A stretch of 64,000 bases of DNA from Flavobacteriales bacterium DA487 (GTDB lineage Bacteria > Bacteroidota > Bacteroidia > Flavobacteriales_D > Sanyastnellaceae): the NCBI GenBank assembly GCA_049334165.1, contig JBEGHD010000004.1. The stretch is one strand, 5' to 3'. Both the position numbers and the translations under genes were made by a program. The notes under the pieces are model-generated. The model searched no databases and was not told the DNA's origin. It saw only the letters and a list, made by a program, of their open reading frames with translations. The first letter of the stretch is position 1; each line of letters starts with the position of its first letter. Shown here in pieces: positions 1-64,000 of the stretch.

Positions 1-4
1 AATT

Positions 5-559
5 ATGAGCAACAACGGAGATAAGAACTTGGAAAAAGCTACTCTCGGAGCAGGGTGCTTTTGGTGTGTAGAAGCTGTTTTTCAACGACTCGAAGGGGTG
101 GAGAAAGTCCTTTCTGGATACAGTGGAGGTCATGTGAAAAATCCGGCCTACCGGGAGGTTTGTACCGGAAGAACTGGCCACGCTGAGGTCGTGCAGGTTC
201 ACTTTGATCCTTCAGTAATTTCCTTCGCTGAAATTCTCGAAGTGTTTTTTGCAACTCACGACCCCACAACTCTAAACCGTCAGGGAGGAGATGTTGGCAC
301 GCAATACAGGTCCGCAATTTTTTACCACTCGGATGAGCAAAAGGAAATTGCTGAAAAGTCAAAGGCGGCAGCTAATGAAAGTGGTGACTGGAGCGATCCA
401 ATAGTTACGGAGATCACTGCCTTTGATACTTTCTACGAAGCAGAAGGAGGTCATCAAAATTACTTCAACGAGCATGGAGAACAGCCGTACTGCCAGATGG
501 TGATAAGGCCTAAGGTTGAGAAGTTCAAGGAAAAGTTCAGAGCAAAGTTGGCAAATTAA
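5..559 (+). CDS. msrA: peptide methionine sulfoxide reductase MsrA
   Basis: 184 aa. GCFWC active-site motif near the N-terminus and typical MsrA length and composition. Confidence 0.9.
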
Positions 560-2976
560 TTATCGCCTTCATAGCCGTCCGGGCCGCCTTCCTGAGGTCC
601 TCTCATTTTCTTTTGATTCAATCGGTAAGTGAATGTGAGGATGAATTGACGAGCTCTCCACTGGAACTCTGATTCCTCGTAGAATGTAGGCTGGTCCAAC
701 ACCTGTCTCCACCTTCTGGAGTTCAGCACGTCCCTCACATTGAACGCAAGTGTTCCTTTTCCATCAAGCACATCGCGCGCTATAGACAAATCAATGGAGT
801 AGAGGGCTTTCACTCGTCCCTGAGTGGTTTCTCTTGGAGCACGATACCTCGCAGAGATCTGAGCATCTGTCTTGGTGTCGATGCTAAACTTGTTGTTCAT
901 TCTCGCATACCACGTGTAAGTGTCAGCATTGTAAGATTGTCCGTTGTATTCCCCAACGGTGATGGCTCTGTAAAAGTTGAAATCGGAATTCACGCTGTAC
1001 CATTCCACGGGTTGGTAGGAGAAGTTAAATTCGAGTCCATAGGCGTCTTGCACAGAAAGATTCACCGGGAATCGTGTGTTGTTTCCGTTTTCTGTCTGCA
1101 CGGCAATTCGCTCAATCACGCCAGTTCTGTGGCGGTAATAAACGCTCGAAAGAAAAGATCCTTTTTCACCGAAATACAAATATCCCGCTTCGTAAGAATC
1201 GGTGAATTCAGGGTTTAGATCGGGATTTCCCCGATAAAAATCTCTGTCATCGCTGAAGTTGGAGAATGGGAGCAACGATCGAAAACGAGGACGACTCAGC
1301 CTACGGCTGTAAGTGAGTTGCATGGTGTGTTGTTCATTGAACTCATAGCCCAGGTGAATGCTGGGGAAAAAGTTGATGTAATCGCGGTCGTTTTCCTCGG
1401 CAGACTTGATTAGTTCTGTTCCAATTACCGAATACTCTGACCGCACACCGAACTGGTAATTGAATTTGTTCAGGGCATTTCCGTACATCATGTATCCCGC
1501 ATAGATGGTCTCATCGTAGCGAAAATTATTATCCAACGTGTCCACAGTCATCCATTCACCACCTTGCTCCCGGATTCTCACACTGTAGTCGTTTTCAATA
1601 ATCCTATTGCTAATCCTCATACCGGTTTCAAACTTTCCTTCTTCACCAATCGGACGAATGTAGTCGGACTGAAACAGAAAGTTCTGCTCGTTTTCAGTGT
1701 TGTAAGCATCCTGCTCCAGAGGTGGCACGTTGGCATCGTCTGAGGTTTCTGTGAGATCGGAATCTTCTGTGTCCTCTTCGTTGTAAAAGTTGATGATCGT
1801 TTCCCAGGTGTGATCGTCATCACCATCGAACTTCTTCTTGTGGTTGAAAGCAGCTTCAACCGTATTTTCGATCTCAATTTCTTCCTGATCGCGGGCTTCT
1901 TCTCCAAGAAAGTTTCCGTCAATATCGAAATCACGATACGTATTGACCTCGGTGTTCAGCCCGTTTTCATGCTGATACAATCCCGAGATCGTGATAGAAT
2001 TGTCGTTTTTAAGATAGAAATCGGCACCTGCTCTAAAGTTGTGTGAAATACCTCCACGAGAACGTTCTTCTTCGCTTCTGAAAATATAGGCGGTGTCTGG
2101 TGCATTCACTTCTCTGAAGCGATTTCCACCTCCGGGAAGGTCGCGGTAGCGAATGCCGTACTGAGCAAACCAGTTTATCTTTTCTCTTCGGAAATTCAGG
2201 TTGAAGCTGGCGCCAAAATTCTCTGGATAGCCAGCCGTTCCCGTGAAGGTACCATTCAAGCCTTTTCGTTCATCTTTTTTTAGAATGATGTTGATGATCC
2301 CGACTTCGCCCTCTGCCTGATAGCGCGCTGATGGGTTGGTAATGACTTCAACTCTTTCGATCAAATCTCCAGGAATCTGACGCAGGGCTTCTGCCGGATC
2401 TGATCCGACCATTCCCGAAGGCTTACCATCGATCAGGATTTGCACATTGTTGCTCCCTCGTAAACTAATGTTTCCTTCGACATCAACCGTTACCGAAGGC
2501 ACGTTGTCGAGAACCTCGGATGCGCTTCCGCCCTGATTACTTAAATCTTGACCAACTGTAAAAACGCGCTTGTCGAGCTTGAGTTCCATTTGGCTACGCT
2601 CGGTTTCAACAACAGCTTCTTCAAGTGCGACCGAGCCGGGAGTGAGTTTTATCTCACCTAGATCACGATCGCCAGAGTTTAAATTTATGTCTGAAATAGT
2701 CTTCTTCTGGTAAGACAAAAAAGATATCTGCAAGTAATAAACTGCAGGTTGCGCTTGAACCTTGAATTCACCGTTCACATCTGTAGCTGCTCCCTGAACG
2801 AGTGTAGAATCCGACTGTGAATAAAGGGCAACGGTAGCGTAGGGGATGGGTGCTCCATTTTCGTCTTTCACCTTACCCTCAACAGTTGGGTTGGATTGTG
2901 CCAGAGCAATGTTGGCAGTTACCAAAAGAAAAAATAAAGTGATGAGGGAAACAACTTTCTTCACGAGATCTAACAT
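556..2976 (-). CDS. TonB-dependent outer-membrane receptor family protein with N-terminal carboxypeptidase-regulatory-like domain
   Basis: 806 aa with a signal peptide. [21 protein letters not shown] is a CarbopepD_reg-like segment, followed by a long beta-barrel-like C-terminal region ending in an aromatic residue. Confidence 0.7.
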
Positions 2977-3173
2977 TAGGTTATTGGCCTGTAGAAATCA
3001 AATTTTCGATTTACAAGGCTACAAAGAAACTAAAGATCTGTCGATATGTTCTAGGTGATCTACCGAAAACCCCGGTGAAGGCGCAGGTATTTGACAAAAT
3101 TTAAGATCAACAAAAAAAAGCCTCCAGCTCGATGAGCATGAAGGCTTTTGAAAAATGGTCTTCTTATGATTTT

Positions 3174-3692
3174 TTAAAAAACGACTTTAACTCCCAATCC
3201 GGGATCGACCCAAAAGTAGGCTCCACCGGCAGTGTTAACCTCCAAAAATGGAATGGCGTCTACACTCACTGCGAGATCGAAAGGGAGTTCTGTCTGGATC
3301 AAATACTCCAGACCTAAAATGGCATCTACTCCCAATCCAATACCAGTGTCATCAAATGCTGCATCGCCATACCAACGTGGATATCGTCCATTGTTCAGAG
3401 TGTTGTAAAACGCAGCGTGACCTCCAAGGCCGTAGTACCAATAAAGGTTTTGCACATCAAATGCATTTTGGTAGTGCTCCCAAAGGACAGTCACATTGAG
3501 ACTGTTAGGGTAAAAACCGACAATTCCTTCAATTGCTCCTGGACCTTTACCCATTCCTTTTATGGTAAGGCCACCTCGTGCGCCACCTCTAATTCCTAAT
3601 GCTGTTCCGTTGTACTGAGCTTGAGCTGCGTCAGCTCCAACGAGCATAAAAAATAGAATTCCGATAAAGTAAACTGATAATTGACTCTTCAT
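3174..3692 (-). CDS. small outer-membrane beta-barrel protein (hypothetical)
   Basis: Signal peptide MKSQLSVYFIGILFFMLVGADAAQA, then a Gly/aromatic-rich sequence ending in F. Start chosen at the internal ATG (3692) rather than the upstream extension. Confidence 0.45.
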   Translation of the reverse strand: MKSQLSVYFIGILFFMLVGADAAQAQYNGTALGIRGGARGGLTIKGMGKGPGAIEGIVGFYPNSLNVTVLWEHYQNAFDVQNLYWYYGLGGHAAFYNTLNNGRYPRWYGDAAFDDTGIGLGVDAILGLEYLIQTELPFDLAVSVDAIPFLEVNTAGGAYFWVDPGLGVKVVF

Positions 3693-3969
3693 TCTTGACT
3701 GTGTTTTTCTATTCACAATCAATTCGCGTTCCTCATCACCGTGATTTTTTTATTCCGCTGAAATTCTTTGTAGTACGCCAAAACCAAAAAGTTTCGACTT
3801 CTGGAATTGAGGCTCTGTGTAGATCAAAGTCTACAATCGAATTGAGGATTATCCATTTAATCCACAACAAAGTGATATTCGAAAAAAGTCGGATTGAAAA
3901 AATCCAGTCGGAGATTTAGTTCGTAAGTCTGGGCAAGTTGAATTTTAAAAACCCCAAAAAACAAGAATT

Positions 3970-4809
3970 ATGAAATCAATGCAGTTTATGAAGAATTTTA
4001 AATTATTTAGTCTAATCGCTTTTGCCTCACTACTCGTTTTAGGTCTCTCATCTTGCGAAAAAGATGACGAAGATGACATGGAGGAGGAGATGATGGAAGA
4101 AAGCGATGATCCAACAGGTAGTTTCGAAGCAATGGACCAGCGTCTTTCACAAAACATGGTGGTTGTTGAATCAATCACTATGAGTGAAGACGGTTGGGTG
4201 GTGATCCACGCAGACAATGGCAACGGTGGACCAGTAGTTCCCGGAATCATTTCTACTCCTAAGTTTGTGGAAGCAGGTACTTCTACAGATGTGAAAGTTG
4301 CTCTCGAGCAAACAGCTGAATTCGAAAGCGGTGATGACATCTGGATTATGCTTCACACCGACACTGGTGTAGAAGGAGTTTATGAATTTGATGGAAACAG
4401 CGGTGAAGACGGACCAATCCTCGATTCTGATGGAAACGTTGTGACTTCACCTATCACAATCATGTCTACTTCTATCGAAGTTCAAAATCAGCCTGTAATG
4501 AACAACACAATCACAATCGACCAGGTGAATGCAGCCGTAGACGGTTGGATTGTAGTCCACAATGAAATGGGAGGAGAAATTGAACTTCCAGGCATCGTTG
4601 GTAAAACAGCCGTGCAAGCAGGTATGAATAACGATGTGGTAATTGAACTCGATGACGAAGTTACTTACAACACTGGCCAGAGCTTATTCCCTATGCTTCA
4701 CATCGATGAAGGTCCGCTGGGAGAATATAACTTCCCGGGAGTAGACGTTCCTGAAGTGTTTGGATTCAGTGAATCGAATATAATTGTTACAGAAATTACT
4801 GTTCAGTAA
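3970..4809 (+). CDS. lipoprotein with acidic linker and two tandem ~130-aa internal repeats (hypothetical)
   Basis: Lipobox LSSC, Asp/Glu-rich stretch, then a repeated module (DGWVVIHADNGNGGPVVPGII / DGWIVVHNEMGGEIELPGIV). Confidence 0.55.
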   Translation: MKSMQFMKNFKLFSLIAFASLLVLGLSSCEKDDEDDMEEEMMEESDDPTGSFEAMDQRLSQNMVVVESITMSEDGWVVIHADNGNGGPVVPGIISTPKFVEAGTSTDVKVALEQTAEFESGDDIWIMLHTDTGVEGVYEFDGNSGEDGPILDSDGNVVTSPITIMSTSIEVQNQPVMNNTITIDQVNAAVDGWIVVHNEMGGEIELPGIVGKTAVQAGMNNDVVIELDDEVTYNTGQSLFPMLHIDEGPLGEYNFPGVDVPEVFGFSESNIIVTEITVQ

Positions 4810-4846
4810 TTAAGGTTAGAGTAAAATCAAAGTAGAGGCACTTTGT

Positions 4847-4879
4847 CCGGCATCTTGTTAAAAGGTGCCGGTTTTTTTG
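4847..4879 (+). terminator. rho-independent terminator after lipoprotein gene
   Basis: CCGGCA...TGCCGG stem followed by a T7 tract. Confidence 0.5.
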
Positions 4880-5053
4880 TGTTAAATCGTTTACAGAAAA
4901 CTGTACGATTCTCCACAATCCTCCAGAGTAAGCACTCTTGAAAATCGACTCAAATGACTGCTGGTCCTGAGTTCAAGTCGGTCTCGATTCTGCTGGCACG
5001 CATTTCTCACTTCATCGAGACAACAAGTTGAACCCTAAAAACTATTTTAAAAA

Positions 5054-5620
5054 ATGAGTTACGATTTAAGCGGAAAGAAAATAGCCATTTTGGCGACAGA
5101 CGGATTTGAACAGGTCGAATTCACAACCCCAAAACAGAAATTGGAAGAAGCAGGTGCCGAAGTTCACGTGATTTCCGAAGAGTCTGGAGAGATCAAAGGA
5201 TGGGACAGCACCAATTGGGGCGATTCCTTCAAAGTGGACAAGACGGTAGACAGCGTAGTGGCCTCTGACTACAACGGACTGATGCTGCCTGGAGGAGTAA
5301 TCAATCCAGACAAGCTTCGCAGAAATGAGAAAGCAGTAGAATTCACTAAATCATTTTTTGAAGACGGTAAACCAATCGCTGCTATTTGCCATGCGCCACA
5401 GCTCTTGATAGAGACTGACGCGCTCAATGGCAGAGAAATGACATCTTTTCCATCTATCAAGACCGACCTGAAAAATGCAGGCGCTCGCTGGGTAGACAAA
5501 GAAGTTGTGGTGGATGAAGGATTGACCACAAGTCGCTCACCAGAAGACATGGAAGCATTTTGCAATAAAATGCTTGAGGAGTTTGCTGAAGGAGTGCACG
5601 AAGAGCAGAAAACTGTCTAA
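5054..5620 (+). CDS. DJ-1/PfpI family (type 1 glutamine amidotransferase-like) protein
   Basis: 188 aa. IAAICHAPQLL nucleophile-elbow cysteine motif and PfpI-like layout. Confidence 0.8.
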   Translation: MSYDLSGKKIAILATDGFEQVEFTTPKQKLEEAGAEVHVISEESGEIKGWDSTNWGDSFKVDKTVDSVVASDYNGLMLPGGVINPDKLRRNEKAVEFTKSFFEDGKPIAAICHAPQLLIETDALNGREMTSFPSIKTDLKNAGARWVDKEVVVDEGLTTSRSPEDMEAFCNKMLEEFAEGVHEEQKTV

Positions 5621-5719
5621 GACACACACCCTCCTCAATTATTCGAGGACTTTTGTATAGCAAAAAGGTCTGGAGTACAGCTTTAGTTTGGTTGAGCTGG
5701 CTCTGGGCCTTTTTCATTT

Positions 5720-6445
5720 TTAAGCAGCTGAAGGTTTAATTTCCCGGATTAAAATTCTTTTGGCTACGGGAAGTACAGTTTCGTTAAGCGGAAACTTCAG
5801 AGCAGAGCGAAAAACGTAGGTTGCCGGATTTGGGAGTTCAGTGAATTTCTTCGTCAGTTCCATTTTCACTTGTGACAGCGTTCGGGCAATACTTTTCTTC
5901 TCTTTTTGAATCAACATAGTTTTCAAAGAGCGGTAAGTTTCCTCAGTCGCTTCTATGAGTGACAGCTGGTAGCGGTAAATGAATATTTCACTGTTCTTTT
6001 CTTCCTCGAGAAAGAAATAACCTTCATTCCTGTACATCGGTAACAAGCCGACAGTATCCAACTCCACATTCTCTTCTACAAATTGATAAATGTCTCTTCC
6101 TTCGTCAATCATTGAGCGTAGCCTGGGAATGCTAAACTCCATGAGGTCCCTCACGATTTTTAGAGATTCATCATCCTCCACCAGCTCCTTGTAGTGCATC
6201 TTCAAATCCTTGAGGTCGATTTCACTGAGCGACTTCGGGAAAAGGGATGCCAGCTTATCCTGGTTTTGCTTGAGTTCCATAAGATGATTGTAGTGACTCA
6301 CAAGTTCAGCCAAAGGCGGGTAGAGTCTGGCCTGATCGAAGTGTTCTTTCACGTACTGCAGATAAGCCAAAAGTAAATACTGCTTGTACTCAAAGTCGTG
6401 AACTCCAGAAGTGAGCCAGTCGGGTTGAAGAGATTTAATAGCCAT
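5720..6445 (-). CDS. hypothetical protein
   Basis: 241-aa ORF with coding-like composition and no recognisable motif. Confidence 0.45.
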   Translation of the reverse strand: MAIKSLQPDWLTSGVHDFEYKQYLLLAYLQYVKEHFDQARLYPPLAELVSHYNHLMELKQNQDKLASLFPKSLSEIDLKDLKMHYKELVEDDESLKIVRDLMEFSIPRLRSMIDEGRDIYQFVEENVELDTVGLLPMYRNEGYFFLEEEKNSEIFIYRYQLSLIEATEETYRSLKTMLIQKEKKSIARTLSQVKMELTKKFTELPNPATYVFRSALKFPLNETVLPVAKRILIREIKPSAA

Positions 6446-6590
6446 GCTTTCAGGTGTTTATTAATTCTTTAACGAAAAACCCCAAAAAATGGTTTAGTCC
6501 GGCTGAGTGGTGTTAGTATTTTTTGGATTTCACTAAGTCACACGGCTATTCATTGACAGCTCTAAATTTTTATTTTAGCCGGCAATCAAC

Positions 6591-7142
6591 ATGGCGTTAT
6601 TACAGAGCATAAAGAAGAAAGCAGGAAGGTATTTCCTAAATCGAGGAGAGTGGAAGAGGAAGCGAAAGGGATCCAATTTCACTCAAGGTCAGAGCGTCTT
6701 GATTTTGTACCTCGATCAGGGCGAAGACTACTACAAAAAGGTAAAGCGATACGTTCAACACCTCAAAGAAGAGTACGGTATGCGCGATGTTCTGGCGCTT
6801 GGTTATGCTGACTTTGCCGAAAAGAACCTTCCACACTACCAAAAACATCAACTCGAAATCGAGTTTTTCTGCCGCAATGACCTTAACTGGTATTGCAAAC
6901 CTCAGGGAGCAGTAGATAAAATCCTAAAGAAACCGTACGATATCCTCATTGACTTGGTGTTTGAAAAATCCTTACCAATGGAGTTTGCGCTGGCTGAATC
7001 ACAAGCCGGAATGAAAGTAGGTAAGCACCACACTCCCGGAGCGAAGCACTGCGACATCGTACTCAACCTCGAAGGTCGCGACAACATCGATGAGTTTCTT
7101 CATCAAGTAGATCACTACCTTTCCAACTTTTCGTTTCAGTAA
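6591..7142 (+). CDS. hypothetical protein
   Basis: 183-aa ORF with basic N-terminus, divergent from the previous gene. Confidence 0.45.
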   Translation: MALLQSIKKKAGRYFLNRGEWKRKRKGSNFTQGQSVLILYLDQGEDYYKKVKRYVQHLKEEYGMRDVLALGYADFAEKNLPHYQKHQLEIEFFCRNDLNWYCKPQGAVDKILKKPYDILIDLVFEKSLPMEFALAESQAGMKVGKHHTPGAKHCDIVLNLEGRDNIDEFLHQVDHYLSNFSFQ

Positions 7143-7211
7143 AGTTGTGCTCAACTAAGGAGATTTTTACAACTTGCAGCATCCAAATTTTTGAATCTAA
7201 AAGATCTCGAT

Positions 7212-8102
7212 ATGAATACGTTCAAAGGCCTTGGAGTGGCCATGGTGACTCCGTTTAAAGCCAATAAGGAAATTGATTTTGAAGCGCTGAAGAGAATCAC
7301 TCAAACTTTGATTGATGGTGGAGTGGATTACCTCGTGGTGCAGGGAACAACTGGCGAAGCAGCAACGCTTAAGCCAGAAGAAAAGCGCCAGGTGCTCGAC
7401 ACGGTAATGAAGGTGAATAACGGCAAGCTACCCATCGTTTACGGTGTGGGAGGAAACAACACAGCTGCTCTCGTAGAAACGCTCAAGACCTTTGATTTCT
7501 CAGGTGTTGATGGCATTCTCAGTGCAAGTCCGAACTACAACAAACCAACTCAGGAAGGCATTTACCAGCATTATAAAATGCTGGCTGAAGCGACCGATCT
7601 TCCAATCATTCTCTACAACGTTCCAGGGCGAACAGCCAGCAACGTGAAAGCTGAAACGACTTTGAGGCTTGCGCAGAATTTTGAAAATATCGTGGGTGTG
7701 AAAGAAGCCAGTGGAGATATCGATCAGGTGATGGATATCATTCAGGGAAAACCTGCCGATTTCCTGGTGATTTCAGGTGAAGACGCACTAACGCTCCCGT
7801 TCATTGCAGCTGGAGCCGATGGAGTTATTTCCGTTGTTGGAAACGCTTTTCCAAAAGAGTACTCGGCCATGGTTCATAAATCGCTTGAAGGCGACTTCGA
7901 AACTGCGCGAAAGTACCACTACCAGTTGCTCGATGTCATCGGTCAGCTCTTTGCCGATGGAAACCCCGGAGGAGTGAAAGAGGCACTTCAGATTAAAGGC
8001 CTCTGCGAAAACCACTTGAGGTTGCCACTTGTGCCTGTTTCTTCTACAGTGAAGGATAGGCTGACAAAACTGATGAAAGAAAGAGACCTGATGGAAGTTT
8101 AG
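7212..8102 (+). CDS. dapA: 4-hydroxy-tetrahydrodipicolinate synthase
   Basis: MNTFKGLGVAMVTPF... with GTTGE motif and DapA length. ATG at 7212 preferred over the TTG at 7191 used by the ORF track. Confidence 0.9.
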   Translation: MNTFKGLGVAMVTPFKANKEIDFEALKRITQTLIDGGVDYLVVQGTTGEAATLKPEEKRQVLDTVMKVNNGKLPIVYGVGGNNTAALVETLKTFDFSGVDGILSASPNYNKPTQEGIYQHYKMLAEATDLPIILYNVPGRTASNVKAETTLRLAQNFENIVGVKEASGDIDQVMDIIQGKPADFLVISGEDALTLPFIAAGADGVISVVGNAFPKEYSAMVHKSLEGDFETARKYHYQLLDVIGQLFADGNPGGVKEALQIKGLCENHLRLPLVPVSSTVKDRLTKLMKERDLMEV

Positions 8103-8122
8103 GCAAACAACCTTTGTCTATA

Positions 8123-8192
8123 AAAGTCGGAAGTCCTGAAGAGATCCTGAAACAAGTTCAGGATGACATCTTCAGGACCTCCGACTTTTTTA
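8123..8192 (+). terminator. compound hairpin (20-bp stem with nested inner inverted repeat) plus T-tract. Likely dapA terminator or regulatory structure.
   Basis: AAAGTCGGAAGTCCTGAAGA ... TCTTCAGGACCTCCGACTTT (19/20 complementary). The loop itself contains TCCTGAA/TTCAGGA. Followed by TTTTTTATTT. Confidence 0.5.
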
Positions 8193-8245
8193 TTTGTCTG
8201 GAATACATAATTTTACCTCCAATTAAATCACTTAATTCTTTAGCC

Positions 8246-8590
8246 ATGTACGAATACAAAGGAAAACTTCGAAGAGTGGTGGATGGAGACACCATCGATG
8301 TTGAAATCGACCTCGGATTTCGCATGAAAACTGAGCAGCGAATCCGGTTAAAAGGAATCGACACGCCAGAAATTTACCGTCAGAAAAAAGAGTCCGAGGA
8401 ATACAAAAAAGGCCAGGCTGCAAAAGAATTTGTCGAAGAGCGATTTGCCCAGAACGGAGGAGAATTTCTCATTCGCACTGACAAGCTTCCGGGAGTTTAC
8501 GGCAGATTCATCGGTGTGATCATTTTTGATGATTCAAACATCAGCCTCAATGACGAACTGCTGGATAAAGGACATGCAGGAACATATTGA
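8246..8590 (+). CDS. thermonuclease (SNase-like) family protein
   Basis: YKGKLRRVVDGDTIDVEIDLG...RIRLKGIDTPE resembles staphylococcal nuclease motifs. Start placed after the upstream hairpin. Confidence 0.7.
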   Translation: MYEYKGKLRRVVDGDTIDVEIDLGFRMKTEQRIRLKGIDTPEIYRQKKESEEYKKGQAAKEFVEERFAQNGGEFLIRTDKLPGVYGRFIGVIIFDDSNISLNDELLDKGHAGTY

Positions 8591-8610
8591 TACCGAGCTT
8601 CTCTAAAAAC

Positions 8611-8645
8611 AAAAGCCGTCTGAATTTCTCCAGACGGCTTCTTTA
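8611..8645. terminator. bidirectional terminator between convergent nuclease and typA genes
   Basis: AAGCCGTCTG / CAGACGGCTT stem flanked by A and T tracts. Confidence 0.55.
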
Positions 8646-8651
8646 TTGCTT

Positions 8652-10451
8652 TTACACTTTAGCGACTTTCTTTCGCTCATGCTCTTTGAGGTAAATCTTT
8701 CTGATACGAAGTGAGTTAGGAGTTACTTCCACATACTCATCACCCTGGATGTATTCCAAGGCTTCTTCCAGTGAAAACTCTCTCGGAGGAGCGAGCTTCA
8801 CTTTATCATCGGCTCCAGAAGATCGCATGTTAGTGAGCTTTTTCGTTTTGGTAACGTTCACTGTCATGTCTCCCTGGCGCGAGTTTTCTCCAATCACCTG
8901 ACCTTCGTAAATGTCTTCGTTAGGAGGGATGAAGAAAGTACCACGATCTTTTAGGTTGTTCAAACTGAAAGGAATCGATTTTCCGGTTTCCATGCTGATA
9001 ATAGAGCCGTTCATTCTTTCTGGAATAACACCCTTGTGAGGCTGGAATTCCTTAAATCGGTGCGACATAATCGCCTCACCGGCAGTGGCTGTAAGAAGCT
9101 GGTTTCTCAATCCGATGATTCCGCGAGATGGAATTTCGAACTGCAACTTCATGCGGTCTCCTTTAGGCACCATGCTGAGCATTTCACCTTTTCTCTGCGT
9201 CACCATTTCAATCGCCTTTCCAGAAACTTCGTCTGGAAGGTCAATGTCGAGTTCCTCAACAGGCTCGCATTTCATACCGTCAATTTCTTTGATGATTACC
9301 TGAGGCTGACCAATTTGCAGTTCGTAGCCTTCACGTCTCATCGTTTCGATCAAAACAGAGAGGTGAAGTACGCCACGGCCAAAAACAGTGAAAGTGTCGG
9401 CAGAGCTGGTTGGCTCCACACGAAGGGCCAGGTTTTTTTCAAGCTCTTTTTCTAATCTTTCTTTGAGGTGACGAGAAGTCACGAACTTTCCTTCTTTTCC
9501 GAAAAAAGGAGAATCGTTCACCGTAAAGGTCATGCTCATTGTAGGCTCATCGATTTTGATTCCGCCAAGAGCTTCAGGGTTTTCGAAGTCAGCAATGCTG
9601 TCACCGATGTCGAATCCTTCGAGTCCAACTACTGCGCAGATTTCTCCGGCTTTGATCGACTCAACTTTCTTTTTACCAAGGCCTTCAAAAATGTAAAGCT
9701 CTTTGATTTTTGATTTCACAACTCCTCCTTCGCGCTTGCAAAGAGAAACCGGTTGACCTGTCTTGAGCTCTCCACGGCTCAGTCTTCCAACGGCAATTCG
9801 GCCGATATACTGAGAGTAGTCGAGAGATGTGATCAGCATTTGCGGAGTTCCTTCAGAAACTTTTGGTTCTGGGATGTGCTCCACAATGGCATCCATCAAA
9901 GCGGAAATGTCTTCTTTTGGCTCTTTCCAATCTGTGCTCATCCAACCTTGCTTGGCAGAACCGTAGATTGTTGGGAAATCCAACTGATCTTCTGAAGCCT
10001 CGAGGTTAAACATCAGTTCGAAAACCAATTCGTGAACCTCGTCTGGTGTACAGTTTGGCTTGTCTACCTTGTTGATAACAACGATAGGCTTCAATCCAAG
10101 TTCGATTGCTTTTTGAAGTACAAAGCGCGTTTGTGGCATAGGGCCTTCGAACGCATCAACCAACAGAATCACACCGTCAGTCATGTTCAAAACCCTTTCC
10201 ACTTCACCACCAAAGTCACTGTGACCCGGGGTGTCTATGATATTGATTTTAGTGTCTTTCCAGTTCATGGAAACGTTTTTCGAGAGGATGGTGATTCCAC
10301 GCTCTTTCTCGATGTCGTTGTTGTCCATGATCAATTCTCCCGGAGCTTCGTGGTCGCTAAAAAGCTTACCGGCCAGGAGCATTTTGTCCACCAACGTTGT
10401 TTTCCCGTGGTCTACGTGGGCGATGATGGCAATATTTCGCAATTGTTGCAT
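8652..10451 (-). CDS. typA: translational GTPase TypA/BipA
   Basis: [18 protein letters not shown]1 motif, DTPGHSDF and NKVD motifs, ~600 aa. ATG at 10451 (MQQLRN) preferred over the TTG extension. Confidence 0.9.
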
Positions 10452-10613
10452 GCTGTTTACTCGTTTTAAAAATGTGCGCAAAAGTACGTTATTTCTCTCG
10501 TGTGAGAATGGCTTTTAACGTTTTAATAATGCAACTACAGGAAGTTAGGTATTTGCCCTATATAGATTCAAGCTTTGATGTATCTTGGACGGGAAAGATA
10601 ATTTGCATCTGTT

Positions 10614-11321
10614 GTGATAAAACTGTTCAAACTACTTGTTCTGTGCCTTAGTCTTGTTTTGAGCAATTTGTTGGTAGCTCAATCTGATTCACTTACACTT
10701 TCAAAGGCTGATTCATCGGACACGAATTGTCTAAACTGGATAGCGCCTGTTTGGTATTTTCCTTCACGATTTGAGACAGTGCACGGTATTGCAATTGGTT
10801 TAGGGGACCTACAGAAAGACAGCTGCAATAGTACTGTGAATGGTTTGAAGGTTGAAATCCTTGGGTTGGGAGTTGGTGTAGGTTTTTTGAATTCGAATAC
10901 TATTTCAGAAGACTCTGCCACACATGCCAGTTTAATTGACAACCCTGTACGAAGGACCAAGAATCAAGTAAACGGTTTTAACATTTCACTTTTCGGAACA
11001 ATTGATGATCTACGCGTAAATGGTGTTTCATTAGGAGGATTAGCTCAATACATAGATTTTGTTCAAGGAGTGCAAATAACAGGTGTTAATAGCAGAATTT
11101 CAGGTAAAATATCTGGAGTGCAACTCTCCGGAGCATACAACAATGCAATTATTTGCCACGGAATACAAATGAGTTTACTAGGTAATAAAGCGTTTGATCT
11201 AAAAGGGATTCAAATAGGGCTTTTCAATAACTCTGAGATCACTCGCGGCTTCCAGTTTGGGCTATGGAATGTTAATGAGAAAAGATCATTACCTTTCATA
11301 AACTGGAACTTTAAAGACTAA
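10614..11321 (+). CDS. secreted repeat-containing hypothetical protein
   Basis: Signal peptide and repeated GxQxxGxN-type segments. Confidence 0.45.
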   Translation: MIKLFKLLVLCLSLVLSNLLVAQSDSLTLSKADSSDTNCLNWIAPVWYFPSRFETVHGIAIGLGDLQKDSCNSTVNGLKVEILGLGVGVGFLNSNTISEDSATHASLIDNPVRRTKNQVNGFNISLFGTIDDLRVNGVSLGGLAQYIDFVQGVQITGVNSRISGKISGVQLSGAYNNAIICHGIQMSLLGNKAFDLKGIQIGLFNNSEITRGFQFGLWNVNEKRSLPFINWNFKD

Positions 11322-11445
11322 AAAACCGCACTGACGTTTTTTTCAACACGGTTTATGAAAAGCCTGAATAAGTTGATGGGGGTAAAACCGTAGAATTATT
11401 TATACCTTTTAGTAATTCTGTTCATTAGGAATATCAATTCCTCGA

Positions 11446-11652
11446 GCCCTGAAAGGGCGTCATTCATCAGAGTTGTGCGAAGCACATCTCACGAAAACAA
11501 TTCTGAAAGACAAGTAAGCCCTGAAGGGGCGGTGTCAATTAATTACAGACTTAGGTTATTTTGATGTCGCCCCTTCGGGGCTCATGTGAATAGTTAGGTT
11601 CTATTATCAAAGGGTTTTACCCATTGTTGTAGGCTGACGTCCTTTCAGGACT
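11446..11652. repeat. hairpin-rich intergenic element, copy A (REP/MITE-like or structured RNA)
   Basis: Contains GCCCTGAAAGGGC, GCCCTGAAGGGGC, GCCCCTTCGGGGC (UUCG tetraloop), CAAAGGGTTTTACCCATTG and CGTCCTTTCAGGACT. About 75% similar to copy B with the same module order. Confidence 0.6.
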
Positions 11653-11762
11653 GGACTATAAAGTTAGCTTAGCTTGCAATAACCCTTCGCCTGATGGTAG
11701 CAACTGTTGGTCTTCAAACATTTGTTGTCTGAAGTTGATCTAAAAGAACGCTTTTAAATGTT

Positions 11763-12017
11763 TTAATCTTCTTTCTCAAATTCCGTGAAGGTGATTTCAT
11801 ACTCCTCATCGTTTACATTGCAGATCACCACTTCATGATTTTTCTTAGAGTATTCCGAATCGTAGTAAGCACCAAACTCTTTCATCAAGTCATCTTTCTG
11901 AATGCGGTAGGTGATTGATTCAATTTCCTTCTTTTCTGCCAACTGGTCCGAATTGATGGTACTTGTGCAACCCAACACGAAAATGGCACTGGCTAAAATG
12001 AATGAGAAATTCTTCAT
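11763..12017 (-). CDS. small lipoprotein (hypothetical)
   Basis: 84 aa, signal peptide plus lipobox (VLGC). Sits between the two repeat copies. Confidence 0.4.
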   Translation of the reverse strand: MKNFSFILASAIFVLGCTSTINSDQLAEKKEIESITYRIQKDDLMKEFGAYYDSEYSKKNHEVVICNVNDEEYEITFTEFEKED

Positions 12018-12077
12018 GACTTCTAGTTTTTAGTTTGTAATTCTTTCGAAGTTAAAGAATTATCTGTAAAAAAAATA

Positions 12078-12286
12078 GCCCTAAAAGGGCAACATCTATT
12101 AGAGTTTTGCGAAGCGCAGCTCATGAAATTGAAGTCTATTTTGGATTGAGCCCTAAAAGGAGCGACATCAGGAAATTTTGGGGTCAGGAGGATATGATAT
12201 CGTCCTTTCAGGACTCGGCCTTGCAGTAGGGTGCCTCATACAAAGGGTTTTACCCTTTGTTGAAAGCTGGCGTCCTTTCAGGACTT
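12078..12286. repeat. hairpin-rich intergenic element, copy B
   Basis: GCCCTAAAAGGGC, TTGCGAAGCGCAGCTCATGAAA (matches copy A TGCGAAGCACATCTCACGAAA), perfect hairpin CAAAGGGTTTTACCCTTTG, and two copies of CGTCCTTTCAGGACT. Confidence 0.6.
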
Positions 12287-12377
12287 CACATTCCTGAACG
12301 ATTTGCAAACAAAAAGCCGGATAGATACTGAAAAAAGTTCAGCATGACATCCGGCTTTGAATTATTTTCTCTCGGTA

Positions 12378-13331
12378 CTATTTCCTCTTCACCACCTTTT
12401 CGCAAGCTTTTGCCACGTGCGCTGCATCGAGACCGTACTTGGCCATGAGCTCGTGTGGTTTTCCGCTTTCTCCAAATTTGTCGTTTACTCCCACAAATTC
12501 AATTGGAGTAGGGGCGTGGCTGCTCAAGGTCTGAGCGATCATTCCACCAAGTCCACCGATGATTTGGTGCTCCTCAGCAGTCACAACAGCACCGGTTTTC
12601 CTGGCTGAGTTTACTACAGCTTCCACATCAAGTGGCTTGATCGTGTGGATGTTGATTACTTCCGCAGAGATTCCTTTTTTGTTTAATTCTTTAGCTGCTT
12701 CGAGCGATTCCCAAACGAGGTGGCCCGTAGCGAAAATCGTTACATCTGAGCCTTCAGTCAGCTGAAGCGCTTTTCCGATTTCAAATTTTTGATCTTCAGG
12801 AATAAATATCGGCACTTTGGGTCTTCCAAACCGCAAGTAAACTGGACCTTCATGATCCGCAATCGCTAGAGTTGCAGCCTTGGTTTGATTGTAGTCGCAA
12901 GGATTAATTACGGTCATGTTCGGTAACATGCACATCATCCCGATGTCTTCTAGAATTTGGTGTGTGGCACCGTCTTCTCCCAGAGTTATTCCAGCATGAC
13001 TGGCACAAATCTTTACGTTCTTTTCTGAATAGGCAATCGACTGACGGATTTGATCGTAAACACGGCCGGTCGAAAAATTGGCGAAAGTTCCGGTGAAAGG
13101 AATTTTACCACCAATGGTCATTCCGGCAGCAAGACCCATCATGTTAGCCTCGGCAATTCCCACCTGGAAAAAGCGATCGGGAAAAGCATCTTGAAACGCG
13201 TTCATCTTGAGCGACCCCGTGAGGTCGGCACAAAGCCCAACAACGTTTTCATTTTTCTTTCCAAGTTCCAACAATCCGTCACCAAATCCGGAACGAGTGT
13301 CTTTCTTTCCTAATTCTTTGTACTCTTTCAT
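12378..13331 (-). CDS. transketolase, C-terminal (pyrimidine-binding) subunit
   Basis: 317 aa with Pyr-binding and C-terminal transketolase motifs. Directly downstream of the N-terminal subunit gene. Confidence 0.85.
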   Translation of the reverse strand: MKEYKELGKKDTRSGFGDGLLELGKKNENVVGLCADLTGSLKMNAFQDAFPDRFFQVGIAEANMMGLAAGMTIGGKIPFTGTFANFSTGRVYDQIRQSIAYSEKNVKICASHAGITLGEDGATHQILEDIGMMCMLPNMTVINPCDYNQTKAATLAIADHEGPVYLRFGRPKVPIFIPEDQKFEIGKALQLTEGSDVTIFATGHLVWESLEAAKELNKKGISAEVINIHTIKPLDVEAVVNSARKTGAVVTAEEHQIIGGLGGMIAQTLSSHAPTPIEFVGVNDKFGESGKPHELMAKYGLDAAHVAKACEKVVKRK

Positions 13332-13335
13332 GATC

Positions 13336-14181
13336 CTAGTAATCGCCTATTGTTTCTTCAAGTTGTGAAAGTGCTTCTTTGAGTTGGTCGTCATCCGGAG
13401 CTACTCCGTGCCACTTGTGCGTTCCTTCCATAAAGTCAACTCCCTGGCCCATCACGGTAGTCATCAAAATCATGACTGGACGACCTTTGCCGGTCATCGA
13501 CTTGGCCTGGCCGAGAATGTCTTTCACGCTGTGGATATTGTTTCCGTCCATGGTTAAAACGTCCCAACCGAAGGCTTGCCATTTCTGGCGAAGATCTCCG
13601 AGGCTCATCACTTCATCTACAGGACCGTCAATTTGCTGGCCGTTGTAGTCGATGGTAGAAATGATGTTATCAACTTTGTGATGAGCTGCGTACATGGCCG
13701 CTTCCCAAATCTGACCTTCCTGCATTTCTCCATCACCGTGAAGACTGTAGATGAGCTTTTTGTCGCCATTCATTCTTTTAGTCTCAGCAGCACCGAGTGC
13801 AACACTGAGTCCCTGACCGAGCGATCCGGAGGCAACACGAATTCCAGGAAGGCCTTCTTCTGGAGTAGGGTGACCTTGCAATCTGGAGTCAATTTTTCGA
13901 AAAGTCTTTAGCTCTTCAACATCAAAATAACCGCTTCGGGCAAGCACGCTGTACCAAACCGGTGAAATGTGGCCGTTGCTGAGGAAAAACAAATCCTCGT
14001 CTTTGCCGTCAATTGTAAAATTCTTTGAGTTGTGGCGGAGGATGTCGAAATAAAGCGTTACGAAATATTCAACACATCCAAGAGAACCACCCGGGTGACC
14101 GGAACTTGCTCCGTGCACCATTCTAACGATGTCTCGCCTCACTTGTGAGCAAATGGTTCGGAGTTCTTCAGTAGATTTCAT
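13336..14181 (-). CDS. transketolase, N-terminal (TPP-binding) subunit
   Basis: GHPGGSLG and GDGE TPP-binding motifs. ATG at 14181 (MKSTEEL) preferred. Confidence 0.85.
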   Translation of the reverse strand: MKSTEELRTICSQVRRDIVRMVHGASSGHPGGSLGCVEYFVTLYFDILRHNSKNFTIDGKDEDLFFLSNGHISPVWYSVLARSGYFDVEELKTFRKIDSRLQGHPTPEEGLPGIRVASGSLGQGLSVALGAAETKRMNGDKKLIYSLHGDGEMQEGQIWEAAMYAAHHKVDNIISTIDYNGQQIDGPVDEVMSLGDLRQKWQAFGWDVLTMDGNNIHSVKDILGQAKSMTGKGRPVMILMTTVMGQGVDFMEGTHKWHGVAPDDDQLKEALSQLEETIGDY

Positions 14182-14290
14182 ATCGAAGAGTCTGTCGATT
14201 TTTGTGTGCTGCAAAAATAGAAGTCTCATTTGTCTACGGCTGCAAATGTTTAAAACTTTTGAGAAAATCCACTTTTTGAAACTGGCTCGA

Positions 14291-14327
14291 TTTGGTCTTT
14301 CTGCCTGCCTTTAAAAATGTATCTTTG
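14291..14327 (+). promoter_or_regulatory. putative Bacteroidetes-type promoter for ychF (-33 TTTG, -7 TATCTTTG)
   Basis: TATCTTTG at 14320-14327 fits the TAnnTTTG consensus. TTTG at 14291. Spacing is slightly long. Confidence 0.3.
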
Positions 14328-14352
14328 CGCCCGAAATTTCAACCTCTTTTAT

Positions 14353-15450
14353 ATGGCTTTAAAATGCGGAATTGTCGGATTGCCAAATGTCGGTAAATCG
14401 ACCTTGTTTAATTGCTTGTCGAATGCCAAAGCGCAATCGGCCAACTTTCCTTTTTGTACAATCGACCCAAACGTTGGGACTATTACTGTTCCAGACCCTC
14501 GATTGAACAAACTGGCAGACCTGGTGACTCCAGAGCGAGTGGTGCCCACTACCATCGAAATCGTAGATATTGCCGGACTGGTGAAAGGTGCCAGCAAAGG
14601 TGAGGGACTTGGAAACAAATTTCTCGGGAATATTCGTGAAACGGATGCCATCATTCACGTGCTTCGCTGCTTTGACGATGGAAACGTTGTTCACGTTGAC
14701 GGTTCTGTAGACCCGGTTCGCGACAAGGAAGTGATCGATACTGAGCTTCAATTGAAAGATCTTGAAACGATGGAAGGCCGCATCGCAAAAGTTGAGAAAG
14801 CTGCCAAAACTGGAGACAAAGAGGCGAAGAGAATTCACGAGTTTTATTCGAGAGTCATCAAGACGCTTGAGGAAGGGAAAAGTGCTCGTGTGATCGATCT
14901 CGAAGAAAGCGAAAAGCCTTTGATGAAAGATTTGCAGCTGCTGACTTCAAAGCCGATTCTCTACCTCTGTAACGTTGACGAAGGTTCTGTGAAAGACGGA
15001 AACAAATACGTTGATCAGGTAAAAGAAGCTGTAAAAGATGAAGATGCCGAAGTGCTCACTATTGGAGCTGCCATTGAAGCCGACATCGCAGAGCTCGAAA
15101 CTTATGAGGAGAGAAAGGAATTTTTGGATGAGCTGGGACTTGACGAACCAGGAGTTGCAAAACTCATTCGCACCGCCTACAAGCTACTCAAGCTTCAAAC
15201 ATACTTTACCGCTGGTGTGAAAGAGGTTAGAGCCTGGACGATAAAAGAAGGCTTCACAGCTCCTCAAGCTGCTGGTGTGATCCACACAGACTTTGAGAAA
15301 GGATTCATTCGCGCTGAAGTGATGAAGTACAACGACTACGTATCCCTCGGTTCTGAGAGCGCTGTGAAAGATGCTGGAAAAATGGGAGTAGAAGGGAAGG
15401 AGTACGTTGTGCAGGATGGCGACATCATGCATTTCAGGTTTAATGTGTAG
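14353..15450 (+). CDS. ychF: ribosome-binding ATPase YchF
   Basis: MALKCGIVGLPNVGKSTLFN P-loop, TGS domain at the C-terminus, ~365 aa. Confidence 0.9.
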   Translation: MALKCGIVGLPNVGKSTLFNCLSNAKAQSANFPFCTIDPNVGTITVPDPRLNKLADLVTPERVVPTTIEIVDIAGLVKGASKGEGLGNKFLGNIRETDAIIHVLRCFDDGNVVHVDGSVDPVRDKEVIDTELQLKDLETMEGRIAKVEKAAKTGDKEAKRIHEFYSRVIKTLEEGKSARVIDLEESEKPLMKDLQLLTSKPILYLCNVDEGSVKDGNKYVDQVKEAVKDEDAEVLTIGAAIEADIAELETYEERKEFLDELGLDEPGVAKLIRTAYKLLKLQTYFTAGVKEVRAWTIKEGFTAPQAAGVIHTDFEKGFIRAEVMKYNDYVSLGSESAVKDAGKMGVEGKEYVVQDGDIMHFRFNV

Positions 15451-15454
15451 AACA

Positions 15455-15946
15455 ATGAAAATTTTTCAAGCTCTCATTTTAAGTCTGACCATTCTGACTT
15501 TCAGCTGCTCTTCACCCGACAAAGGTGAGTCTCAGGAACCAGTAGAAAAAGCAGAGGCGAGAGGAGTGGAACAATCAGAAGAGCAAATTGCTGTAGAAAT
15601 CAATCGTCTGATGACCGAGCAGGAGGAAGCCTGGAGCTCAGGAGACCTTGAGGCTTTCATGCAACACTACTGGCAAAGCGACTCGTTAGCTTTTATCGGA
15701 AGAAGCGGAGTGAATCACGGCTGGCAAACCACTCTGGATAACTACCGAAAGTCTTATCCAGACAAAGCTGCAATGGGTAAACTGACCTTTGATAACCTGA
15801 GCATAGAAAAGCTTTCAAGTACACACGCTTACGTTATTGGGAAATGGAATTTAGAGCGGTCCCAAGGAGATCTTTCTGGGCATTACTCTCTTGTTTGGAA
15901 GAAGATCGAGGGTGAATGGAAAATCGTAAGTGATCACTCAAGCTGA
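15455..15946 (+). CDS. lipoprotein, SnoaL/NTF2-like (DUF4440-like) fold
   Basis: Signal peptide plus FSCSSP lipobox. ~160 aa with W-rich NTF2-like core. Confidence 0.5.
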   Translation: MKIFQALILSLTILTFSCSSPDKGESQEPVEKAEARGVEQSEEQIAVEINRLMTEQEEAWSSGDLEAFMQHYWQSDSLAFIGRSGVNHGWQTTLDNYRKSYPDKAAMGKLTFDNLSIEKLSSTHAYVIGKWNLERSQGDLSGHYSLVWKKIEGEWKIVSDHSS

Positions 15947-15959
15947 AAATTGAATTTGA

Positions 15960-16637
15960 ATGAATGACATTACTGCTCCGATAACTTTAATCATAACCGG
16001 GATCACAGTACTGGTTTCCTGGAGGGCCTTCAACAATCAGGAGCTGCTCCTGAAGTTTATGATGAATCCCTATCAGGTGAAACATCGAAAGCAGTACTAT
16101 CGAATTTTATCGCACGGACTCATTCATGCCGATTTCATTCACTTGCTTTTCAACATGTACATTTTCTACATGTTTGGTCAAATGCTCGAGCCTATCTTCA
16201 CTCAAGAAGAAGTTTTTCAAAGAGTGCTTCCAGGTACGCCCTGGTGGGGAAGTGCAGCCGGAGTTGCTTTTTACATTTTGCTTTATGTGGGAGCTGTAGC
16301 CTTTGCTACGTTGCCCTCACTCAAAAATCATAGCGATAATCCAAACTACAATTCACTTGGTGCTTCAGGAGCGGTGTCGGCAATTCTCATGGCTTTTATA
16401 GTCTTTCTACCGACTTATCCATTGAGCCTGTTTTTTATTATCCCAATGCCGGCATTTGTAGCTGGTGCTGTATTTTTTATTGCCGAGTATTATCTGAAGA
16501 AAAGCCGCATGACCAACATCGCTCACGATGCCCACATCTGGGGAGGTCTTTTTGGACTGGTTTTCATCACCGTTTTAAAACCGCAGGTCTGGGTAAGGTT
16601 CTTCAGCCAGGTTTTGGAATACATTCCCTGGATTTGA
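15960..16637 (+). CDS. rhomboid family intramembrane serine protease
   Basis: Multi-TM protein with GASGAVSAIL (GxSG catalytic Ser) and a downstream His-containing TM. Confidence 0.8.
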   Translation: MNDITAPITLIITGITVLVSWRAFNNQELLLKFMMNPYQVKHRKQYYRILSHGLIHADFIHLLFNMYIFYMFGQMLEPIFTQEEVFQRVLPGTPWWGSAAGVAFYILLYVGAVAFATLPSLKNHSDNPNYNSLGASGAVSAILMAFIVFLPTYPLSLFFIIPMPAFVAGAVFFIAEYYLKKSRMTNIAHDAHIWGGLFGLVFITVLKPQVWVRFFSQVLEYIPWI

Positions 16638-16664
16638 TGAGTTAAAAAAGGAGGAAGGATTTGA

Positions 16665-16964
16665 TTAATCTTGCTCTTCCCGAATTACGTAAACATCCTC
16701 GTTGTCACGTTTCATGAAATACTCTTCTCGGGCGAATTTTTCCAGGGTTTGACTGTTTGTTGTCAAATCCTTTAGTGATTCCTTCGCCTTTTTATTTTCC
16801 TCCAGGTACCATTCTTTCTGTTCCTGAAGCTGATTTAATTCACTTCTGGTTTCTATCATAAATGGAATGTCGATATCGTGAAAGAAGAGCATCCAAACCA
16901 CAAAGACGATGCTCGCAATGCTGTACTTGTTTTTGAGATATTTCGGAATCCGGGGGATTTTCAT
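16665..16964 (-). CDS. septum formation initiator (FtsB/DivIC-like) protein
   Basis: 99 aa with N-terminal TM followed by a coiled-coil region. Confidence 0.55.
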   Translation of the reverse strand: MKIPRIPKYLKNKYSIASIVFVVWMLFFHDIDIPFMIETRSELNQLQEQKEWYLEENKKAKESLKDLTTNSQTLEKFAREEYFMKRDNEDVYVIREEQD

Positions 16965-17067
16965 GCACCAAAAATAACGAGAAGAAAAAGAGGAATTGTA
17001 TTCGGAAACATTTCGTTTCGAACAGATGTGTGTTAAAACCTACGTCTAATTCAAAAAAAAGGGCCAC

Positions 17068-17101
17068 CCAATTGGGCAGCCCTTTAGTTTAAATATGATT
17101 T
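17068..17101 (-). terminator. rho-independent terminator downstream of clpC
   Basis: On the minus strand AAAGGGCTGCCCAATTGGGTGGCCCTTT is followed by T8. Confidence 0.6.
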
Positions 17102-17104
17102 GAG

Positions 17105-19729
17105 TTAATCTTTGCTGTCTTTCGATTCAGTAGATTCTTCTTTTTCATTGTCCTCACCTTTGGATTTGGCATTCGACTTAGTGTCAGTCGATTTTTTCTT
17201 ATCGCCTTTTCCAGGGGTTATCTTCACTTTTATTTCCTCGTTTTTCTTGTCGTAGTCAACCAAAATTGAGTCACCTTCTTTGAGGTTGGCATTGATGATT
17301 TCCTCTGCCAAAGGATCTTCGAGATACTTCTGGATGGCGCGTTTTAGAGGTCGTGCACCAAACTTCTGATCAAAGCCTTTGTCAGCAATGTAATCTTTGG
17401 CTTTATCCGTGAGTTCGATGGTGTAACCAAGTTCCTTCACGCGAACGAAAAGCTTTTCGAGTTCGAGGTCGATGATTTCGTGGATGTGTTCTCTTGTCAA
17501 AGAGTTGAATACCACAATGTCATCAATCCTGTTCAGGAATTCTGGAGAGAATGCTTTTTTCATTGCATTTTCGATAACTCCTTTTCGGTCGTCTTCAAGC
17601 TTGGCAGATTTGGCCGCAGTTGCGAAACCAACACCTGTACCGAAATCTTGAAGTTGACGAGCACCGAGGTTTGATGTCATAATCATCACCGTGTTTCTAA
17701 AGTCGATTTTACGACCCAAGCTATCAGTGAGTACACCGTCATCCAAAGCTTGCAACAGCAGATTGAAAACGTCTGGGTGAGCTTTCTCGATCTCATCCAT
17801 CAGGATAATCGAGTAGGGGTGTCTTCTAACTTTTTCTGTCAGCTGTCCACCTTCTTCGTAACCGATGTATCCCGGAGGCGCTCCAATCAGACGAGACACT
17901 GCAAATTTCTCCATGTACTCACTCATGTCGATTCTGATGAGAGAATCTTCACTGTCGAACATGTATTTAGCAAGTTCCTTGGCGAGCTGTGTTTTACCGA
18001 CACCAGTTGGTCCAAGGAAAATGAAAGAACCAATCGGCTTGTTCGGATCTTTCAATCCGGCACGATTTCTCTTAATGGCCTTGGCTACCTTTTGAATAGG
18101 CGTTTCCTGACCGATTACTTTTCCTTTCAGTTCCTGATCGAGGCGAGCGAGACGGCCACTTTCTTTCTCTGCAATTCGCTGTACAGGAACACCTGTCATC
18201 ATCGCCACAACTTCACTTACGTGCTCTTCGGTAACCGTTTCTCTGTGGGTTTTCGTTTCCTCTTCCCAGCGTTTTTTGGCCGCATCGAGTTTTTCGATTA
18301 GCTGACGCTCTTTGTCGCGAAGTTTTGCAGCCTCTTCGTATTTCTGACTGCGAACCACCTGAGTCTTTTCATCCTTGATGTCCTCGATGTCTTCTTCGAT
18401 CTCGACAATCTCTTTAGGGACTTTGATGTTTTTGAGGTGAACTCTTGCACCAACTTCATCGAGCGCATCGATCGCCTTGTCCGGCAAGAATCGATCGGTC
18501 ATGTAGCGCGTGGTCAAAGTAACACAAGCTTTTATCGCCTCGTCAGTGTAGTCTACGCTGTGGTGGCTTTCGTACTTGTCTTTGATATTGTGCAGAATTG
18601 TTTCTGTCTGTTCGATTGTAGTAGGTTCTACAATCACTTTTTGGAATCTTCTCTCGAGAGCTCCGTCTTTTTCAATGTGCTGGCGATACTCATCGAGTGT
18701 AGTGGCTCCAATGCATTGAATTTCACCACGGGCCAGTGCTGGTTTAAACATGTTTGACGCATCAAGCGAACCGCTTGCGCCACCTGCACCTACAATCGTG
18801 TGCAGCTCATCGATGAAGAGAATCACGTTTGGTGATTTTTCCAATTCGTTCATCACAGCCTTCATGCGTTCCTCAAACTGACCGCGATACTTTGTACCTG
18901 CAACGAGTGAAGCCACATCAAGAGTCACAATTCTTTTATCGAACAAAACTCTAGAGACTTTCTTCTGGATAATTCTAAGCGCAAGTCCTTCGGCAATGGC
19001 CGATTTACCAACGCCAGGTTCACCGATCAGAATCGGGTTGTTTTTCTTTCTCCTGGAAAGGATCTGAGAAACTCTCTCGATCTCCTTTTCGCGTCCGACA
19101 ATTTGGTCGAGCTTATCTTCCTCAGCCAGTTTTGTGAGGTCACGGCCAAAGTTGTCCAAGACAGGGGTTTTGCTTTTGCTATCACCTTTCTTGGGGTTTC
19201 CTCCTCCGGAGCCGCCAGAGAATCCGCGATCGTCATCGTCATCCTGAGCCGAGCCAGGAAACTCCGAACGTGGGATATCCATATCAGAATCTTCTTGTAA
19301 AATCATTTCAAATTCTTCTTTTGCAACATCGTAGTCGATGTTGAATTGCATTAGGGTGCGAGTAGCTACATTGTCTTCATCCTTGAGGATAGACAGTAGC
19401 AAATGCTCAGTTCCAATTATTGGACTCTTGAAGATTTTCGCTTCCAGATATGTGATTTTCAAAATCTTTTCTGCCTGTTTCACGAGCGGGATGTTTCCCT
19501 GAACAGTGCTTTTTGTGGTGTTTGATTGTATTGAGTTTTCCACAAATTTTCTCAACTTTTGAAGGTCAACATTCAATCCCTCGAGGATTTTCACAGCCGT
19601 ACCTTCACCTTCCCGGATAATTCCGAGCAAAAGGTGCTCCACACCAATGTAGCCATGGCCCAGTCTCAGAGCCTCTTCGCGACTGTAGGTGATGACATCT
19701 TTCACACGTGGTGAAAATTTCGCTTCCAT
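17105..19729 (-). CDS. clpC: ATP-dependent Clp protease ATP-binding subunit ClpC (Clp/Hsp100 AAA+ chaperone)
   Basis: Two Clp_N repeats, two AAA+ modules (GEPGVGKS and GPTGVGKT Walker A), a UVR-like linker (KYEEAAKLRDKE) and a Lys/Glu/Asp-rich C-terminal tail. ATG at 19729 (MEAKFSPRV) preferred. Confidence 0.85.
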   Translation of the reverse strand: MEAKFSPRVKDVITYSREEALRLGHGYIGVEHLLLGIIREGEGTAVKILEGLNVDLQKLRKFVENSIQSNTTKSTVQGNIPLVKQAEKILKITYLEAKIFKSPIIGTEHLLLSILKDEDNVATRTLMQFNIDYDVAKEEFEMILQEDSDMDIPRSEFPGSAQDDDDDRGFSGGSGGGNPKKGDSKSKTPVLDNFGRDLTKLAEEDKLDQIVGREKEIERVSQILSRRKKNNPILIGEPGVGKSAIAEGLALRIIQKKVSRVLFDKRIVTLDVASLVAGTKYRGQFEERMKAVMNELEKSPNVILFIDELHTIVGAGGASGSLDASNMFKPALARGEIQCIGATTLDEYRQHIEKDGALERRFQKVIVEPTTIEQTETILHNIKDKYESHHSVDYTDEAIKACVTLTTRYMTDRFLPDKAIDALDEVGARVHLKNIKVPKEIVEIEEDIEDIKDEKTQVVRSQKYEEAAKLRDKERQLIEKLDAAKKRWEEETKTHRETVTEEHVSEVVAMMTGVPVQRIAEKESGRLARLDQELKGKVIGQETPIQKVAKAIKRNRAGLKDPNKPIGSFIFLGPTGVGKTQLAKELAKYMFDSEDSLIRIDMSEYMEKFAVSRLIGAPPGYIGYEEGGQLTEKVRRHPYSIILMDEIEKAHPDVFNLLLQALDDGVLTDSLGRKIDFRNTVMIMTSNLGARQLQDFGTGVGFATAAKSAKLEDDRKGVIENAMKKAFSPEFLNRIDDIVVFNSLTREHIHEIIDLELEKLFVRVKELGYTIELTDKAKDYIADKGFDQKFGARPLKRAIQKYLEDPLAEEIINANLKEGDSILVDYDKKNEEIKVKITPGKGDKKKSTDTKSNAKSKGEDNEKEESTESKDSKD

Positions 19730-19793
19730 AAAACGTTCTCCTATTTTAGTGTTGTGTTGATTTGCTAAATTTAAGGCTTCGAGCACCCATTTT

Positions 19794-19801
19794 CAAAATT
19801 A
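19794..19801 (-). promoter_or_regulatory. putative -7 box (TAATTTTG on minus strand) upstream of clpC
   Basis: Matches the Bacteroidetes TAnnTTTG consensus ~65 nt upstream of the clpC ATG. Confidence 0.3.
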
Positions 19802-19964
19802 TATTCTCTAATGCTTGTAGGTCTATTCCGACCGGGTTGTTATCCACAGAATTTTGTGAAAAATTTAGCGCTCTAAAAAGGTTAACGAGCGACTCAAAAG
19901 CCATATTTTAGCTGCTTGCATTTGTGCACTTCAATATTTGTGCAAAAAATAGAAATAAGACGAT

Positions 19965-22520
19965 ATGGCAGAAGGAGAAGGAGAAAGAATAATTCCTATT
20001 AACATAGAAGATGAAATGAAATCGGCCTACATCGATTATTCGATGTCCGTTATCGTTTCGCGTGCGCTCCCCGATGTTCGAGATGGCTTGAAGCCCGTTC
20101 ACCGGAGGATTCTATTTGCAATGGAAGACCTCGGTCTTCTCGCATCAAGGAGCTATAAAAAGTCGGCAAGAATTGTCGGTGAGGTGCTCGGTAAGTACCA
20201 CCCTCACGGAGATACAGCCGTGTACGATACTATGGTCCGTATGGCCCAAACCTGGTCTCTGCGCTACCCACTGGTAGACGGACAGGGTAACTTCGGATCT
20301 GTCGATGGTGACAGTCCGGCAGCAATGCGTTACACCGAGGCTCGACTGCAAAAGATTGCAGAAGAAATGCTTTCGGACCTCGACAAGGATACCGTAGATT
20401 TCGTTTACAACTTTGACGACTCACTAAAAGAACCGTCAGTGCTTCCGGCAAAGCTGCCGAGTCTTTTGGTGAATGGAGCAAGCGGAATTGCGGTAGGGAT
20501 GGCTACAAACATGCCTCCACACAATCTTCGCGAAGTTGTAGATGGAACTATTGCATACATTGATGACAACGACATATCTATTGAAGGATTGATGGAGCAC
20601 GTGAAAGCTCCTGACTTTCCGACAGGTGGTGTCATCTATGGAGTAGAAGGGGTTAAAGAAGCATTTGAAACCGGTAGAGGTAGAGTAGTAGTTCGTGCCA
20701 AAACTCGTTTTGAAGAAACCAAAGCTGGTGGCGAATCAATCATCGTTGAAGAGATTCCATACCTTGTTAATAAGGCCGACATGATCAAGAAGACGGCCGA
20801 CATGGTAAATGACAAGAAGATCGATGGCATTCGTGAAATTCGCGATGAATCAGATCGTCATGGAATGAGGATCGTTTACGAACTGAAGAGAGATGCCATT
20901 CCAAATGTCGTTCTCAACAAGCTTTTCAAATACACTGCTCTCCAGACATCATTCTCTGTAAACAACATTGCGCTTGTGAAAGGTCGCCCAGAGATGCTGA
21001 ATCTCAAGCTGCTTATTTCACACTTTGTGGAGCATCGCCACGAAGTAGTTGTGAGAAGAACCAAGTTTGAGCTCAAGAAAGCAGAAGACAGAGCGCATAT
21101 TCTCGAAGGGTTGCTCATTGCACTTGACAATCTGGACGAGGTGATTTCTTTGATTCGAGCGTCTAAAAACCCAGAAGAAGCCAGAACCGGCTTGATGGAG
21201 AAGTTTGAATTGTCGGAGCTTCAGGCGAGAGCAATTCTCGATATGCGTCTTCAGAAACTCACTGGACTCGAGAGAGACAAGATCAAAGAGGAGTATGCAG
21301 AGCTGATGGAAACCATCAAATATCTGAAGTCTATCCTCGCTGATGAAGGATTGCGTATGCAGATCATCAAAGATGAACTACAGGCAGTGGCCGATAAGTA
21401 CGGTGATGAAAGAAGATCACAAATTGAGTTCTCTTCTGCTGACCTGAGCATCGAAGACATGATTCCGGATGAATCGGTAGTTGTTACCATCTCACATGCC
21501 GGATACATTAAAAGAACTCAACTTACAGAGTATAAAACACAAAGTAGAGGAGGAGTGGGCTCCCGTGGTAGTACCACCAGAAGCGAAGACTTCCTCGAGC
21601 ACATTTTCACTGCCACAAACCATAACTGGTTGTTGATTTTCACCCAGAAAGGAAAATGTTTTTGGATGAGGATTTTTGAAATTCCAGAAGGATCAAAAAC
21701 TTCAAAAGGTCGTGCTATCCAAAACCTGATCAATATTGAGCAGGACGACAAGATCATGGCCTACATTTCAGTGAAAGACCTGAAAGACGAGGATTATGTG
21801 AACCAATACAATGTAATTCTAGGAACGAAAAAAGGACTGGTGAAAAAGACTTCTCTTGAAGCTTACAGTCGTCCACGTTCTAATGGAATTAATGCAGTTA
21901 CGATCCGCGACAACGATGAGCTTCTAGAAGCTAAGTTGACCAATGGGGACAATGAAATTTTGCTTGGATTGAAAAGCGGAAAAGCCATCCGTTTCCACGA
22001 AAGCAAAGTTCGCGCAGTCGGTAGAACTGCACAGGGAGTGAAGGGAGTGACCCTGGCTCACGATAAAGACGAAGTGATCGGAATGATTTGCGTTGAAGAT
22101 CCGGAAACTTCAGTTCTGGTAGTTTCTGAAAAAGGATATGGTAAACGCAGTTCTCTCGAAGATTATCGCATCACTAACCGTGGTGGAAAAGGTGTGAAAA
22201 CCATTAACGTTACGGATAAAACAGGAAGTCTTATCACCATTAAAAACGTGACTGACGAGGACGATTTGATGATTATCAACAAATCAGGAATCACGATTAG
22301 GCTGAACGTTTCTGAGATGAGAGTAATGGGCCGTAACACACAGGGTGTGAGACTTATCAACTTGAAAAACTCTGACGAGATAGCTGCTGTTTGCAAAGTA
22401 GTTTCCGAAGAAAATGAAGAAGAAATAGAAGACGTTGCAGATGATGTAATTGGCGATGAGGGTGAAAATCCATCACCCGATTCATCTGAAAACGAAGAAA
22501 ACGAAAACAGCGAAGATTAA
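19965..22520 (+). CDS. gyrA: DNA gyrase subunit A
   Basis: AMRYTEARL active-site Tyr motif, QRDR region ([17 protein letters not shown]), C-terminal beta-pinwheel repeats and an acidic tail. Confidence 0.95.
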
Positions 22521-22543
22521 AGTCTTCAGAAATATTTGACAAG

Positions 22544-22580
22544 GCCTCCTGAGAAAGATTTTTCAGGAGGCTTTTTTTTT
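22544..22580 (+). terminator. rho-independent terminator after gyrA
   Basis: GCCTCCTGA...TCAGGAGGC followed by T9. Confidence 0.7.
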
Positions 22581-22756
22581 GAACTGATTAAGGGCTCTGG
22601 AAGCAGCCACTTTTTGGAATTGGCAAAGTATTTGCCTTTTGGGCTGTGGAATAATTCATAATTTTACATCCGATGATAAAATGGCGTATGCAGTTAAGAT
22701 TTACTGCATTTCGCCTGGAACAAAAAAGATCATTTAAAAAACAAATTAATTGACCG

Positions 22757-23902
22757 ATGAAGAAATCACTATTTGTACTGACCTTGATGTTCGTGACAGT
22801 GGCAGCCTGGGCACAGCCAGAAGTTACCAAAGCTTATAATGCGAACGATGACGGAGACTATGCAGCTGCGGCAAAGTATATTGAAGAGGCCATTGAAAAC
22901 GACAGAGCAGCGGGCAAAGAAAAAACCTGGAGATACCGTGGGAACATTTACCTGAATATTGTGAAGTCTGAAGACGAACAACTTCGCAATCAATTTCCAC
23001 AGGCTTTAGGCAAAGCTCAGAAATCGTACATGAAGGCTCTCGAAATGGGCTCTAACTACGAAGATGTCATCCAGGCTGGACTTCAGCAACTGAGAGTGAT
23101 AGCTGTTAACTCTGGAATTGCCGACTTCTCATCAAAAGAGTACGAATCTGCTATTGAGAAATTTCAGATCTCTAAAGAGATAACCAATCACTTCGATATG
23201 ATTGACTCACTCGCCATTTACAACACGGCTTTGTCGTATGAAAAAATGGGGAACCTTGATTCGGCTCTCGTTGGCTACCAAAGGGCAGCAGAGATCAATT
23301 ACAACGTTCCAACTGTCTATATGTTGATCGCGAGCATTCAGCGTCAGCAAGGCAATGAGGATGCTGCGCTACAAACCGTTAAGGACGCGAGAAAGAAATA
23401 CCCTGAAGACGAAGCGCTACTAAGAGAAGAGCTCAACTACTATCTATCGAATCAAATGTTTGACGAAGCCAAAAGTCGTCTAAACGAAGCCATAGAGAAA
23501 AATCCAGAGGATAAAAATTTATTCTATGCACTTGGAGTAGTTTACGATGAATTAGAAGAAGATGAAAAAGCTGTTGAAGCATATAAATCAGCACTGGAAA
23601 TAGACCCAGATTACTTTGATGCTAACTTCAACCTCGGAATTCTTTACTACAACAGTGGAGTAGAAATCATTCAGGCAGCTGGAGAAATTCCACCGAGCCA
23701 ACAAAAGAAATACGAAGCTGAAGTAGCTAAAGCGAAAGACATCTTTAAAAAGGCAGTTCCTTATTTGGAAAAAGCAAAAGAGCTTGAGCCGGAAGACGAG
23801 AACACGTTGCGTTCACTGATGGCTATTTATGCCAGAACCAATCAGGACGAAAAATACAAAGCGATTCAAAAGGAACTCGGGATAGAACCTGCTGAAAAGT
23901 AG
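22757..23902 (+). CDS. tetratricopeptide-repeat protein, secreted
   Basis: Signal peptide and multiple TPR-like A/Y/L repeats. Confidence 0.7.
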   Translation: MKKSLFVLTLMFVTVAAWAQPEVTKAYNANDDGDYAAAAKYIEEAIENDRAAGKEKTWRYRGNIYLNIVKSEDEQLRNQFPQALGKAQKSYMKALEMGSNYEDVIQAGLQQLRVIAVNSGIADFSSKEYESAIEKFQISKEITNHFDMIDSLAIYNTALSYEKMGNLDSALVGYQRAAEINYNVPTVYMLIASIQRQQGNEDAALQTVKDARKKYPEDEALLREELNYYLSNQMFDEAKSRLNEAIEKNPEDKNLFYALGVVYDELEEDEKAVEAYKSALEIDPDYFDANFNLGILYYNSGVEIIQAAGEIPPSQQKKYEAEVAKAKDIFKKAVPYLEKAKELEPEDENTLRSLMAIYARTNQDEKYKAIQKELGIEPAEK

Positions 23903-23926
23903 AAATCCCATTTTAGTTTTCATAAA

Positions 23927-23960
23927 GAAGCCCGGTGAGTTGATCTTATCGGGCTTTTTG
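23927..23960 (+). terminator. rho-independent terminator after TPR gene
   Basis: AAGCCCG...CGGGCTT followed by a T tract. Confidence 0.55.
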
Positions 23961-24322
23961 TTTGCAGATGATAGAGATAGGCGCTCAGATTAAAATCACC
24001 TATTTAACATAATGTTAATTATGTATCTTCCGAGTACCGGTTTTGAGATTTCACCCCTAAACCGAATACAGGATTTTTCCCCTTATTGATTTTTTACTCT
24101 GAAGTATTGAAACAGCTAAGTTACATTCGCACATACATTGAAACGCCTATTCCACATGAACAAACATAAACTTCCAGACAGCGGGTACAGAGTAAACTAT
24201 GAAAAAGACCTTGCCGTTGCCAAAACCCTGCTCAGAATTTATTACAATCGCAAGGTGAAAAGTTCACAGTATTTGAAATAGTCCTCAGTAATTACTTCTG
24301 CTTTTTAACAACACTCTCAACT

Positions 24323-24694
24323 ATGGCATCAGATAAAATACCCTGGGATCTGGTAAAAAAATTAGCTGAATTGTATCGCAAGAATCCAGCAGCACTTAAA
24401 ACTTCGGTAGATGGAAAAATCGAAACATTGCACGGTATAAGATATACCAAAGAAGGGATTGAGGACTTACTCAACCAAACAGGAAAGAATATTACGGAGT
24501 TATTCATAATGCCCATTGTGAGGCCTGAAGATGAGAATAAACAGCCAGCTGATCAATTCTTCTCATTTGCCCTGGCAGGAATTGACGATCAAAATAATCT
24601 GATCACCGATTTGGTTTTTGAATATGGTGACCCCTGTCCAAAAGCATGTACGGCAAATTACAGAGACGAATTTGGTCTTAACGATTCCGAGTAG
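24323..24694 (+). CDS. hypothetical protein
   Basis: 123-aa ORF with no motif. Confidence 0.35.
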   Translation: MASDKIPWDLVKKLAELYRKNPAALKTSVDGKIETLHGIRYTKEGIEDLLNQTGKNITELFIMPIVRPEDENKQPADQFFSFALAGIDDQNNLITDLVFEYGDPCPKACTANYRDEFGLNDSE

Positions 24695-24866
24695 CATTAA
24701 TAAGAATTTTATTGTCCCCACTCATGCTTATATTTAGCATACACTCTTACCTTGGAGTCATTGTGAATACAAGGTATATTTCATATTTCTATATGGTGTT
24801 GATCCTGTTGTCGGAATTTACGGCCTTCTCAAGTACCGAAAGCTTTCTGGCTTTAACAAGCTAGCT

Positions 24867-25430
24867 GTGCAGCTCACATTGTTTAGTGCATTCGTGCAAA
24901 ACTATATGGTCCTACCTTTTGACTGGGTCACTACTAACCTTCCTCTTTTCCATGCCTTTGCAATAGCAAGTGCTCTCTATTTTGGCTTGATCTACAAAAG
25001 GCTTTTCCGAAAATCAATTTTGATAGGAAATATTGTTCTGTATGTATCTTTGGTTTTCGTCCTAATAGAAACTTTAAATAGTTTGTTTTACCAGGGGCTT
25101 CACTCGTTTCCATCGTTCAACATAATGTTAACAGCTTCACTCGTCATTGTTTCTTCATTGCTGTATTTCAGGTATTTGCTTCGATTCCCTTCAGAACAGA
25201 ACATCATCGAGTTTCCACCATTTTGGTTTGTCTCAGGAAATCTCCTTTTCTACTCTGTAAACTTCTGTTTTTTAACCTTTAAACAATATTACGACTCGGC
25301 TGGAATTGATACTCCTTCCTACTTTCCAACTTACCTCCTTTCAGCGGGAATTATCATACTTTACGTTTCATATCTCGTTAGCTTCATTAAGGACGCAAAG
25401 TCACGTAAAATATTAACTCTTGACCGATGA
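24867..25430 (+). CDS. polytopic membrane protein (possible sensor module of the downstream kinase)
   Basis: About 5-6 predicted TM helices. Stop overlaps the start of the HK gene (ATGA). Confidence 0.5.
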   Translation: MQLTLFSAFVQNYMVLPFDWVTTNLPLFHAFAIASALYFGLIYKRLFRKSILIGNIVLYVSLVFVLIETLNSLFYQGLHSFPSFNIMLTASLVIVSSLLYFRYLLRFPSEQNIIEFPPFWFVSGNLLFYSVNFCFLTFKQYYDSAGIDTPSYFPTYLLSAGIIILYVSYLVSFIKDAKSRKILTLDR

Positions 25431-26197
25431 CTGAAGACTTGCTACCACTTTACGTTGGAACCGCACTTTTCAGTATAATGGTTCTTTTCATCATCCTCTT
25501 TGTCGTCTCGTATCGTAAGTCGCAAATTAAGTTTCAGCTAGAGCGTCAACAGTACCAGCGTGCCATTCTGCAAACGGAAGTTGAAATTCGGGAACAGACT
25601 CTCACAGATATTTCCCGCGACCTGCATGACAACTTTGGGCAGGTTGCTTCGCTCATAAAAATCAATTTGAATCTGCTTTCGGCAAACCTCGAAAAGGACG
25701 ATCAACTAAAAGTGATTGAGTCCAAGGAATTACTCACACAAATGATTCAGGATATCCGAGAGCTTTCATCCTCCCTACAAGGAGATAAGATTGAAAAGAT
25801 CGGTCTTGCCGAGAAGATTTCCAGGGATGTCAACAGGGTGAATGCTTCAGGATATATCAAGGTTCAGTTCATAAACGACATTAAAGATTTCACGCCTCCT
25901 CCCCACTACTCTATTTTTGTTTATCGTATGTTTCAGGAAATGATCAACAATATTCTGAAGCATTCTGAGGCCAGCGAGGCTGAAGTAAAGCTAGAGGCAA
26001 ATGAAGGTTCCTTCAAACTATCGGTGAAAGATGATGGCATTGGGATGATGTTAGCAAACAATGGCCATCAAAAAAACAAATCTGGAGGCAATGGATTAAG
26101 GAATATAAAAGAGCGTTGTAAGATTATTGGAGCAAAGTATTCGATTGATAGTTCTCCAAATAGCGGTACTTTTATCGAAATAACTCTGCCAAAATAA
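25427..26197 (+). CDS. sensor histidine kinase (HisKA_3 / HATPase_c)
   Basis: N-terminal TM, H-box DISRDLHDNFGQ (HisKA_3 type), and N/G boxes (NGLRNIKER..., GNGL). Confidence 0.8.
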   Translation: MTEDLLPLYVGTALFSIMVLFIILFVVSYRKSQIKFQLERQQYQRAILQTEVEIREQTLTDISRDLHDNFGQVASLIKINLNLLSANLEKDDQLKVIESKELLTQMIQDIRELSSSLQGDKIEKIGLAEKISRDVNRVNASGYIKVQFINDIKDFTPPPHYSIFVYRMFQEMINNILKHSEASEAEVKLEANEGSFKLSVKDDGIGMMLANNGHQKNKSGGNGLRNIKERCKIIGAKYSIDSSPNSGTFIEITLPK

Positions 26198-26202
26198 CTC
26201 TC

Positions 26203-26880
26203 ATGTCTGAACCTGAAAACAAGGTGGTTAAAATCGCAGTTGTTGACGATCATCAGCTGTTCCGAAAGGGGCTGCGAAACTTAGTTGAAAGTGTAGACGC
26301 CAATTTCAAAGTGATTTCAGAAGCTGGAAACGGCAAAGAATTCTTGGCTTCGCTTTCTGAGAACTCTCTACCTGATATCGTAATTCTCGATGTCGATATG
26401 CCTGTGATGGACGGTGTGAAAACAACCATTAAAATTCGCGAGTTTGGATACAAGTTCAAAGTCCTGGCTCTTACCATGAAGAATGACGAATCCACCATTA
26501 TTCGCATGCTGAAAGCGGGTGCAAATGGCTATTTGAGTAAGGACGTAGAACCATCTGAATTACATGAAGCTCTGCTATCTGTGATTACGAACGGAAATTA
26601 CTTCAACAATGAATTGGCAAGTAAGCTGGTTGAAATTCTCCAAAAACCAGAGAAAAGCATAATGCCTCAACATGAATTGAGCGAACAAGAATTAAGGTTC
26701 ATCGATCTGGCCTGTTCTGAAGACACCTATCAGCAAATTGCCGATAAGATGTGTTTGAGTATTAAAACAATCGATGGCTACCGTGCAAGGGTTTTCGAGA
26801 AGTTGGGTGTCAAATCCAGGGTTGGCCTGGTCATGTACGCACTTAGTAACAACCTTGTGTCGAGCGGTAAATCAAGTTAA
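26203..26880 (+). CDS. response regulator, NarL/FixJ family (REC + LuxR HTH)
   Basis: VVDDH...D(54)...K REC motifs and a C-terminal LuxR-type HTH (TYQQIADKMCLSIKTIDGYRARVFEKLGV). Confidence 0.85.
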   Translation: MSEPENKVVKIAVVDDHQLFRKGLRNLVESVDANFKVISEAGNGKEFLASLSENSLPDIVILDVDMPVMDGVKTTIKIREFGYKFKVLALTMKNDESTIIRMLKAGANGYLSKDVEPSELHEALLSVITNGNYFNNELASKLVEILQKPEKSIMPQHELSEQELRFIDLACSEDTYQQIADKMCLSIKTIDGYRARVFEKLGVKSRVGLVMYALSNNLVSSGKSS

Positions 26881-26949
26881 CTGTTTGCCACTAATTAACA
26901 GAAACACAAAAAGAAAATAAATTTAACTACTTAATCAATCCAACTCATT

Positions 26950-27564
26950 ATGAACACTCTTACCAAAGTTTTACTATTCGCGAGTTTAATGTTTTTACTC
27001 TCCTGTGGATCAGATTCAAAGAACAATGAGACATCTTCTACAGAAAAAGAAGCTGTAGAAAATGAGACAGAAGAAAAGCCAAAGAAAGAAATCCGCGAAG
27101 AGCTCCTCACTGGCGAAGCACAAATAAAAATTGACGATCAGGAGTTTTCTATCACAGAATTTCGGAAGAATAAAACCGAACTAACCTACACAGATGAGAG
27201 CATTTCGCTTCGTCTTACAAATGCATCTGATGACAGATACGTAATGGTTCTGCTGACAGGCCCTCAGGTTTATGAAACCAGGCCGTTGACAATTGAAGTT
27301 GACCAGGCTAACCCTAAAGCGAGACCCTACGCCAGGGTCACTATGGTGGGTTTTTACAACAAGGATGATGTTCGTGATCAGGTGGTTTTGAAGCAGGGAA
27401 GCCTCACAATCAACCAGCTCGATGAAGAATCTCTTGAGCTCGACATCGAGTTCGAAGGTACTGGTGGGAAAGTAATGGATATTAAAAACGAAGACAGTAT
27501 TCCTATAGAAGGGTCAATTAACATGACCGTGGACAACAAGATTGACGCTCGAAAAAAGGATTAG
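26950..27564 (+). CDS. lipoprotein (hypothetical)
   Basis: Signal peptide plus LLSC lipobox. Confidence 0.5.
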   Translation: MNTLTKVLLFASLMFLLSCGSDSKNNETSSTEKEAVENETEEKPKKEIREELLTGEAQIKIDDQEFSITEFRKNKTELTYTDESISLRLTNASDDRYVMVLLTGPQVYETRPLTIEVDQANPKARPYARVTMVGFYNKDDVRDQVVLKQGSLTINQLDEESLELDIEFEGTGGKVMDIKNEDSIPIEGSINMTVDNKIDARKKD

Positions 27565-27661
27565 GCCTGAGTCCTTCTTAAAAACAATAAAGCACAGTCC
27601 GTCAGCTTTTGAAGCTTGTCGGCTGTGCTTTTTCATCTTCTTTTGCTTTGGAACGAACTGA

Positions 27662-28114
27662 CTAAAGGAGTTTTTTCACTTTGACTGCGTTCAATCCTTT
27701 AGGACCTTTTTCAAGTTCAAAAGATACCCTGTCATTTTCGTAGACATCTTCCAGAAGTCCAGTGACGTGAACAAAGTACTTTTGCTCGCCACCCTTTTCC
27801 TTGATAAAACCGTATCCTTTTTCATCATTGAAGAATGCTACAGTTCCTTTTTTTACAGGGTCCTGAGCTTCCAACTCAGATTTTTTAGGTACACCGATCA
27901 CAATGTCATCGGCATCAATTTCCTCTTTTTTCTTGGGGTCTGGTGGAGTGTCTGATAAGTTGCCGTATTCGTCAACGTAGGCGAACTCTCCTGGCCCCTC
28001 GCCTTCTTCAGCTCTGGCTTTGCGCTCTTCTTTGCGCATCAGCTTTTCTTTCTTCTTTCTGGCTTTTTTCTTTTCGCGTTCTTTCTTACTAAAACTTTCT
28101 TGAGACTTACCCAT
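27662..28114 (-). CDS. cold-shock domain protein with Lys/Glu-rich N-terminal extension
   Basis: C-terminal CSD: KGTVAFFNDEKGYGFIKE...FVHVTGL (RNP1-like motif). Confidence 0.75.
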   Translation of the reverse strand: MGKSQESFSKKEREKKKARKKKEKLMRKEERKARAEEGEGPGEFAYVDEYGNLSDTPPDPKKKEEIDADDIVIGVPKKSELEAQDPVKKGTVAFFNDEKGYGFIKEKGGEQKYFVHVTGLLEDVYENDRVSFELEKGPKGLNAVKVKKLL

Positions 28115-28146
28115 TAACTGTTTTTTGATGAATATAAATTACTTGC

Positions 28147-28169
28147 AAACTGTTTAACCGAAACAGTTT
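28147..28169. promoter_or_regulatory. perfect 9-bp inverted repeat in the csp 5' leader
   Basis: AAACTGTTT-aaccg-AAACAGTTT about 35 nt upstream of the csp start codon. Confidence 0.35.
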
Positions 28170-28686
28170 AAGGAAGGGAAAATGCAGAAATCGATCAGAG
28201 AGAATTGACCGCAATTTTCGGCAGAAACCGAACAGTAGGAGTTACTTGCCTGAAGGGATTGTAAGCATTTTTCGATGGAGCAAAGATAGAGATAAATACG
28301 CTCGACTCCTAACTGTCTAAAAGCCTCTCTATTAGGGCTTTTAAAAAGAAAATGTAATTCGGTCATTAATTTGAACTACATTTGCGCCAATTCTTAGTTG
28401 ACGTTCTGTCAAGATAGCTCTCCGGCTAAAATCGGATTTCATCATCTTTACTTTCTGTATCGGCTAAGAGCAACGACCTGGAAAAGTTCGTTTGTGCAGC
28501 ACTGCCCAATTTGGAGCAGCAGAAAATTGTAAAGTAACCTCGAAGATCACTCCGCGCATTGATTTTAGGGTTGTCATAAAACTTTTTCCCTACACTTTTT
28601 AACAGGCCTTTTTTCAGCGCGTGAATAAGGCAAAACAAGAACGCAGCTCGATTTAAAAAACATATCGAAGTTGCCAGCAAATTTAT

Positions 28687-29901
28687 ATGCAACAATCTTT
28701 TAAGAAAAAGCGCAGCAACAAGCCTTTTAATGGTGGAAAGCGTACACAAGGTGGTTTCAACAACCGCAGAAACACCAAGAGTAAAGCAAAACCTTCGAAC
28801 CTCAATCCCGCTCTTTTGCAACGCAAAGCGTCTGACGTTGAAGTTATTGACTACGAGTCTACAAGGACATTTGAAGACATGCCATTGAGCCCAAAACTCA
28901 AGCAGTGCCTGTCTAAGAAAGGATTTGAAAAACCAACTGAAATTCAGGATAAAACCCTGGAAAGCCTTCTGGAAGGACGCGATATCCTCGGAATTGCCCA
29001 AACAGGAACTGGAAAGACAGGAGCTTTTCTTATGCCCATCATCGAGCAACTTCAGCAAAACAGAAAGAAATCATTCGCTCTGGTAGTGGTTCCCACAAGA
29101 GAACTCGCTGTTCAGGTAGACGATGAATTCAAAAGCATGACCCGCGGAATGGGATTCTTCAGCGCCTGCCTCATCGGTGGAACAAACATTAACAAGGACA
29201 TTGGATCTCTCCGCAGATCGGTTCATTTGGTAGTGGCCACTCCTGGTCGCTTACTCGATTTAGAGAAGAGAAGAGCTCTCGATCTCAGACAATTCAATAC
29301 ACTGGTTTTGGATGAGTTCGACCGAATGCTCGACATGGGGTTCATCAACGATGTGAAGTCGATTATCAAATCGATGCAGCAACGAAAGCAGACTATGCTT
29401 TTCTCTGCAACGCTGGACAAAACGCAGCAACAGATGATTGACAACACCTTGCACAACCCTGTGACAGTTAAAGTGAGCACCGGTGAAGCAACTGGCGATC
29501 ACATCGACCAGGAAGTGATAAAACTTCAGGTCGGTGAAGACAAGCTCAAGACGTTGATAGACATGGTTTCGGACAAAACTTTCGAGAAGGTACTTGTATT
29601 TGATGAGACCAAAAGAAGAGTGAGCAAGCTGTGTGATCAATTGAACAAGGCCGGCATTAGCTCCGATCAAATTCACGGAAACAAGAGTCAAAGCCAGCGT
29701 CAACGAGCACTGTCGAAATTCAAAAACGGACAGGTAAAAGTATTGGTAGCTACAGACGTAGCTGCCAGAGGAATTGATGTTTCAGATGTCACTCACGTGA
29801 TCAACTACCAGATCCCGATGACTTTTGACAGTTACATCCACAGAATTGGTCGAACCGGCCGCGCTGGGAAAGCTGGAAAAGCCTACACCTTCGTCAACTA
29901 G
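28687..29901 (+). CDS. DEAD-box ATP-dependent RNA helicase (RhlE-like) with basic N-terminal extension
   Basis: Q-motif, AQTGTGKT, DEFD (DEAD variant), SAT, HRIGRTGRAG motifs. Confidence 0.85.
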   Translation: MQQSFKKKRSNKPFNGGKRTQGGFNNRRNTKSKAKPSNLNPALLQRKASDVEVIDYESTRTFEDMPLSPKLKQCLSKKGFEKPTEIQDKTLESLLEGRDILGIAQTGTGKTGAFLMPIIEQLQQNRKKSFALVVVPTRELAVQVDDEFKSMTRGMGFFSACLIGGTNINKDIGSLRRSVHLVVATPGRLLDLEKRRALDLRQFNTLVLDEFDRMLDMGFINDVKSIIKSMQQRKQTMLFSATLDKTQQQMIDNTLHNPVTVKVSTGEATGDHIDQEVIKLQVGEDKLKTLIDMVSDKTFEKVLVFDETKRRVSKLCDQLNKAGISSDQIHGNKSQSQRQRALSKFKNGQVKVLVATDVAARGIDVSDVTHVINYQIPMTFDSYIHRIGRTGRAGKAGKAYTFVN

Positions 29902-29920
29902 TTTGACTGGAAAATAATCA

Positions 29921-29959
29921 AAAGCCCTGCTCCGATCGATTTCGGAACAGGGCTTTTTT
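29921..29959. terminator. bidirectional terminator between helicase and rtcB
   Basis: AAAGCCCTG...CAGGGCTTTTTT. Confidence 0.65.
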
Positions 29960-29973
29960 AATTTCTAGGAAAC

Positions 29974-31380
29974 TTAGTCCACTTCGTGAAACCTCTTGTC
30001 GCCACACATCCTCACAATCCTCGGTTGAAATTTCCCGATGACATCGACCAGATCTTTCTGTGATTCCATCACATCGTTGATGTTCTTGTAAGCCATTGGT
30101 GCCTCATCCAGGCCAGATCCAATCACCTCTACATTTGCTTCTTTAAGATGGTTGGTTACCTCCTTTTTATTCAGCGTTTTCTTTGCCTGAGTTCTGGACA
30201 TGTTTCTTCCGGCTCCGTGTGCCGCTGAATTGATCGAGGCTTCATCACCTCGTCCTCTAACGATAAAGCCAGGAGCAGTCATCGATCCGGGGATTATTCC
30301 CAAAACTCCTTTACCTGCAGGGGTTGCACCTTTTCGGTGAACGATGATCTCGTTTCCTTCCCTGTCCTTTTCTTTCCAGGCGAAGTTGTGGTGGTTTTCT
30401 ACCATCGCCACAGGATCAGTTCGTAAACCAACTGCCATCCGATCGTGAATCTGGTGGTGACATGCCGAAGCATAATCACCGGCAAGGTTCATAGCACGCC
30501 AGTACTCCTGCCCTTCTTCCGAATCCAGATCTAGCCACGCCAGGTGCCTTGCTTCTTTCGGAAGCTTGCACTTTTCCATGGCAATTTTGGTGTAGTGACG
30601 GGCGATGTTTGCGCCCAGCCCTCTGGATCCTGAGTGAGAAAGCAGAGCGAGATAACGTCCGACCGGCAGATTGAATTCATTGTTTTCATCAAGGATTTCA
30701 GTTACACCGAATTCCACAAAGTGATTTCCTCCTCCGGAAGAACCGATCTGACTTGCTGCACGATCTTTCAAATCACGAATTATTTTAATGTCCTTAAAAA
30801 GTTCGTGTTCCAGGATTTCGTGATCCTTTGGCCTCTTGAAAAATTCACGACCAAACTTTGTGTTGTCGATCAGCATCTTTCTCAAGCCTTCTCTTTCTGT
30901 GTCGATCATCGATTCCGGTAGTTCATAGATTGACATGCACATTCTACAACCGATGTCCACTCCCACTCCATAAGGGATTACAGAATTTTCAGTAGCCAAA
31001 ACACCACCAATCGGCAATCCATAACCCTGGTGAGCATCTGGCATCAAGGCTCCGGCTTTAGCAATCGGCAATCTCATAGCCACATCGATCTGACTCAATG
31101 CGCCTGCTTCAATCCCTTCAGCTCCATAGACCTTGTACAGATCAGGAGTTTCTCTAAGAGGAAGTACTTGATCCTCCGGTGGGAGAAGTGCTTCCGCCAT
31201 TTTTCCGACCTTAGAATCAGACACGTATCGCTCCGGAGAAATCAATACCGGTTTCAGTATCATTTTCAAGTCTGATTCGGATTTCTCGGGAAAATGCTCT
31301 TCGATTGCTTTTAGCGCCTCACCAAAGGCTTTTCCCTCTGGCATTCCTATTTTTATAAGTAGTTTTGAATTAGATTCCAT
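29974..31380 (-). CDS. rtcB: RNA-splicing ligase RtcB
   Basis: DIGCRMC, GGGNHFVEFG, HHNFAWKE, HRKGAT and AHGAGRNMSR motifs, all RtcB hallmarks. ATG at 31380 preferred because the longer ORF-track extension would read through a perfect intergenic hairpin. Confidence 0.85.
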   Translation of the reverse strand: MESNSKLLIKIGMPEGKAFGEALKAIEEHFPEKSESDLKMILKPVLISPERYVSDSKVGKMAEALLPPEDQVLPLRETPDLYKVYGAEGIEAGALSQIDVAMRLPIAKAGALMPDAHQGYGLPIGGVLATENSVIPYGVGVDIGCRMCMSIYELPESMIDTEREGLRKMLIDNTKFGREFFKRPKDHEILEHELFKDIKIIRDLKDRAASQIGSSGGGNHFVEFGVTEILDENNEFNLPVGRYLALLSHSGSRGLGANIARHYTKIAMEKCKLPKEARHLAWLDLDSEEGQEYWRAMNLAGDYASACHHQIHDRMAVGLRTDPVAMVENHHNFAWKEKDREGNEIIVHRKGATPAGKGVLGIIPGSMTAPGFIVRGRGDEASINSAAHGAGRNMSRTQAKKTLNKKEVTNHLKEANVEVIGSGLDEAPMAYKNINDVMESQKDLVDVIGKFQPRIVRMCGDKRFHEVD

Positions 31381-31415
31381 CTTTTCAAAATTCTGCTTCA
31401 AGTTAATAATCATAA

Positions 31416-31439
31416 GGGACCCACCGTATTGTGGGTCCC
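31416..31439. other. perfect 9-bp stem hairpin between SPFH gene and rtcB
   Basis: GGGACCCAC-cgtatt-GTGGGTCCC. Confidence 0.6.
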
Positions 31440-31448
31440 ATTCATCCA

Positions 31449-32552
31449 TCATTTATCAGGGGCGAAGATGCCCTTCAATTGACTGAGAATTTGACCGTTG
31501 CCGGACAAAGTGATCTCGCCAACTTTTTCAGCGATTTTCTCGACATACTCCATCTCTTTCAATTTCAATAGCATGTCATTTTCTTCCATCAATTTTGCTG
31601 TGTTCAACAGGCTTCTTGTGGAAGCAGTTTCCTCTCTACGCGTAATCACGTTTGCCTGAGCTTTCTTTTGTGCGATCAGCACCTGGTTCATAATTTCTTT
31701 CATTTCACCAGGCAAAATCACATCACGCACACCGCAACTGCAGACCTCGACACCGAGCTTCTCGGAAGACTCTTTCAGCGTTTCCATCACGAATTCTGAA
31801 ATGCCCTCTTTATTCTCGAGCAGGTTATCCAAAGTCAACTTACCGATGTATTCACGCAGGGCAAACTGCATCAGGATGTAGAGCTGCTTTTCGTATTCCT
31901 TATTGTCGATCACTGCCTTGCTCACATCTACCACTCGATATTGCGTGAAGAAGTTAATTCGCAAAGCTGCCTTGTCTTTAGTCAGTATTTCCTGACCAGA
32001 CACTTCCAGTTGTTGCTGACGCAGGTCAACAGTCTCAACCGAAACGGCTTGATTTGTCTTCCAGAAGTAGTATGAACCTGGCTCCAGGATCTCGCGGATC
32101 TTGTTATCGATGATAAGCACACCTTGTTCGTAGCTTTTCACGCCAAAAGACTGGATGTACAAGTGCAGTTCACTTTGACGTGCGAGCGTTTTTACGTCCA
32201 CCTCTTCAGTCACCTCTGGCTTGGAGAGGTCAATCGTCACGTAGGTGAACTTTTTGTAATCTTTCCAGAATGCATATTCACCCGCGGTGAGAACTCTGTT
32301 GAAATTGCCGCTTTCGTATTGAATAACAATTTCGTTATCCGCAACTTCTATCACGTCAAGATTCTCTCTCAACTCTTCGTACTCCAGAAGAATTGACAAA
32401 TCGATGCTTGGCACAAATCGCTTTGACAATTCGCAAACTACCAGATCATCGAAGAGACCGAGACGATGGTAGCCTCTTTTGATCACTTTTTTCAATTCAT
32501 CTTTACGAAATACCAAACCGATCTGACCGGCTTTAATTCTCACCTTTTTCAT
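31449..32552 (-). CDS. SPFH/band-7 (slipin-like) domain protein
   Basis: C-terminal half looks like an SPFH coiled-coil region. No obvious N-terminal TM. Co-oriented with and immediately upstream of rtcB. Confidence 0.6.
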   Translation of the reverse strand: MKKVRIKAGQIGLVFRKDELKKVIKRGYHRLGLFDDLVVCELSKRFVPSIDLSILLEYEELRENLDVIEVADNEIVIQYESGNFNRVLTAGEYAFWKDYKKFTYVTIDLSKPEVTEEVDVKTLARQSELHLYIQSFGVKSYEQGVLIIDNKIREILEPGSYYFWKTNQAVSVETVDLRQQQLEVSGQEILTKDKAALRINFFTQYRVVDVSKAVIDNKEYEKQLYILMQFALREYIGKLTLDNLLENKEGISEFVMETLKESSEKLGVEVCSCGVRDVILPGEMKEIMNQVLIAQKKAQANVITRREETASTRSLLNTAKLMEENDMLLKLKEMEYVEKIAEKVGEITLSGNGQILSQLKGIFAPDK

Positions 32553-32910
32553 AGCGTGTTTATTTATGGTTTATAACTTCATTTTCATTTAATAGAAAGC
32601 AGAGACATCGGATCACCCGGAAAACGCGGAGGCTTGTGTGCTCGTCATCAGAAACCATTAGTTTTTGTCAAGGGGTTTTTACAGTCCGAAACTCATTCTA
32701 ATTTGAACTTCTTCTCCGTAAGAACCGGCTCTTCAAAAAGTAATGGGATCTTCAAAAGAACATCCTCAAACCTGCTGAGCTATCTCCAGGTTGCTGATTT
32801 CAGTCGAGACTTTAATCAACCGACCCGATGTCTGCTGCTTTCAGTGGTGTCATTTTTAGAAGTTGACGTCTTCTTTGAGTTGTGTTAATAGATTTACAGT
32901 CTATTAAAAT

Positions 32911-32998
32911 CCACCTTTTGGATTGGTGTTGCTCTACCCACTGAGCTATTCCTGTCAAAGGAAGAGGGATTCGAACCCCCGACTCACAGTTTGGACAA
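32911..32998 (-). pseudogene. two adjacent tRNA-derived half-molecules in permuted order (3' half then 5' half), not a canonical tRNA
   Basis: Read on the minus strand, 32998-32956 is TTGTCCAAA-CTGTG-AGTC-GGGGG-TTCGAAT-CCCTC-TTCCTTT-G, which has an anticodon-loop remnant, a perfect T-arm and an acceptor 3' strand. Then 32955-32911 is ACAGGAA-TA-GCTC-AGTGGGTA-GAGC-AA-CACCA-ATCCAAA-AGGTG-G, which has an acceptor 5' strand, a canonical D-arm and an anticodon arm with CCA in the loop. A third D-arm-like piece, GGAGATAGCTCAGCAGG, lies at about 32770-32790. Confidence 0.5.
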
Positions 32999-33267
32999 TT
33001 TTGAAGCATACCGTTACCGGCACTGCGGAGCTATACAGAAACTCACGCCAGGTCTCATGTCCCACTTCCCTTTTGGGGAAGACCTTTAGTGCTGAAAGCA
33101 CAATGTTTTATCTGATTAAAAGAACTTTCTTTGTGGTCTTGAAACTTCCCCTTTGCTCCTATTCTTTACATCCCTTTGTTTCAATCACGAAGCAAATCTC
33201 AACAGGTAGTGCGCAATCTTTTTGCGTAGTAAAAATTAATTTCATTTTTTCATGAAAATTTTCTGCT

Positions 33268-34992
33268 ATGCCTGTCAACCGCAATGCCTTAATCAGATAC
33301 AAAACCATTGATAACTGCCTGAGAAACAGGTTCAGGAAGTGGACTTTGGAAGATTTAATTGATGCGTGTTCTGATGCGCTTTATGAATATGAAGGAATTG
33401 ATAAGGGCGTGAGCCGAAGAACTGTGCAGATGGATATCCAGATGATGCGCAGCGAAAAACTGGGATACAATACTCCGATCATAGTCATTGACAAAAAGTT
33501 CTACACCTATAAAGACGAGGACTACTCCATCACCAATATTCCACTTACCAATCAGGATCTAGGAAAGCTCACAGAAGTTGTAGACATCCTAAAGCAGTTT
33601 AAAGGGTTTACTCACTTTCGGGAACTAAGTGGAATGGTTCAAAAGCTTGAAGACAAGGTCCACGTTTCAAGGACAAACGAGCGACCAGTGATCGACCTGG
33701 AGAAAAATGAAGGACTGGTAGGTCTTGAGCACATAGATCCAATTTATAACGCAATCATCAAAAAGAAGACGCTTCGGATTTCTTACCAATCTTTTCGCGC
33801 AAGAACTCCGCGAACTTTCAAGTTTCACCCGGCACTTTTGAAAGAGTATCGCAATCGGTGGTTCGTACTCGGAAAAGAAAAGGAAAGTGCCCCCTATACA
33901 CTTCTCGCACTAGATAGAATTCAGGAATTGAGCGAGCTTCAGGAAGAAGTAATGGATTTCCACATCAGTAATATTTCTGACTTCTTCAAAGATGTGGTTG
34001 GGGTAACTGTAAATGAAGGCCAGGAAGCTCAAGAAGTAAAATTACTAATTAGTCATGCAAATGCTCCGTATGTATTAACAAAGCCTATTCACTCCAGTCA
34101 GCAGTTGATCGAAAGAAATGACCAGGGCGTCATTATTTCCATTCATGTGAAAACGAACTTCGAGTTGGTGAGAGAGATATTAGGTTTCGGAGACTACATT
34201 AAAGTAATTTCACCTCTCAGGTTAAAGCGTTTGATCAGGGATAAACTTGTAAACGCTTTGGACCTATATGACACAGAACTGAACTATAAACAGCTTAAGA
34301 GTCTGGACAAGAAGCTAAATGCAAGAGGCTATCAAGTAATAAATCATATCTACACAAGAAAGGAAGTGGCACAAATGGCCAAAATATTAAGGGGCTATGA
34401 AGAGAGTATGGATATGAATAAACAATCGACCTATGCTATAAGGTCCCTCATGAAGAAAATACCTGACCTCTATAAAGTTTGTGTTAACGAAAACCTGAAG
34501 AGAGTTATAAAAAAACTCGACTCAAAGCTTGAGTTAACAAAAGCCATCTATTTCAACAAAGCTCCTCAATCAAATTGGTATGTTACATGGCATCAGGATG
34601 CCACAATCAATGTGAAAGAAAAGAACCACAAAGATGGATTCTCAGGTTGGACCAAAAAAGACACACATTACGGAGTGCGCCCTCCTTTCGAAATTCTCGA
34701 CAAAACTATTAGCGTTAGAATACATCTGGATCAAACCACTGAGAAAAATGGTGCACTAAAAGTACTCCCGGGCTCTCACAAAAAGATTCTGACGAACTCT
34801 GAAGTGACTTTGATAACGGAAAACAGTGAGGCCCAAATTTGCGAAGTTCAACCAGGTGGGGTTCAGTTTATGAAGCCTCTCCTTCTCCACTCTTCCTCGA
34901 AATCTTGGTCACACAAAAACCGCAGAGTGATTCACCTTGAATTCAACCCTCTCGAATTGCCTGAAGGAATGGAATGGGCTGAGAGAATTTAA
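33268..34992 (+). CDS. fusion protein: HTH-WYL-WCX transcriptional regulator fused to a C-terminal phytanoyl-CoA-dioxygenase (PhyH) family Fe(II)/2OG oxygenase domain
   Basis: The N-terminal 330 aa carries a DeoR/HTH_11-like HTH, a WYL-like core (YRNRWFVLG) and a C-terminal extension. The C-terminal 240 aa carries PhyH hallmarks: FNKAPQSNWYVTWHQDATI (HxD) and GALKVLPGSHK. Confidence 0.6.
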   Translation: MPVNRNALIRYKTIDNCLRNRFRKWTLEDLIDACSDALYEYEGIDKGVSRRTVQMDIQMMRSEKLGYNTPIIVIDKKFYTYKDEDYSITNIPLTNQDLGKLTEVVDILKQFKGFTHFRELSGMVQKLEDKVHVSRTNERPVIDLEKNEGLVGLEHIDPIYNAIIKKKTLRISYQSFRARTPRTFKFHPALLKEYRNRWFVLGKEKESAPYTLLALDRIQELSELQEEVMDFHISNISDFFKDVVGVTVNEGQEAQEVKLLISHANAPYVLTKPIHSSQQLIERNDQGVIISIHVKTNFELVREILGFGDYIKVISPLRLKRLIRDKLVNALDLYDTELNYKQLKSLDKKLNARGYQVINHIYTRKEVAQMAKILRGYEESMDMNKQSTYAIRSLMKKIPDLYKVCVNENLKRVIKKLDSKLELTKAIYFNKAPQSNWYVTWHQDATINVKEKNHKDGFSGWTKKDTHYGVRPPFEILDKTISVRIHLDQTTEKNGALKVLPGSHKKILTNSEVTLITENSEAQICEVQPGGVQFMKPLLLHSSSKSWSHKNRRVIHLEFNPLELPEGMEWAERI

Positions 34993-35247
34993 TACAGTAT
35001 TGAAAAGTACGGACCTGACACATTAACAGTCAAACACATCGAGACTGACTCATTTACACTTTTGCTCATTCAGGTTATTTAAATCGCTAAGAGTGCTGAC
35101 TGCCCTGGGATTCAGTTGAGTGGATTTAGCTGAAATTTAAAATTTTACCTTTGCAAAAAATTGATTTGTCAGGTTTTGCCGCATTTTTGGCCCACGGTAC
35201 AATCATTGATCCCTGGTGAATCAGCAAATAACAAAAAGCAATTTTTT

Positions 35248-35676
35248 ATGAGTCAAGTAAAAGAAAACGACACTGTAAAGGTGCATTACACCGGAAAGCT
35301 TTCAAACGGGGAGGTTTTTGACAGCTCTGTAGATCGTGAACCACTAGAGTTCACTCTCGGTCAGGGACAAATCATCCCAGGGTTCGAAAAAGAACTGATC
35401 GACATGAAAGTGAATGAAAAGAAAACTTTTGAGATCAGCTCTGATGATGCTTACGGAGATGTAAGAAAAGAACTGATTCAGGAAGTGCCTAAAGACAATC
35501 TTCCGCCAGACATTAAGCCTGAAGTAGGAATGGGTCTTGTTTCGAAAACTCCTGAAGGACAGGAAATGCGCCTTACAGTACAAGAGGTAAAAGACGATGC
35601 TATCGTTGTGGATGCCAATCACCCATTGGCTGGAAAAGACCTCGTTTTCGATATCGAAGTTTTGGAAATTAAGTAA
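35248..35676 (+). CDS. FKBP-type peptidyl-prolyl cis-trans isomerase (SlyD-like)
   Basis: VKVHYTGKLSNGEVFDSS...PLEFTLGQGQIIPGFE FKBP core with an insert-in-flap region. Confidence 0.8.
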   Translation: MSQVKENDTVKVHYTGKLSNGEVFDSSVDREPLEFTLGQGQIIPGFEKELIDMKVNEKKTFEISSDDAYGDVRKELIQEVPKDNLPPDIKPEVGMGLVSKTPEGQEMRLTVQEVKDDAIVVDANHPLAGKDLVFDIEVLEIK

Positions 35677-35695
35677 GCAGACAACTGCATTAACA

Positions 35696-35732
35696 TAAAA
35701 AAGCCTGATGGAAATTCCATCAGGCTTTTTTT
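35696..35732. terminator. bidirectional terminator between FKBP gene and mazG
   Basis: AGCCTGATGGAA-at-TTCCATCAGGCT flanked by A6 and T7. Confidence 0.7.
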
Positions 35733-35753
35733 GTAGGTCATTATCATAGGAGC

Positions 35754-36515
35754 TTAAATTGACTTAGCTGCTTCCCAGTATTTGTCCATTTCTTCGAGGG
35801 ACATCTCCCCCATTTTTTTGCCGTCTTTGGCAGATTGTTCCTCGAGATACTGAAATCTGGAAATGAATTTTTTATTGGTTCGCTCCAGCGCATCGTCTGG
35901 ATTGATGCCTTTGAACCTGGCAAAGTTGATCAAGCTGAATAAAACATCGCCAAACTCCTCCTCCATTTTCTCCGACCCTTTGTCTGCCTCTTCTTTAAAC
36001 TCATTGAGCTCTTCCACCACTTTCTCCCAAACCTGGCTGTCTTTTTCCCAATCGAAGCCTACTCCCCTGGCCTTGTCCTGAATGCGGCTTGCTTTAACAA
36101 GAGACGGAAGCGAGTTAGGAACTCCTTCCAGAACAGATTTCTTTCCCTCTTTAAGCTTGAGCTTTTCCCAATTGGCTTTCACCGTTTCTTCATCATCGGC
36201 TTTCACATCCCCATAAATATGAGGGTGACGAGAAATCAGCTTGTCGCAAATGGCGTTGAGTGAGTCGGCAATATTGAAATCATTTGTTTCAGAGGCGATT
36301 TTCGAGTAAAAAACCATGTGAAGCAAGATATCACCAATTTCCTTCTTGATCTCTTCCATATCCTTTTCAAGGATGGCATCGGTCAGTTCGTAAACTTCCT
36401 CGATGGTGAGATGCCGCAGGCTGTCCATGGTTTGCTTTCGGTCCCAGGGGCATTTCTCCCGCAGGTCGTCCATGATGTTTAGCAGTCGCTCAAAAGCTTT
36501 CAGTTTCTCGTCCAT
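35754..36515 (-). CDS. mazG: nucleoside triphosphate pyrophosphohydrolase MazG
   Basis: LREKCPWDRKQT...EEVYE and a second EEFGD EExxE motif. Tandem MazG domains. Confidence 0.85.
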   Translation of the reverse strand: MDEKLKAFERLLNIMDDLREKCPWDRKQTMDSLRHLTIEEVYELTDAILEKDMEEIKKEIGDILLHMVFYSKIASETNDFNIADSLNAICDKLISRHPHIYGDVKADDEETVKANWEKLKLKEGKKSVLEGVPNSLPSLVKASRIQDKARGVGFDWEKDSQVWEKVVEELNEFKEEADKGSEKMEEEFGDVLFSLINFARFKGINPDDALERTNKKFISRFQYLEEQSAKDGKKMGEMSLEEMDKYWEAAKSI

Positions 36516-36594
36516 GATCTCAAATTTTTGTCAAAGATAAAGTTTGCACAAGAGACTCTGCCAACTAAACGGATTAGACTAATATCTTTGAGCC

Positions 36595-37701
36595 ATGATT
36601 AGCTGGATGTCCAAACTCTCTTTTCTACTCTTGGGACTGTTACTGGGAATGTCGCTTTTTGGGCAGACAGATAGCAATCAGAAAGTGACCTCGAAACTTT
36701 CATTGAGTGCCGCCCCTCAAGGTGGTTTTGTGATTGCTCACCGAGATCAAATGCGGCACCTTATTCAGGGACACACATCCGGGATCACACTTTCAATCGA
36801 GAAAGAACTCAACGGGTCAAAGTCATGGCACCAGCCTTATCGGTACCCGACTCTCGGTTTTGAATTGTTTGCCGCAAATCTTGGCAACCCCACCCAGATG
36901 GGAAATGCCTATAGCGGCATGAGCTACATCTTGCTGCCACTTAATAAATCTGAAAAATTTAGAATCTACATTAAGCCAGGTATTGGAATCGGTTACGTGA
37001 CAAAAATCTACGACCCTGAAACCAACTCGAAGAACTTCGCCATCGGATCGAAGATAAACGGTGCTGTGATGCTTGAGTCCGGATGTGAAATCGTGCTATC
37101 CAACCGACTCAAGATATTTCCGGGCATTAGGTTGACACATTTTTCGAATGCGGCTTATCAAAAGCCCAACCTAGGCTACAATGTCCCTTCAGTTTTTGTG
37201 GGCGTGAAATGGACCGCTCGCGAAGGAAACAGAATTGAAACCGACTCTGACCCGACAGAGCCTTCCCCTTACCTCCTATCGGTTTATGGAGGCTTTGGAG
37301 TGAAGGAAAACTTCCCGCCAAAAAGTGGAAAGCGTATGACCTATACTCTGAGTAGCATGATCGAAAAGAGAATCTCTTTAAAAAGCTCGTTGGCCGTGGG
37401 GCTCGATGCATTTTACAACGGAGGTATCGAAGATCCCGATGCAGAGTTGAATCAGCCAACACCGTCAAGCAAGAAAATACTCGTTGGAGCTTTTGGAGGT
37501 TATGCTTTTCACCTCCACAGATTTAGGATTCTTTTGCAAGCCGGGCTCTACATTCATGACGAATACAAAAGAAACGGCATTCTCTACAATCGGTTTGGCT
37601 TGCGATACAAGATCACAGAAAGACTCGAAGCTGGATTGCATTTAAAAACTCATATAACAGTTGCCGATCATTTTGAGCTGGGGCTCGGTTACAGATTTTA
37701 A
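36595..37701 (+). CDS. outer-membrane beta-barrel protein, possibly acyloxyacyl-hydrolase/PagL-like
   Basis: Signal peptide, alternating beta-strand pattern, THFSNAAY His-x-Ser-Asn resembling the PagL catalytic motif, C-terminal F. Confidence 0.4.
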   Translation: MISWMSKLSFLLLGLLLGMSLFGQTDSNQKVTSKLSLSAAPQGGFVIAHRDQMRHLIQGHTSGITLSIEKELNGSKSWHQPYRYPTLGFELFAANLGNPTQMGNAYSGMSYILLPLNKSEKFRIYIKPGIGIGYVTKIYDPETNSKNFAIGSKINGAVMLESGCEIVLSNRLKIFPGIRLTHFSNAAYQKPNLGYNVPSVFVGVKWTAREGNRIETDSDPTEPSPYLLSVYGGFGVKENFPPKSGKRMTYTLSSMIEKRISLKSSLAVGLDAFYNGGIEDPDAELNQPTPSSKKILVGAFGGYAFHLHRFRILLQAGLYIHDEYKRNGILYNRFGLRYKITERLEAGLHLKTHITVADHFELGLGYRF

Positions 37702-37704
37702 CAA

Positions 37705-38442
37705 ATGAAGCAAAGTGTTTTTTTCATAGCGATGATTCTGCTAACTGCTAGCTGCAATAAGCCCGATGCACCAGACTGCTTTACACGTGCAGGTGACGTT
37801 GCCCAAGAAACGCGAACCCTGGAAAATTTCACCAGAATCGACCTCCACGATCTCATTGAGCTTACCATTGTTGAAGATACCAGTGCGACTTTTGCCATTG
37901 TAACAGCCAATGAAAACCTTCTCGATAAAATTGTGACGGACGTAGAAGCAAACGTTCTCACTATTGATAATGAAAATACCTGCCGGTTTGTGAGGAGCTT
38001 TAAAAACAAGGTGTCCATAGAGCTACACACTTCAGATCTCAGTGCTCTCATCAACTACGGCCAGGGAAAAATTCAATCGACCAACCAACTTAAAACGGAT
38101 GTCTTCTTTTACGAGCAGAACCACGGGGTTGGCGATGTGGACCTCTCGCTTGAGGCGGATTCGGTGAGTGTGATTTGTCACACCGGAATTGGAAACATAA
38201 AGTTGACAGGTACAACGCAAAAAGTGGGTTTGTTCAATGGTGGATATGGTGTGATAGACGCCAGGTACCTCCAGTCTGAGCAGGCTTTTGTAAACAACTC
38301 CTCGGTCAATGACATTTATGTAAACTTTTCGGAATACCTCTTTGCCTCAATCAGTTTAGATGGAAACATCTACTATTCAGGCCCATCTGCTAATGTGGAG
38401 CCAATCATTCAGGGAAGCGGTGAACTTATCCCTCTCGATTAG
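37705..38442 (+). CDS. DUF2807/GIN-domain lipoprotein (putative adhesin-like beta-helix)
   Basis: Signal peptide plus ASC lipobox and a repetitive beta-helix-like sequence. Confidence 0.55.
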   Translation: MKQSVFFIAMILLTASCNKPDAPDCFTRAGDVAQETRTLENFTRIDLHDLIELTIVEDTSATFAIVTANENLLDKIVTDVEANVLTIDNENTCRFVRSFKNKVSIELHTSDLSALINYGQGKIQSTNQLKTDVFFYEQNHGVGDVDLSLEADSVSVICHTGIGNIKLTGTTQKVGLFNGGYGVIDARYLQSEQAFVNNSSVNDIYVNFSEYLFASISLDGNIYYSGPSANVEPIIQGSGELIPLD

Positions 38443-38490
38443 ATTTTAACCGAAAGAAGGTATTAAATTTGCAATCAGAAAGGACAGATT

Positions 38491-38697
38491 ATGAAGTTAG
38501 TATTGCTCACCATAGGATTATTACTTTTAGCTTTTGCTGGAATTGCAATCAAAATTCTTGTGAAGAAGGACGGTAAGTTTGCCGGCACTTGCGCCAGCAA
38601 CAACCCGATGCTTCAAGAAGAAGGAGCCTCTTGCTCAGTGTGTGGAGCGCGTCCCGAAGAAAAGTGTCAGGGTGATAAGGATACAGCTGCGGCCTAG
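38491..38697 (+). CDS. small Cys-rich membrane protein, NqrM-like ((Na+)-NQR maturation factor)
   Basis: 68 aa with one TM, then CASNNP...CSVC...C. Immediately adjacent to apbE as in nqr loci. Confidence 0.45.
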   Translation: MKLVLLTIGLLLLAFAGIAIKILVKKDGKFAGTCASNNPMLQEEGASCSVCGARPEEKCQGDKDTAAA

Positions 38698-38700
38698 TTC

Positions 38701-39804
38701 CTACTCTATTTTTTGGATCACTTTTTCCATTCCCTTGCTGGCGAAAGTCTCCCAGTTGCCGTCCTGGTCGTAGATCAGAAATACCTCCAGGTCTAACCCT
38801 GGATTCGCTCTCAAGAAGTCTTTCGTCTTTTCAACTCCCATAACCATAAACGCTGTTGCATAGGCATCTGCAGTCATGCATGAGGGTGTCATCACTGTTG
38901 CGCTTAGCAATGAGTGTTGAACAGGCCAACCGGTTTTAGGATCGATAGTGTGAGAGTACTTTATCCCATCTTTTTCATAAAACTTCCGATAGCTTCCAGA
39001 AGTGGCGATTGAAGTATTGTGCAATTCTACAATGGCTTCGAGTTCTCTTTTCTCAGCATTTTCAATAGGTTTATCGATACCGATGCGCCAAAGAGAGCTA
39101 TCTGGTTTAATGCCTCTACAGGTAACCTCACCGCCAATCTCAACCATGAAATTTTCGATGCCGTCCATAAAGAGATAATCGGCAATCACATCTACCGAAT
39201 ATCCCTGAGCGATGGCGTTGAAGTCGATCTTTGTTGTAGGAACCCCTTTTCTAATCCAGGTAACTTTGTAGAGATGCTCCTTCTCCACTTCTATCATTTC
39301 GATGTGGCTCGGAGTAAACCCGGTAAACTCCATAATTGAGTCCACCTTCTCCTGGGTCATTTCCTGTCTGTTTTCTAGTCCAAACCCATAGGCTTGCACC
39401 AGAGGATAAACTGAAGGGTCGAAAGCACCATCAGTTTTTCTCCAAATCTCGCGGGCCACTTCGAACACCACGCTCATAAACTTCGTGGAGTCGTAAAAAG
39501 CGAAAACAGTGTCTGTTCTTGTGAAGTCGTTGATTTGATTGATCAGCGAGCCTTCGCGGTAGGTCGACATGCCTTTGTCGAACTCCAATAGAATAGAGTC
39601 AATTTCGGACTTGTAATCTTTATCAGTGCCCCAGTAGGAAACTGAGTATGTGGTTCCTTGAGCCTCCCCGTTGAGCGTAGTGATCTCGCTTTCTACTTCG
39701 CTTTGATTTCCCGATGACTTTCCTCCATCGCCACAGCTAGATACTAGTATTGCGAATACAGCAAGTGCAGAATAAACAAATGAAAACTTTATTCTCCGAT
39801 TCAT
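38701..39804 (-). CDS. apbE: FAD:protein FMN transferase ApbE (lipoprotein)
   Basis: Lipobox SSCG. ApbE motifs (IAQGYSVD, ATSGSYRKF). ATG at 39804 preferred. Confidence 0.8.
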   Translation of the reverse strand: MNRRIKFSFVYSALAVFAILVSSCGDGGKSSGNQSEVESEITTLNGEAQGTTYSVSYWGTDKDYKSEIDSILLEFDKGMSTYREGSLINQINDFTRTDTVFAFYDSTKFMSVVFEVAREIWRKTDGAFDPSVYPLVQAYGFGLENRQEMTQEKVDSIMEFTGFTPSHIEMIEVEKEHLYKVTWIRKGVPTTKIDFNAIAQGYSVDVIADYLFMDGIENFMVEIGGEVTCRGIKPDSSLWRIGIDKPIENAEKRELEAIVELHNTSIATSGSYRKFYEKDGIKYSHTIDPKTGWPVQHSLLSATVMTPSCMTADAYATAFMVMGVEKTKDFLRANPGLDLEVFLIYDQDGNWETFASKGMEKVIQKIE

Positions 39805-39925
39805 ACCATTCGAGTTTATCGATCGATGCAAATGTCGCATAATTGTTGCCGGACATTCAAATCGTAGATAAACATTTTAAAAAATTACTAACCTCAAAAA
39901 TACTGGAGATACCTTTAGTTTTATT

Positions 39926-40363
39926 TCAAATGGCCATTGCGAACAAGTAACCGAAAATATTCAGTGTTAACCCTACGATCGTTACGATTCCCATATATTG
40001 AAACATTGCCTTCAAGTTAGAGAAAGACTCATCCATTTCATGTTGATCGATTCGTCTAATTGCTATCAATGCTTTACTGGAAAACCTGAAAAGAAAGAAT
40101 ACAGGAAAGAAATATACCGCAGCCAGAACCAGGTAAATAATAGTGAATACAAGACCACCTAATTGGTTGATTCCAAAACCACGTCCTATCGCAGAAAAGC
40201 TATTTCCAACCCAAAATGCTAAGAAAACCATCAGAGCAACACCTATAAATCCGACAATCGACAGAAACTTTGCCCATTTGGCTGCTGATTGCAAGTAATC
40301 GAGTGTGTAGCTTGTGAGACCAATTTCTGTGTTGAACTTAGAGTCGAGAGTAGAATCTTCCAT
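39926..40363 (-). CDS. membrane protein (hypothetical, 4 TM)
   Basis: 145-aa hydrophobic ORF. Confidence 0.4.
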   Translation of the reverse strand: MEDSTLDSKFNTEIGLTSYTLDYLQSAAKWAKFLSIVGFIGVALMVFLAFWVGNSFSAIGRGFGINQLGGLVFTIIYLVLAAVYFFPVFFLFRFSSKALIAIRRIDQHEMDESFSNLKAMFQYMGIVTIVGLTLNIFGYLFAMAI

Positions 40364-40437
40364 AGATAAATTTGTTAAGGATTAAATTTTTAGGAAGCCC
40401 AAAATAGAAATAATCTGATAAGACAAACACTTTTAAC

Positions 40438-40986
40438 CTAAGCGTAATACAAATCAACATCTCGATCGACCCACGACATCAAATCCGGCAGAGTGATTTT
40501 TTCTGAAGACACACGCTCAACCACTTTATCCAGATTAAAAAACCGGTTGGACCGCCTCTTCTCTACTCTTACCATTTCGCACCCGACAGTGCGCGCAAGA
40601 AAATGACGCCATCTTTTTTCTGTGTTGGTAAAACCGCTATCGCAAATGATTAGAGCTGACTCATGAAAATAGGAGTCAATCAATTTGTGAAACGACTTCC
40701 TCTCTACATCAATTTTCGCATCGCCTTTAAAACCGTGGCTTTCCAACTCATTTCTAAATCGCTTGGAAAGCTGTTCGATATCCTTCTCATTGGCTCTTTG
40801 ATCTAAATCGAGCAATAGCCCACGAATTTCGAGACCGCAATTTATAGCTCTTTCGGCTGCCTGCTCGGCTACAAAAGTGAAGTTTTCGTCATTACTCAGG
40901 TTAAGCAAAACCGTTACAAAGCCACTCTCTCGCTGGGGTTGGCGGTTAATTTTGTATCGATTGTACTTGAGTTGAGCTCCCAACAT
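40438..40986 (-). CDS. hypothetical protein, possibly NYN/LabA-like
   Basis: 182 aa. ALIICDSGF loosely resembles the NYN acidic motif. Weak. Confidence 0.35.
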   Translation of the reverse strand: MLGAQLKYNRYKINRQPQRESGFVTVLLNLSNDENFTFVAEQAAERAINCGLEIRGLLLDLDQRANEKDIEQLSKRFRNELESHGFKGDAKIDVERKSFHKLIDSYFHESALIICDSGFTNTEKRWRHFLARTVGCEMVRVEKRRSNRFFNLDKVVERVSSEKITLPDLMSWVDRDVDLYYA

Positions 40987-41227
40987 AAATTTCGTGGTAT
41001 TGTGAAATCAAAAAATAAGCAGAAAACTGAAGTGTAGTTCTATTTTTCTGTTAAATCTGATGCTAACTTTTTGTCCATTCATGGATGCTCAAACTGTCAG
41101 AATTGCCGCCAGCATTCTTTCAATGGGTCATGCCCTGCCCCTTTGTCACAGACAAAAGCGATGGCACTGACTTTGACAGTCACGGAATGTTTACAAATCG
41201 AAAATCTGAACAAAACCGAAATAATCA

Positions 41228-43129
41228 ATGGAAAAAGGAACGATTAACGTACAGACGGAAAACATTTTTCCGATCATCAAAAAATTCCTCTACTCCGACC
41301 ACGAGATATTTTTGAGAGAGTTGGTGAGCAACGGAGTGGATGCCTGCCAAAAAGCAAAAACGCTTGGCGACCTTGGAGAACTTAAGCCCGAATCGGAAGA
41401 CTTTCAGGTGGAAGTAATCCTTGACAAGGATGCTAAAACCATTACCATCCGTGACAATGGAATCGGGATGACTGAGGAAGAAGTTGAGAAATACATCAAC
41501 CAAATTGCATTTTCTGGCGCAGAAGAGTTCGTTCAGAAATACAAAGACGAGGATAAGAAAAACGCCATCATCGGCCACTTTGGACTTGGGTTCTACTCTT
41601 CTTTTATGGTCTCCGAAAAAGTGGAAATCATCAGCTTGTCGCAAAGAGAAGGCGCAAAAGCCATTCACTGGTCGTGCGATGGATCTCCAAACTACACGAT
41701 AGACGAAATTGAAAAAGAGCACAAGGGAACAGACGTGGTGCTGCACATCAATGAAGACTCAGAAGAGTTTTTGGATGAATCGCGCATCAGTGGAATTTTG
41801 AACAAATACTGTAAGTTCTTGCCGGTTCCTGTGAAGTTTGGAACAAACGAACGCACAGTTAAAGAAAAAGACGAAGAAGGAAAAGAGATTGAAGGCGGTA
41901 AAGAAGAAAAGATTGTTGAAGACAACATCATCAATAACACAACTCCGGCCTGGACAAAGTCTCCAAGCGACCTGACTCAGGAAGACTACGACAGTTTCTA
42001 TCGCGAGCTGTACCCAATGAATTTTGAGGACCCGCTCTTCCACATTCACCTAAATGTGGATTACCCTTTCAACCTGACAGGAATTCTGTACTTCCCGAAG
42101 CTGAAGAACAACATTGAAGTTCAGCGGAACAAGATCAACCTCTACAGCAATCAGGTTTTTATCACAGACAATGTAGAGAACATCGTACCTGAATTTTTGA
42201 CACTGCTCCACGGTGTTATCGATTCACCAGATATTCCTCTGAACGTTTCGAGATCTTACCTCCAGGAAGATTCTAACGTGAAAAAGATCTCCAGCCACAT
42301 CACCAAAAAGGTGGCATCGAAGCTGTCTGAGATGTACCGAAAAGATCGCGAAGACTTCGAAAAGAAATGGGACGACATCGAGATTTTCATTCACTATGGA
42401 ATGCTTAGCGATGAGAAATTCTACGAGAAAGCAGAGTCATTCACTCTCTTCAAAAACACTGAGGAAAAGTACTTTACCTTCGATGAATTGAAGGAAAAGA
42501 TCAAGGACACTCAGAAAAATAAAGACGGGAAAACAGTGGTGCTTTACACCAACAACATGGAAGCGCAGCACAGCTACATCGAGACGGCCAAAGAGCGCGG
42601 CTATGAAGTGCTCGTTCTCGAAAGTCCGCTGACGAGCCACTTGATTTCAAAGCTCGAAAGCAAACACAGCGACTTCCAGTTTGCACGAGTTGATGCCGAC
42701 ACTATCGACAAGTTGATTCAGAAAGAAGACAGCCTTCCATCAAAGCTTTCAGAAGAAGATCAAAACACTTTGAAGCCAGTGCTCGAAAAAGTTGCCGGCA
42801 AGGAGAAGTTTGATGTTCAATTTGAGAGCATGAGCGAGAAGGATGCTCCTATCTTGATTACTCAAAGCGAGTTTATGCGAAGAATGAAAGAGCAGCAAAT
42901 GGCCGGAGGTGGCGGAATGCACATGTTTGGTCAGCTTCCTGAAAAATACAACCTCGTGGTAAACTCCAATCACAAGCTCGCTCAAAAAATGTTGAGCGAA
43001 AAAGACGATGCTAAAAAAGAGCTTTTGGCAAAACAAGCTGTAGATTTGGCACTACTCGCTCAGGGATTGCTCAAAGGAAAAGCGCTCACAGACTTTGTGA
43101 AACGCGAAGCAGAGCAGCTTGCTGAGTAA
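41228..43129 (+). CDS. htpG: molecular chaperone HtpG (Hsp90)
   Basis: N-terminal GHKL ATPase motifs (ELVSNGVDA, GHFGLGFYS) and ~630 aa length. Confidence 0.95.
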   Translation: MEKGTINVQTENIFPIIKKFLYSDHEIFLRELVSNGVDACQKAKTLGDLGELKPESEDFQVEVILDKDAKTITIRDNGIGMTEEEVEKYINQIAFSGAEEFVQKYKDEDKKNAIIGHFGLGFYSSFMVSEKVEIISLSQREGAKAIHWSCDGSPNYTIDEIEKEHKGTDVVLHINEDSEEFLDESRISGILNKYCKFLPVPVKFGTNERTVKEKDEEGKEIEGGKEEKIVEDNIINNTTPAWTKSPSDLTQEDYDSFYRELYPMNFEDPLFHIHLNVDYPFNLTGILYFPKLKNNIEVQRNKINLYSNQVFITDNVENIVPEFLTLLHGVIDSPDIPLNVSRSYLQEDSNVKKISSHITKKVASKLSEMYRKDREDFEKKWDDIEIFIHYGMLSDEKFYEKAESFTLFKNTEEKYFTFDELKEKIKDTQKNKDGKTVVLYTNNMEAQHSYIETAKERGYEVLVLESPLTSHLISKLESKHSDFQFARVDADTIDKLIQKEDSLPSKLSEEDQNTLKPVLEKVAGKEKFDVQFESMSEKDAPILITQSEFMRRMKEQQMAGGGGMHMFGQLPEKYNLVVNSNHKLAQKMLSEKDDAKKELLAKQAVDLALLAQGLLKGKALTDFVKREAEQLAE

Positions 43130-43158
43130 TCAATTGACAAACATTAAAATCAAACAAA

Positions 43159-43740
43159 ATGAATAAAACAGTAGCTGTACTTCTCAGCATTGTAGGAGTA
43201 ATCGGGTTGATATTTTTGATCTTTTGGCTCTGGGCAGCCAGCGTGCACGACAGTGCCGTTCAGTACCAGGAACAAGTTGACAAAGAGTGGAACGATGTTC
43301 AGGCCACCTACCAGCGTAGGGCCGACCTCATTCCAAACCTTGTGAACACCGTGAAAGGTGCTGCAGAGAATGAAAAAGAAATTCTCACCAGAGTAACCGA
43401 AGCTCGTGCTGGCATTGCCGATGCAAAAACTCCTGGAGAAATCGAATCTGTCGGTCGCAAGATCAACTCGACCATCGGGTTGGTTTTTGAACGCTATCCG
43501 CAAATTCGATCCACTGAAAACTTCGCTCAACTTCAATCTCAACTTGAAGGGACAGAGAACAGAATCAACGTGGCCAGGCAGCGATACAACGAGTCGGTGA
43601 GCAAGTACAACAGCTACATTCGGGGCTACTTTAAGAAAACGGCTCTTTCGTTTACCGAATCTCCTGATGACAACTTCACTACTCGTGAAGGTTTTCAGGC
43701 CGATCCGGGTTCAGAAGATGCTCCCGAAGTGCAGTTTTAA
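43159..43740 (+). CDS. LemA family protein
   Basis: N-terminal TM then QYQEQVDKEWNDVQATYQRRADLIPNLV, the LemA signature. Confidence 0.85.
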   Translation: MNKTVAVLLSIVGVIGLIFLIFWLWAASVHDSAVQYQEQVDKEWNDVQATYQRRADLIPNLVNTVKGAAENEKEILTRVTEARAGIADAKTPGEIESVGRKINSTIGLVFERYPQIRSTENFAQLQSQLEGTENRINVARQRYNESVSKYNSYIRGYFKKTALSFTESPDDNFTTREGFQADPGSEDAPEVQF

Positions 43741-43807
43741 GTTTTAATAATTCAGTGAGGGTAGCCAAAAGCTGCCCTCACTTCTTTACACCAAAAACCA
43801 ACGGACT

Positions 43808-44245
43808 ATGAGTGCGAGCAATTTTTTCACTGACGAAGAAGTGAAATCTATAAAAGATGCTATCCGGCAGGCGGAAAACACAACCAGTGGCGAAATCCGA
43901 CTTCATCTGGATAAGCGATGCAAGGAAGATGTTCTCGACCACGCTGCCTTTCTTTTTGAAAAACTGGAAATGCACAAAACTGATAAGCGAAACGGTGTTC
44001 TCTTCTACCTCGCTTACGAAGATCACAAATTCGCCATTCTCGGTGATGCAGGCATCAACAAGGTTGTTCCAGATCATTTTTGGGACGACATTAAAGACGA
44101 AATGGCAGAGCACTTCAAAAAAGGTGAGTTCACTCAGGGACTCAGCAAAGGAATTGCCCGCGCAGGTGAACAGCTCTCTAAGAATTTCCCGGTGAAAAAA
44201 GACGATGTTAACGAACTCTCAGACGATATCTCCTATGGCTCTTAA
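43808..44245 (+). CDS. TPM domain (TLP18.3/Psb32/MOLO-1) protein
   Basis: 145 aa. Follows the conserved LemA-TPM gene order. GEIRLHLD motif. Confidence 0.7.
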   Translation: MSASNFFTDEEVKSIKDAIRQAENTTSGEIRLHLDKRCKEDVLDHAAFLFEKLEMHKTDKRNGVLFYLAYEDHKFAILGDAGINKVVPDHFWDDIKDEMAEHFKKGEFTQGLSKGIARAGEQLSKNFPVKKDDVNELSDDISYGS

Positions 44246-45056
44246 AAAACAATTCCACTACATCAGGCTCATTGCACTGGCAATTTTTATAGGGCTATCG
44301 CTTAGCTTGTCAGCCCAGGACTGCCCTCCAAAGAGCACAGGCAAACTTGTTAATGACTTTGCAAACGTTCTTTCCAGTGGCGAAGAGCAGCAGCTCACCA
44401 AAAAGCTCAATAGCTTCGCGAGGGAAACCTCCAACCAGATTGTGATTGTTACTCACCCGGATTTTTGCGGTGACGCACCTTACAACTTTGCGACTGAAAT
44501 CGGGCAAAACTGGGGCGTTGGCCAGAAAGATTTGGACAACGGTGTGGTGATCGTTTTCAAACCGAAAACTGCAAGTTCAAAAGGCGAAGTATTCATCTCT
44601 CCGGGAATGGGGCTCGAAGGTGCAATTCCGGATGCCACGGCAAAAATGATTGTGGACAACGAAATGATTCCGCACTTCAAGCAGAAAAATACCTTCAAAG
44701 GTCTTAATGCGGGGGCGGACATGGTGATGAAGTTTGCCAAAGGCGAAATTAATTCACAAGCCTACACCGAAAATGTGGGTAAACGTGGTCGTGGAAAAGC
44801 CATTTTTGCCATGTTTTTCATGCTGGCCATTTTTGTTCTTGTCTTTTTGGTTCGCGCCAAAAGAGCACGCAGTTATGCCCGCACCAACGACCTCGGATTC
44901 TGGGCTGCCTTTTGGTTAATCGGCAGCAGCAGTGGCCACGGAGGTTACTACAACAACTTCTCTTCCGGCTCAGGTGGCTTTGGAGGAGGCGGAGGCGGCT
45001 TCGGTGGTTTTGGCGGAGGCGGCTTCGGAGGCGGAGGTGCCGGTGGAAGCTGGTAA
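44235..45056 (+). CDS. TPM domain membrane protein with Gly-rich C-terminal tail (YgcG-like)
   Basis: Signal peptide, TPM core, TM, then GGFGGGGGG tail. Overlaps the previous gene by 11 nt. Confidence 0.7.
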   Translation: MALKKQFHYIRLIALAIFIGLSLSLSAQDCPPKSTGKLVNDFANVLSSGEEQQLTKKLNSFARETSNQIVIVTHPDFCGDAPYNFATEIGQNWGVGQKDLDNGVVIVFKPKTASSKGEVFISPGMGLEGAIPDATAKMIVDNEMIPHFKQKNTFKGLNAGADMVMKFAKGEINSQAYTENVGKRGRGKAIFAMFFMLAIFVLVFLVRAKRARSYARTNDLGFWAAFWLIGSSSGHGGYYNNFSSGSGGFGGGGGGFGGFGGGGFGGGGAGGSW

Positions 45057-45319
45057 GTCTCTCTCGATAAAAACAATCACCTGAAAAAATAATTATTAGA
45101 CTATTAAATTAATTCCTATTAAAATGCTGCCCTTTTGTCTCGACTCCGCTCGACAACCGGCATTCGCGCGTTGGCCGATTCTCGAGCGCTTGTGCTGAGC
45201 ACAGTCGAAGTAAAGTCGAGAGATGTGTGAACGGAGGAATCAAAATGAATTTCAATCGGAATTAAATCGATAATTAGTAAGAGTTAATAAGAGTTTAAAA
45301 AGAGGTTTAGAAAAAACAA

Positions 45320-46087
45320 ATGGCAAAATATGTAAAGTGGATAGGCGGAGCAGTTGGTTGGGCCATGGGTGGACCCATTGGCGCGGCACTGGGGTTTGCT
45401 CTTGGCTACATGTTCGAAGACAATTCACTGGCCGTGAAAGGTCAGCAAGACAGTCGTCAATCCAGAAACTACAGCAGAAATTATCAGCAATATCGTCACA
45501 GAACCCAGCCAGGCGACTTCGCCTCTGCCCTTTTGGTGCTTTCGGCTACCATCATGAAAGCTGATGGCAAAGTGATGAAGTCGGAACTGAACTACGTCCG
45601 CGATTTTTTTGAAAAACAATTTGGACCGGCAATGGCAGCTGAACAGGTTGGTTTGCTTCGCGAAATCCTCAAAAAGCCGATTCAGGAGAGAGCTATTTGC
45701 GAGCAGATCCGCTACAACATGGAGCACCCGATGCGATTGCAGTTGCTCCACTACCTCTTTGGAATTGCACAGGCAGACGGGAAAGTGGATTCTTCGGAAG
45801 CTTCGGCCATCGAGAGAATTGCCGGTTACCTGGGAATCAGCGCAAAAGATTTTCAATCTATCCAGGCCATGTTTTACAAAGACGTTGGCAACGCCTACAA
45901 GGTGCTCGAGATTGACAGCTCGGCCAGCGACAACGAAGTGAAAAAAGCCTACCGGAAAATGGCGATGAAGTACCACCCAGACAAATTGAAGAACCTGGGC
46001 GAAGAGCACGCCAATGCAGCGAGAGACAAATTTCAAAAAGTCACTGACGCTTACGAAACCATCAAAAAAGAGCGCGGCATTAAATAA
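45320..46087 (+). CDS. DjlA-like co-chaperone (TerB-like N-domain + C-terminal J domain)
   Basis: C-terminal J domain with KKAYRKMAMKYHPDK. N-terminal TM and TerB-like region. Confidence 0.7.
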   Translation: MAKYVKWIGGAVGWAMGGPIGAALGFALGYMFEDNSLAVKGQQDSRQSRNYSRNYQQYRHRTQPGDFASALLVLSATIMKADGKVMKSELNYVRDFFEKQFGPAMAAEQVGLLREILKKPIQERAICEQIRYNMEHPMRLQLLHYLFGIAQADGKVDSSEASAIERIAGYLGISAKDFQSIQAMFYKDVGNAYKVLEIDSSASDNEVKKAYRKMAMKYHPDKLKNLGEEHANAARDKFQKVTDAYETIKKERGIK

Positions 46088-46131
46088 ACAATTGAAGACT
46101 AAAACTCTTACATCATAAAATCTAAAGATCT

Positions 46132-46419
46132 ATGTTTCAGGACGCACTAAAAAAAATGCAGGCACAGGTAGAAGAGTCTAAAAAGAGACTCGAATCTGTG
46201 ATTGTGGAAGGAAAATCAGAAGGCGTTGTGGTTGAAATGACCGGCAACAGAAAAGTTCGCGACATTAAAATTGACGATGAACTTATGGACGACAAAGACA
46301 GTCTTCAGGATCTCCTCCTTGTTGCCACGAACCGAGCACTCGAGGAAGCCGAAAAGGTTTACGAAGCGGAAATGGCTTCTTCAGCGCAAAACATCATGCC
46401 CAACTTCCCGGGAATGTGA
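46132..46419 (+). CDS. ybaB: nucleoid-associated protein YbaB/EbfC
   Basis: 95 aa. Typical YbaB pattern (GxVVE.TGN..V..I.ID..L..D). Confidence 0.85.
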   Translation: MFQDALKKMQAQVEESKKRLESVIVEGKSEGVVVEMTGNRKVRDIKIDDELMDDKDSLQDLLLVATNRALEEAEKVYEAEMASSAQNIMPNFPGM

Positions 46420-46426
46420 TCTGGCT

Positions 46427-47002
46427 ATGAGCAGGTTTTCGAAAAAAGAACTTCGCAAAGAATACAAAGCAAAAAGACAGGAACTCTCAGACAATGAGCG
46501 GGAGAAACTGAGCGAGCAAATTGCCGAAAAGCTACTCACCGAATTCGACTGGAAGGACCACTTTGTTCATGTTTTCATTCCCATCGCCAGATTCAACGAA
46601 GCCGACACCTGGCCGCTGATCCGCAAGTTTTGGACGATGGCCGGGATCAGAGTTTCCACTTCAGTGACCGACTTTGAAGGCGACACGCTGCGCCACTTCG
46701 AAATTTTCGACACCACCCGATTCAAAAAAAGCTCCTGGGGAATTGACGAACCCGAAGACGGAGAAGAAATCGACCCGAAAGAGATCAACCGGGTTTTGAT
46801 ACCACTCCTGGCCTTTGACAAACAAGGTTACAGAGTTGGCTACGGCAAAGGCTTTTACGACAAGTTCCTCTCCATGTGCAATCCTAACACCGAACGAATC
46901 GGAATTTCCTTCTTCCCTCCCATCGACCAAATCGAAGATGTTGCCGACCACGATGTGAAGCTGACAAGTTGTGTGACGCCTGACGGGATTTTTAGGTTTT
47001 AG
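46427..47002 (+). CDS. 5-formyltetrahydrofolate cyclo-ligase
   Basis: VLIPLLAFDKQGYRVGYGKGFYDKFL motif. Start at the in-frame ATG (MSRFSKKEL). The longer track ORF overlaps ybaB and is rejected. Confidence 0.8.
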   Translation: MSRFSKKELRKEYKAKRQELSDNEREKLSEQIAEKLLTEFDWKDHFVHVFIPIARFNEADTWPLIRKFWTMAGIRVSTSVTDFEGDTLRHFEIFDTTRFKKSSWGIDEPEDGEEIDPKEINRVLIPLLAFDKQGYRVGYGKGFYDKFLSMCNPNTERIGISFFPPIDQIEDVADHDVKLTSCVTPDGIFRF

Positions 47003-47055
47003 GTTCGTTATCAAAAGTTAATCTTGAAAAAGGAATTCAAGAAAATAGAAACTGC

Positions 47056-47589
47056 TTGTCTGACAAAACATGTTCTAAGTTGAAGGAAGAAGAACTCAGA
47101 AACCGACTCGTTAAATCAACCGAAAAACTGATCTTACTCTCACAAGACTTGGTGTCCAATTCTTTGTCTGGTAACACCAAATTTCTAATTGAACCAAATG
47201 ACCGTACTGAAAGTGAACATTTGAACGAAAAGGAAATTCAGAAACTCCATGAATTTAATCAGCTGGAAGGACAACTTTTTGACTTTGATGAAACATCCGA
47301 ATTATTGGTTGATGAAGGAATAGTTCCACTATGGGTTAATTCCGAAATAGTTCATTCAACAAAAGAAAGAACAGTAGTCAAACTCATTTGTAGCCGAAGG
47401 TTACGTGAGGAGGGAGAATTAAATAATCTGGTAAGTGAATTCCCACCGTTCCAACCCTTGTTTTCATTACCTCCGTGGTTTCAAGTAGGAAAGAAGTTCG
47501 ACATTAATTGGAGACATCAGAAATTTAAACGCTTGTGGTATTCTTTAACATGGAAGCTGAGACATAAGAGTATGCAGCGTCAGCGATAA
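47056..47589 (+). CDS. hypothetical protein (AT-rich region; TTG start in ORF track)
   Basis: 177-aa ORF. No in-frame ATG near the start. No motif. Confidence 0.3.
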   Translation: MSDKTCSKLKEEELRNRLVKSTEKLILLSQDLVSNSLSGNTKFLIEPNDRTESEHLNEKEIQKLHEFNQLEGQLFDFDETSELLVDEGIVPLWVNSEIVHSTKERTVVKLICSRRLREEGELNNLVSEFPPFQPLFSLPPWFQVGKKFDINWRHQKFKRLWYSLTWKLRHKSMQRQR

Positions 47590-47652
47590 TTATGATTAAA
47601 CACAAACCAATTTTAGCTTTTGCATATTTGTGGTAACTCATCATTTTGAACT

Positions 47653-48081
47653 ATGAAAGATTTCGAATTGAAAAGCGTCATTTCAGAATTAGAAAGGCGA
47701 AACGTAAAAGATGAGGCTTATTTCGGTTTTTATCAATATGGTGGAGCACCAGATGAAAGTTGCATAAAAGCTAATCGAAAGGGACTGGAATTATTTGCAG
47801 CTGAAATCCTGAAAGCTGCTACTGAATCTTATAACAGAAAGTTTGACAAAGGCAAAGCTGAAACTACAGGGTTGGATCTAGATTGGATAGATGAAAACAG
47901 TGATTTTTTCTTTGACCACGTTGAGTTAACAAATAAGGATAAACAACCAGGAAGTAAATCATTTCCTAAAAATGAAGAAAACTGGAAAGGTAAGATGGTA
48001 ATGTTTGGCTTCATCGGAATTGGAATAGGTCTTATTGCACTTGCTATCATTGGGATCGGAACAATTGTGAGTTGGCTCTGA
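47653..48081 (+). CDS. hypothetical tail-anchored membrane protein
   Basis: 142 aa with a C-terminal TM (MVMFGFIGIGIGLIALAIIGIGTIVSWL). Confidence 0.35.
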   Translation: MKDFELKSVISELERRNVKDEAYFGFYQYGGAPDESCIKANRKGLELFAAEILKAATESYNRKFDKGKAETTGLDLDWIDENSDFFFDHVELTNKDKQPGSKSFPKNEENWKGKMVMFGFIGIGIGLIALAIIGIGTIVSWL

Positions 48082-48146
48082 TAAAGATGATTTAAAATCA
48101 AATCAAAGATTTAAGCATATACTGATTGCCAAACTGATTTACATTT

Positions 48147-48734
48147 TTGAAAAAACCAGAAACTATGGGAATACTAAATCGAATATTCGGTAAGAACAAG
48201 ACGGCTGCGAAACCATCTTTAAAGTATGACGATAAATCTAATCTGGATGAACCCTATGGCATTGATAAAGATCGTGCTCATCAGAGGGCAATTCAACTGA
48301 TTCCGGAAGAATTCTTCTGGTCCAATTTTGATGAATTAGCTCCCTTTGGCTCTGATGAGGGTGATATGGCCTTAGCAGAATTCCGAGAGTGGAGAACCAG
48401 AAATCCAAAGTCAGAAACATTGGATTTCTTGAGACTGACAATTGAAAACTTAACTGACAAGGGTTTATCAGATTACAATCAGAAAGTTTTAGATGAATCA
48501 TCTGTCTCTCCTCAGGAGGACCTTCATCAAATATTTATTGTTGACACTTCTGTCATCGCCACCGGGTTTGCCCAATTGGTAGATGAAGGAAAAATTGATA
48601 ACAAGAATAAACCAATAGTTGAGTTAGCTTTAAAAAGACAAAAGCTATACGCTACAAAATTCTATGAATGGCAGAACACAGATGAGTATCTGAAAAATCT
48701 TGTTGTTTTAGAAAGAGTTCTGAAAGAGGCATAA
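48147..48734 (+). CDS. hypothetical protein
   Basis: 195-aa ORF with coding-like composition and no motif. Confidence 0.4.
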   Translation: MKKPETMGILNRIFGKNKTAAKPSLKYDDKSNLDEPYGIDKDRAHQRAIQLIPEEFFWSNFDELAPFGSDEGDMALAEFREWRTRNPKSETLDFLRLTIENLTDKGLSDYNQKVLDESSVSPQEDLHQIFIVDTSVIATGFAQLVDEGKIDNKNKPIVELALKRQKLYATKFYEWQNTDEYLKNLVVLERVLKEA

Positions 48735-48818
48735 AGATAAAATCTTGAATTCATCCCAACCCCAAACTCTTTTGTAATTCCTGACCGGGAATAAACTATT
48801 TTTGCAAAAAATTTCTTC

Positions 48819-50549
48819 ATGACATTATTTCAAGAGCTCGGGCTAAAACCTGAAATCGTTCAGGCTGTAGAGCAACTCGGATTTGAAAAACCTTCAGAAA
48901 TCCAGTCCAAAGCCATACCTCCCCTTATTGAAACTCCGCAAGATCTTATAGGACTTGCACAAACAGGAACAGGAAAAACAGCTGCATTTGGCTTGCCGCT
49001 GGGCCACCTTATTGACTTTAGCAAAAAACATGTTCAGGCGGTGGTGATCTGCCCTACGCGTGAGCTTTGTAATCAAATTCACGCTGACTTTACTACGTTC
49101 CTCCAGTTTACCGACAATGCCAGAGTTGTAGCCATTTATGGTGGTGCAAGCTTTGGTGAGCAATTGAAACAGCTTGACAAAAAGCCGCAAATCATTGTGG
49201 CCACTCCCGGAAGGTTGATGGACATGATGAACCGTAGAAAAATCGATCTGAGCAGAATCGATTACTGCGTGTTGGACGAAGCAGACGAGATGTTGAACAT
49301 GGGCTTCAAGGAGGATATCGATGAAATTTTGTCGCAAACCAATGAAGACAAAAAAGTGTGGTTGTTCTCTGCAACCATGCCACCCGAAATCGCTCGTATC
49401 ACCAAAGAATACATGACCAACCCGCTAGAAGTAACAGCGGGAACAAAAAACTCAAGTGCCGAAAATCTCGAGCACCACTACTTCATTGTTGATGGTCGCC
49501 AGCGATTTACAGTGCTTAAAAGAACGCTTGACTTTTGGCCTGACATGTACGGATTGGTCTTTTGCCAAACCAGACGTCAGGTTATCGAAGCAGCCGAAAA
49601 GCTCGCCAAAGCAGGTTATCCTGTGGATGCTCTTCACGGAGACCTCTCTCAGATGCAGCGCGACTCAGTGATGAAAAAATTCAGAGAGCGCTCGATTAAA
49701 GTTTTGGTGGCAACAGATGTAGCCGCTCGTGGAATTGACGTGGACGACATTACTCACGTTGTTCACTACACGCTTCCTGACGAAATTGAAAACTACACCC
49801 ACCGAAGCGGTAGAACGGCACGTGCCGGAAAATCGGGTATGTCGATCGCTCTGGTGACGCCTCGCGAAACAGGCAAGATCAAAGCCATCGAAAAGAAAAT
49901 CGGCAAACCGATGCAGCATTCAAAAGTGCCTGCAGGTGATGAAGTGCTCGAAAGTCAGCTGGTTCACTATCTCGATAAATTGATTGAAGTGCCGCTCGGT
50001 CAGAAAAACGTTCAGCCCTGGCTAGAACTGGCTTACGATGAGCTTGCGCAGTTTTCGAAGGAAGAGTTGATTGAAAAACTAGTTGCCCACCAGCTGAGCG
50101 ACATCATGGCCGATCATGCCGATGCAGCTGACCTTAACCGCAAACCAGCCGATTCGAAGCAGGAATACTACGGCAGCGACAACGATCGATTCCAGACCGT
50201 TTTCATGAGCCTCGGAAAACTCGATCAGTTCGACAAAGGTTCGCTTTTGAGATTTATCTGCGATAATGCCGGTATCACTGGTGAGCACGTTGGTAGAATT
50301 GATATCAAGCGCGAGTTTAGCTTTGTCGACATCGATAAGGACCAGGCTCAGAAAGTAGCCAAGGCACTCTCTGGACTCAAGATCAAAGGCCGCTCGGTGA
50401 AAGCCGATATTTCGGACAAAGGCCCTGGCAAACGAAAAGGCGGTGGCGGTGGCCACAAAGGAGGTTATAAGGGAAAAGGAAAGGGAAAAAAATCTTTCGA
50501 TAAAGGCGGTAAAGGGAAACCTAATTTCCGTGCGAAGAGAAAAAATTAG
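48819..50549 (+). CDS. DEAD-box ATP-dependent RNA helicase (DeaD/CsdA-like) with DbpA-type RNA-binding domain and Gly/Lys-rich tail
   Basis: AQTGTGKT, DEAD, SAT and HRSGRTARAG motifs. C-terminal DbpA-like RBD. GGGGHKGGYKGKGKGKK tail. Confidence 0.85.
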   Translation: MTLFQELGLKPEIVQAVEQLGFEKPSEIQSKAIPPLIETPQDLIGLAQTGTGKTAAFGLPLGHLIDFSKKHVQAVVICPTRELCNQIHADFTTFLQFTDNARVVAIYGGASFGEQLKQLDKKPQIIVATPGRLMDMMNRRKIDLSRIDYCVLDEADEMLNMGFKEDIDEILSQTNEDKKVWLFSATMPPEIARITKEYMTNPLEVTAGTKNSSAENLEHHYFIVDGRQRFTVLKRTLDFWPDMYGLVFCQTRRQVIEAAEKLAKAGYPVDALHGDLSQMQRDSVMKKFRERSIKVLVATDVAARGIDVDDITHVVHYTLPDEIENYTHRSGRTARAGKSGMSIALVTPRETGKIKAIEKKIGKPMQHSKVPAGDEVLESQLVHYLDKLIEVPLGQKNVQPWLELAYDELAQFSKEELIEKLVAHQLSDIMADHADAADLNRKPADSKQEYYGSDNDRFQTVFMSLGKLDQFDKGSLLRFICDNAGITGEHVGRIDIKREFSFVDIDKDQAQKVAKALSGLKIKGRSVKADISDKGPGKRKGGGGGHKGGYKGKGKGKKSFDKGGKGKPNFRAKRKN

Positions 50550-50607
50550 TTACTTCAGTTTTTTTTAAGCCCTCTACTTTTGGGGTTTTGAACCTAAACT
50601 GAACGTA

Positions 50608-52992
50608 ATGAAGAAGTTCCTCAGAATTTTCTTGTGGGTCGTGTTTTTCGCGCTGATACTGGCAGGAGGAACATGGATCTACCTGGCATCGATCACTCCA
50701 AATTACAGCGGAGAAGTACAGCTCAATACGCTGGACAAAGACTCCAAAGTAACTTTTGATCAATGGGGCATTCCTCACATCGAAGCCGAAAGCGAGGAAG
50801 ATCTCTATCGAACTTTTGGCTACGTTCACGCCAGTGAGCGGCTTTTTCAAATGGAGCTCATGCGAAGGGTTGGCAGTGGCACTCTCTCCGAAGTACTGGG
50901 AGAAGACCTATTGAATGCGGATGTTTTGTTCAGAACTCTCGGTGTTCCAAGAATAGCCAGAGAAAATGCAAACCGCATTGAGCAAAATCATGCAAATGAA
51001 AAGTACTTCCGTATGCTTCAGGCGTATCTGGATGGAGTAAACAGCTTTATTGAAAACGGCCCAAAACCCATCGAATTCAGTTTGATGGGCATTCCTAAAA
51101 AGAAATTCACCACTTACGACATTTATTGCATTGCCGGCTACATGGCGTTCAGCTTTAATCTGGGTACTCGTACAGACCCTCTCGTGAACAGCATTTACCA
51201 TCAACACGGGGAAAGTTATTTGACCGACCTTGGCTGGTACGATGTCGATACTGCATTTGTAGACACCATCTACAATCGGAACTTCAAAAAGTATTCTTCC
51301 ATTTCCAGCGAAGTACAAACGATCATAGACAAGCTACCGGTAGTGCCATTTATGGGTAGCAACGGCTGGGCGATTTCAGGAGATAAGACAGAATCGGGAA
51401 AAGTGATGCTTTCTAACGACACGCACATTGGCTATTCGCAGCCCGCAGTTTGGTATGAGGCTCATCTCTCCTGCCCTAATTTCGATTTCTACGGAAATTT
51501 CCTGGGTGGAATTCCATTTGCACTTGTTGGCCACAATCGCGACATCGCATGGGGTTTGACAATTTTGGAAGAAGACGACTGTGACTTTTATCGCGAAACA
51601 TTCGAATCTGAAAATTCAAACCGCTACAAAAGCCGTAGCGACTGGCTCGATGCTGAAGTTTTCACCGACACGATCAAGGTAAAAGGCGCCAACGACACCA
51701 TCATTCAAACCAAAGTAACGCACCACGGTCCTGTAGTGAACGGAGCTTTCGATCAGATTTCTTCTGACCAACCGGTTTCCTTTTGGTGGAACTACCACAA
51801 GTTTGAGAACGACCTGTTGAGTGTTTTTTATGAAATCAACCACTCGCAAAACCTGGAGAACACTCAGAAGCAAGTGAGTCGGATTCACGGGCCGGGACTT
51901 AACTTCATTTATGGTGATGGCGATGGCAACATTGCCTGGTGGGGCGCCACTCGCCTGCTCGACCGACCGGATCATGTGAAGGGCAAGCTATTCCTCGATG
52001 GAGCATCCGGAAACGATGAACCACTCGGTTACCTACCTTTCTCAATGAATCCGCAGCAGGTGAATCCTACATCGGGGTTTGTTTACTCGGCAAACGATCA
52101 GCCGCAACTGCCGGATTCTTCCTTTTATCCGGGTTACTACAAACCAAAGCAAAGAGCGCTTCGGATCAGGCAGCTGCTTGACCCTGTAAATGACTGGAAC
52201 ACCGAGAAAATGAAAGATGTGATCACTGATGTGACTTCACCGATCGACTCAGATCTGTCGAAATATCTCTATGAGCAACTTCGCGGTTCTGGAGACTTTT
52301 CACCTGAAGAAGCACGTGCCTTGAGCCTGCTGATTTGGGATGGCGATCATTCTATCGAAAACACCTCTCCCTCACTTTACTATAGATTGCTCGAGCGAAT
52401 TATCCACGGAGCGCTTGCTGATGAACTTTCGGAAGATGAGTACAACCTAATGCTTAAAACGCACCTGGTGAAAGGAGCCTACCCGAAGCTTCTCAGAAAC
52501 TCAGAGTCTATTTGGTGGGATAATGTAAATACTTCTGAAAAAGAAACCAGAGAGGAAATCCTCAGAAAGGCTTATGCAGATGCAGTAGAATCTCTGGCAA
52601 ATCAATTTGGTGATAATCCCGAAAACTGGACCTGGGGCAAGCTACACACATTGGAGCTCGAGCACCCTATTGGGAAAGTAGACTTATTAAAACCTTTCTT
52701 TAATGTCGCTCCCGAACCCACTCAAGGCGGCTACGAAACAGTGAATCAGGCCGATTTTCTGCTGGATAATGACGGAAAGTTTCAGGTGAAAGCCGGTCCG
52801 CAGATGCGCATCATCATCGATTTTGAGGACATCACTAAATCGTTGAGCATTTCTCCAAGTGGACAGTCCGGACACTTTTTTAGCGACCACTACTCCGACC
52901 AGGCCGAGATGTATCGCAACGGTGAGTTCAGAGAGCAGTTGATGAAAGTTCCTGATGAAAACACCTCAATAAAGTTTTTCAGAGCAAAGTAA
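50608..52992 (+). CDS. penicillin acylase family (Ntn-hydrolase) protein, possibly an acyl-homoserine-lactone acylase
   Basis: Signal/TM anchor. FGYVHASERLFQMELMRR alpha-subunit motif. GSNGWAISG beta-subunit N-terminal Ser nucleophile. Confidence 0.8.
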   Translation: MKKFLRIFLWVVFFALILAGGTWIYLASITPNYSGEVQLNTLDKDSKVTFDQWGIPHIEAESEEDLYRTFGYVHASERLFQMELMRRVGSGTLSEVLGEDLLNADVLFRTLGVPRIARENANRIEQNHANEKYFRMLQAYLDGVNSFIENGPKPIEFSLMGIPKKKFTTYDIYCIAGYMAFSFNLGTRTDPLVNSIYHQHGESYLTDLGWYDVDTAFVDTIYNRNFKKYSSISSEVQTIIDKLPVVPFMGSNGWAISGDKTESGKVMLSNDTHIGYSQPAVWYEAHLSCPNFDFYGNFLGGIPFALVGHNRDIAWGLTILEEDDCDFYRETFESENSNRYKSRSDWLDAEVFTDTIKVKGANDTIIQTKVTHHGPVVNGAFDQISSDQPVSFWWNYHKFENDLLSVFYEINHSQNLENTQKQVSRIHGPGLNFIYGDGDGNIAWWGATRLLDRPDHVKGKLFLDGASGNDEPLGYLPFSMNPQQVNPTSGFVYSANDQPQLPDSSFYPGYYKPKQRALRIRQLLDPVNDWNTEKMKDVITDVTSPIDSDLSKYLYEQLRGSGDFSPEEARALSLLIWDGDHSIENTSPSLYYRLLERIIHGALADELSEDEYNLMLKTHLVKGAYPKLLRNSESIWWDNVNTSEKETREEILRKAYADAVESLANQFGDNPENWTWGKLHTLELEHPIGKVDLLKPFFNVAPEPTQGGYETVNQADFLLDNDGKFQVKAGPQMRIIIDFEDITKSLSISPSGQSGHFFSDHYSDQAEMYRNGEFREQLMKVPDENTSIKFFRAK

Positions 52993-53047
52993 ATTGCTTC
53001 AGGATTTCGTATCTTCATAGCTTGTAATAAACCGACAACTGAACCTG

Positions 53048-55432
53048 ATGATAAGGCAGATTCTTCTTGTGTTTGCTGTTCTTAATCCATTTCTAGTATT
53101 CAGCCAAACTTTCGTCAATGTAGCCGAACAACAAGGCATTGATATTTCTGTGAGCGATAATGAATACGGTGGTGGAGTCAGTTTTTATGATTTCAACAAA
53201 GACGGTTGGGACGACCTGACTTTTAGTGAAACTAACGGATACATCGAAATATACCTCAATCAGGCCGGTGTGCTCCAACAGCTGCCAAACAGTATTTATG
53301 GCTATGGAAAAACCAAGCACGTGCTATGGGTCGATTTTGACAATGATGGCGACTCCGATCTTCTGGTTACTGCAGACATGTCCCCACTTCGATTGTTTGA
53401 AAACACAGGTAATTTCAATTTTGTAGATATTACTGAAAACACTGGTCTATCCCAGGTGCTTGCTCATACCCATGGAGCCTCTTTCGGGGACTTCAACAAT
53501 GATGGTCTTCTGGACTTGTACCTTTCAAATTATGAATTCATCGGTGAAGTCGACAACCCAGCAGATTATTACAAACTCAATAAACTTTACAGAAACAACG
53601 GTGACGGAACATTTACCGATATCACTTTACAAGCTGGAGTCGAAGATGGGATCACAATGTCATTCGGCAGCGTTTGGATCGATTATGACAAAGATGGCTG
53701 GCAGGATATTTACGTCATAAACGATAAAACCGACAACAACACACTGTATCACAACAATGGGGACGGAACTTTTAGTGATGTAAGCACCATTTCTCTTGCA
53801 GGGATTGTAATTGATGCGATGACAGCCACTGTGGGAGACTATAACAATGATGCAGAATTAGATATCTACGTCACCAACACTCCTGGAGGTAATAGACTGC
53901 TTAGAGGAAATACAGGGGATTCATTTACTGATGTAAGTGAGAGTATTGGAGACATACTTGACGGTTATTCCTGGGGTGCTGTTTGGATCGATTATGACAA
54001 CAATGGATTTGAAGATCTTTATGTTGCTACCTACAACCCCTCTTTACCACCTCAAGAAAATGAGTTTTACGTGAATGATGGAAATGGCAGTTTTACAAAT
54101 GACAACAGCATTTTCTACCAGGGAAACACAGCGAAAAGCGTTTGTCCTGCAATCGGTGATCTTAACAACGATGGATTTTCGGACATTGCTGTTCACAATC
54201 TGGCCCCCAATCCAGCAATAGTCTGGCGAAACCTGAATAACGGGAGCAACTTTTTGAAAGTCACACTTGAAGGAGTGGTAAGCAATAGAGATGGAATTGG
54301 CTCCTGGATCACTGTTTATTGTGGTGACGATGCATTTACAAAGTATACCATGTGTGGTCAAAATTACCTGGGTCAGGACTCTCAGCACAAGATTTTTGGT
54401 TTAGGTTCCCATACTGTAGTAGATTCTGTGAAAGTGGAGTGGCTTAGCGGTATGGTAGACAACTTTTACGGTTTGGAAGCTAATCAGAGCATAACAATTG
54501 CAGAAGGAAGCTCTATCTCCCCGGAAATCACATTTGATGGCGATGCATCTATCTGCTCGGGTGACACTCTCACCTTGAATCTTGCAGGTTGGAGCAATGT
54601 ATCCTGGTCGAACGGATCAACAAGTGAGACAATTCTAGTAAATGAACCAGGACAGTACTCAGCTGAAGTTGAATATCTGGGTATGACTTTCCTTTCTGAT
54701 ACAGTAATGGTAGAGGTTCTTCCTCCACCAGCAATTGATTACCAAATCGATAACGTTAGCTGTTTTGGTTTCGACAACGGTCAGGTGAGTATTTCTAACA
54801 ACAGTGGAATGGGAATAGATACGGTGATCTGGCAAAATCCTGATTTTTCCGGAACTGTAGCCAGTAACTTGTCCCCTGGCCTGTATCAGGTTGAAGTAAT
54901 CGACATGAACGGTTGTAGATTGTCATCTGCTTTCGAAATTGAAGAACCAGACTCAATTTATGCCGAATTAACTACCACTGATCAAATTGACGGTTTTCCT
55001 GGAACTGCCGAAATTCTTTCAATTACCGGAGGCGTCTCACCCTACTTCATTTTCTGGTCCAACGGTCTTGAACAGGAGACAGCTATCGAAGGGCTTATTC
55101 CAGACAATTATTTCCTGCAGATCACTGACACACAAAATTGCACAGACACCACATTTTTTACTATCTCAAATTTGACAGGACTACCCAACTACAGTCGATC
55201 GACAATTAGCATTCATCCAAATCCTGCAATCGATCATGTAACTGTGCAAAACCTTTCGAATGCACGAGAAATCAGGGTATTTCACTCTTCTGGAGAAGAA
55301 GTTGCTAAACAACTAATCTCTCGAGAAATCCGAAGAACAACAGTGAACCTAGAAGAATTACCCCCAGGGCTATACTTCCTACATGTCTTATCTAAAAATG
55401 AGCAGGCCTATTTCAGATTGATCATTCAATAA
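53048..55432 (+). CDS. CRTAC1/ASPIC-UnbV family protein with FG-GAP/VCBS-like repeats, SprB-like repeat and T9SS C-terminal sorting domain (paralog 1)
   Basis: Signal peptide. DFDNDGDSDL-type repeats. UnbV_ASPIC block (NLNNGSNFLKVTLEGVVSNRDGIGSWITVY...GQNYLGQDS). CFGFDNGQVS SprB-like motif. C-terminal IHPNPAIDHVTV...YFLHV T9SS signal. Confidence 0.75.
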   Translation: MIRQILLVFAVLNPFLVFSQTFVNVAEQQGIDISVSDNEYGGGVSFYDFNKDGWDDLTFSETNGYIEIYLNQAGVLQQLPNSIYGYGKTKHVLWVDFDNDGDSDLLVTADMSPLRLFENTGNFNFVDITENTGLSQVLAHTHGASFGDFNNDGLLDLYLSNYEFIGEVDNPADYYKLNKLYRNNGDGTFTDITLQAGVEDGITMSFGSVWIDYDKDGWQDIYVINDKTDNNTLYHNNGDGTFSDVSTISLAGIVIDAMTATVGDYNNDAELDIYVTNTPGGNRLLRGNTGDSFTDVSESIGDILDGYSWGAVWIDYDNNGFEDLYVATYNPSLPPQENEFYVNDGNGSFTNDNSIFYQGNTAKSVCPAIGDLNNDGFSDIAVHNLAPNPAIVWRNLNNGSNFLKVTLEGVVSNRDGIGSWITVYCGDDAFTKYTMCGQNYLGQDSQHKIFGLGSHTVVDSVKVEWLSGMVDNFYGLEANQSITIAEGSSISPEITFDGDASICSGDTLTLNLAGWSNVSWSNGSTSETILVNEPGQYSAEVEYLGMTFLSDTVMVEVLPPPAIDYQIDNVSCFGFDNGQVSISNNSGMGIDTVIWQNPDFSGTVASNLSPGLYQVEVIDMNGCRLSSAFEIEEPDSIYAELTTTDQIDGFPGTAEILSITGGVSPYFIFWSNGLEQETAIEGLIPDNYFLQITDTQNCTDTTFFTISNLTGLPNYSRSTISIHPNPAIDHVTVQNLSNAREIRVFHSSGEEVAKQLISREIRRTTVNLEELPPGLYFLHVLSKNEQAYFRLIIQ

Positions 55433-55528
55433 CTCTGCCTAAACCATCGGTGTATTTTTTTTTATTAAGGAATTGTTAACTACCTGATTAATCACTATCT
55501 TTAAGTCTTACCTTGACTAACATCGATT

Positions 55529-57955
55529 ATGCTTACTTACCTAACCTCAGTGCTTTCTAGGCATCTGAAACACTTGTCGTGCTGCGCTGTTGCGACTATT
55601 CTGACATTCGCATGTCCTTCTATTCATGCACAGACTTTCACTAATGTCACTGCAGAAAACTTCATTAACGTTGAAAACAGCGGTGCTACTTTTGGCAATG
55701 GAGTAAGTTTCGCTGACTTCGATCAGGATGGTTGGGACGATCTCTCGTTTGGCACTCAAACTGGAAACCCTGTTTTTTATAAAAATGCAGGAGGCAGTTT
55801 TTACGAACTGTCTCTGAATGTGGATATTGAAGAAAACAGTGCTATAAAAGCGATTCAATGGGTTGACTTTGACAATGATGGCGATCTTGACCTCTTCATT
55901 ACCAGGGAGCATAAATCTGTCTTACTCTTCGAAAACACCGGAGAATTGAACCTGGTAGAGATCACTGAAGAAGCAGGGTTTGCAATACAAATGGTCCGTA
56001 ACTACGGTGCATCGTGGGGTGATTACGACAAGGATGGTGATCTGGATGTTTACATCTGTAAGTATCACAACCCCACGGTAAGTCAGGGATATGAATACAC
56101 CAATCACCTTTATGAAAATAATGGTGATGGCACGTTCACAGATGTTACTACAGTTGCTGGTGTGGGAGATGGCATTAAGGCTTCCTTTCAATCAATTTTC
56201 TTCGATTACAACAATGATGGCTGGGAGGATATCTATGTCATCAACGATAGGCTATCTTTCGCCAATACATTGTTTCACAACAATGGTGATGGCACTTTCA
56301 CTGATGTGTCGGCTGCTTCAGGAGCAGATGTAATTATGGATGCCATGACGGTTTCAGTAGCCGACTTCGATCGCGATGAGGATTTTGACATTTACATCAC
56401 TGACACCTACATCAGCAGGCTCTTAAAAAACAATGGCAACGGTACATTTTCTGATGTGGCTGCCGAATACGATCTTCAGGTTTTTCAGGAAAGTTGGTCA
56501 GCACTATGGATGGATTACGACAACAACATGTATGAAGATCTTCATGTGGCGAATATCAACAATGTCAGTACGATAAATTTTCAAAATCATTTTTACGAAG
56601 CCGAAGATGGTGTGTTTACCTGTGTACACAATGAAATCGGATTGGAAGATGATGACTTCGGCACTTTTTCTACTGCTCTGGGTGACATCAACAACGATGG
56701 TTTTCCAGATTTTGTGGAGAATAATCAAGAAACAGCACCTTGCCAGCTGTGGCAAAATTCGGGGGGTAGTCAATCGTGGTTAAAAGTGGATCTTGAAGGA
56801 GTACTGAGTAATTCGAAAGGAGTTGGAAGCCTTATAAAGGTTTACGTTAACGATGTGGTTCAACTTAGGTATGTTCACCTCGGAGAAGCCTATCTTTCTC
56901 AGGCTACGAGTCGAGAAATGATTGGATTGAAAAACAACGATTCAGCAGACTCTCTTCACGTTTACTGGCCAAGTGGAATTGTAGACAGATATTATGACGT
57001 TGAAGCAAACCAGACACTGCACCCGATAGAAGGAGAAACACTACAGGCTACAATCGTGAGTAATGGTCAGACTGGTATTTGCCCTGGCGACAGCGTCTTG
57101 CTTTCTGTATCCAGCGGAGAAGACTTTTTATGGTCAAATGGTGTTACGAGCCAATCTCAATGGGTTACTGCCGGATCTTATTACGCCTTCACAACGATCG
57201 AAGGAATAACAGTGACTACCGACACTTTTGTGGTGAACAATCTGCCTCCACCAGCCATTCAAGCTACAATCACAGACGTTTCCTGCTTTGGTGAAAGTGA
57301 CGGCTCCGTTTTATTAACAAACCAAAATGGATTTGGTGTTGACCAGGTGATCTGGGATATCGGCCCTACAGGGGAATTCCTCGAAGGGCTACCGGCCGGC
57401 AATTATCAGTATTCATTTTATGATAATAACAGATGTCAAACTGAAGGGCTTATAACTATAGACGAGCCCCCATTGCTCGAAGTTGAACTCGAAGTTGAAG
57501 ACCAAAGTGAGGAAGGAAATGGCACTGCTTTAGTTACGGTTTCCGGAGGTACTCTTCCCTACTCCATATTCTGGTCTGTTGGTGATAGCAATATGATTTT
57601 TGTTGACGACTTGCTTCCTGGAGAGCATAATGTGCAGGTGGTTGATGCCAACGGCTGTTCAGAATTTCTCACATTTTTGGTAGACGAATATGTCGGTATT
57701 CCTGGATACGGAGTGAATGAAAAGATTAATGTTTACCCTAACCCATTTAACACTCTGATTAATGTTAACTCTCAAGAACCGATTCTCAAAATGAAGCTCA
57801 CTTCCACAGCAGGAAAAGTTGTCGCCCAAATGTTCCAGACCAATGGAAGCAAAAGGAAGCAGACACTCAACCTGAGTCAAATCCCCTCTGGTCTTTACTT
57901 TTTAATAATTGAGTTGGAGTCAGGAAAAAGGCAGTTCAAAGTGATCAAAAACTAA
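55529..57955 (+). CDS. CRTAC1/ASPIC-UnbV family T9SS protein (paralog 2)
   Basis: Same architecture as paralog 1. C-terminal VYPNPFNTLINV...YFLII. Confidence 0.75.
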   Translation: MLTYLTSVLSRHLKHLSCCAVATILTFACPSIHAQTFTNVTAENFINVENSGATFGNGVSFADFDQDGWDDLSFGTQTGNPVFYKNAGGSFYELSLNVDIEENSAIKAIQWVDFDNDGDLDLFITREHKSVLLFENTGELNLVEITEEAGFAIQMVRNYGASWGDYDKDGDLDVYICKYHNPTVSQGYEYTNHLYENNGDGTFTDVTTVAGVGDGIKASFQSIFFDYNNDGWEDIYVINDRLSFANTLFHNNGDGTFTDVSAASGADVIMDAMTVSVADFDRDEDFDIYITDTYISRLLKNNGNGTFSDVAAEYDLQVFQESWSALWMDYDNNMYEDLHVANINNVSTINFQNHFYEAEDGVFTCVHNEIGLEDDDFGTFSTALGDINNDGFPDFVENNQETAPCQLWQNSGGSQSWLKVDLEGVLSNSKGVGSLIKVYVNDVVQLRYVHLGEAYLSQATSREMIGLKNNDSADSLHVYWPSGIVDRYYDVEANQTLHPIEGETLQATIVSNGQTGICPGDSVLLSVSSGEDFLWSNGVTSQSQWVTAGSYYAFTTIEGITVTTDTFVVNNLPPPAIQATITDVSCFGESDGSVLLTNQNGFGVDQVIWDIGPTGEFLEGLPAGNYQYSFYDNNRCQTEGLITIDEPPLLEVELEVEDQSEEGNGTALVTVSGGTLPYSIFWSVGDSNMIFVDDLLPGEHNVQVVDANGCSEFLTFLVDEYVGIPGYGVNEKINVYPNPFNTLINVNSQEPILKMKLTSTAGKVVAQMFQTNGSKRKQTLNLSQIPSGLYFLIIELESGKRQFKVIKN

Positions 57956-57956
57956 A

Positions 57957-60356
57957 TTGATGATTCATTCACTTCTTGGTCGGCAAGCAATCAGTAAATA
58001 CCTCAAGCGGCTTTCATGTTGTTTGATACTTACCTGCCTTTTGTCCAATGAAGTTTATTCTCAGCAGTTTTTTAATGACATCACCAACGGCAGTAATGTA
58101 ATCCATTCTTTTGATGCCGAGTATGGTGGAGGTGCAAGCTTTGTAGATTTTGATGATGACGGCTGGGACGACCTCACGGTTTGCGATAATGATGGCATCA
58201 AGTTCTTCAAGAACGACAGCGGACAGTTTTCACTGATTACGCCTCCTGTGAACTTAGAAAGTGCGTACAAACAAGTCACCTGGGTTGATTTCGACAATGA
58301 TGGTGATAAGGATCTCTTTTGCAGCGGTGAGTATGTTCCTTTTCGACTTTTTGAAAGAATCGCTGATTTCACTTTTGAAGAAATCACCGTTGAGTCAGGA
58401 CTTCCATCAACCAATGCACGCACCAACGGCCATTCATGGGGGGATTACAACAAAGATGGATTACTCGATTTGTTCATTTGTAACTACGATCATCAATCTT
58501 ACTCCAATTGGATCTTTAAAAACAATGGCGATGGCACCTTCACCGACAAAACTGTTGAGTTGGGTTTTGACGAGGAGTTAGAGTTTTCTTTTCAATCGGT
58601 TTTTCTCGACTACAACAATGATGGATGGCAGGATCTTTTGGTGATAAACGATAAAACATTCCATCCAAACAGGCTTTATAAAAATGAATATGGGACTTTC
58701 GTAGATGTGACCATCGCTTCGGGTCTTCACTATCAGGTAAACGCAATGAGCAACACTGTAGCGGACTACAACAATGACGGGTTGCAAGATATCTTTATAT
58801 CTGATGCTAATAACAACCTGCTTCACAAAAACAATGGTGATGGCACTTTCGAAGAAATTGCTCAGTCAGCGGGACTCTCCAACATTGGCTTCACCTGGGG
58901 CGGATTGTTTGTTGATGTAGACAACAATGCTCTTCTCGATCTGATAATATGCTCTTCAAAAGAAATTGCACAGAGCGGCAGAAACAGATTGTTTATGAAT
59001 GATGGTGATGACTCATTCACTCTAAACAATATTTCGGGACTGGGAAATCAATTGACAGACTCATATTGTCCAATAAGTGGCGATATTGACAACGATGGAT
59101 TTTCAGATGTCTTCATTACAGGAGGTAATGAGGACCTTTCTGTTGTGATGAAAAACCTTGGAAATGGTGGTAATTACCTCAAATTAACACTGGAAGGTGT
59201 GATCAGCAACCGAGATGGAATAGGCTCCAGAATTGAGCTTTGGACCGATTCCGTAAAGCAAACGAAATATACCCTATGCGGTGAAGGATACCTCGGACAA
59301 AATAGCAATAACATGATTTTTGGCCTGGGATCAGCAACCACCGTAGACTCTCTCAAAGTTACCTGGCTCAGTGGAGTGATTGATAAAATCTATAATCTTC
59401 CTCCAAATCAAGATATCGAAATAGTCGAAGGACAATCACTGAGTAACCAAATAGTGGTAGATGGTGAACTTTCGCTTTGCGATGGCGATTCTACACTTCT
59501 CATTGCAGGAGATTTTGAAAGTTTTCTATGGAACACCGGAGACACAACTTCTTCTATCTCAGTCAGTTCAAATGGCGATTTCTCAGTTGCTGTAATTGAT
59601 AGCTTTGGGTTTGAAATTCATTCAGACACCGTGAATATAGCTCATCACCCTAACCCGTTGATTTCTCCTACTGTCGAACATGTATCGTGCTTTGGCAATG
59701 ATGACGGGGCAATTTCACTGCAAAACCTGTCTGGTTCTCCTGTCGACACCTGCATTTGGAACAACGAAATATCGGGAACTGCAATAGACTCACTTCCTCC
59801 TGGCCAGTACAATTATGAATTCATAGATATCTATGGGTGCTCAGCATCTGGCACTCTAAGCATAGCTGAGCCCTACCCACTTAAGCTTACGGCTAACACG
59901 ACAAATCAAGTCGGGGACGAGGCTGGAAGTGCTGAGGTTTTTATCAATGGTGGCACTTCTCCCTACTCTGTCTACTGGAGCAACGGAGCTGAGAACACAC
60001 TCTTGCAAGACAGCCTGGAGGCAGGTTTTTATGGTGTCTGGGTGGTGGACACAAATGGTTGCAAAGAGTACGAAATCTTGTTCATCGACTTTATTCAATC
60101 TCTTGCAAGTCCTGATGCTGAAAAAGTAAAAGCGTACCCCAATCCAGTTTCGAGTAATCTAAAAATCGAAAACCTACCTTTAGGAACCAGATTAGTAGAA
60201 GTCACTAACGTGGACGGCAGATCATTGATTAGCAAAGTAGCAACTACAAAGAGATCTTCTCTCACTGTCGATCTAAACAATTTGTCTAGCGGAGTTTATT
60301 TCCTCAAAATTTATCATCAGACTGGCATTTTTACAAAGCAGATAATCAAACACTGA
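57957..60356 (+). CDS. CRTAC1/ASPIC-UnbV family T9SS protein (paralog 3)
   Basis: Same architecture. C-terminal AYPNPVSSNLKI...YFLKI. Start 1 nt after the paralog 2 stop. Confidence 0.75.
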   Translation: MMIHSLLGRQAISKYLKRLSCCLILTCLLSNEVYSQQFFNDITNGSNVIHSFDAEYGGGASFVDFDDDGWDDLTVCDNDGIKFFKNDSGQFSLITPPVNLESAYKQVTWVDFDNDGDKDLFCSGEYVPFRLFERIADFTFEEITVESGLPSTNARTNGHSWGDYNKDGLLDLFICNYDHQSYSNWIFKNNGDGTFTDKTVELGFDEELEFSFQSVFLDYNNDGWQDLLVINDKTFHPNRLYKNEYGTFVDVTIASGLHYQVNAMSNTVADYNNDGLQDIFISDANNNLLHKNNGDGTFEEIAQSAGLSNIGFTWGGLFVDVDNNALLDLIICSSKEIAQSGRNRLFMNDGDDSFTLNNISGLGNQLTDSYCPISGDIDNDGFSDVFITGGNEDLSVVMKNLGNGGNYLKLTLEGVISNRDGIGSRIELWTDSVKQTKYTLCGEGYLGQNSNNMIFGLGSATTVDSLKVTWLSGVIDKIYNLPPNQDIEIVEGQSLSNQIVVDGELSLCDGDSTLLIAGDFESFLWNTGDTTSSISVSSNGDFSVAVIDSFGFEIHSDTVNIAHHPNPLISPTVEHVSCFGNDDGAISLQNLSGSPVDTCIWNNEISGTAIDSLPPGQYNYEFIDIYGCSASGTLSIAEPYPLKLTANTTNQVGDEAGSAEVFINGGTSPYSVYWSNGAENTLLQDSLEAGFYGVWVVDTNGCKEYEILFIDFIQSLASPDAEKVKAYPNPVSSNLKIENLPLGTRLVEVTNVDGRSLISKVATTKRSSLTVDLNNLSSGVYFLKIYHQTGIFTKQIIKH

Positions 60357-60443
60357 AAAATTTCTCATCGGTTCTATTAACCGATTGCAAAAGAACTTCA
60401 AGCGAAGTATATTTGGAACTCCGACAACCTTTTTGAAACAGCT

Positions 60444-61484
60444 ATGCTGGTCCAAACTTATTTTCCAAATACGCTGGCGCCCGCCAGATATGACTACTAC
60501 CTGGCTTCAGGCTGGTTTAGAGGGTCGGTGATGCTCTACAAAATGGAACTTCTTTGCCTCGACAATGACATTTTCTCCGTGGTAAATATTCGGCTGAACA
60601 CAGGAGACTTCGAAATGAAGAAGCGCCACCGCAAGCTATTCAAGAAAAACAACAAGAAGTACACAGTCAAAGTAAGTGAGGCCTCTATAAGCTCCAGAAA
60701 AGAAGACCTGTACGAAAAGCAAAAACACAAATTCAAAGGCTTTATCCATAGTTCACTATCAGACTTTTTGCATGCAGGATTCATGGATACAGTGTTCGAT
60801 ACCAAACAGGTTGAAGTCTACGATGGTGAAGAACTGGTTGCTGTTAGCTATTTTGATGTCGGATTTAGAAGCATGGCCAGCCTGCTCTGCCTTTACGACA
60901 AGGATTACAGTAAAGACAGCCTCGGGATTTTTACCATGCTTCATGAAGTTGAATACGCAAAAGACCAGGGTATTCACTGGTACTACCCAGGCTATGTACT
61001 AGACAAAAGCTCTTCGTTCGATTACAAGCTGGGGCTTGGTGAATATGAGTTTTACCACACCAATAAAAAGTGGCTGCCGTTTAGTGAATTTGACCCTGCC
61101 AAAACCCTCGGCAGCAAGTTGATGACGGAAACCAGAAGTCTGTCCGAAGAGCTAAACAGGTTTGGTTTAAAGCACAAAATGTACCTCTATCCTTTTTTCT
61201 CGATGGGATTTATGAATAGTTGGGATGTCGATTTTTTGAGATATCCTGTTTTCTTGCACATCGATCAAATTGGAGATCAATCGACCATTGTGGTCTACTG
61301 CACTGATGAAAAGGCCTTTAAAGTTTTGCTCGTGGATAGCAACGAAAAACATCAGAGTTTGGTGAATATCGAAATCAGCAATGAGTTGGCACAGAGCGAA
61401 AACTACTTCCGAAAGCTGATCGCTACCGATGATCTTTTGCTAACTAGCAGTAGCAAACGACAGATCGCTGAGTTCCTCACGTGA
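60444..61484 (+). CDS. hypothetical protein, weak resemblance to aminoacyl-tRNA-protein transferase (ATE/Bpt C-domain-like)
   Basis: 346 aa. GIHWYYPGYVLDKSSSFDYKLGLGEYEFY region is loosely ATE_C-like. Speculative. Confidence 0.35.
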   Translation: MLVQTYFPNTLAPARYDYYLASGWFRGSVMLYKMELLCLDNDIFSVVNIRLNTGDFEMKKRHRKLFKKNNKKYTVKVSEASISSRKEDLYEKQKHKFKGFIHSSLSDFLHAGFMDTVFDTKQVEVYDGEELVAVSYFDVGFRSMASLLCLYDKDYSKDSLGIFTMLHEVEYAKDQGIHWYYPGYVLDKSSSFDYKLGLGEYEFYHTNKKWLPFSEFDPAKTLGSKLMTETRSLSEELNRFGLKHKMYLYPFFSMGFMNSWDVDFLRYPVFLHIDQIGDQSTIVVYCTDEKAFKVLLVDSNEKHQSLVNIEISNELAQSENYFRKLIATDDLLLTSSSKRQIAEFLT

Positions 61485-61570
61485 GTCCTATTTTTGAGAA
61501 AGTGGATCGACTTTAATTGTTCAGCGCAGATTAAAGTTTCATTTTTGCCCGAGCAACTTTTTACTCTGCC

Positions 61571-62329
61571 ATGAGAAAACTCACACTCATATTCTTCATT
61601 CTGGCTTGCTCTTCACAAGTCATAGGGCAAATAGCCAACATTGAAAACAAACGTAAATCGCAGCGTGAAGAAGGCTTCTCTGGAAACATTAACATCGACT
61701 TTTCTTACGTAAAAAACCTCGAAGAAATCTATCAATTCGGTGGTACCGGCAGACTCTACTACTTCAAAAAGCAACATGGATTTATGCTTTTGGGAGACTC
61801 CAAAGTAGTTCAAACAGACGGAGAAGATTTGGTGAACAACAATTTTGAACACGTTCGATACAACCTGGCTTTGGACACCGCCCGAATCTTTGTGTTTGAG
61901 GCTTTTGAGCAATTGCAACAAAACAGAGTGCAAAACATCGACCTGAGAGCTCTGGCCGGCTCGGGAATGAGATTTTCTCTGGCCTCCACCGATTCAATTG
62001 CATTTTATCTGGGAGTAAGCGGTATGTACGAATACGAAGAATCTACTGAGTCAACTGAAATTGAACGCAACTGGCGCGCAAGTAGTTATTTGTCTGCAGA
62101 CTGGCAAGCCACCGAAAATTTCGGTATGAATCTCATCGTTTACTATCAGCCTGTCTTCAAAGATTTTCAGGACTATCGAATTAGTGGAGAGTTTGCACTG
62201 CGACTGAAAATAAGTGAAAAGCTCAGGTTCGTTTCTTCAGTGAATCTGGTTTACGACAATCGCCCGTTACCAAATATCCCAAACAACATCATCAATGTTA
62301 GCAACGGCCTTCGCTACAACTTCAATTAA
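61571..62329 (+). CDS. DUF481-family outer-membrane beta-barrel protein
   Basis: Signal peptide, alternating amphipathic strands, C-terminal ...RYNFN aromatic end. Confidence 0.55.
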   Translation: MRKLTLIFFILACSSQVIGQIANIENKRKSQREEGFSGNINIDFSYVKNLEEIYQFGGTGRLYYFKKQHGFMLLGDSKVVQTDGEDLVNNNFEHVRYNLALDTARIFVFEAFEQLQQNRVQNIDLRALAGSGMRFSLASTDSIAFYLGVSGMYEYEESTESTEIERNWRASSYLSADWQATENFGMNLIVYYQPVFKDFQDYRISGEFALRLKISEKLRFVSSVNLVYDNRPLPNIPNNIINVSNGLRYNFN

Positions 62330-62392
62330 AGCAAAAGTCTTATCGGAAATTCAGGATCGGATTAGAGTGACCTTTATTACCTTGCGCTACCA

Positions 62393-62920
62393 GTGAAAAA
62401 GACCACGGCCATATTACTTTTTTTCGCTCTCACCTTCCCGTTTTGGGGAAGCTTTGTGGCATTGCATATTCAGAAAGAAGCCTTGCAGCGAGAAATCAAA
62501 TGGTCGATTGCCGAAGGTTTGCCAAAATCACAACTTACCCAGCTCTCTTTTCAATCCGATGAAATTGACAGCCTGGTCAATTGGAAGCACAGCAAAGAGT
62601 TTGAATATGAAGGAGAGATGTTCGACATCGTCCAAACAGAAATCACTGGCGACAGCACTCACTTCTGGTGCTGGTGGGATAAGGAAGAGACGTTGCTGAA
62701 TAAAAGGATTGATAAGCTCGCTTACGTTGCCCTAAGTGGCGATGAAAAGACACACAAACAGCAGGAGCATTTTTTAATGTTTGTAAAGCTTTTGAATCTG
62801 CCGCCAAAAAATGTGACAAGCGCTGCAAGCTCTGAATTGGGAGTTACCCACGAAACTTCCGGAGAATTCAATATTCTGACTAACAACTCCGTCCCCGACA
62901 CTCCCCCACCAAAGTGCTAG
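62393..62920 (+). CDS. hypothetical membrane-anchored protein
   Basis: 175 aa with an N-terminal TM. Confidence 0.35.
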   Translation: MKKTTAILLFFALTFPFWGSFVALHIQKEALQREIKWSIAEGLPKSQLTQLSFQSDEIDSLVNWKHSKEFEYEGEMFDIVQTEITGDSTHFWCWWDKEETLLNKRIDKLAYVALSGDEKTHKQQEHFLMFVKLLNLPPKNVTSAASSELGVTHETSGEFNILTNNSVPDTPPPKC

Positions 62921-62989
62921 TTGATAAAACTGAAACTCAATTTTGCCGAAAAAGTATTATCAACTTTCACAAACAGAAAAATAATTTTA

Positions 62990-64000
62990 ATGAATAGAAT
63001 ATTTTTGATCGCAGCTCTGGTAGCTTTCTCCTACGGGCTACAGGCACAGGTGATCACAATCAAAGACAGACAGAGTAATGAGCCTCTCGAGCTCGTAACG
63101 CTGTCGAGTAATTCACCTCAGGCATTTGCCACAACCAATGCAAAGGGTGAAGTTAATATTGAAAAATTTAAAGGAGCTGAAAAAATCAAGATTACCCATG
63201 TAGGGCACAGAATGGAGGTGATTGATTATAGCAGTCTCTCACAGCTGCAAGGGCCGCTGCTACTCACGCCATCTAAAATCACGCTCGATCAGGTGGTGGT
63301 GTCAGCTACGCGCTGGAAACAATCACAAAGTGATATTCCGGCAAAAATCTCAACCATCTCTGCAGAAGATGTGGAACTTCAAAATCCACAGACTACGGCA
63401 GATCTGTTGGGTACTTCTGGAGAAGTTTTTATCCAGAAAAGCCAGCAAGGAGGCGGCAGCCCAATGATACGAGGATTCGCCACCAATCGTCTTTTGATAA
63501 GTGTGGATGGAGTGCGAATGAACACTGCAATTTTTAGAAGTGGAAACCTTCAAAATGTCATTTCGCTGGATCCGTTTGCCATAGAACGCACAGAAGTGCT
63601 TTTCGGCCCCGGCTCTGTGATTTATGGAAGTGATGCCATTGGAGGGGTGATGAGCTTCACAACACTCGACCCAGAACTGGGAGAGAGTAGCGAAGACCCT
63701 CTGATTAAAGGAAGTGGCTTGATGCGTTTCTCTTCTGCCAACAACGAGCAAACAGGTCACTTTGATGTGAACGTAGGATGGGAAAAATGGGCGATGGTAA
63801 CGAGCATCTCACACTTTAACTACGGAGACTTGAGAATGGGATCGGAAGGACCTGATGATTACTTGTCTGAGCAATATGTTCAGCGAATTGACAGTATGGA
63901 TCAGGTTGTAGATAACAAAGACCCATTGGTGCAGAAACCGACCGGTTACACTCAAACCAACATCATGCAAAAAGTTCGGTTTAAACCGAATGAACTGTGG
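62990..64000 (+). CDS. TonB-dependent receptor (CarbopepD_reg + plug), 5' partial; runs off window
   Basis: ATG at 62990. Signal peptide MNRIFLIAALVAFSYGLQAQ. VITIKD...CarbopepD_reg-like. Plug motifs (IRGFATNRLLISVDGVRMN). No stop before the window end. Confidence 0.7.
   Translation, partial: MNRIFLIAALVAFSYGLQAQVITIKDRQSNEPLELVTLSSNSPQAFATTNAKGEVNIEKFKGAEKIKITHVGHRMEVIDYSSLSQLQGPLLLTPSKITLDQVVVSATRWKQSQSDIPAKISTISAEDVELQNPQTTADLLGTSGEVFIQKSQQGGGSPMIRGFATNRLLISVDGVRMNTAIFRSGNLQNVISLDPFAIERTEVLFGPGSVIYGSDAIGGVMSFTTLDPELGESSEDPLIKGSGLMRFSSANNEQTGHFDVNVGWEKWAMVTSISHFNYGDLRMGSEGPDDYLSEQYVQRIDSMDQVVDNKDPLVQKPTGYTQTNIMQKVRFKPNELW

Follow-up and report, generated by a model that had tools for sequence, protein, structure and literature searches.

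The locus described here raises two questions, namely what is controlled by a WYL-domain regulator that is encoded divergently from an RNA-ligase operon, and what is contributed by the oxygenase domain with which the same polypeptide ends. Both are addressed below for a 64-kb stretch of DNA (the window), whose features are collected in Table 1, and for related loci from other genomes.

Table 1. Features of the regulator locus, in positions of the window
Feature	Positions	Strand	Basis
RtcB RNA ligase gene	29974..31452	-	Pfam RtcB, E 1.2e-84
SPFH/Band-7 protein gene, first coding gene of the divergent operon	31449..32552	-	Pfam Band_7, E 7e-31
Conserved structured ncRNA region, located between box promoter and SPFH gene	32568..33138	-	nhmmer, RNAalifold
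Permuted tRNA-like module (T-arm, hairpin, D-arm) in the ncRNA	32927..32988	-	Rfam YrlA RF02553
-7-like promoter element GAGATTTG of the ncRNA-SPFH-rtcB transcript (putative function)	33193..33200	-	Flank conservation
23-bp candidate operator box AGTGCGCA-ATCTTTT-TGCGTAGT	33208..33230	+	35.8 bits, 36 nt from regulator ATG
Regulator gene, 574 aa, wHTH-3HB-WYL-WCX-PhyH	33268..34992	+	ORF with ATG start, Pfam domains
N-terminal winged HTH, predicted DNA-binding, aa 1-70	33268..33477	+	AF2 helices and Foldseek
Three-helix-bundle region, equivalent of DriD 3HB, aa ~95-164	33550..33759	+	AF2 helices
WYL domain, putative ligand sensor, aa 154-221	33727..33930	+	Pfam PF13280, E 3.8e-11
WCX (WYL C-terminal extension, dimerisation), aa 254-330	34027..34257	+	Pfam PF25583, E 4.2e-12
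PhyH-type Fe(II)/2-oxoglutarate oxygenase domain, aa 353-574	34324..34989	+	Pfam PF05721, E 3e-14
PhyH metal triad H442, D444, H541	34591-34593, 34597-34599, 34888-34890	+	Invariant 79/79
2OG-binding R552	34921-34923	+	Invariant 79/79

A single intact protein of the DriD/PafBC type

The preliminary description of this DNA had read the frame as an uninterrupted fusion of an HTH-WYL regulator with a PhyH-type oxygenase, and this reading holds, the gene encoding one intact protein with full-length homologues. All 80 species loci that were kept and fetched out of 388 genome hits gave a match in a single segment, from residue 1 to about 573; the best 120 clusters covered 98-100% of the query at 57-67% identity, with all three domains present in all except one, and an identical (100%) protein is found in NCBI from Halocola ammonii. 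The idea that two genes were joined by a frameshift or another assembly or sequencing artefact can be discarded in view of these 80 uninterrupted matches, the coverage of the 120 clusters and 11 additional full-length copies from metagenomes.

The Pfam matches to WYL (43.2 bits against a cut-off of 21.8), WCX (46.7 bits against 23.9) and PhyH (residues 353-554 on profile positions 4-213 of 213) each exceed the gathering score. The WYL models of PADLOC also match the regulator (E 1.4e-24), and a PDB profile search matched the WCX region to both DriD and PafBC. No Pfam HTH family matched the protein at E<0.1; in the AF2 model the N-terminal domain has helices at residues 5-19, 27-42 and 50-61, and the 3HB region at 95-109, 115-136 and 153-164, the overall pTM being 0.60 with low confidence at residues 62-93 (the wing) and 112-149. 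Foldseek aligned residues 1 to ~346 of this model to full-length DriD (8tp8, E 2.7e-12), which was among the top matches together with the DriD-RNAP complexes 9pfq and 9pfv and with PafBC (9fnd). The model and this alignment support the presence of the winged HTH and three-helix bundle of DriD/PafBC-type factors, and the gene product, with its wHTH, WYL and WCX domains, is a DriD/PafBC-type WYL transcription factor. DriD of Caulobacter crescentus and PafBC of Actinobacteria, which are activators of the DNA-damage response, have the same domain order for residues 1-335, but the protein described here carries in addition a C-terminal PhyH domain of ~240 aa, and it belongs to a Bacteroidota host with a different promoter grammar.

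Conservation, computed over 79 species, is not evenly distributed along the protein. The wHTH domain is the most conserved part (83% identity), and residues 71-150, in the 3HB region, have the highest share of invariant columns of all segments (39%). Within the WYL domain Y173, S175, K192, N196, R197, W198, D216 and R217 are invariant in 79/79, and among all segments identity is lowest in the linker between WCX and PhyH (34%).

An RNA-repair neighbourhood with a tRNA-like RNA

The rtcB operon that had been placed divergent from the regulator is indeed there, its rtcB and SPFH genes overlapping by 4 nt. The association with RNA repair, previously suggested from adjacency in one genome, proves stronger when the neighbourhoods of Bacteroidota are compared: an RtcB gene is found upstream of the regulator and divergent from it in 59 of the 80 species loci, SPFH is upstream of the regulator in 36-37, RlaP is found in 24 and Ro/TROVE in 15, and genes for a Thg1-like protein, a P-loop kinase and Pnkp together with Hen1 occur within the same repair operons. 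The regulator gene is the constant divergent partner of an RNA-repair operon whose content varies (RtcB, SPFH, RlaP, Ro, Pnkp/Hen1, Thg1-like). In about 9 of ~72 untruncated loci, no gene for RNA repair could be recognised within 8 kb.

What had been taken for tRNA debris beside the operon is instead part of it, namely a conserved structured non-coding RNA with tRNA-like modules. With nhmmer the region, of ~570 nt, was recovered from 35 loci or more (best E 9e-24), and RNAalifold predicted 52 pairs from its alignment, with compensatory changes in 30. The tRNA-like module matches the YrlA family of Rfam at 36.1 bits (E 5e-05), under the gathering score of 69, so that the RNA is not assigned to YrlA or the bacterial Y RNAs and resembles them only in its permuted tRNA-like module. 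No Ro ORF was found between positions 28000 and 40000 of the window, and none therefore adjoins the RNA, whereas Ro occurs in 15 of the related loci. ARAGORN found no tRNA gene in the window, nor did the tRNA model of Rfam match there. Genes for tRNA-Tyr and tRNA-Phe are located close to boxes of the kind described below. In view of the tRNA-like RNA and these box-proximal tRNA genes, spare or decoy tRNAs may be induced alongside the ligase.

A 23-bp dyad box in place of the -33 element

The box located upstream of the regulator gene belongs to a family with the consensus ACTGCGCA-GTCTTTT-TGCGYAGT, that is, a dyad with a 7-bp spacer, and is the sole match of at least 12 bits in the window. In 1.26 Mb of related loci 122 boxes were found at 14 bits or more and 118 at 22 bits or more, against a chance expectation of ~0.6 at the latter threshold, and the orientation is identical in all but 2 of the 122. 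In front of the regulator, rtcB, Ro and RlaP genes, the box is 36-40 nt away from the start codon: from the right edge to the regulator ATG the modal distance is 36 nt, and from the left edge to the start codons on the other side it is 38-39 nt (RtcB, 36 boxes; Ro, 15; RlaP, 11).

The flank of the box has the conserved sequence CAAAG at -15..-11 (0.9-2.0 bits per position over 118 boxes), so that the operon strand presents a conserved -7-like TTTG 12-15 nt past the box, which matches the -7 box, TAnnTTTG, of the Bacteroidota sigma-A (PMC9723704). No TTTG is present at -33, and the box occupies the place expected for this element. A sigma-70 promoter scan of the intergenic region was uninformative, its promoter grammar being unsuited to Bacteroidota. 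The box was also considered as a sigma-54 promoter and rejected, since by eye it has CG at the spacing of the invariant -24 GG.

When 71 metagenomic loci were picked by the box sequence alone, 62 of them turned out to contain the regulator, RNA-repair genes, or both. It is from this co-occurrence and from its position that we infer that the box is bound by the regulator, and the fact that the regulator gene itself adjoins the box makes autoregulation likely. The constraint on the protein, which is strongest in the wHTH and 3HB regions, fits the near invariance of the box.

The oxygenase as an optional module

The PhyH signatures previously pointed out in the C-terminal part, NWYVTWHQD and GALKVLPGSH, correspond to residues 436-444 and 495-504, and domain searches confirmed an oxygenase fold, both by the Pfam match and by Foldseek matches (E ~1e-9) to FtmOx1, SnoK/SnoN, proline hydroxylase, EvdO2, HygX and PHYHD1, the alignment with FtmOx1 taking in the distal His and the RR motif. 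Together with the invariant metal triad and 2OG ligand, this points to an apparently active, catalytically competent Fe(II)/2OG oxygenase. The double-stranded beta-helix, the HxD...H motif and the 2OG Arg are shared with the whole PhyH superfamily (PHYH/PHYHD1, EctD, FtmOx1, SnoK/SnoN, EvdO2/HygX/AviO1 and proline hydroxylases), from which the domain differs in forming an uncharacterised clade with invariant residues of its own (K431, N436, W437, K464, R484, H486 and D488) and in its fusion to a transcription factor. PhyH is the only oxygenase family that matched in Pfam, where neither an AlkB-like (2OG-FeII_Oxy_2) nor a TET/JBP domain was detected, and no NCBIfam equivalog was obtained (best 22.7 bits against a cut-off of 336).

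The preliminary description had regarded the oxygenase as the effector of the regulator. This does not agree with the orthologues recovered by the box-only scan, which included PhyH-less regulators (~337 aa) about twice as frequent as the fused form. Twenty-two complete regulators of 334-370 aa end right after WCX and share both the box and the repair genes of the fused form as neighbours; of the 93 positions that are invariant in the long form, 79 are conserved at 90% or more in these short ones. Fusion is thus not obligatory, PhyH having been lost secondarily at least 3 times inside the long-form clade, and no split form, with a short regulator and an adjacent PhyH gene, was found among the box-adjoining loci. 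A third architecture, wHTH-3HB-PhyH without WYL and WCX, is represented by P0164, P0167 and P0238, in which the PhyH fold is retained and metal or 2OG ligands have been lost; the box was not found beside the short HTH-PhyH gene of Echinicola (L083). Since PhyH-less orthologues are found at the same box and repair genes, the core regulator can do without the oxygenase, which is an optional appendage. The domain belongs to a family of small stand-alone enzymes that is widespread, with 2438 representative clusters at E<=1e-3.

Where it is present, PhyH most plausibly adds a second input or a signal-linked enzymatic step. In its explicit form, which we regard as possible but tentative, such a coupling would have PhyH process the RNA-derived ligand, or damaged RNA, held by WYL, either as a signal shut-off or in the manner of Ada, with the repair reaction activating the regulator, or else feed the status of O2, Fe(II), 2OG or oxidative stress into the induction of RNA repair. 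The active site is strictly invariant in every fused protein (79/79), a gene for a small 2OG-Fe(II) oxygenase (2OG-FeII_Oxy_3) is found inside some of the repair operons, and the degenerate domains of P0164, P0167 and P0238 indicate that PhyH can be a C-terminal regulatory or dimerisation module of a DNA-binding head. On the other hand, orthologues without it occupy identical contexts, the poorly conserved linker suggests a loose tether, and the same active-site constellation is seen in ~145 of 150 representatives of the stand-alone enzymes, whose contexts (DUF3857/3858, RecO, SufBD and others) are unconnected with RNA repair. The nearest structural relatives are, moreover, small-molecule oxygenases, with no AlkB or TET structure in the top 50 Foldseek matches, and the pI of the domain is no different in fused and stand-alone forms (8.8 and 8.4), giving no hint of nucleic-acid binding.

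Somewhat less probable is that the fused PhyH is a loose passenger, a housekeeping small-molecule oxygenase that would be co-expressed with the regulator and have no effect on regulation. The secondary losses, the variable linker and the abundance of stand-alone relatives are what would be expected of a passenger, but the fusion has been retained with an intact active site in Cytophagales, Flavobacteriales and Chitinophagales, in 80/80 species loci of the 388 hits. Against it stand also the lack of a split form and the retention of a degenerate PhyH on an HTH head, which argues for some coupling.

Activation or repression of the RNA-repair locus

We consider it likely that the regulator is the dedicated DriD/PafBC-type transcription factor of the adjacent RNA-repair locus, the functional equivalent in Bacteroidota of the unrelated RtcR, with PhyH as an optional part. 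A dimer would use its N-terminal wHTH domains to bind the dyad box, ACTGCGCA-N7-TGCGYAGT, which in the window is located between the divergent promoters; in other genomes it would also bind further copies before internal rtcB, Ro and RlaP genes, each time in the -33 place. A damage-derived nucleic-acid ligand in the WYL/WCX pocket would then cause the release of the wHTH domains, and transcription would be switched on. In the window, the transcripts induced would be that of the tRNA-like ncRNA-SPFH-rtcB operon and that of the regulator gene. The likeliest ligand may be single-stranded RNA or tRNA fragments. In the alignment with DriD, the ssDNA-contacting residues R204/W206/R207 correspond to Y210/L213/A214, and the N191-Y192-L193 motif to R197-W198-F199 of the regulator; this conservation of the ssDNA contacts is partial, so the ligand need not be RNA.

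RtcR, the CARF/sigma-54 AAA+/HTH activator of rtcBA and rsr-yrlBA-rtcBA in E. coli and Salmonella, is likewise encoded divergently from the adjoining RtcB operon, which can include Ro and Y-RNA or tRNA-like ncRNAs. RtcR senses nucleic acids through its ligand domain, tRNA fragments being its activators (PMC7790460). The regulator described here is probably its WYL-based counterpart by functional analogy only, as the two proteins are not homologous: profile searches detected no CARF, sigma-54 AAA+ or C-terminal HTH domain in it, and its box does not have the GG/GC spacing of a sigma-54 promoter.

That it would act as an activator rather than as a repressor we infer from the promoter geometry and from the closer similarity of its fold to DriD and PafBC. 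DriD binds a pseudo-palindromic operator, ATACGAC-N7-GTCGTAT, that overlaps the position of the missing -35 element, and contacts RNAP through its 3HB (PMC13004042). The box described here likewise has half-sites 7 bp apart, covers the place of the missing -33/-35 element and keeps a set distance from the -7/-10, and the region equivalent to the 3HB is the most invariant segment of the protein. The regulons differ, that of DriD and PafBC being one of DNA repair and the one predicted here belonging to RNA repair (RtcB, Ro, RlaP, Pnkp/Hen1 and the tRNA-like ncRNA). It could also be the case, with a lower probability than either reading of the oxygenase, that the same regulator and box work as in CapW and BrxR, the WYL repressors of phage-defence islands, the dimer blocking both promoters until the ligand binds. 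Relative to the inferred start sites, the box covers approximately -20 to -42 on either side, where a bound protein could block RNA polymerase, and the -33 element is weakly conserved in Bacteroidota, so that its absence is weak evidence for activation. Moreover, ssDNA-sensing repressors with the wHTH-WYL-WCX architecture, which CapW and BrxR have in common with this regulator, are documented (PMC11662680). However, CapW and BrxR, which have no oxygenase and accompany BREX or CBASS rather than RNA-repair genes, are less similar in fold than DriD and PafBC and were missing from the first 50 Foldseek matches, and both the DriD-like promoter arrangement and the invariance of the 3HB region speak against repression.

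Implications for RNA repair in Bacteroidota

To our knowledge, control of RtcB operons is understood for the proteobacterial RtcR system only, and every WYL regulator characterised to date senses single-stranded DNA and controls DNA-damage or phage-defence genes. Full-text literature searches on WYL in combination with RtcB, RlaP, PhyH/phytanoyl or dioxygenase returned no description of the fusion. The association of WYL domains with RNA repair may already have been noted by Burroughs and Aravind in 2016 (NAR 44:8525), a work that a later paper cites for 2',3'-cyclic RNA ends and WYL domains.

DNA-binding regulators that carry an enzyme domain related to their pathway in one polypeptide include Ada, PutA, BirA and NadR, from which the present family differs in that some of its orthologues lack the enzyme. 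An "Ada of RNA repair", although improbable, would be a protein in which WYL/WCX catches damaged RNA or tRNA fragments and PhyH oxidises the RNA or a nucleotide derived from it, the reaction, or the status of O2, Fe or 2OG, gating the expression of RtcB, Ro, Pnkp-Hen1 and the tRNA-like RNAs. Were this to hold, it would be the first case both of a PhyH-clade oxygenase with an RNA substrate and of a WYL regulator gated by an oxygenase. The natural PhyH-less orthologues and the catalytically dead HTH-PhyH variants provide a ready comparison for a fusion of an enzyme with a transcription factor.

The 23-bp box is ready for use in regulon prediction, EMSA and reporter assays, and two questions are opened to test, namely which signal reports RNA damage and whether RNA can be read by a WYL domain. 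The regulator family offers a defined regulator, a candidate operator and a regulon for RNA repair across Bacteroidota.

Structure and conservation of the fused protein

The preliminary description of the regulator as a WYL protein fused to a PhyH-type oxygenase is borne out by Pfam, which places the WYL, WCX and PhyH domains above their gathering scores, and by the relatives, since residues 1 to about 573 were matched as a single segment in all the 80 loci kept, out of 388 relatives found by scanning one genome per species. The two motifs quoted as PhyH signatures lie at aa 436-444 (NWYVTWHQD) and aa 495-504 (GALKVLPGSH). PADLOC WYL models also match the protein, while NCBIfam gives nothing beyond models of ectoine hydroxylase and of PhnY-type hydroxylases, at scores far below threshold. 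A frameshift or two-gene artefact is refuted by these single-segment matches, by an NCBI protein of Halocola ammonii (Flavobacteriales) identical to the window protein, and by the best 120 database clusters, which show 57-67% identity at 98-100% query coverage and contain all three domains in all but one case. The iron ligands H442 and D444 (in the WHQD motif) and H541, as well as the 2-oxoglutarate-binding R552, are invariant in a 79-species alignment.

An AlphaFold2 model was built from a 36-sequence alignment (mean pLDDT 79, pTM 0.60; weak at aa 62-93 and 112-149). A Foldseek comparison of its first ~335-350 residues with the PDB rendered full-length DriD, a WYL activator, with ssDNA and DNA (8tp8, E 2.7e-12), followed by activation complexes with RNA polymerase of DriD (9pfq, 9pfv) and of the activator PafBC (9fnd). 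The C-terminal domain matched small-molecule oxygenases of the PhyH superfamily (FtmOx1, SnoK/SnoN, a proline hydroxylase, EvdO2, HygX, AndA, MysH and human PHYHD1), and sequence-profile searches of the PDB agreed on both parts. DriD contacts ssDNA through Y168, S172, R176, R178, Y192, K202, R204, W206, R207, Y240 and R288 (PMC9186387). DriD N191-Y192-L193 and D209-R210 align with R197-W198-F199 and D216-R217 of the window protein, whereas R204, W206 and R207 align with Y210, L213 and A214; the predicted ligand pocket is related to that of DriD, not identical to it.

Coordinates of features in the window and in loci of relatives (L-numbers)
Feature	Sequence	Position	Strand	Remarks
Regulator ORF	window	33268..34992	+	ATG start; 574 aa
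WYL	regulator	aa 154-221	+	Pfam E 3.8e-11
WCX	regulator	aa 254-330	+	Pfam E 4.2e-12
PhyH	regulator	aa 353-554	+	Pfam E 3e-14; profile positions 4-213 of 213
Box (candidate operator)	window	33208-33230		single copy; 35.8 bits
-7-like element GAGATTTG	window	33193-33200	-	putative promoter of ncRNA-SPFH-rtcB
Structured ncRNA, ~570 nt	window	about 32568-33138	-	box promoter to SPFH start
SPFH/Band-7 gene	window	31449..32552	-	left neighbour, divergent to regulator
rtcB	window	29974..31452	-	4-nt overlap with SPFH gene
DEAD-box RNA helicase gene	window	28687-29901	+	by Pfam
Cold-shock-domain protein gene	window	27662-28114	-	domain read from sequence
tRNA-Tyr (GUA)	L002; L004; L014; L015; L018; L032; L035; L050	7576-7659; 7633-7716; 7773-7857; 3090-3175; 7770-7855; 7764-7851; 7760-7843; 7603-7685
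tRNA-Phe	L010; L055	7770-7845; 7773-7848
tRNA arrays	L011; L020; L044	10851-13115; 8202-10259; 11373-13493	+
tRNA arrays	L021, L026, L028, L030, L036, L039, L042		+
tRNA arrays	L067; L059; L077	1615-1851; 5789-6057; 4214-5380	operon strand
wHTH-3HB-PhyH gene	L083	8001-9258		P0164, WP_137403546.1, Echinicola rosea

Association with RNA-repair cassettes

The divergent arrangement with rtcB described for the window recurs in 59 of the 80 species loci, with rtcB upstream and on the opposite strand; the SPFH gene is so placed in 37. When all flanking ORFs of these loci were clustered and the clusters scanned against Pfam, further families appeared on the rtcB strand. RlaP nucleotidyltransferase, mostly as two copies, occurs there in 24 loci and Ro/TROVE in 15; the others are a Thg1-like 3'-5' polymerase, a P-loop kinase and a small 2OG-Fe(II) oxygenase, joined at some loci by Pnkp and Hen1. 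The regulator gene is the constant partner, while the divergent operon opens with the gene of RtcB, RlaP, Ro or SPFH, depending on the locus; no conservation is seen among the genes that follow the regulator in the 80 loci, and in the window these (an FKBP-type isomerase and MazG) are unrelated. This pattern is the signature of a putative dedicated, divergently transcribed regulator of RNA-repair cassettes. No recognisable repair gene was found at ~9 of ~72 untruncated loci.

Two Pontibacter loci (L025, L027) have a SWIM/DUF5691/MoxR-type AAA_5 set upstream of the regulator in place of the RNA-repair operon, with no good box within 250 nt; the same set lies downstream of the regulator in L018. 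A DUF559 (endonuclease-like) gene of ~130 aa lies between box and regulator in L005, L007, L012, L013, L063 and L066, where it occupies roughly -560 to -4 as counted from the regulator ATG, and in L122; it displaces the box ~470-650 nt upstream. The cold-shock and helicase genes beyond rtcB in the window (27662-29901) occur as a pair near the regulator elsewhere only in L060, and their clustering with rtcB is probably coincidental. A weak Rfam 'Thr_leader' match (35660-35734, E 0.47) proved to be a strong intrinsic terminator, a bidirectional hairpin (AAAAAAGCCTGATGG...CCATCAGGCTTTTTTT) lying where the FKBP and MazG genes converge.

Candidate operator and promoter

The 250 nt upstream of the regulators share a 23-bp motif, ACTGCGCA-GTCTTTT-TGCGYAGT, made of inverted 8-bp arms and a T-rich 7-bp spacer. 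Apart from the one box, nothing reaches 12 bits in the 64-kb window. The related loci (1.26 Mb) contain 122 boxes at >=14 bits and 118 at >=22 bits, against a chance expectation of ~0.6 at the latter threshold; two or three boxes per locus are frequent, and orientation is uniform in all but two copies. The modal distance is 36 nt from the right edge to the regulator ATG and 38-39 nt from the left edge to the start codons on the other strand (36 boxes for RtcB, 15 for Ro, 11 for RlaP, one for Hen1).

On that other strand a conserved TTTG (0.9-2.0 bits per position), 12-15 nt past the box, matches the sigma-A -7 element of Bacteroidota, TAnnTTTG, located at -12 to -5 (PMC9723704). Considering this spacing, the -7 position, the start-codon distances and the median length of ~24 nt of flavobacterial 5'UTRs (PMC9723704), the box would lie at about -20 to -42 of the deduced start sites. 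It occupies the place of the expected -33 element, at which there is no TTTG. DriD binds ATACGAC-N7-GTCGTAT where a -35 element is lacking, with constant spacing to the -10, and aids RNA polymerase assembly there (PMC13004042); the box has the same geometry, with an N7 spacer, a missing -33 element and a fixed spacing to the -7. In the window, a transcript from the -7-like element would run leftwards, first across the tRNA-like region and then into the SPFH gene and rtcB. In L109, two boxes of the same orientation (1581-1602 and 1988-2009, 407 nt apart) between a Ro gene and the gene of a short regulator lacking PhyH suggest separate promoters for the intervening ncRNA and for the regulator.

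tRNA-like RNA and tRNA genes

What had been taken for tRNA debris is instead a structured ncRNA containing permuted tRNA-like modules. By nhmmer its nucleotide sequence is conserved across at least 35 loci of different genera (E down to 9e-24), and RNAalifold on a 16-locus alignment gave 52 consensus pairs, 30 with compensatory changes. Its modules are a T-arm, a hairpin, a D-arm and an anticodon-like stem-loop with GUA (Tyr) in its loop, CUGUAAA; the region has three D-arm-like repeats. ARAGORN found no tRNA in the window. The RNA seems to be covered by no curated family, Rfam giving only a sub-threshold YrlA (Y RNA-like) match on the operon strand (32927-32988, 36.1 bits, E 5e-05). The abstract of a 2016 survey by Burroughs and Aravind reportedly mentions an SPFH-associated tRNA-like RNA, which we take to be probably this one.

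In SPFH-type loci elsewhere, a tRNA-Tyr(GUA) or tRNA-Phe gene, absent from the window, comes first behind the box promoter on the operon strand; this position suggests co-induction of the tRNA with the repair operon. Arrays of 4-12 tRNA genes (Asn, Lys, Ile, Met, Pro, Tyr, Gln, His, Arg, Ser, Cys) are found between Ro and RtcB or, with no box in front of them, 1-5 kb downstream of the regulator; individual tRNA genes occur in such places as well. Between regulator and array, six loci have one gene for a HigA-like HTH protein and another of 90 aa.

The oxygenase as an optional module

An exhaustive search with aa 335-574 alone rendered 2438 representative clusters with E<=1e-3, of which 211 reach E<=1e-30, mostly stand-alone proteins of 225-250 aa with 32-45% identity. 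Metal triad and Arg are common to them, as are the invariant K431, N436, W437, K464, R484, H486 and D488, so that the fused PhyH domain is an ordinary member of an uncharacterised enzyme family, for which NCBIfam has no specific model; it is quite probably catalytically active. Three stand-alone members were inspected for their neighbouring genes, which have nothing to do with RNA repair. In a third architecture (proteins P0164 from Echinicola rosea, P0167 and P0238), wHTH-3HB is joined straight to PhyH, without WYL or WCX. Exactly these three lack the 2-oxoglutarate Arg and/or metal ligands, and their PhyH is accordingly predicted to be a pseudo-enzyme. The Echinicola locus has neither box nor RNA-repair genes, and a Na+/sulfate-dicarboxylate-type transporter gene lies divergently upstream. 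The PhyH fold can therefore be retained beside the DNA-binding head without any catalysis, a hint that the two are in some way coupled, physically or in regulation. A role of the intact oxygenase as a coupled sensor, or in signal processing, is conceivable, if tentative.

Whether homologues are always fused or occur as split genes had been asked, and neither is the case. A scan of metagenome contigs for the box alone (CTGCGCAGTCTTTTTGCGYAGT) gave 71 loci, in 62 of which the regulator and/or RNA-repair genes adjoin it (regulator 49, RtcB 26, SPFH 17, Ro 14, RlaP 7, Pnkp/Hen1 2). Among the complete regulator ORFs, 11 were long forms with PhyH (571-580 aa) and 22 short forms (334-370 aa) ending just past WCX, with 48-73% identity to aa 1-335 of the window protein. 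Neighbours of both forms are the same, no PhyH-like sequence was detected elsewhere in short-form loci (tblastn, E<=10), and 79 of the 93 positions invariant in long forms are kept at >=90% in short ones. In a neighbour-joining tree (aa 1-332) short forms fall mostly in separate clades, at least three being nested among long forms. PhyH is thus an optional module, apparently gained in part of the regulator family and lost again several times. That it is a loosely tethered passenger enzyme is conceivable too, if slightly less so than a coupled role; that it acts on RNA and gates activation is improbable.

In L081 (735-1736), a decayed copy, a 22-bit box is followed by an N-terminal remnant in another frame (aa 1-77, 69% identity) and directly by an intact 234-aa PhyH ORF, an arrangement suggestive of an internal deletion that removed WYL and WCX.

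Role of the regulator

WYL regulators and PhyH oxygenases are each already well known. The 2016 survey may have noted computationally an association of WYL proteins with RNA repair; the literature searched described no WYL regulator devoted to RNA repair that combines a defined operator with an oxygenase both optional and intact. RtcR, the unrelated proteobacterial activator of rtcBA, responds to tRNA fragments (PMC7790460), and judging from this precedent and from the regulon it is reasonable to infer that the putative ligand of the window protein is RNA-derived. The protein is likely to regulate the RNA-repair locus by binding the box, as a relative of DriD and PafBC in kind and an analogue of RtcR, and on balance it would act as an activator rather than as a repressor.
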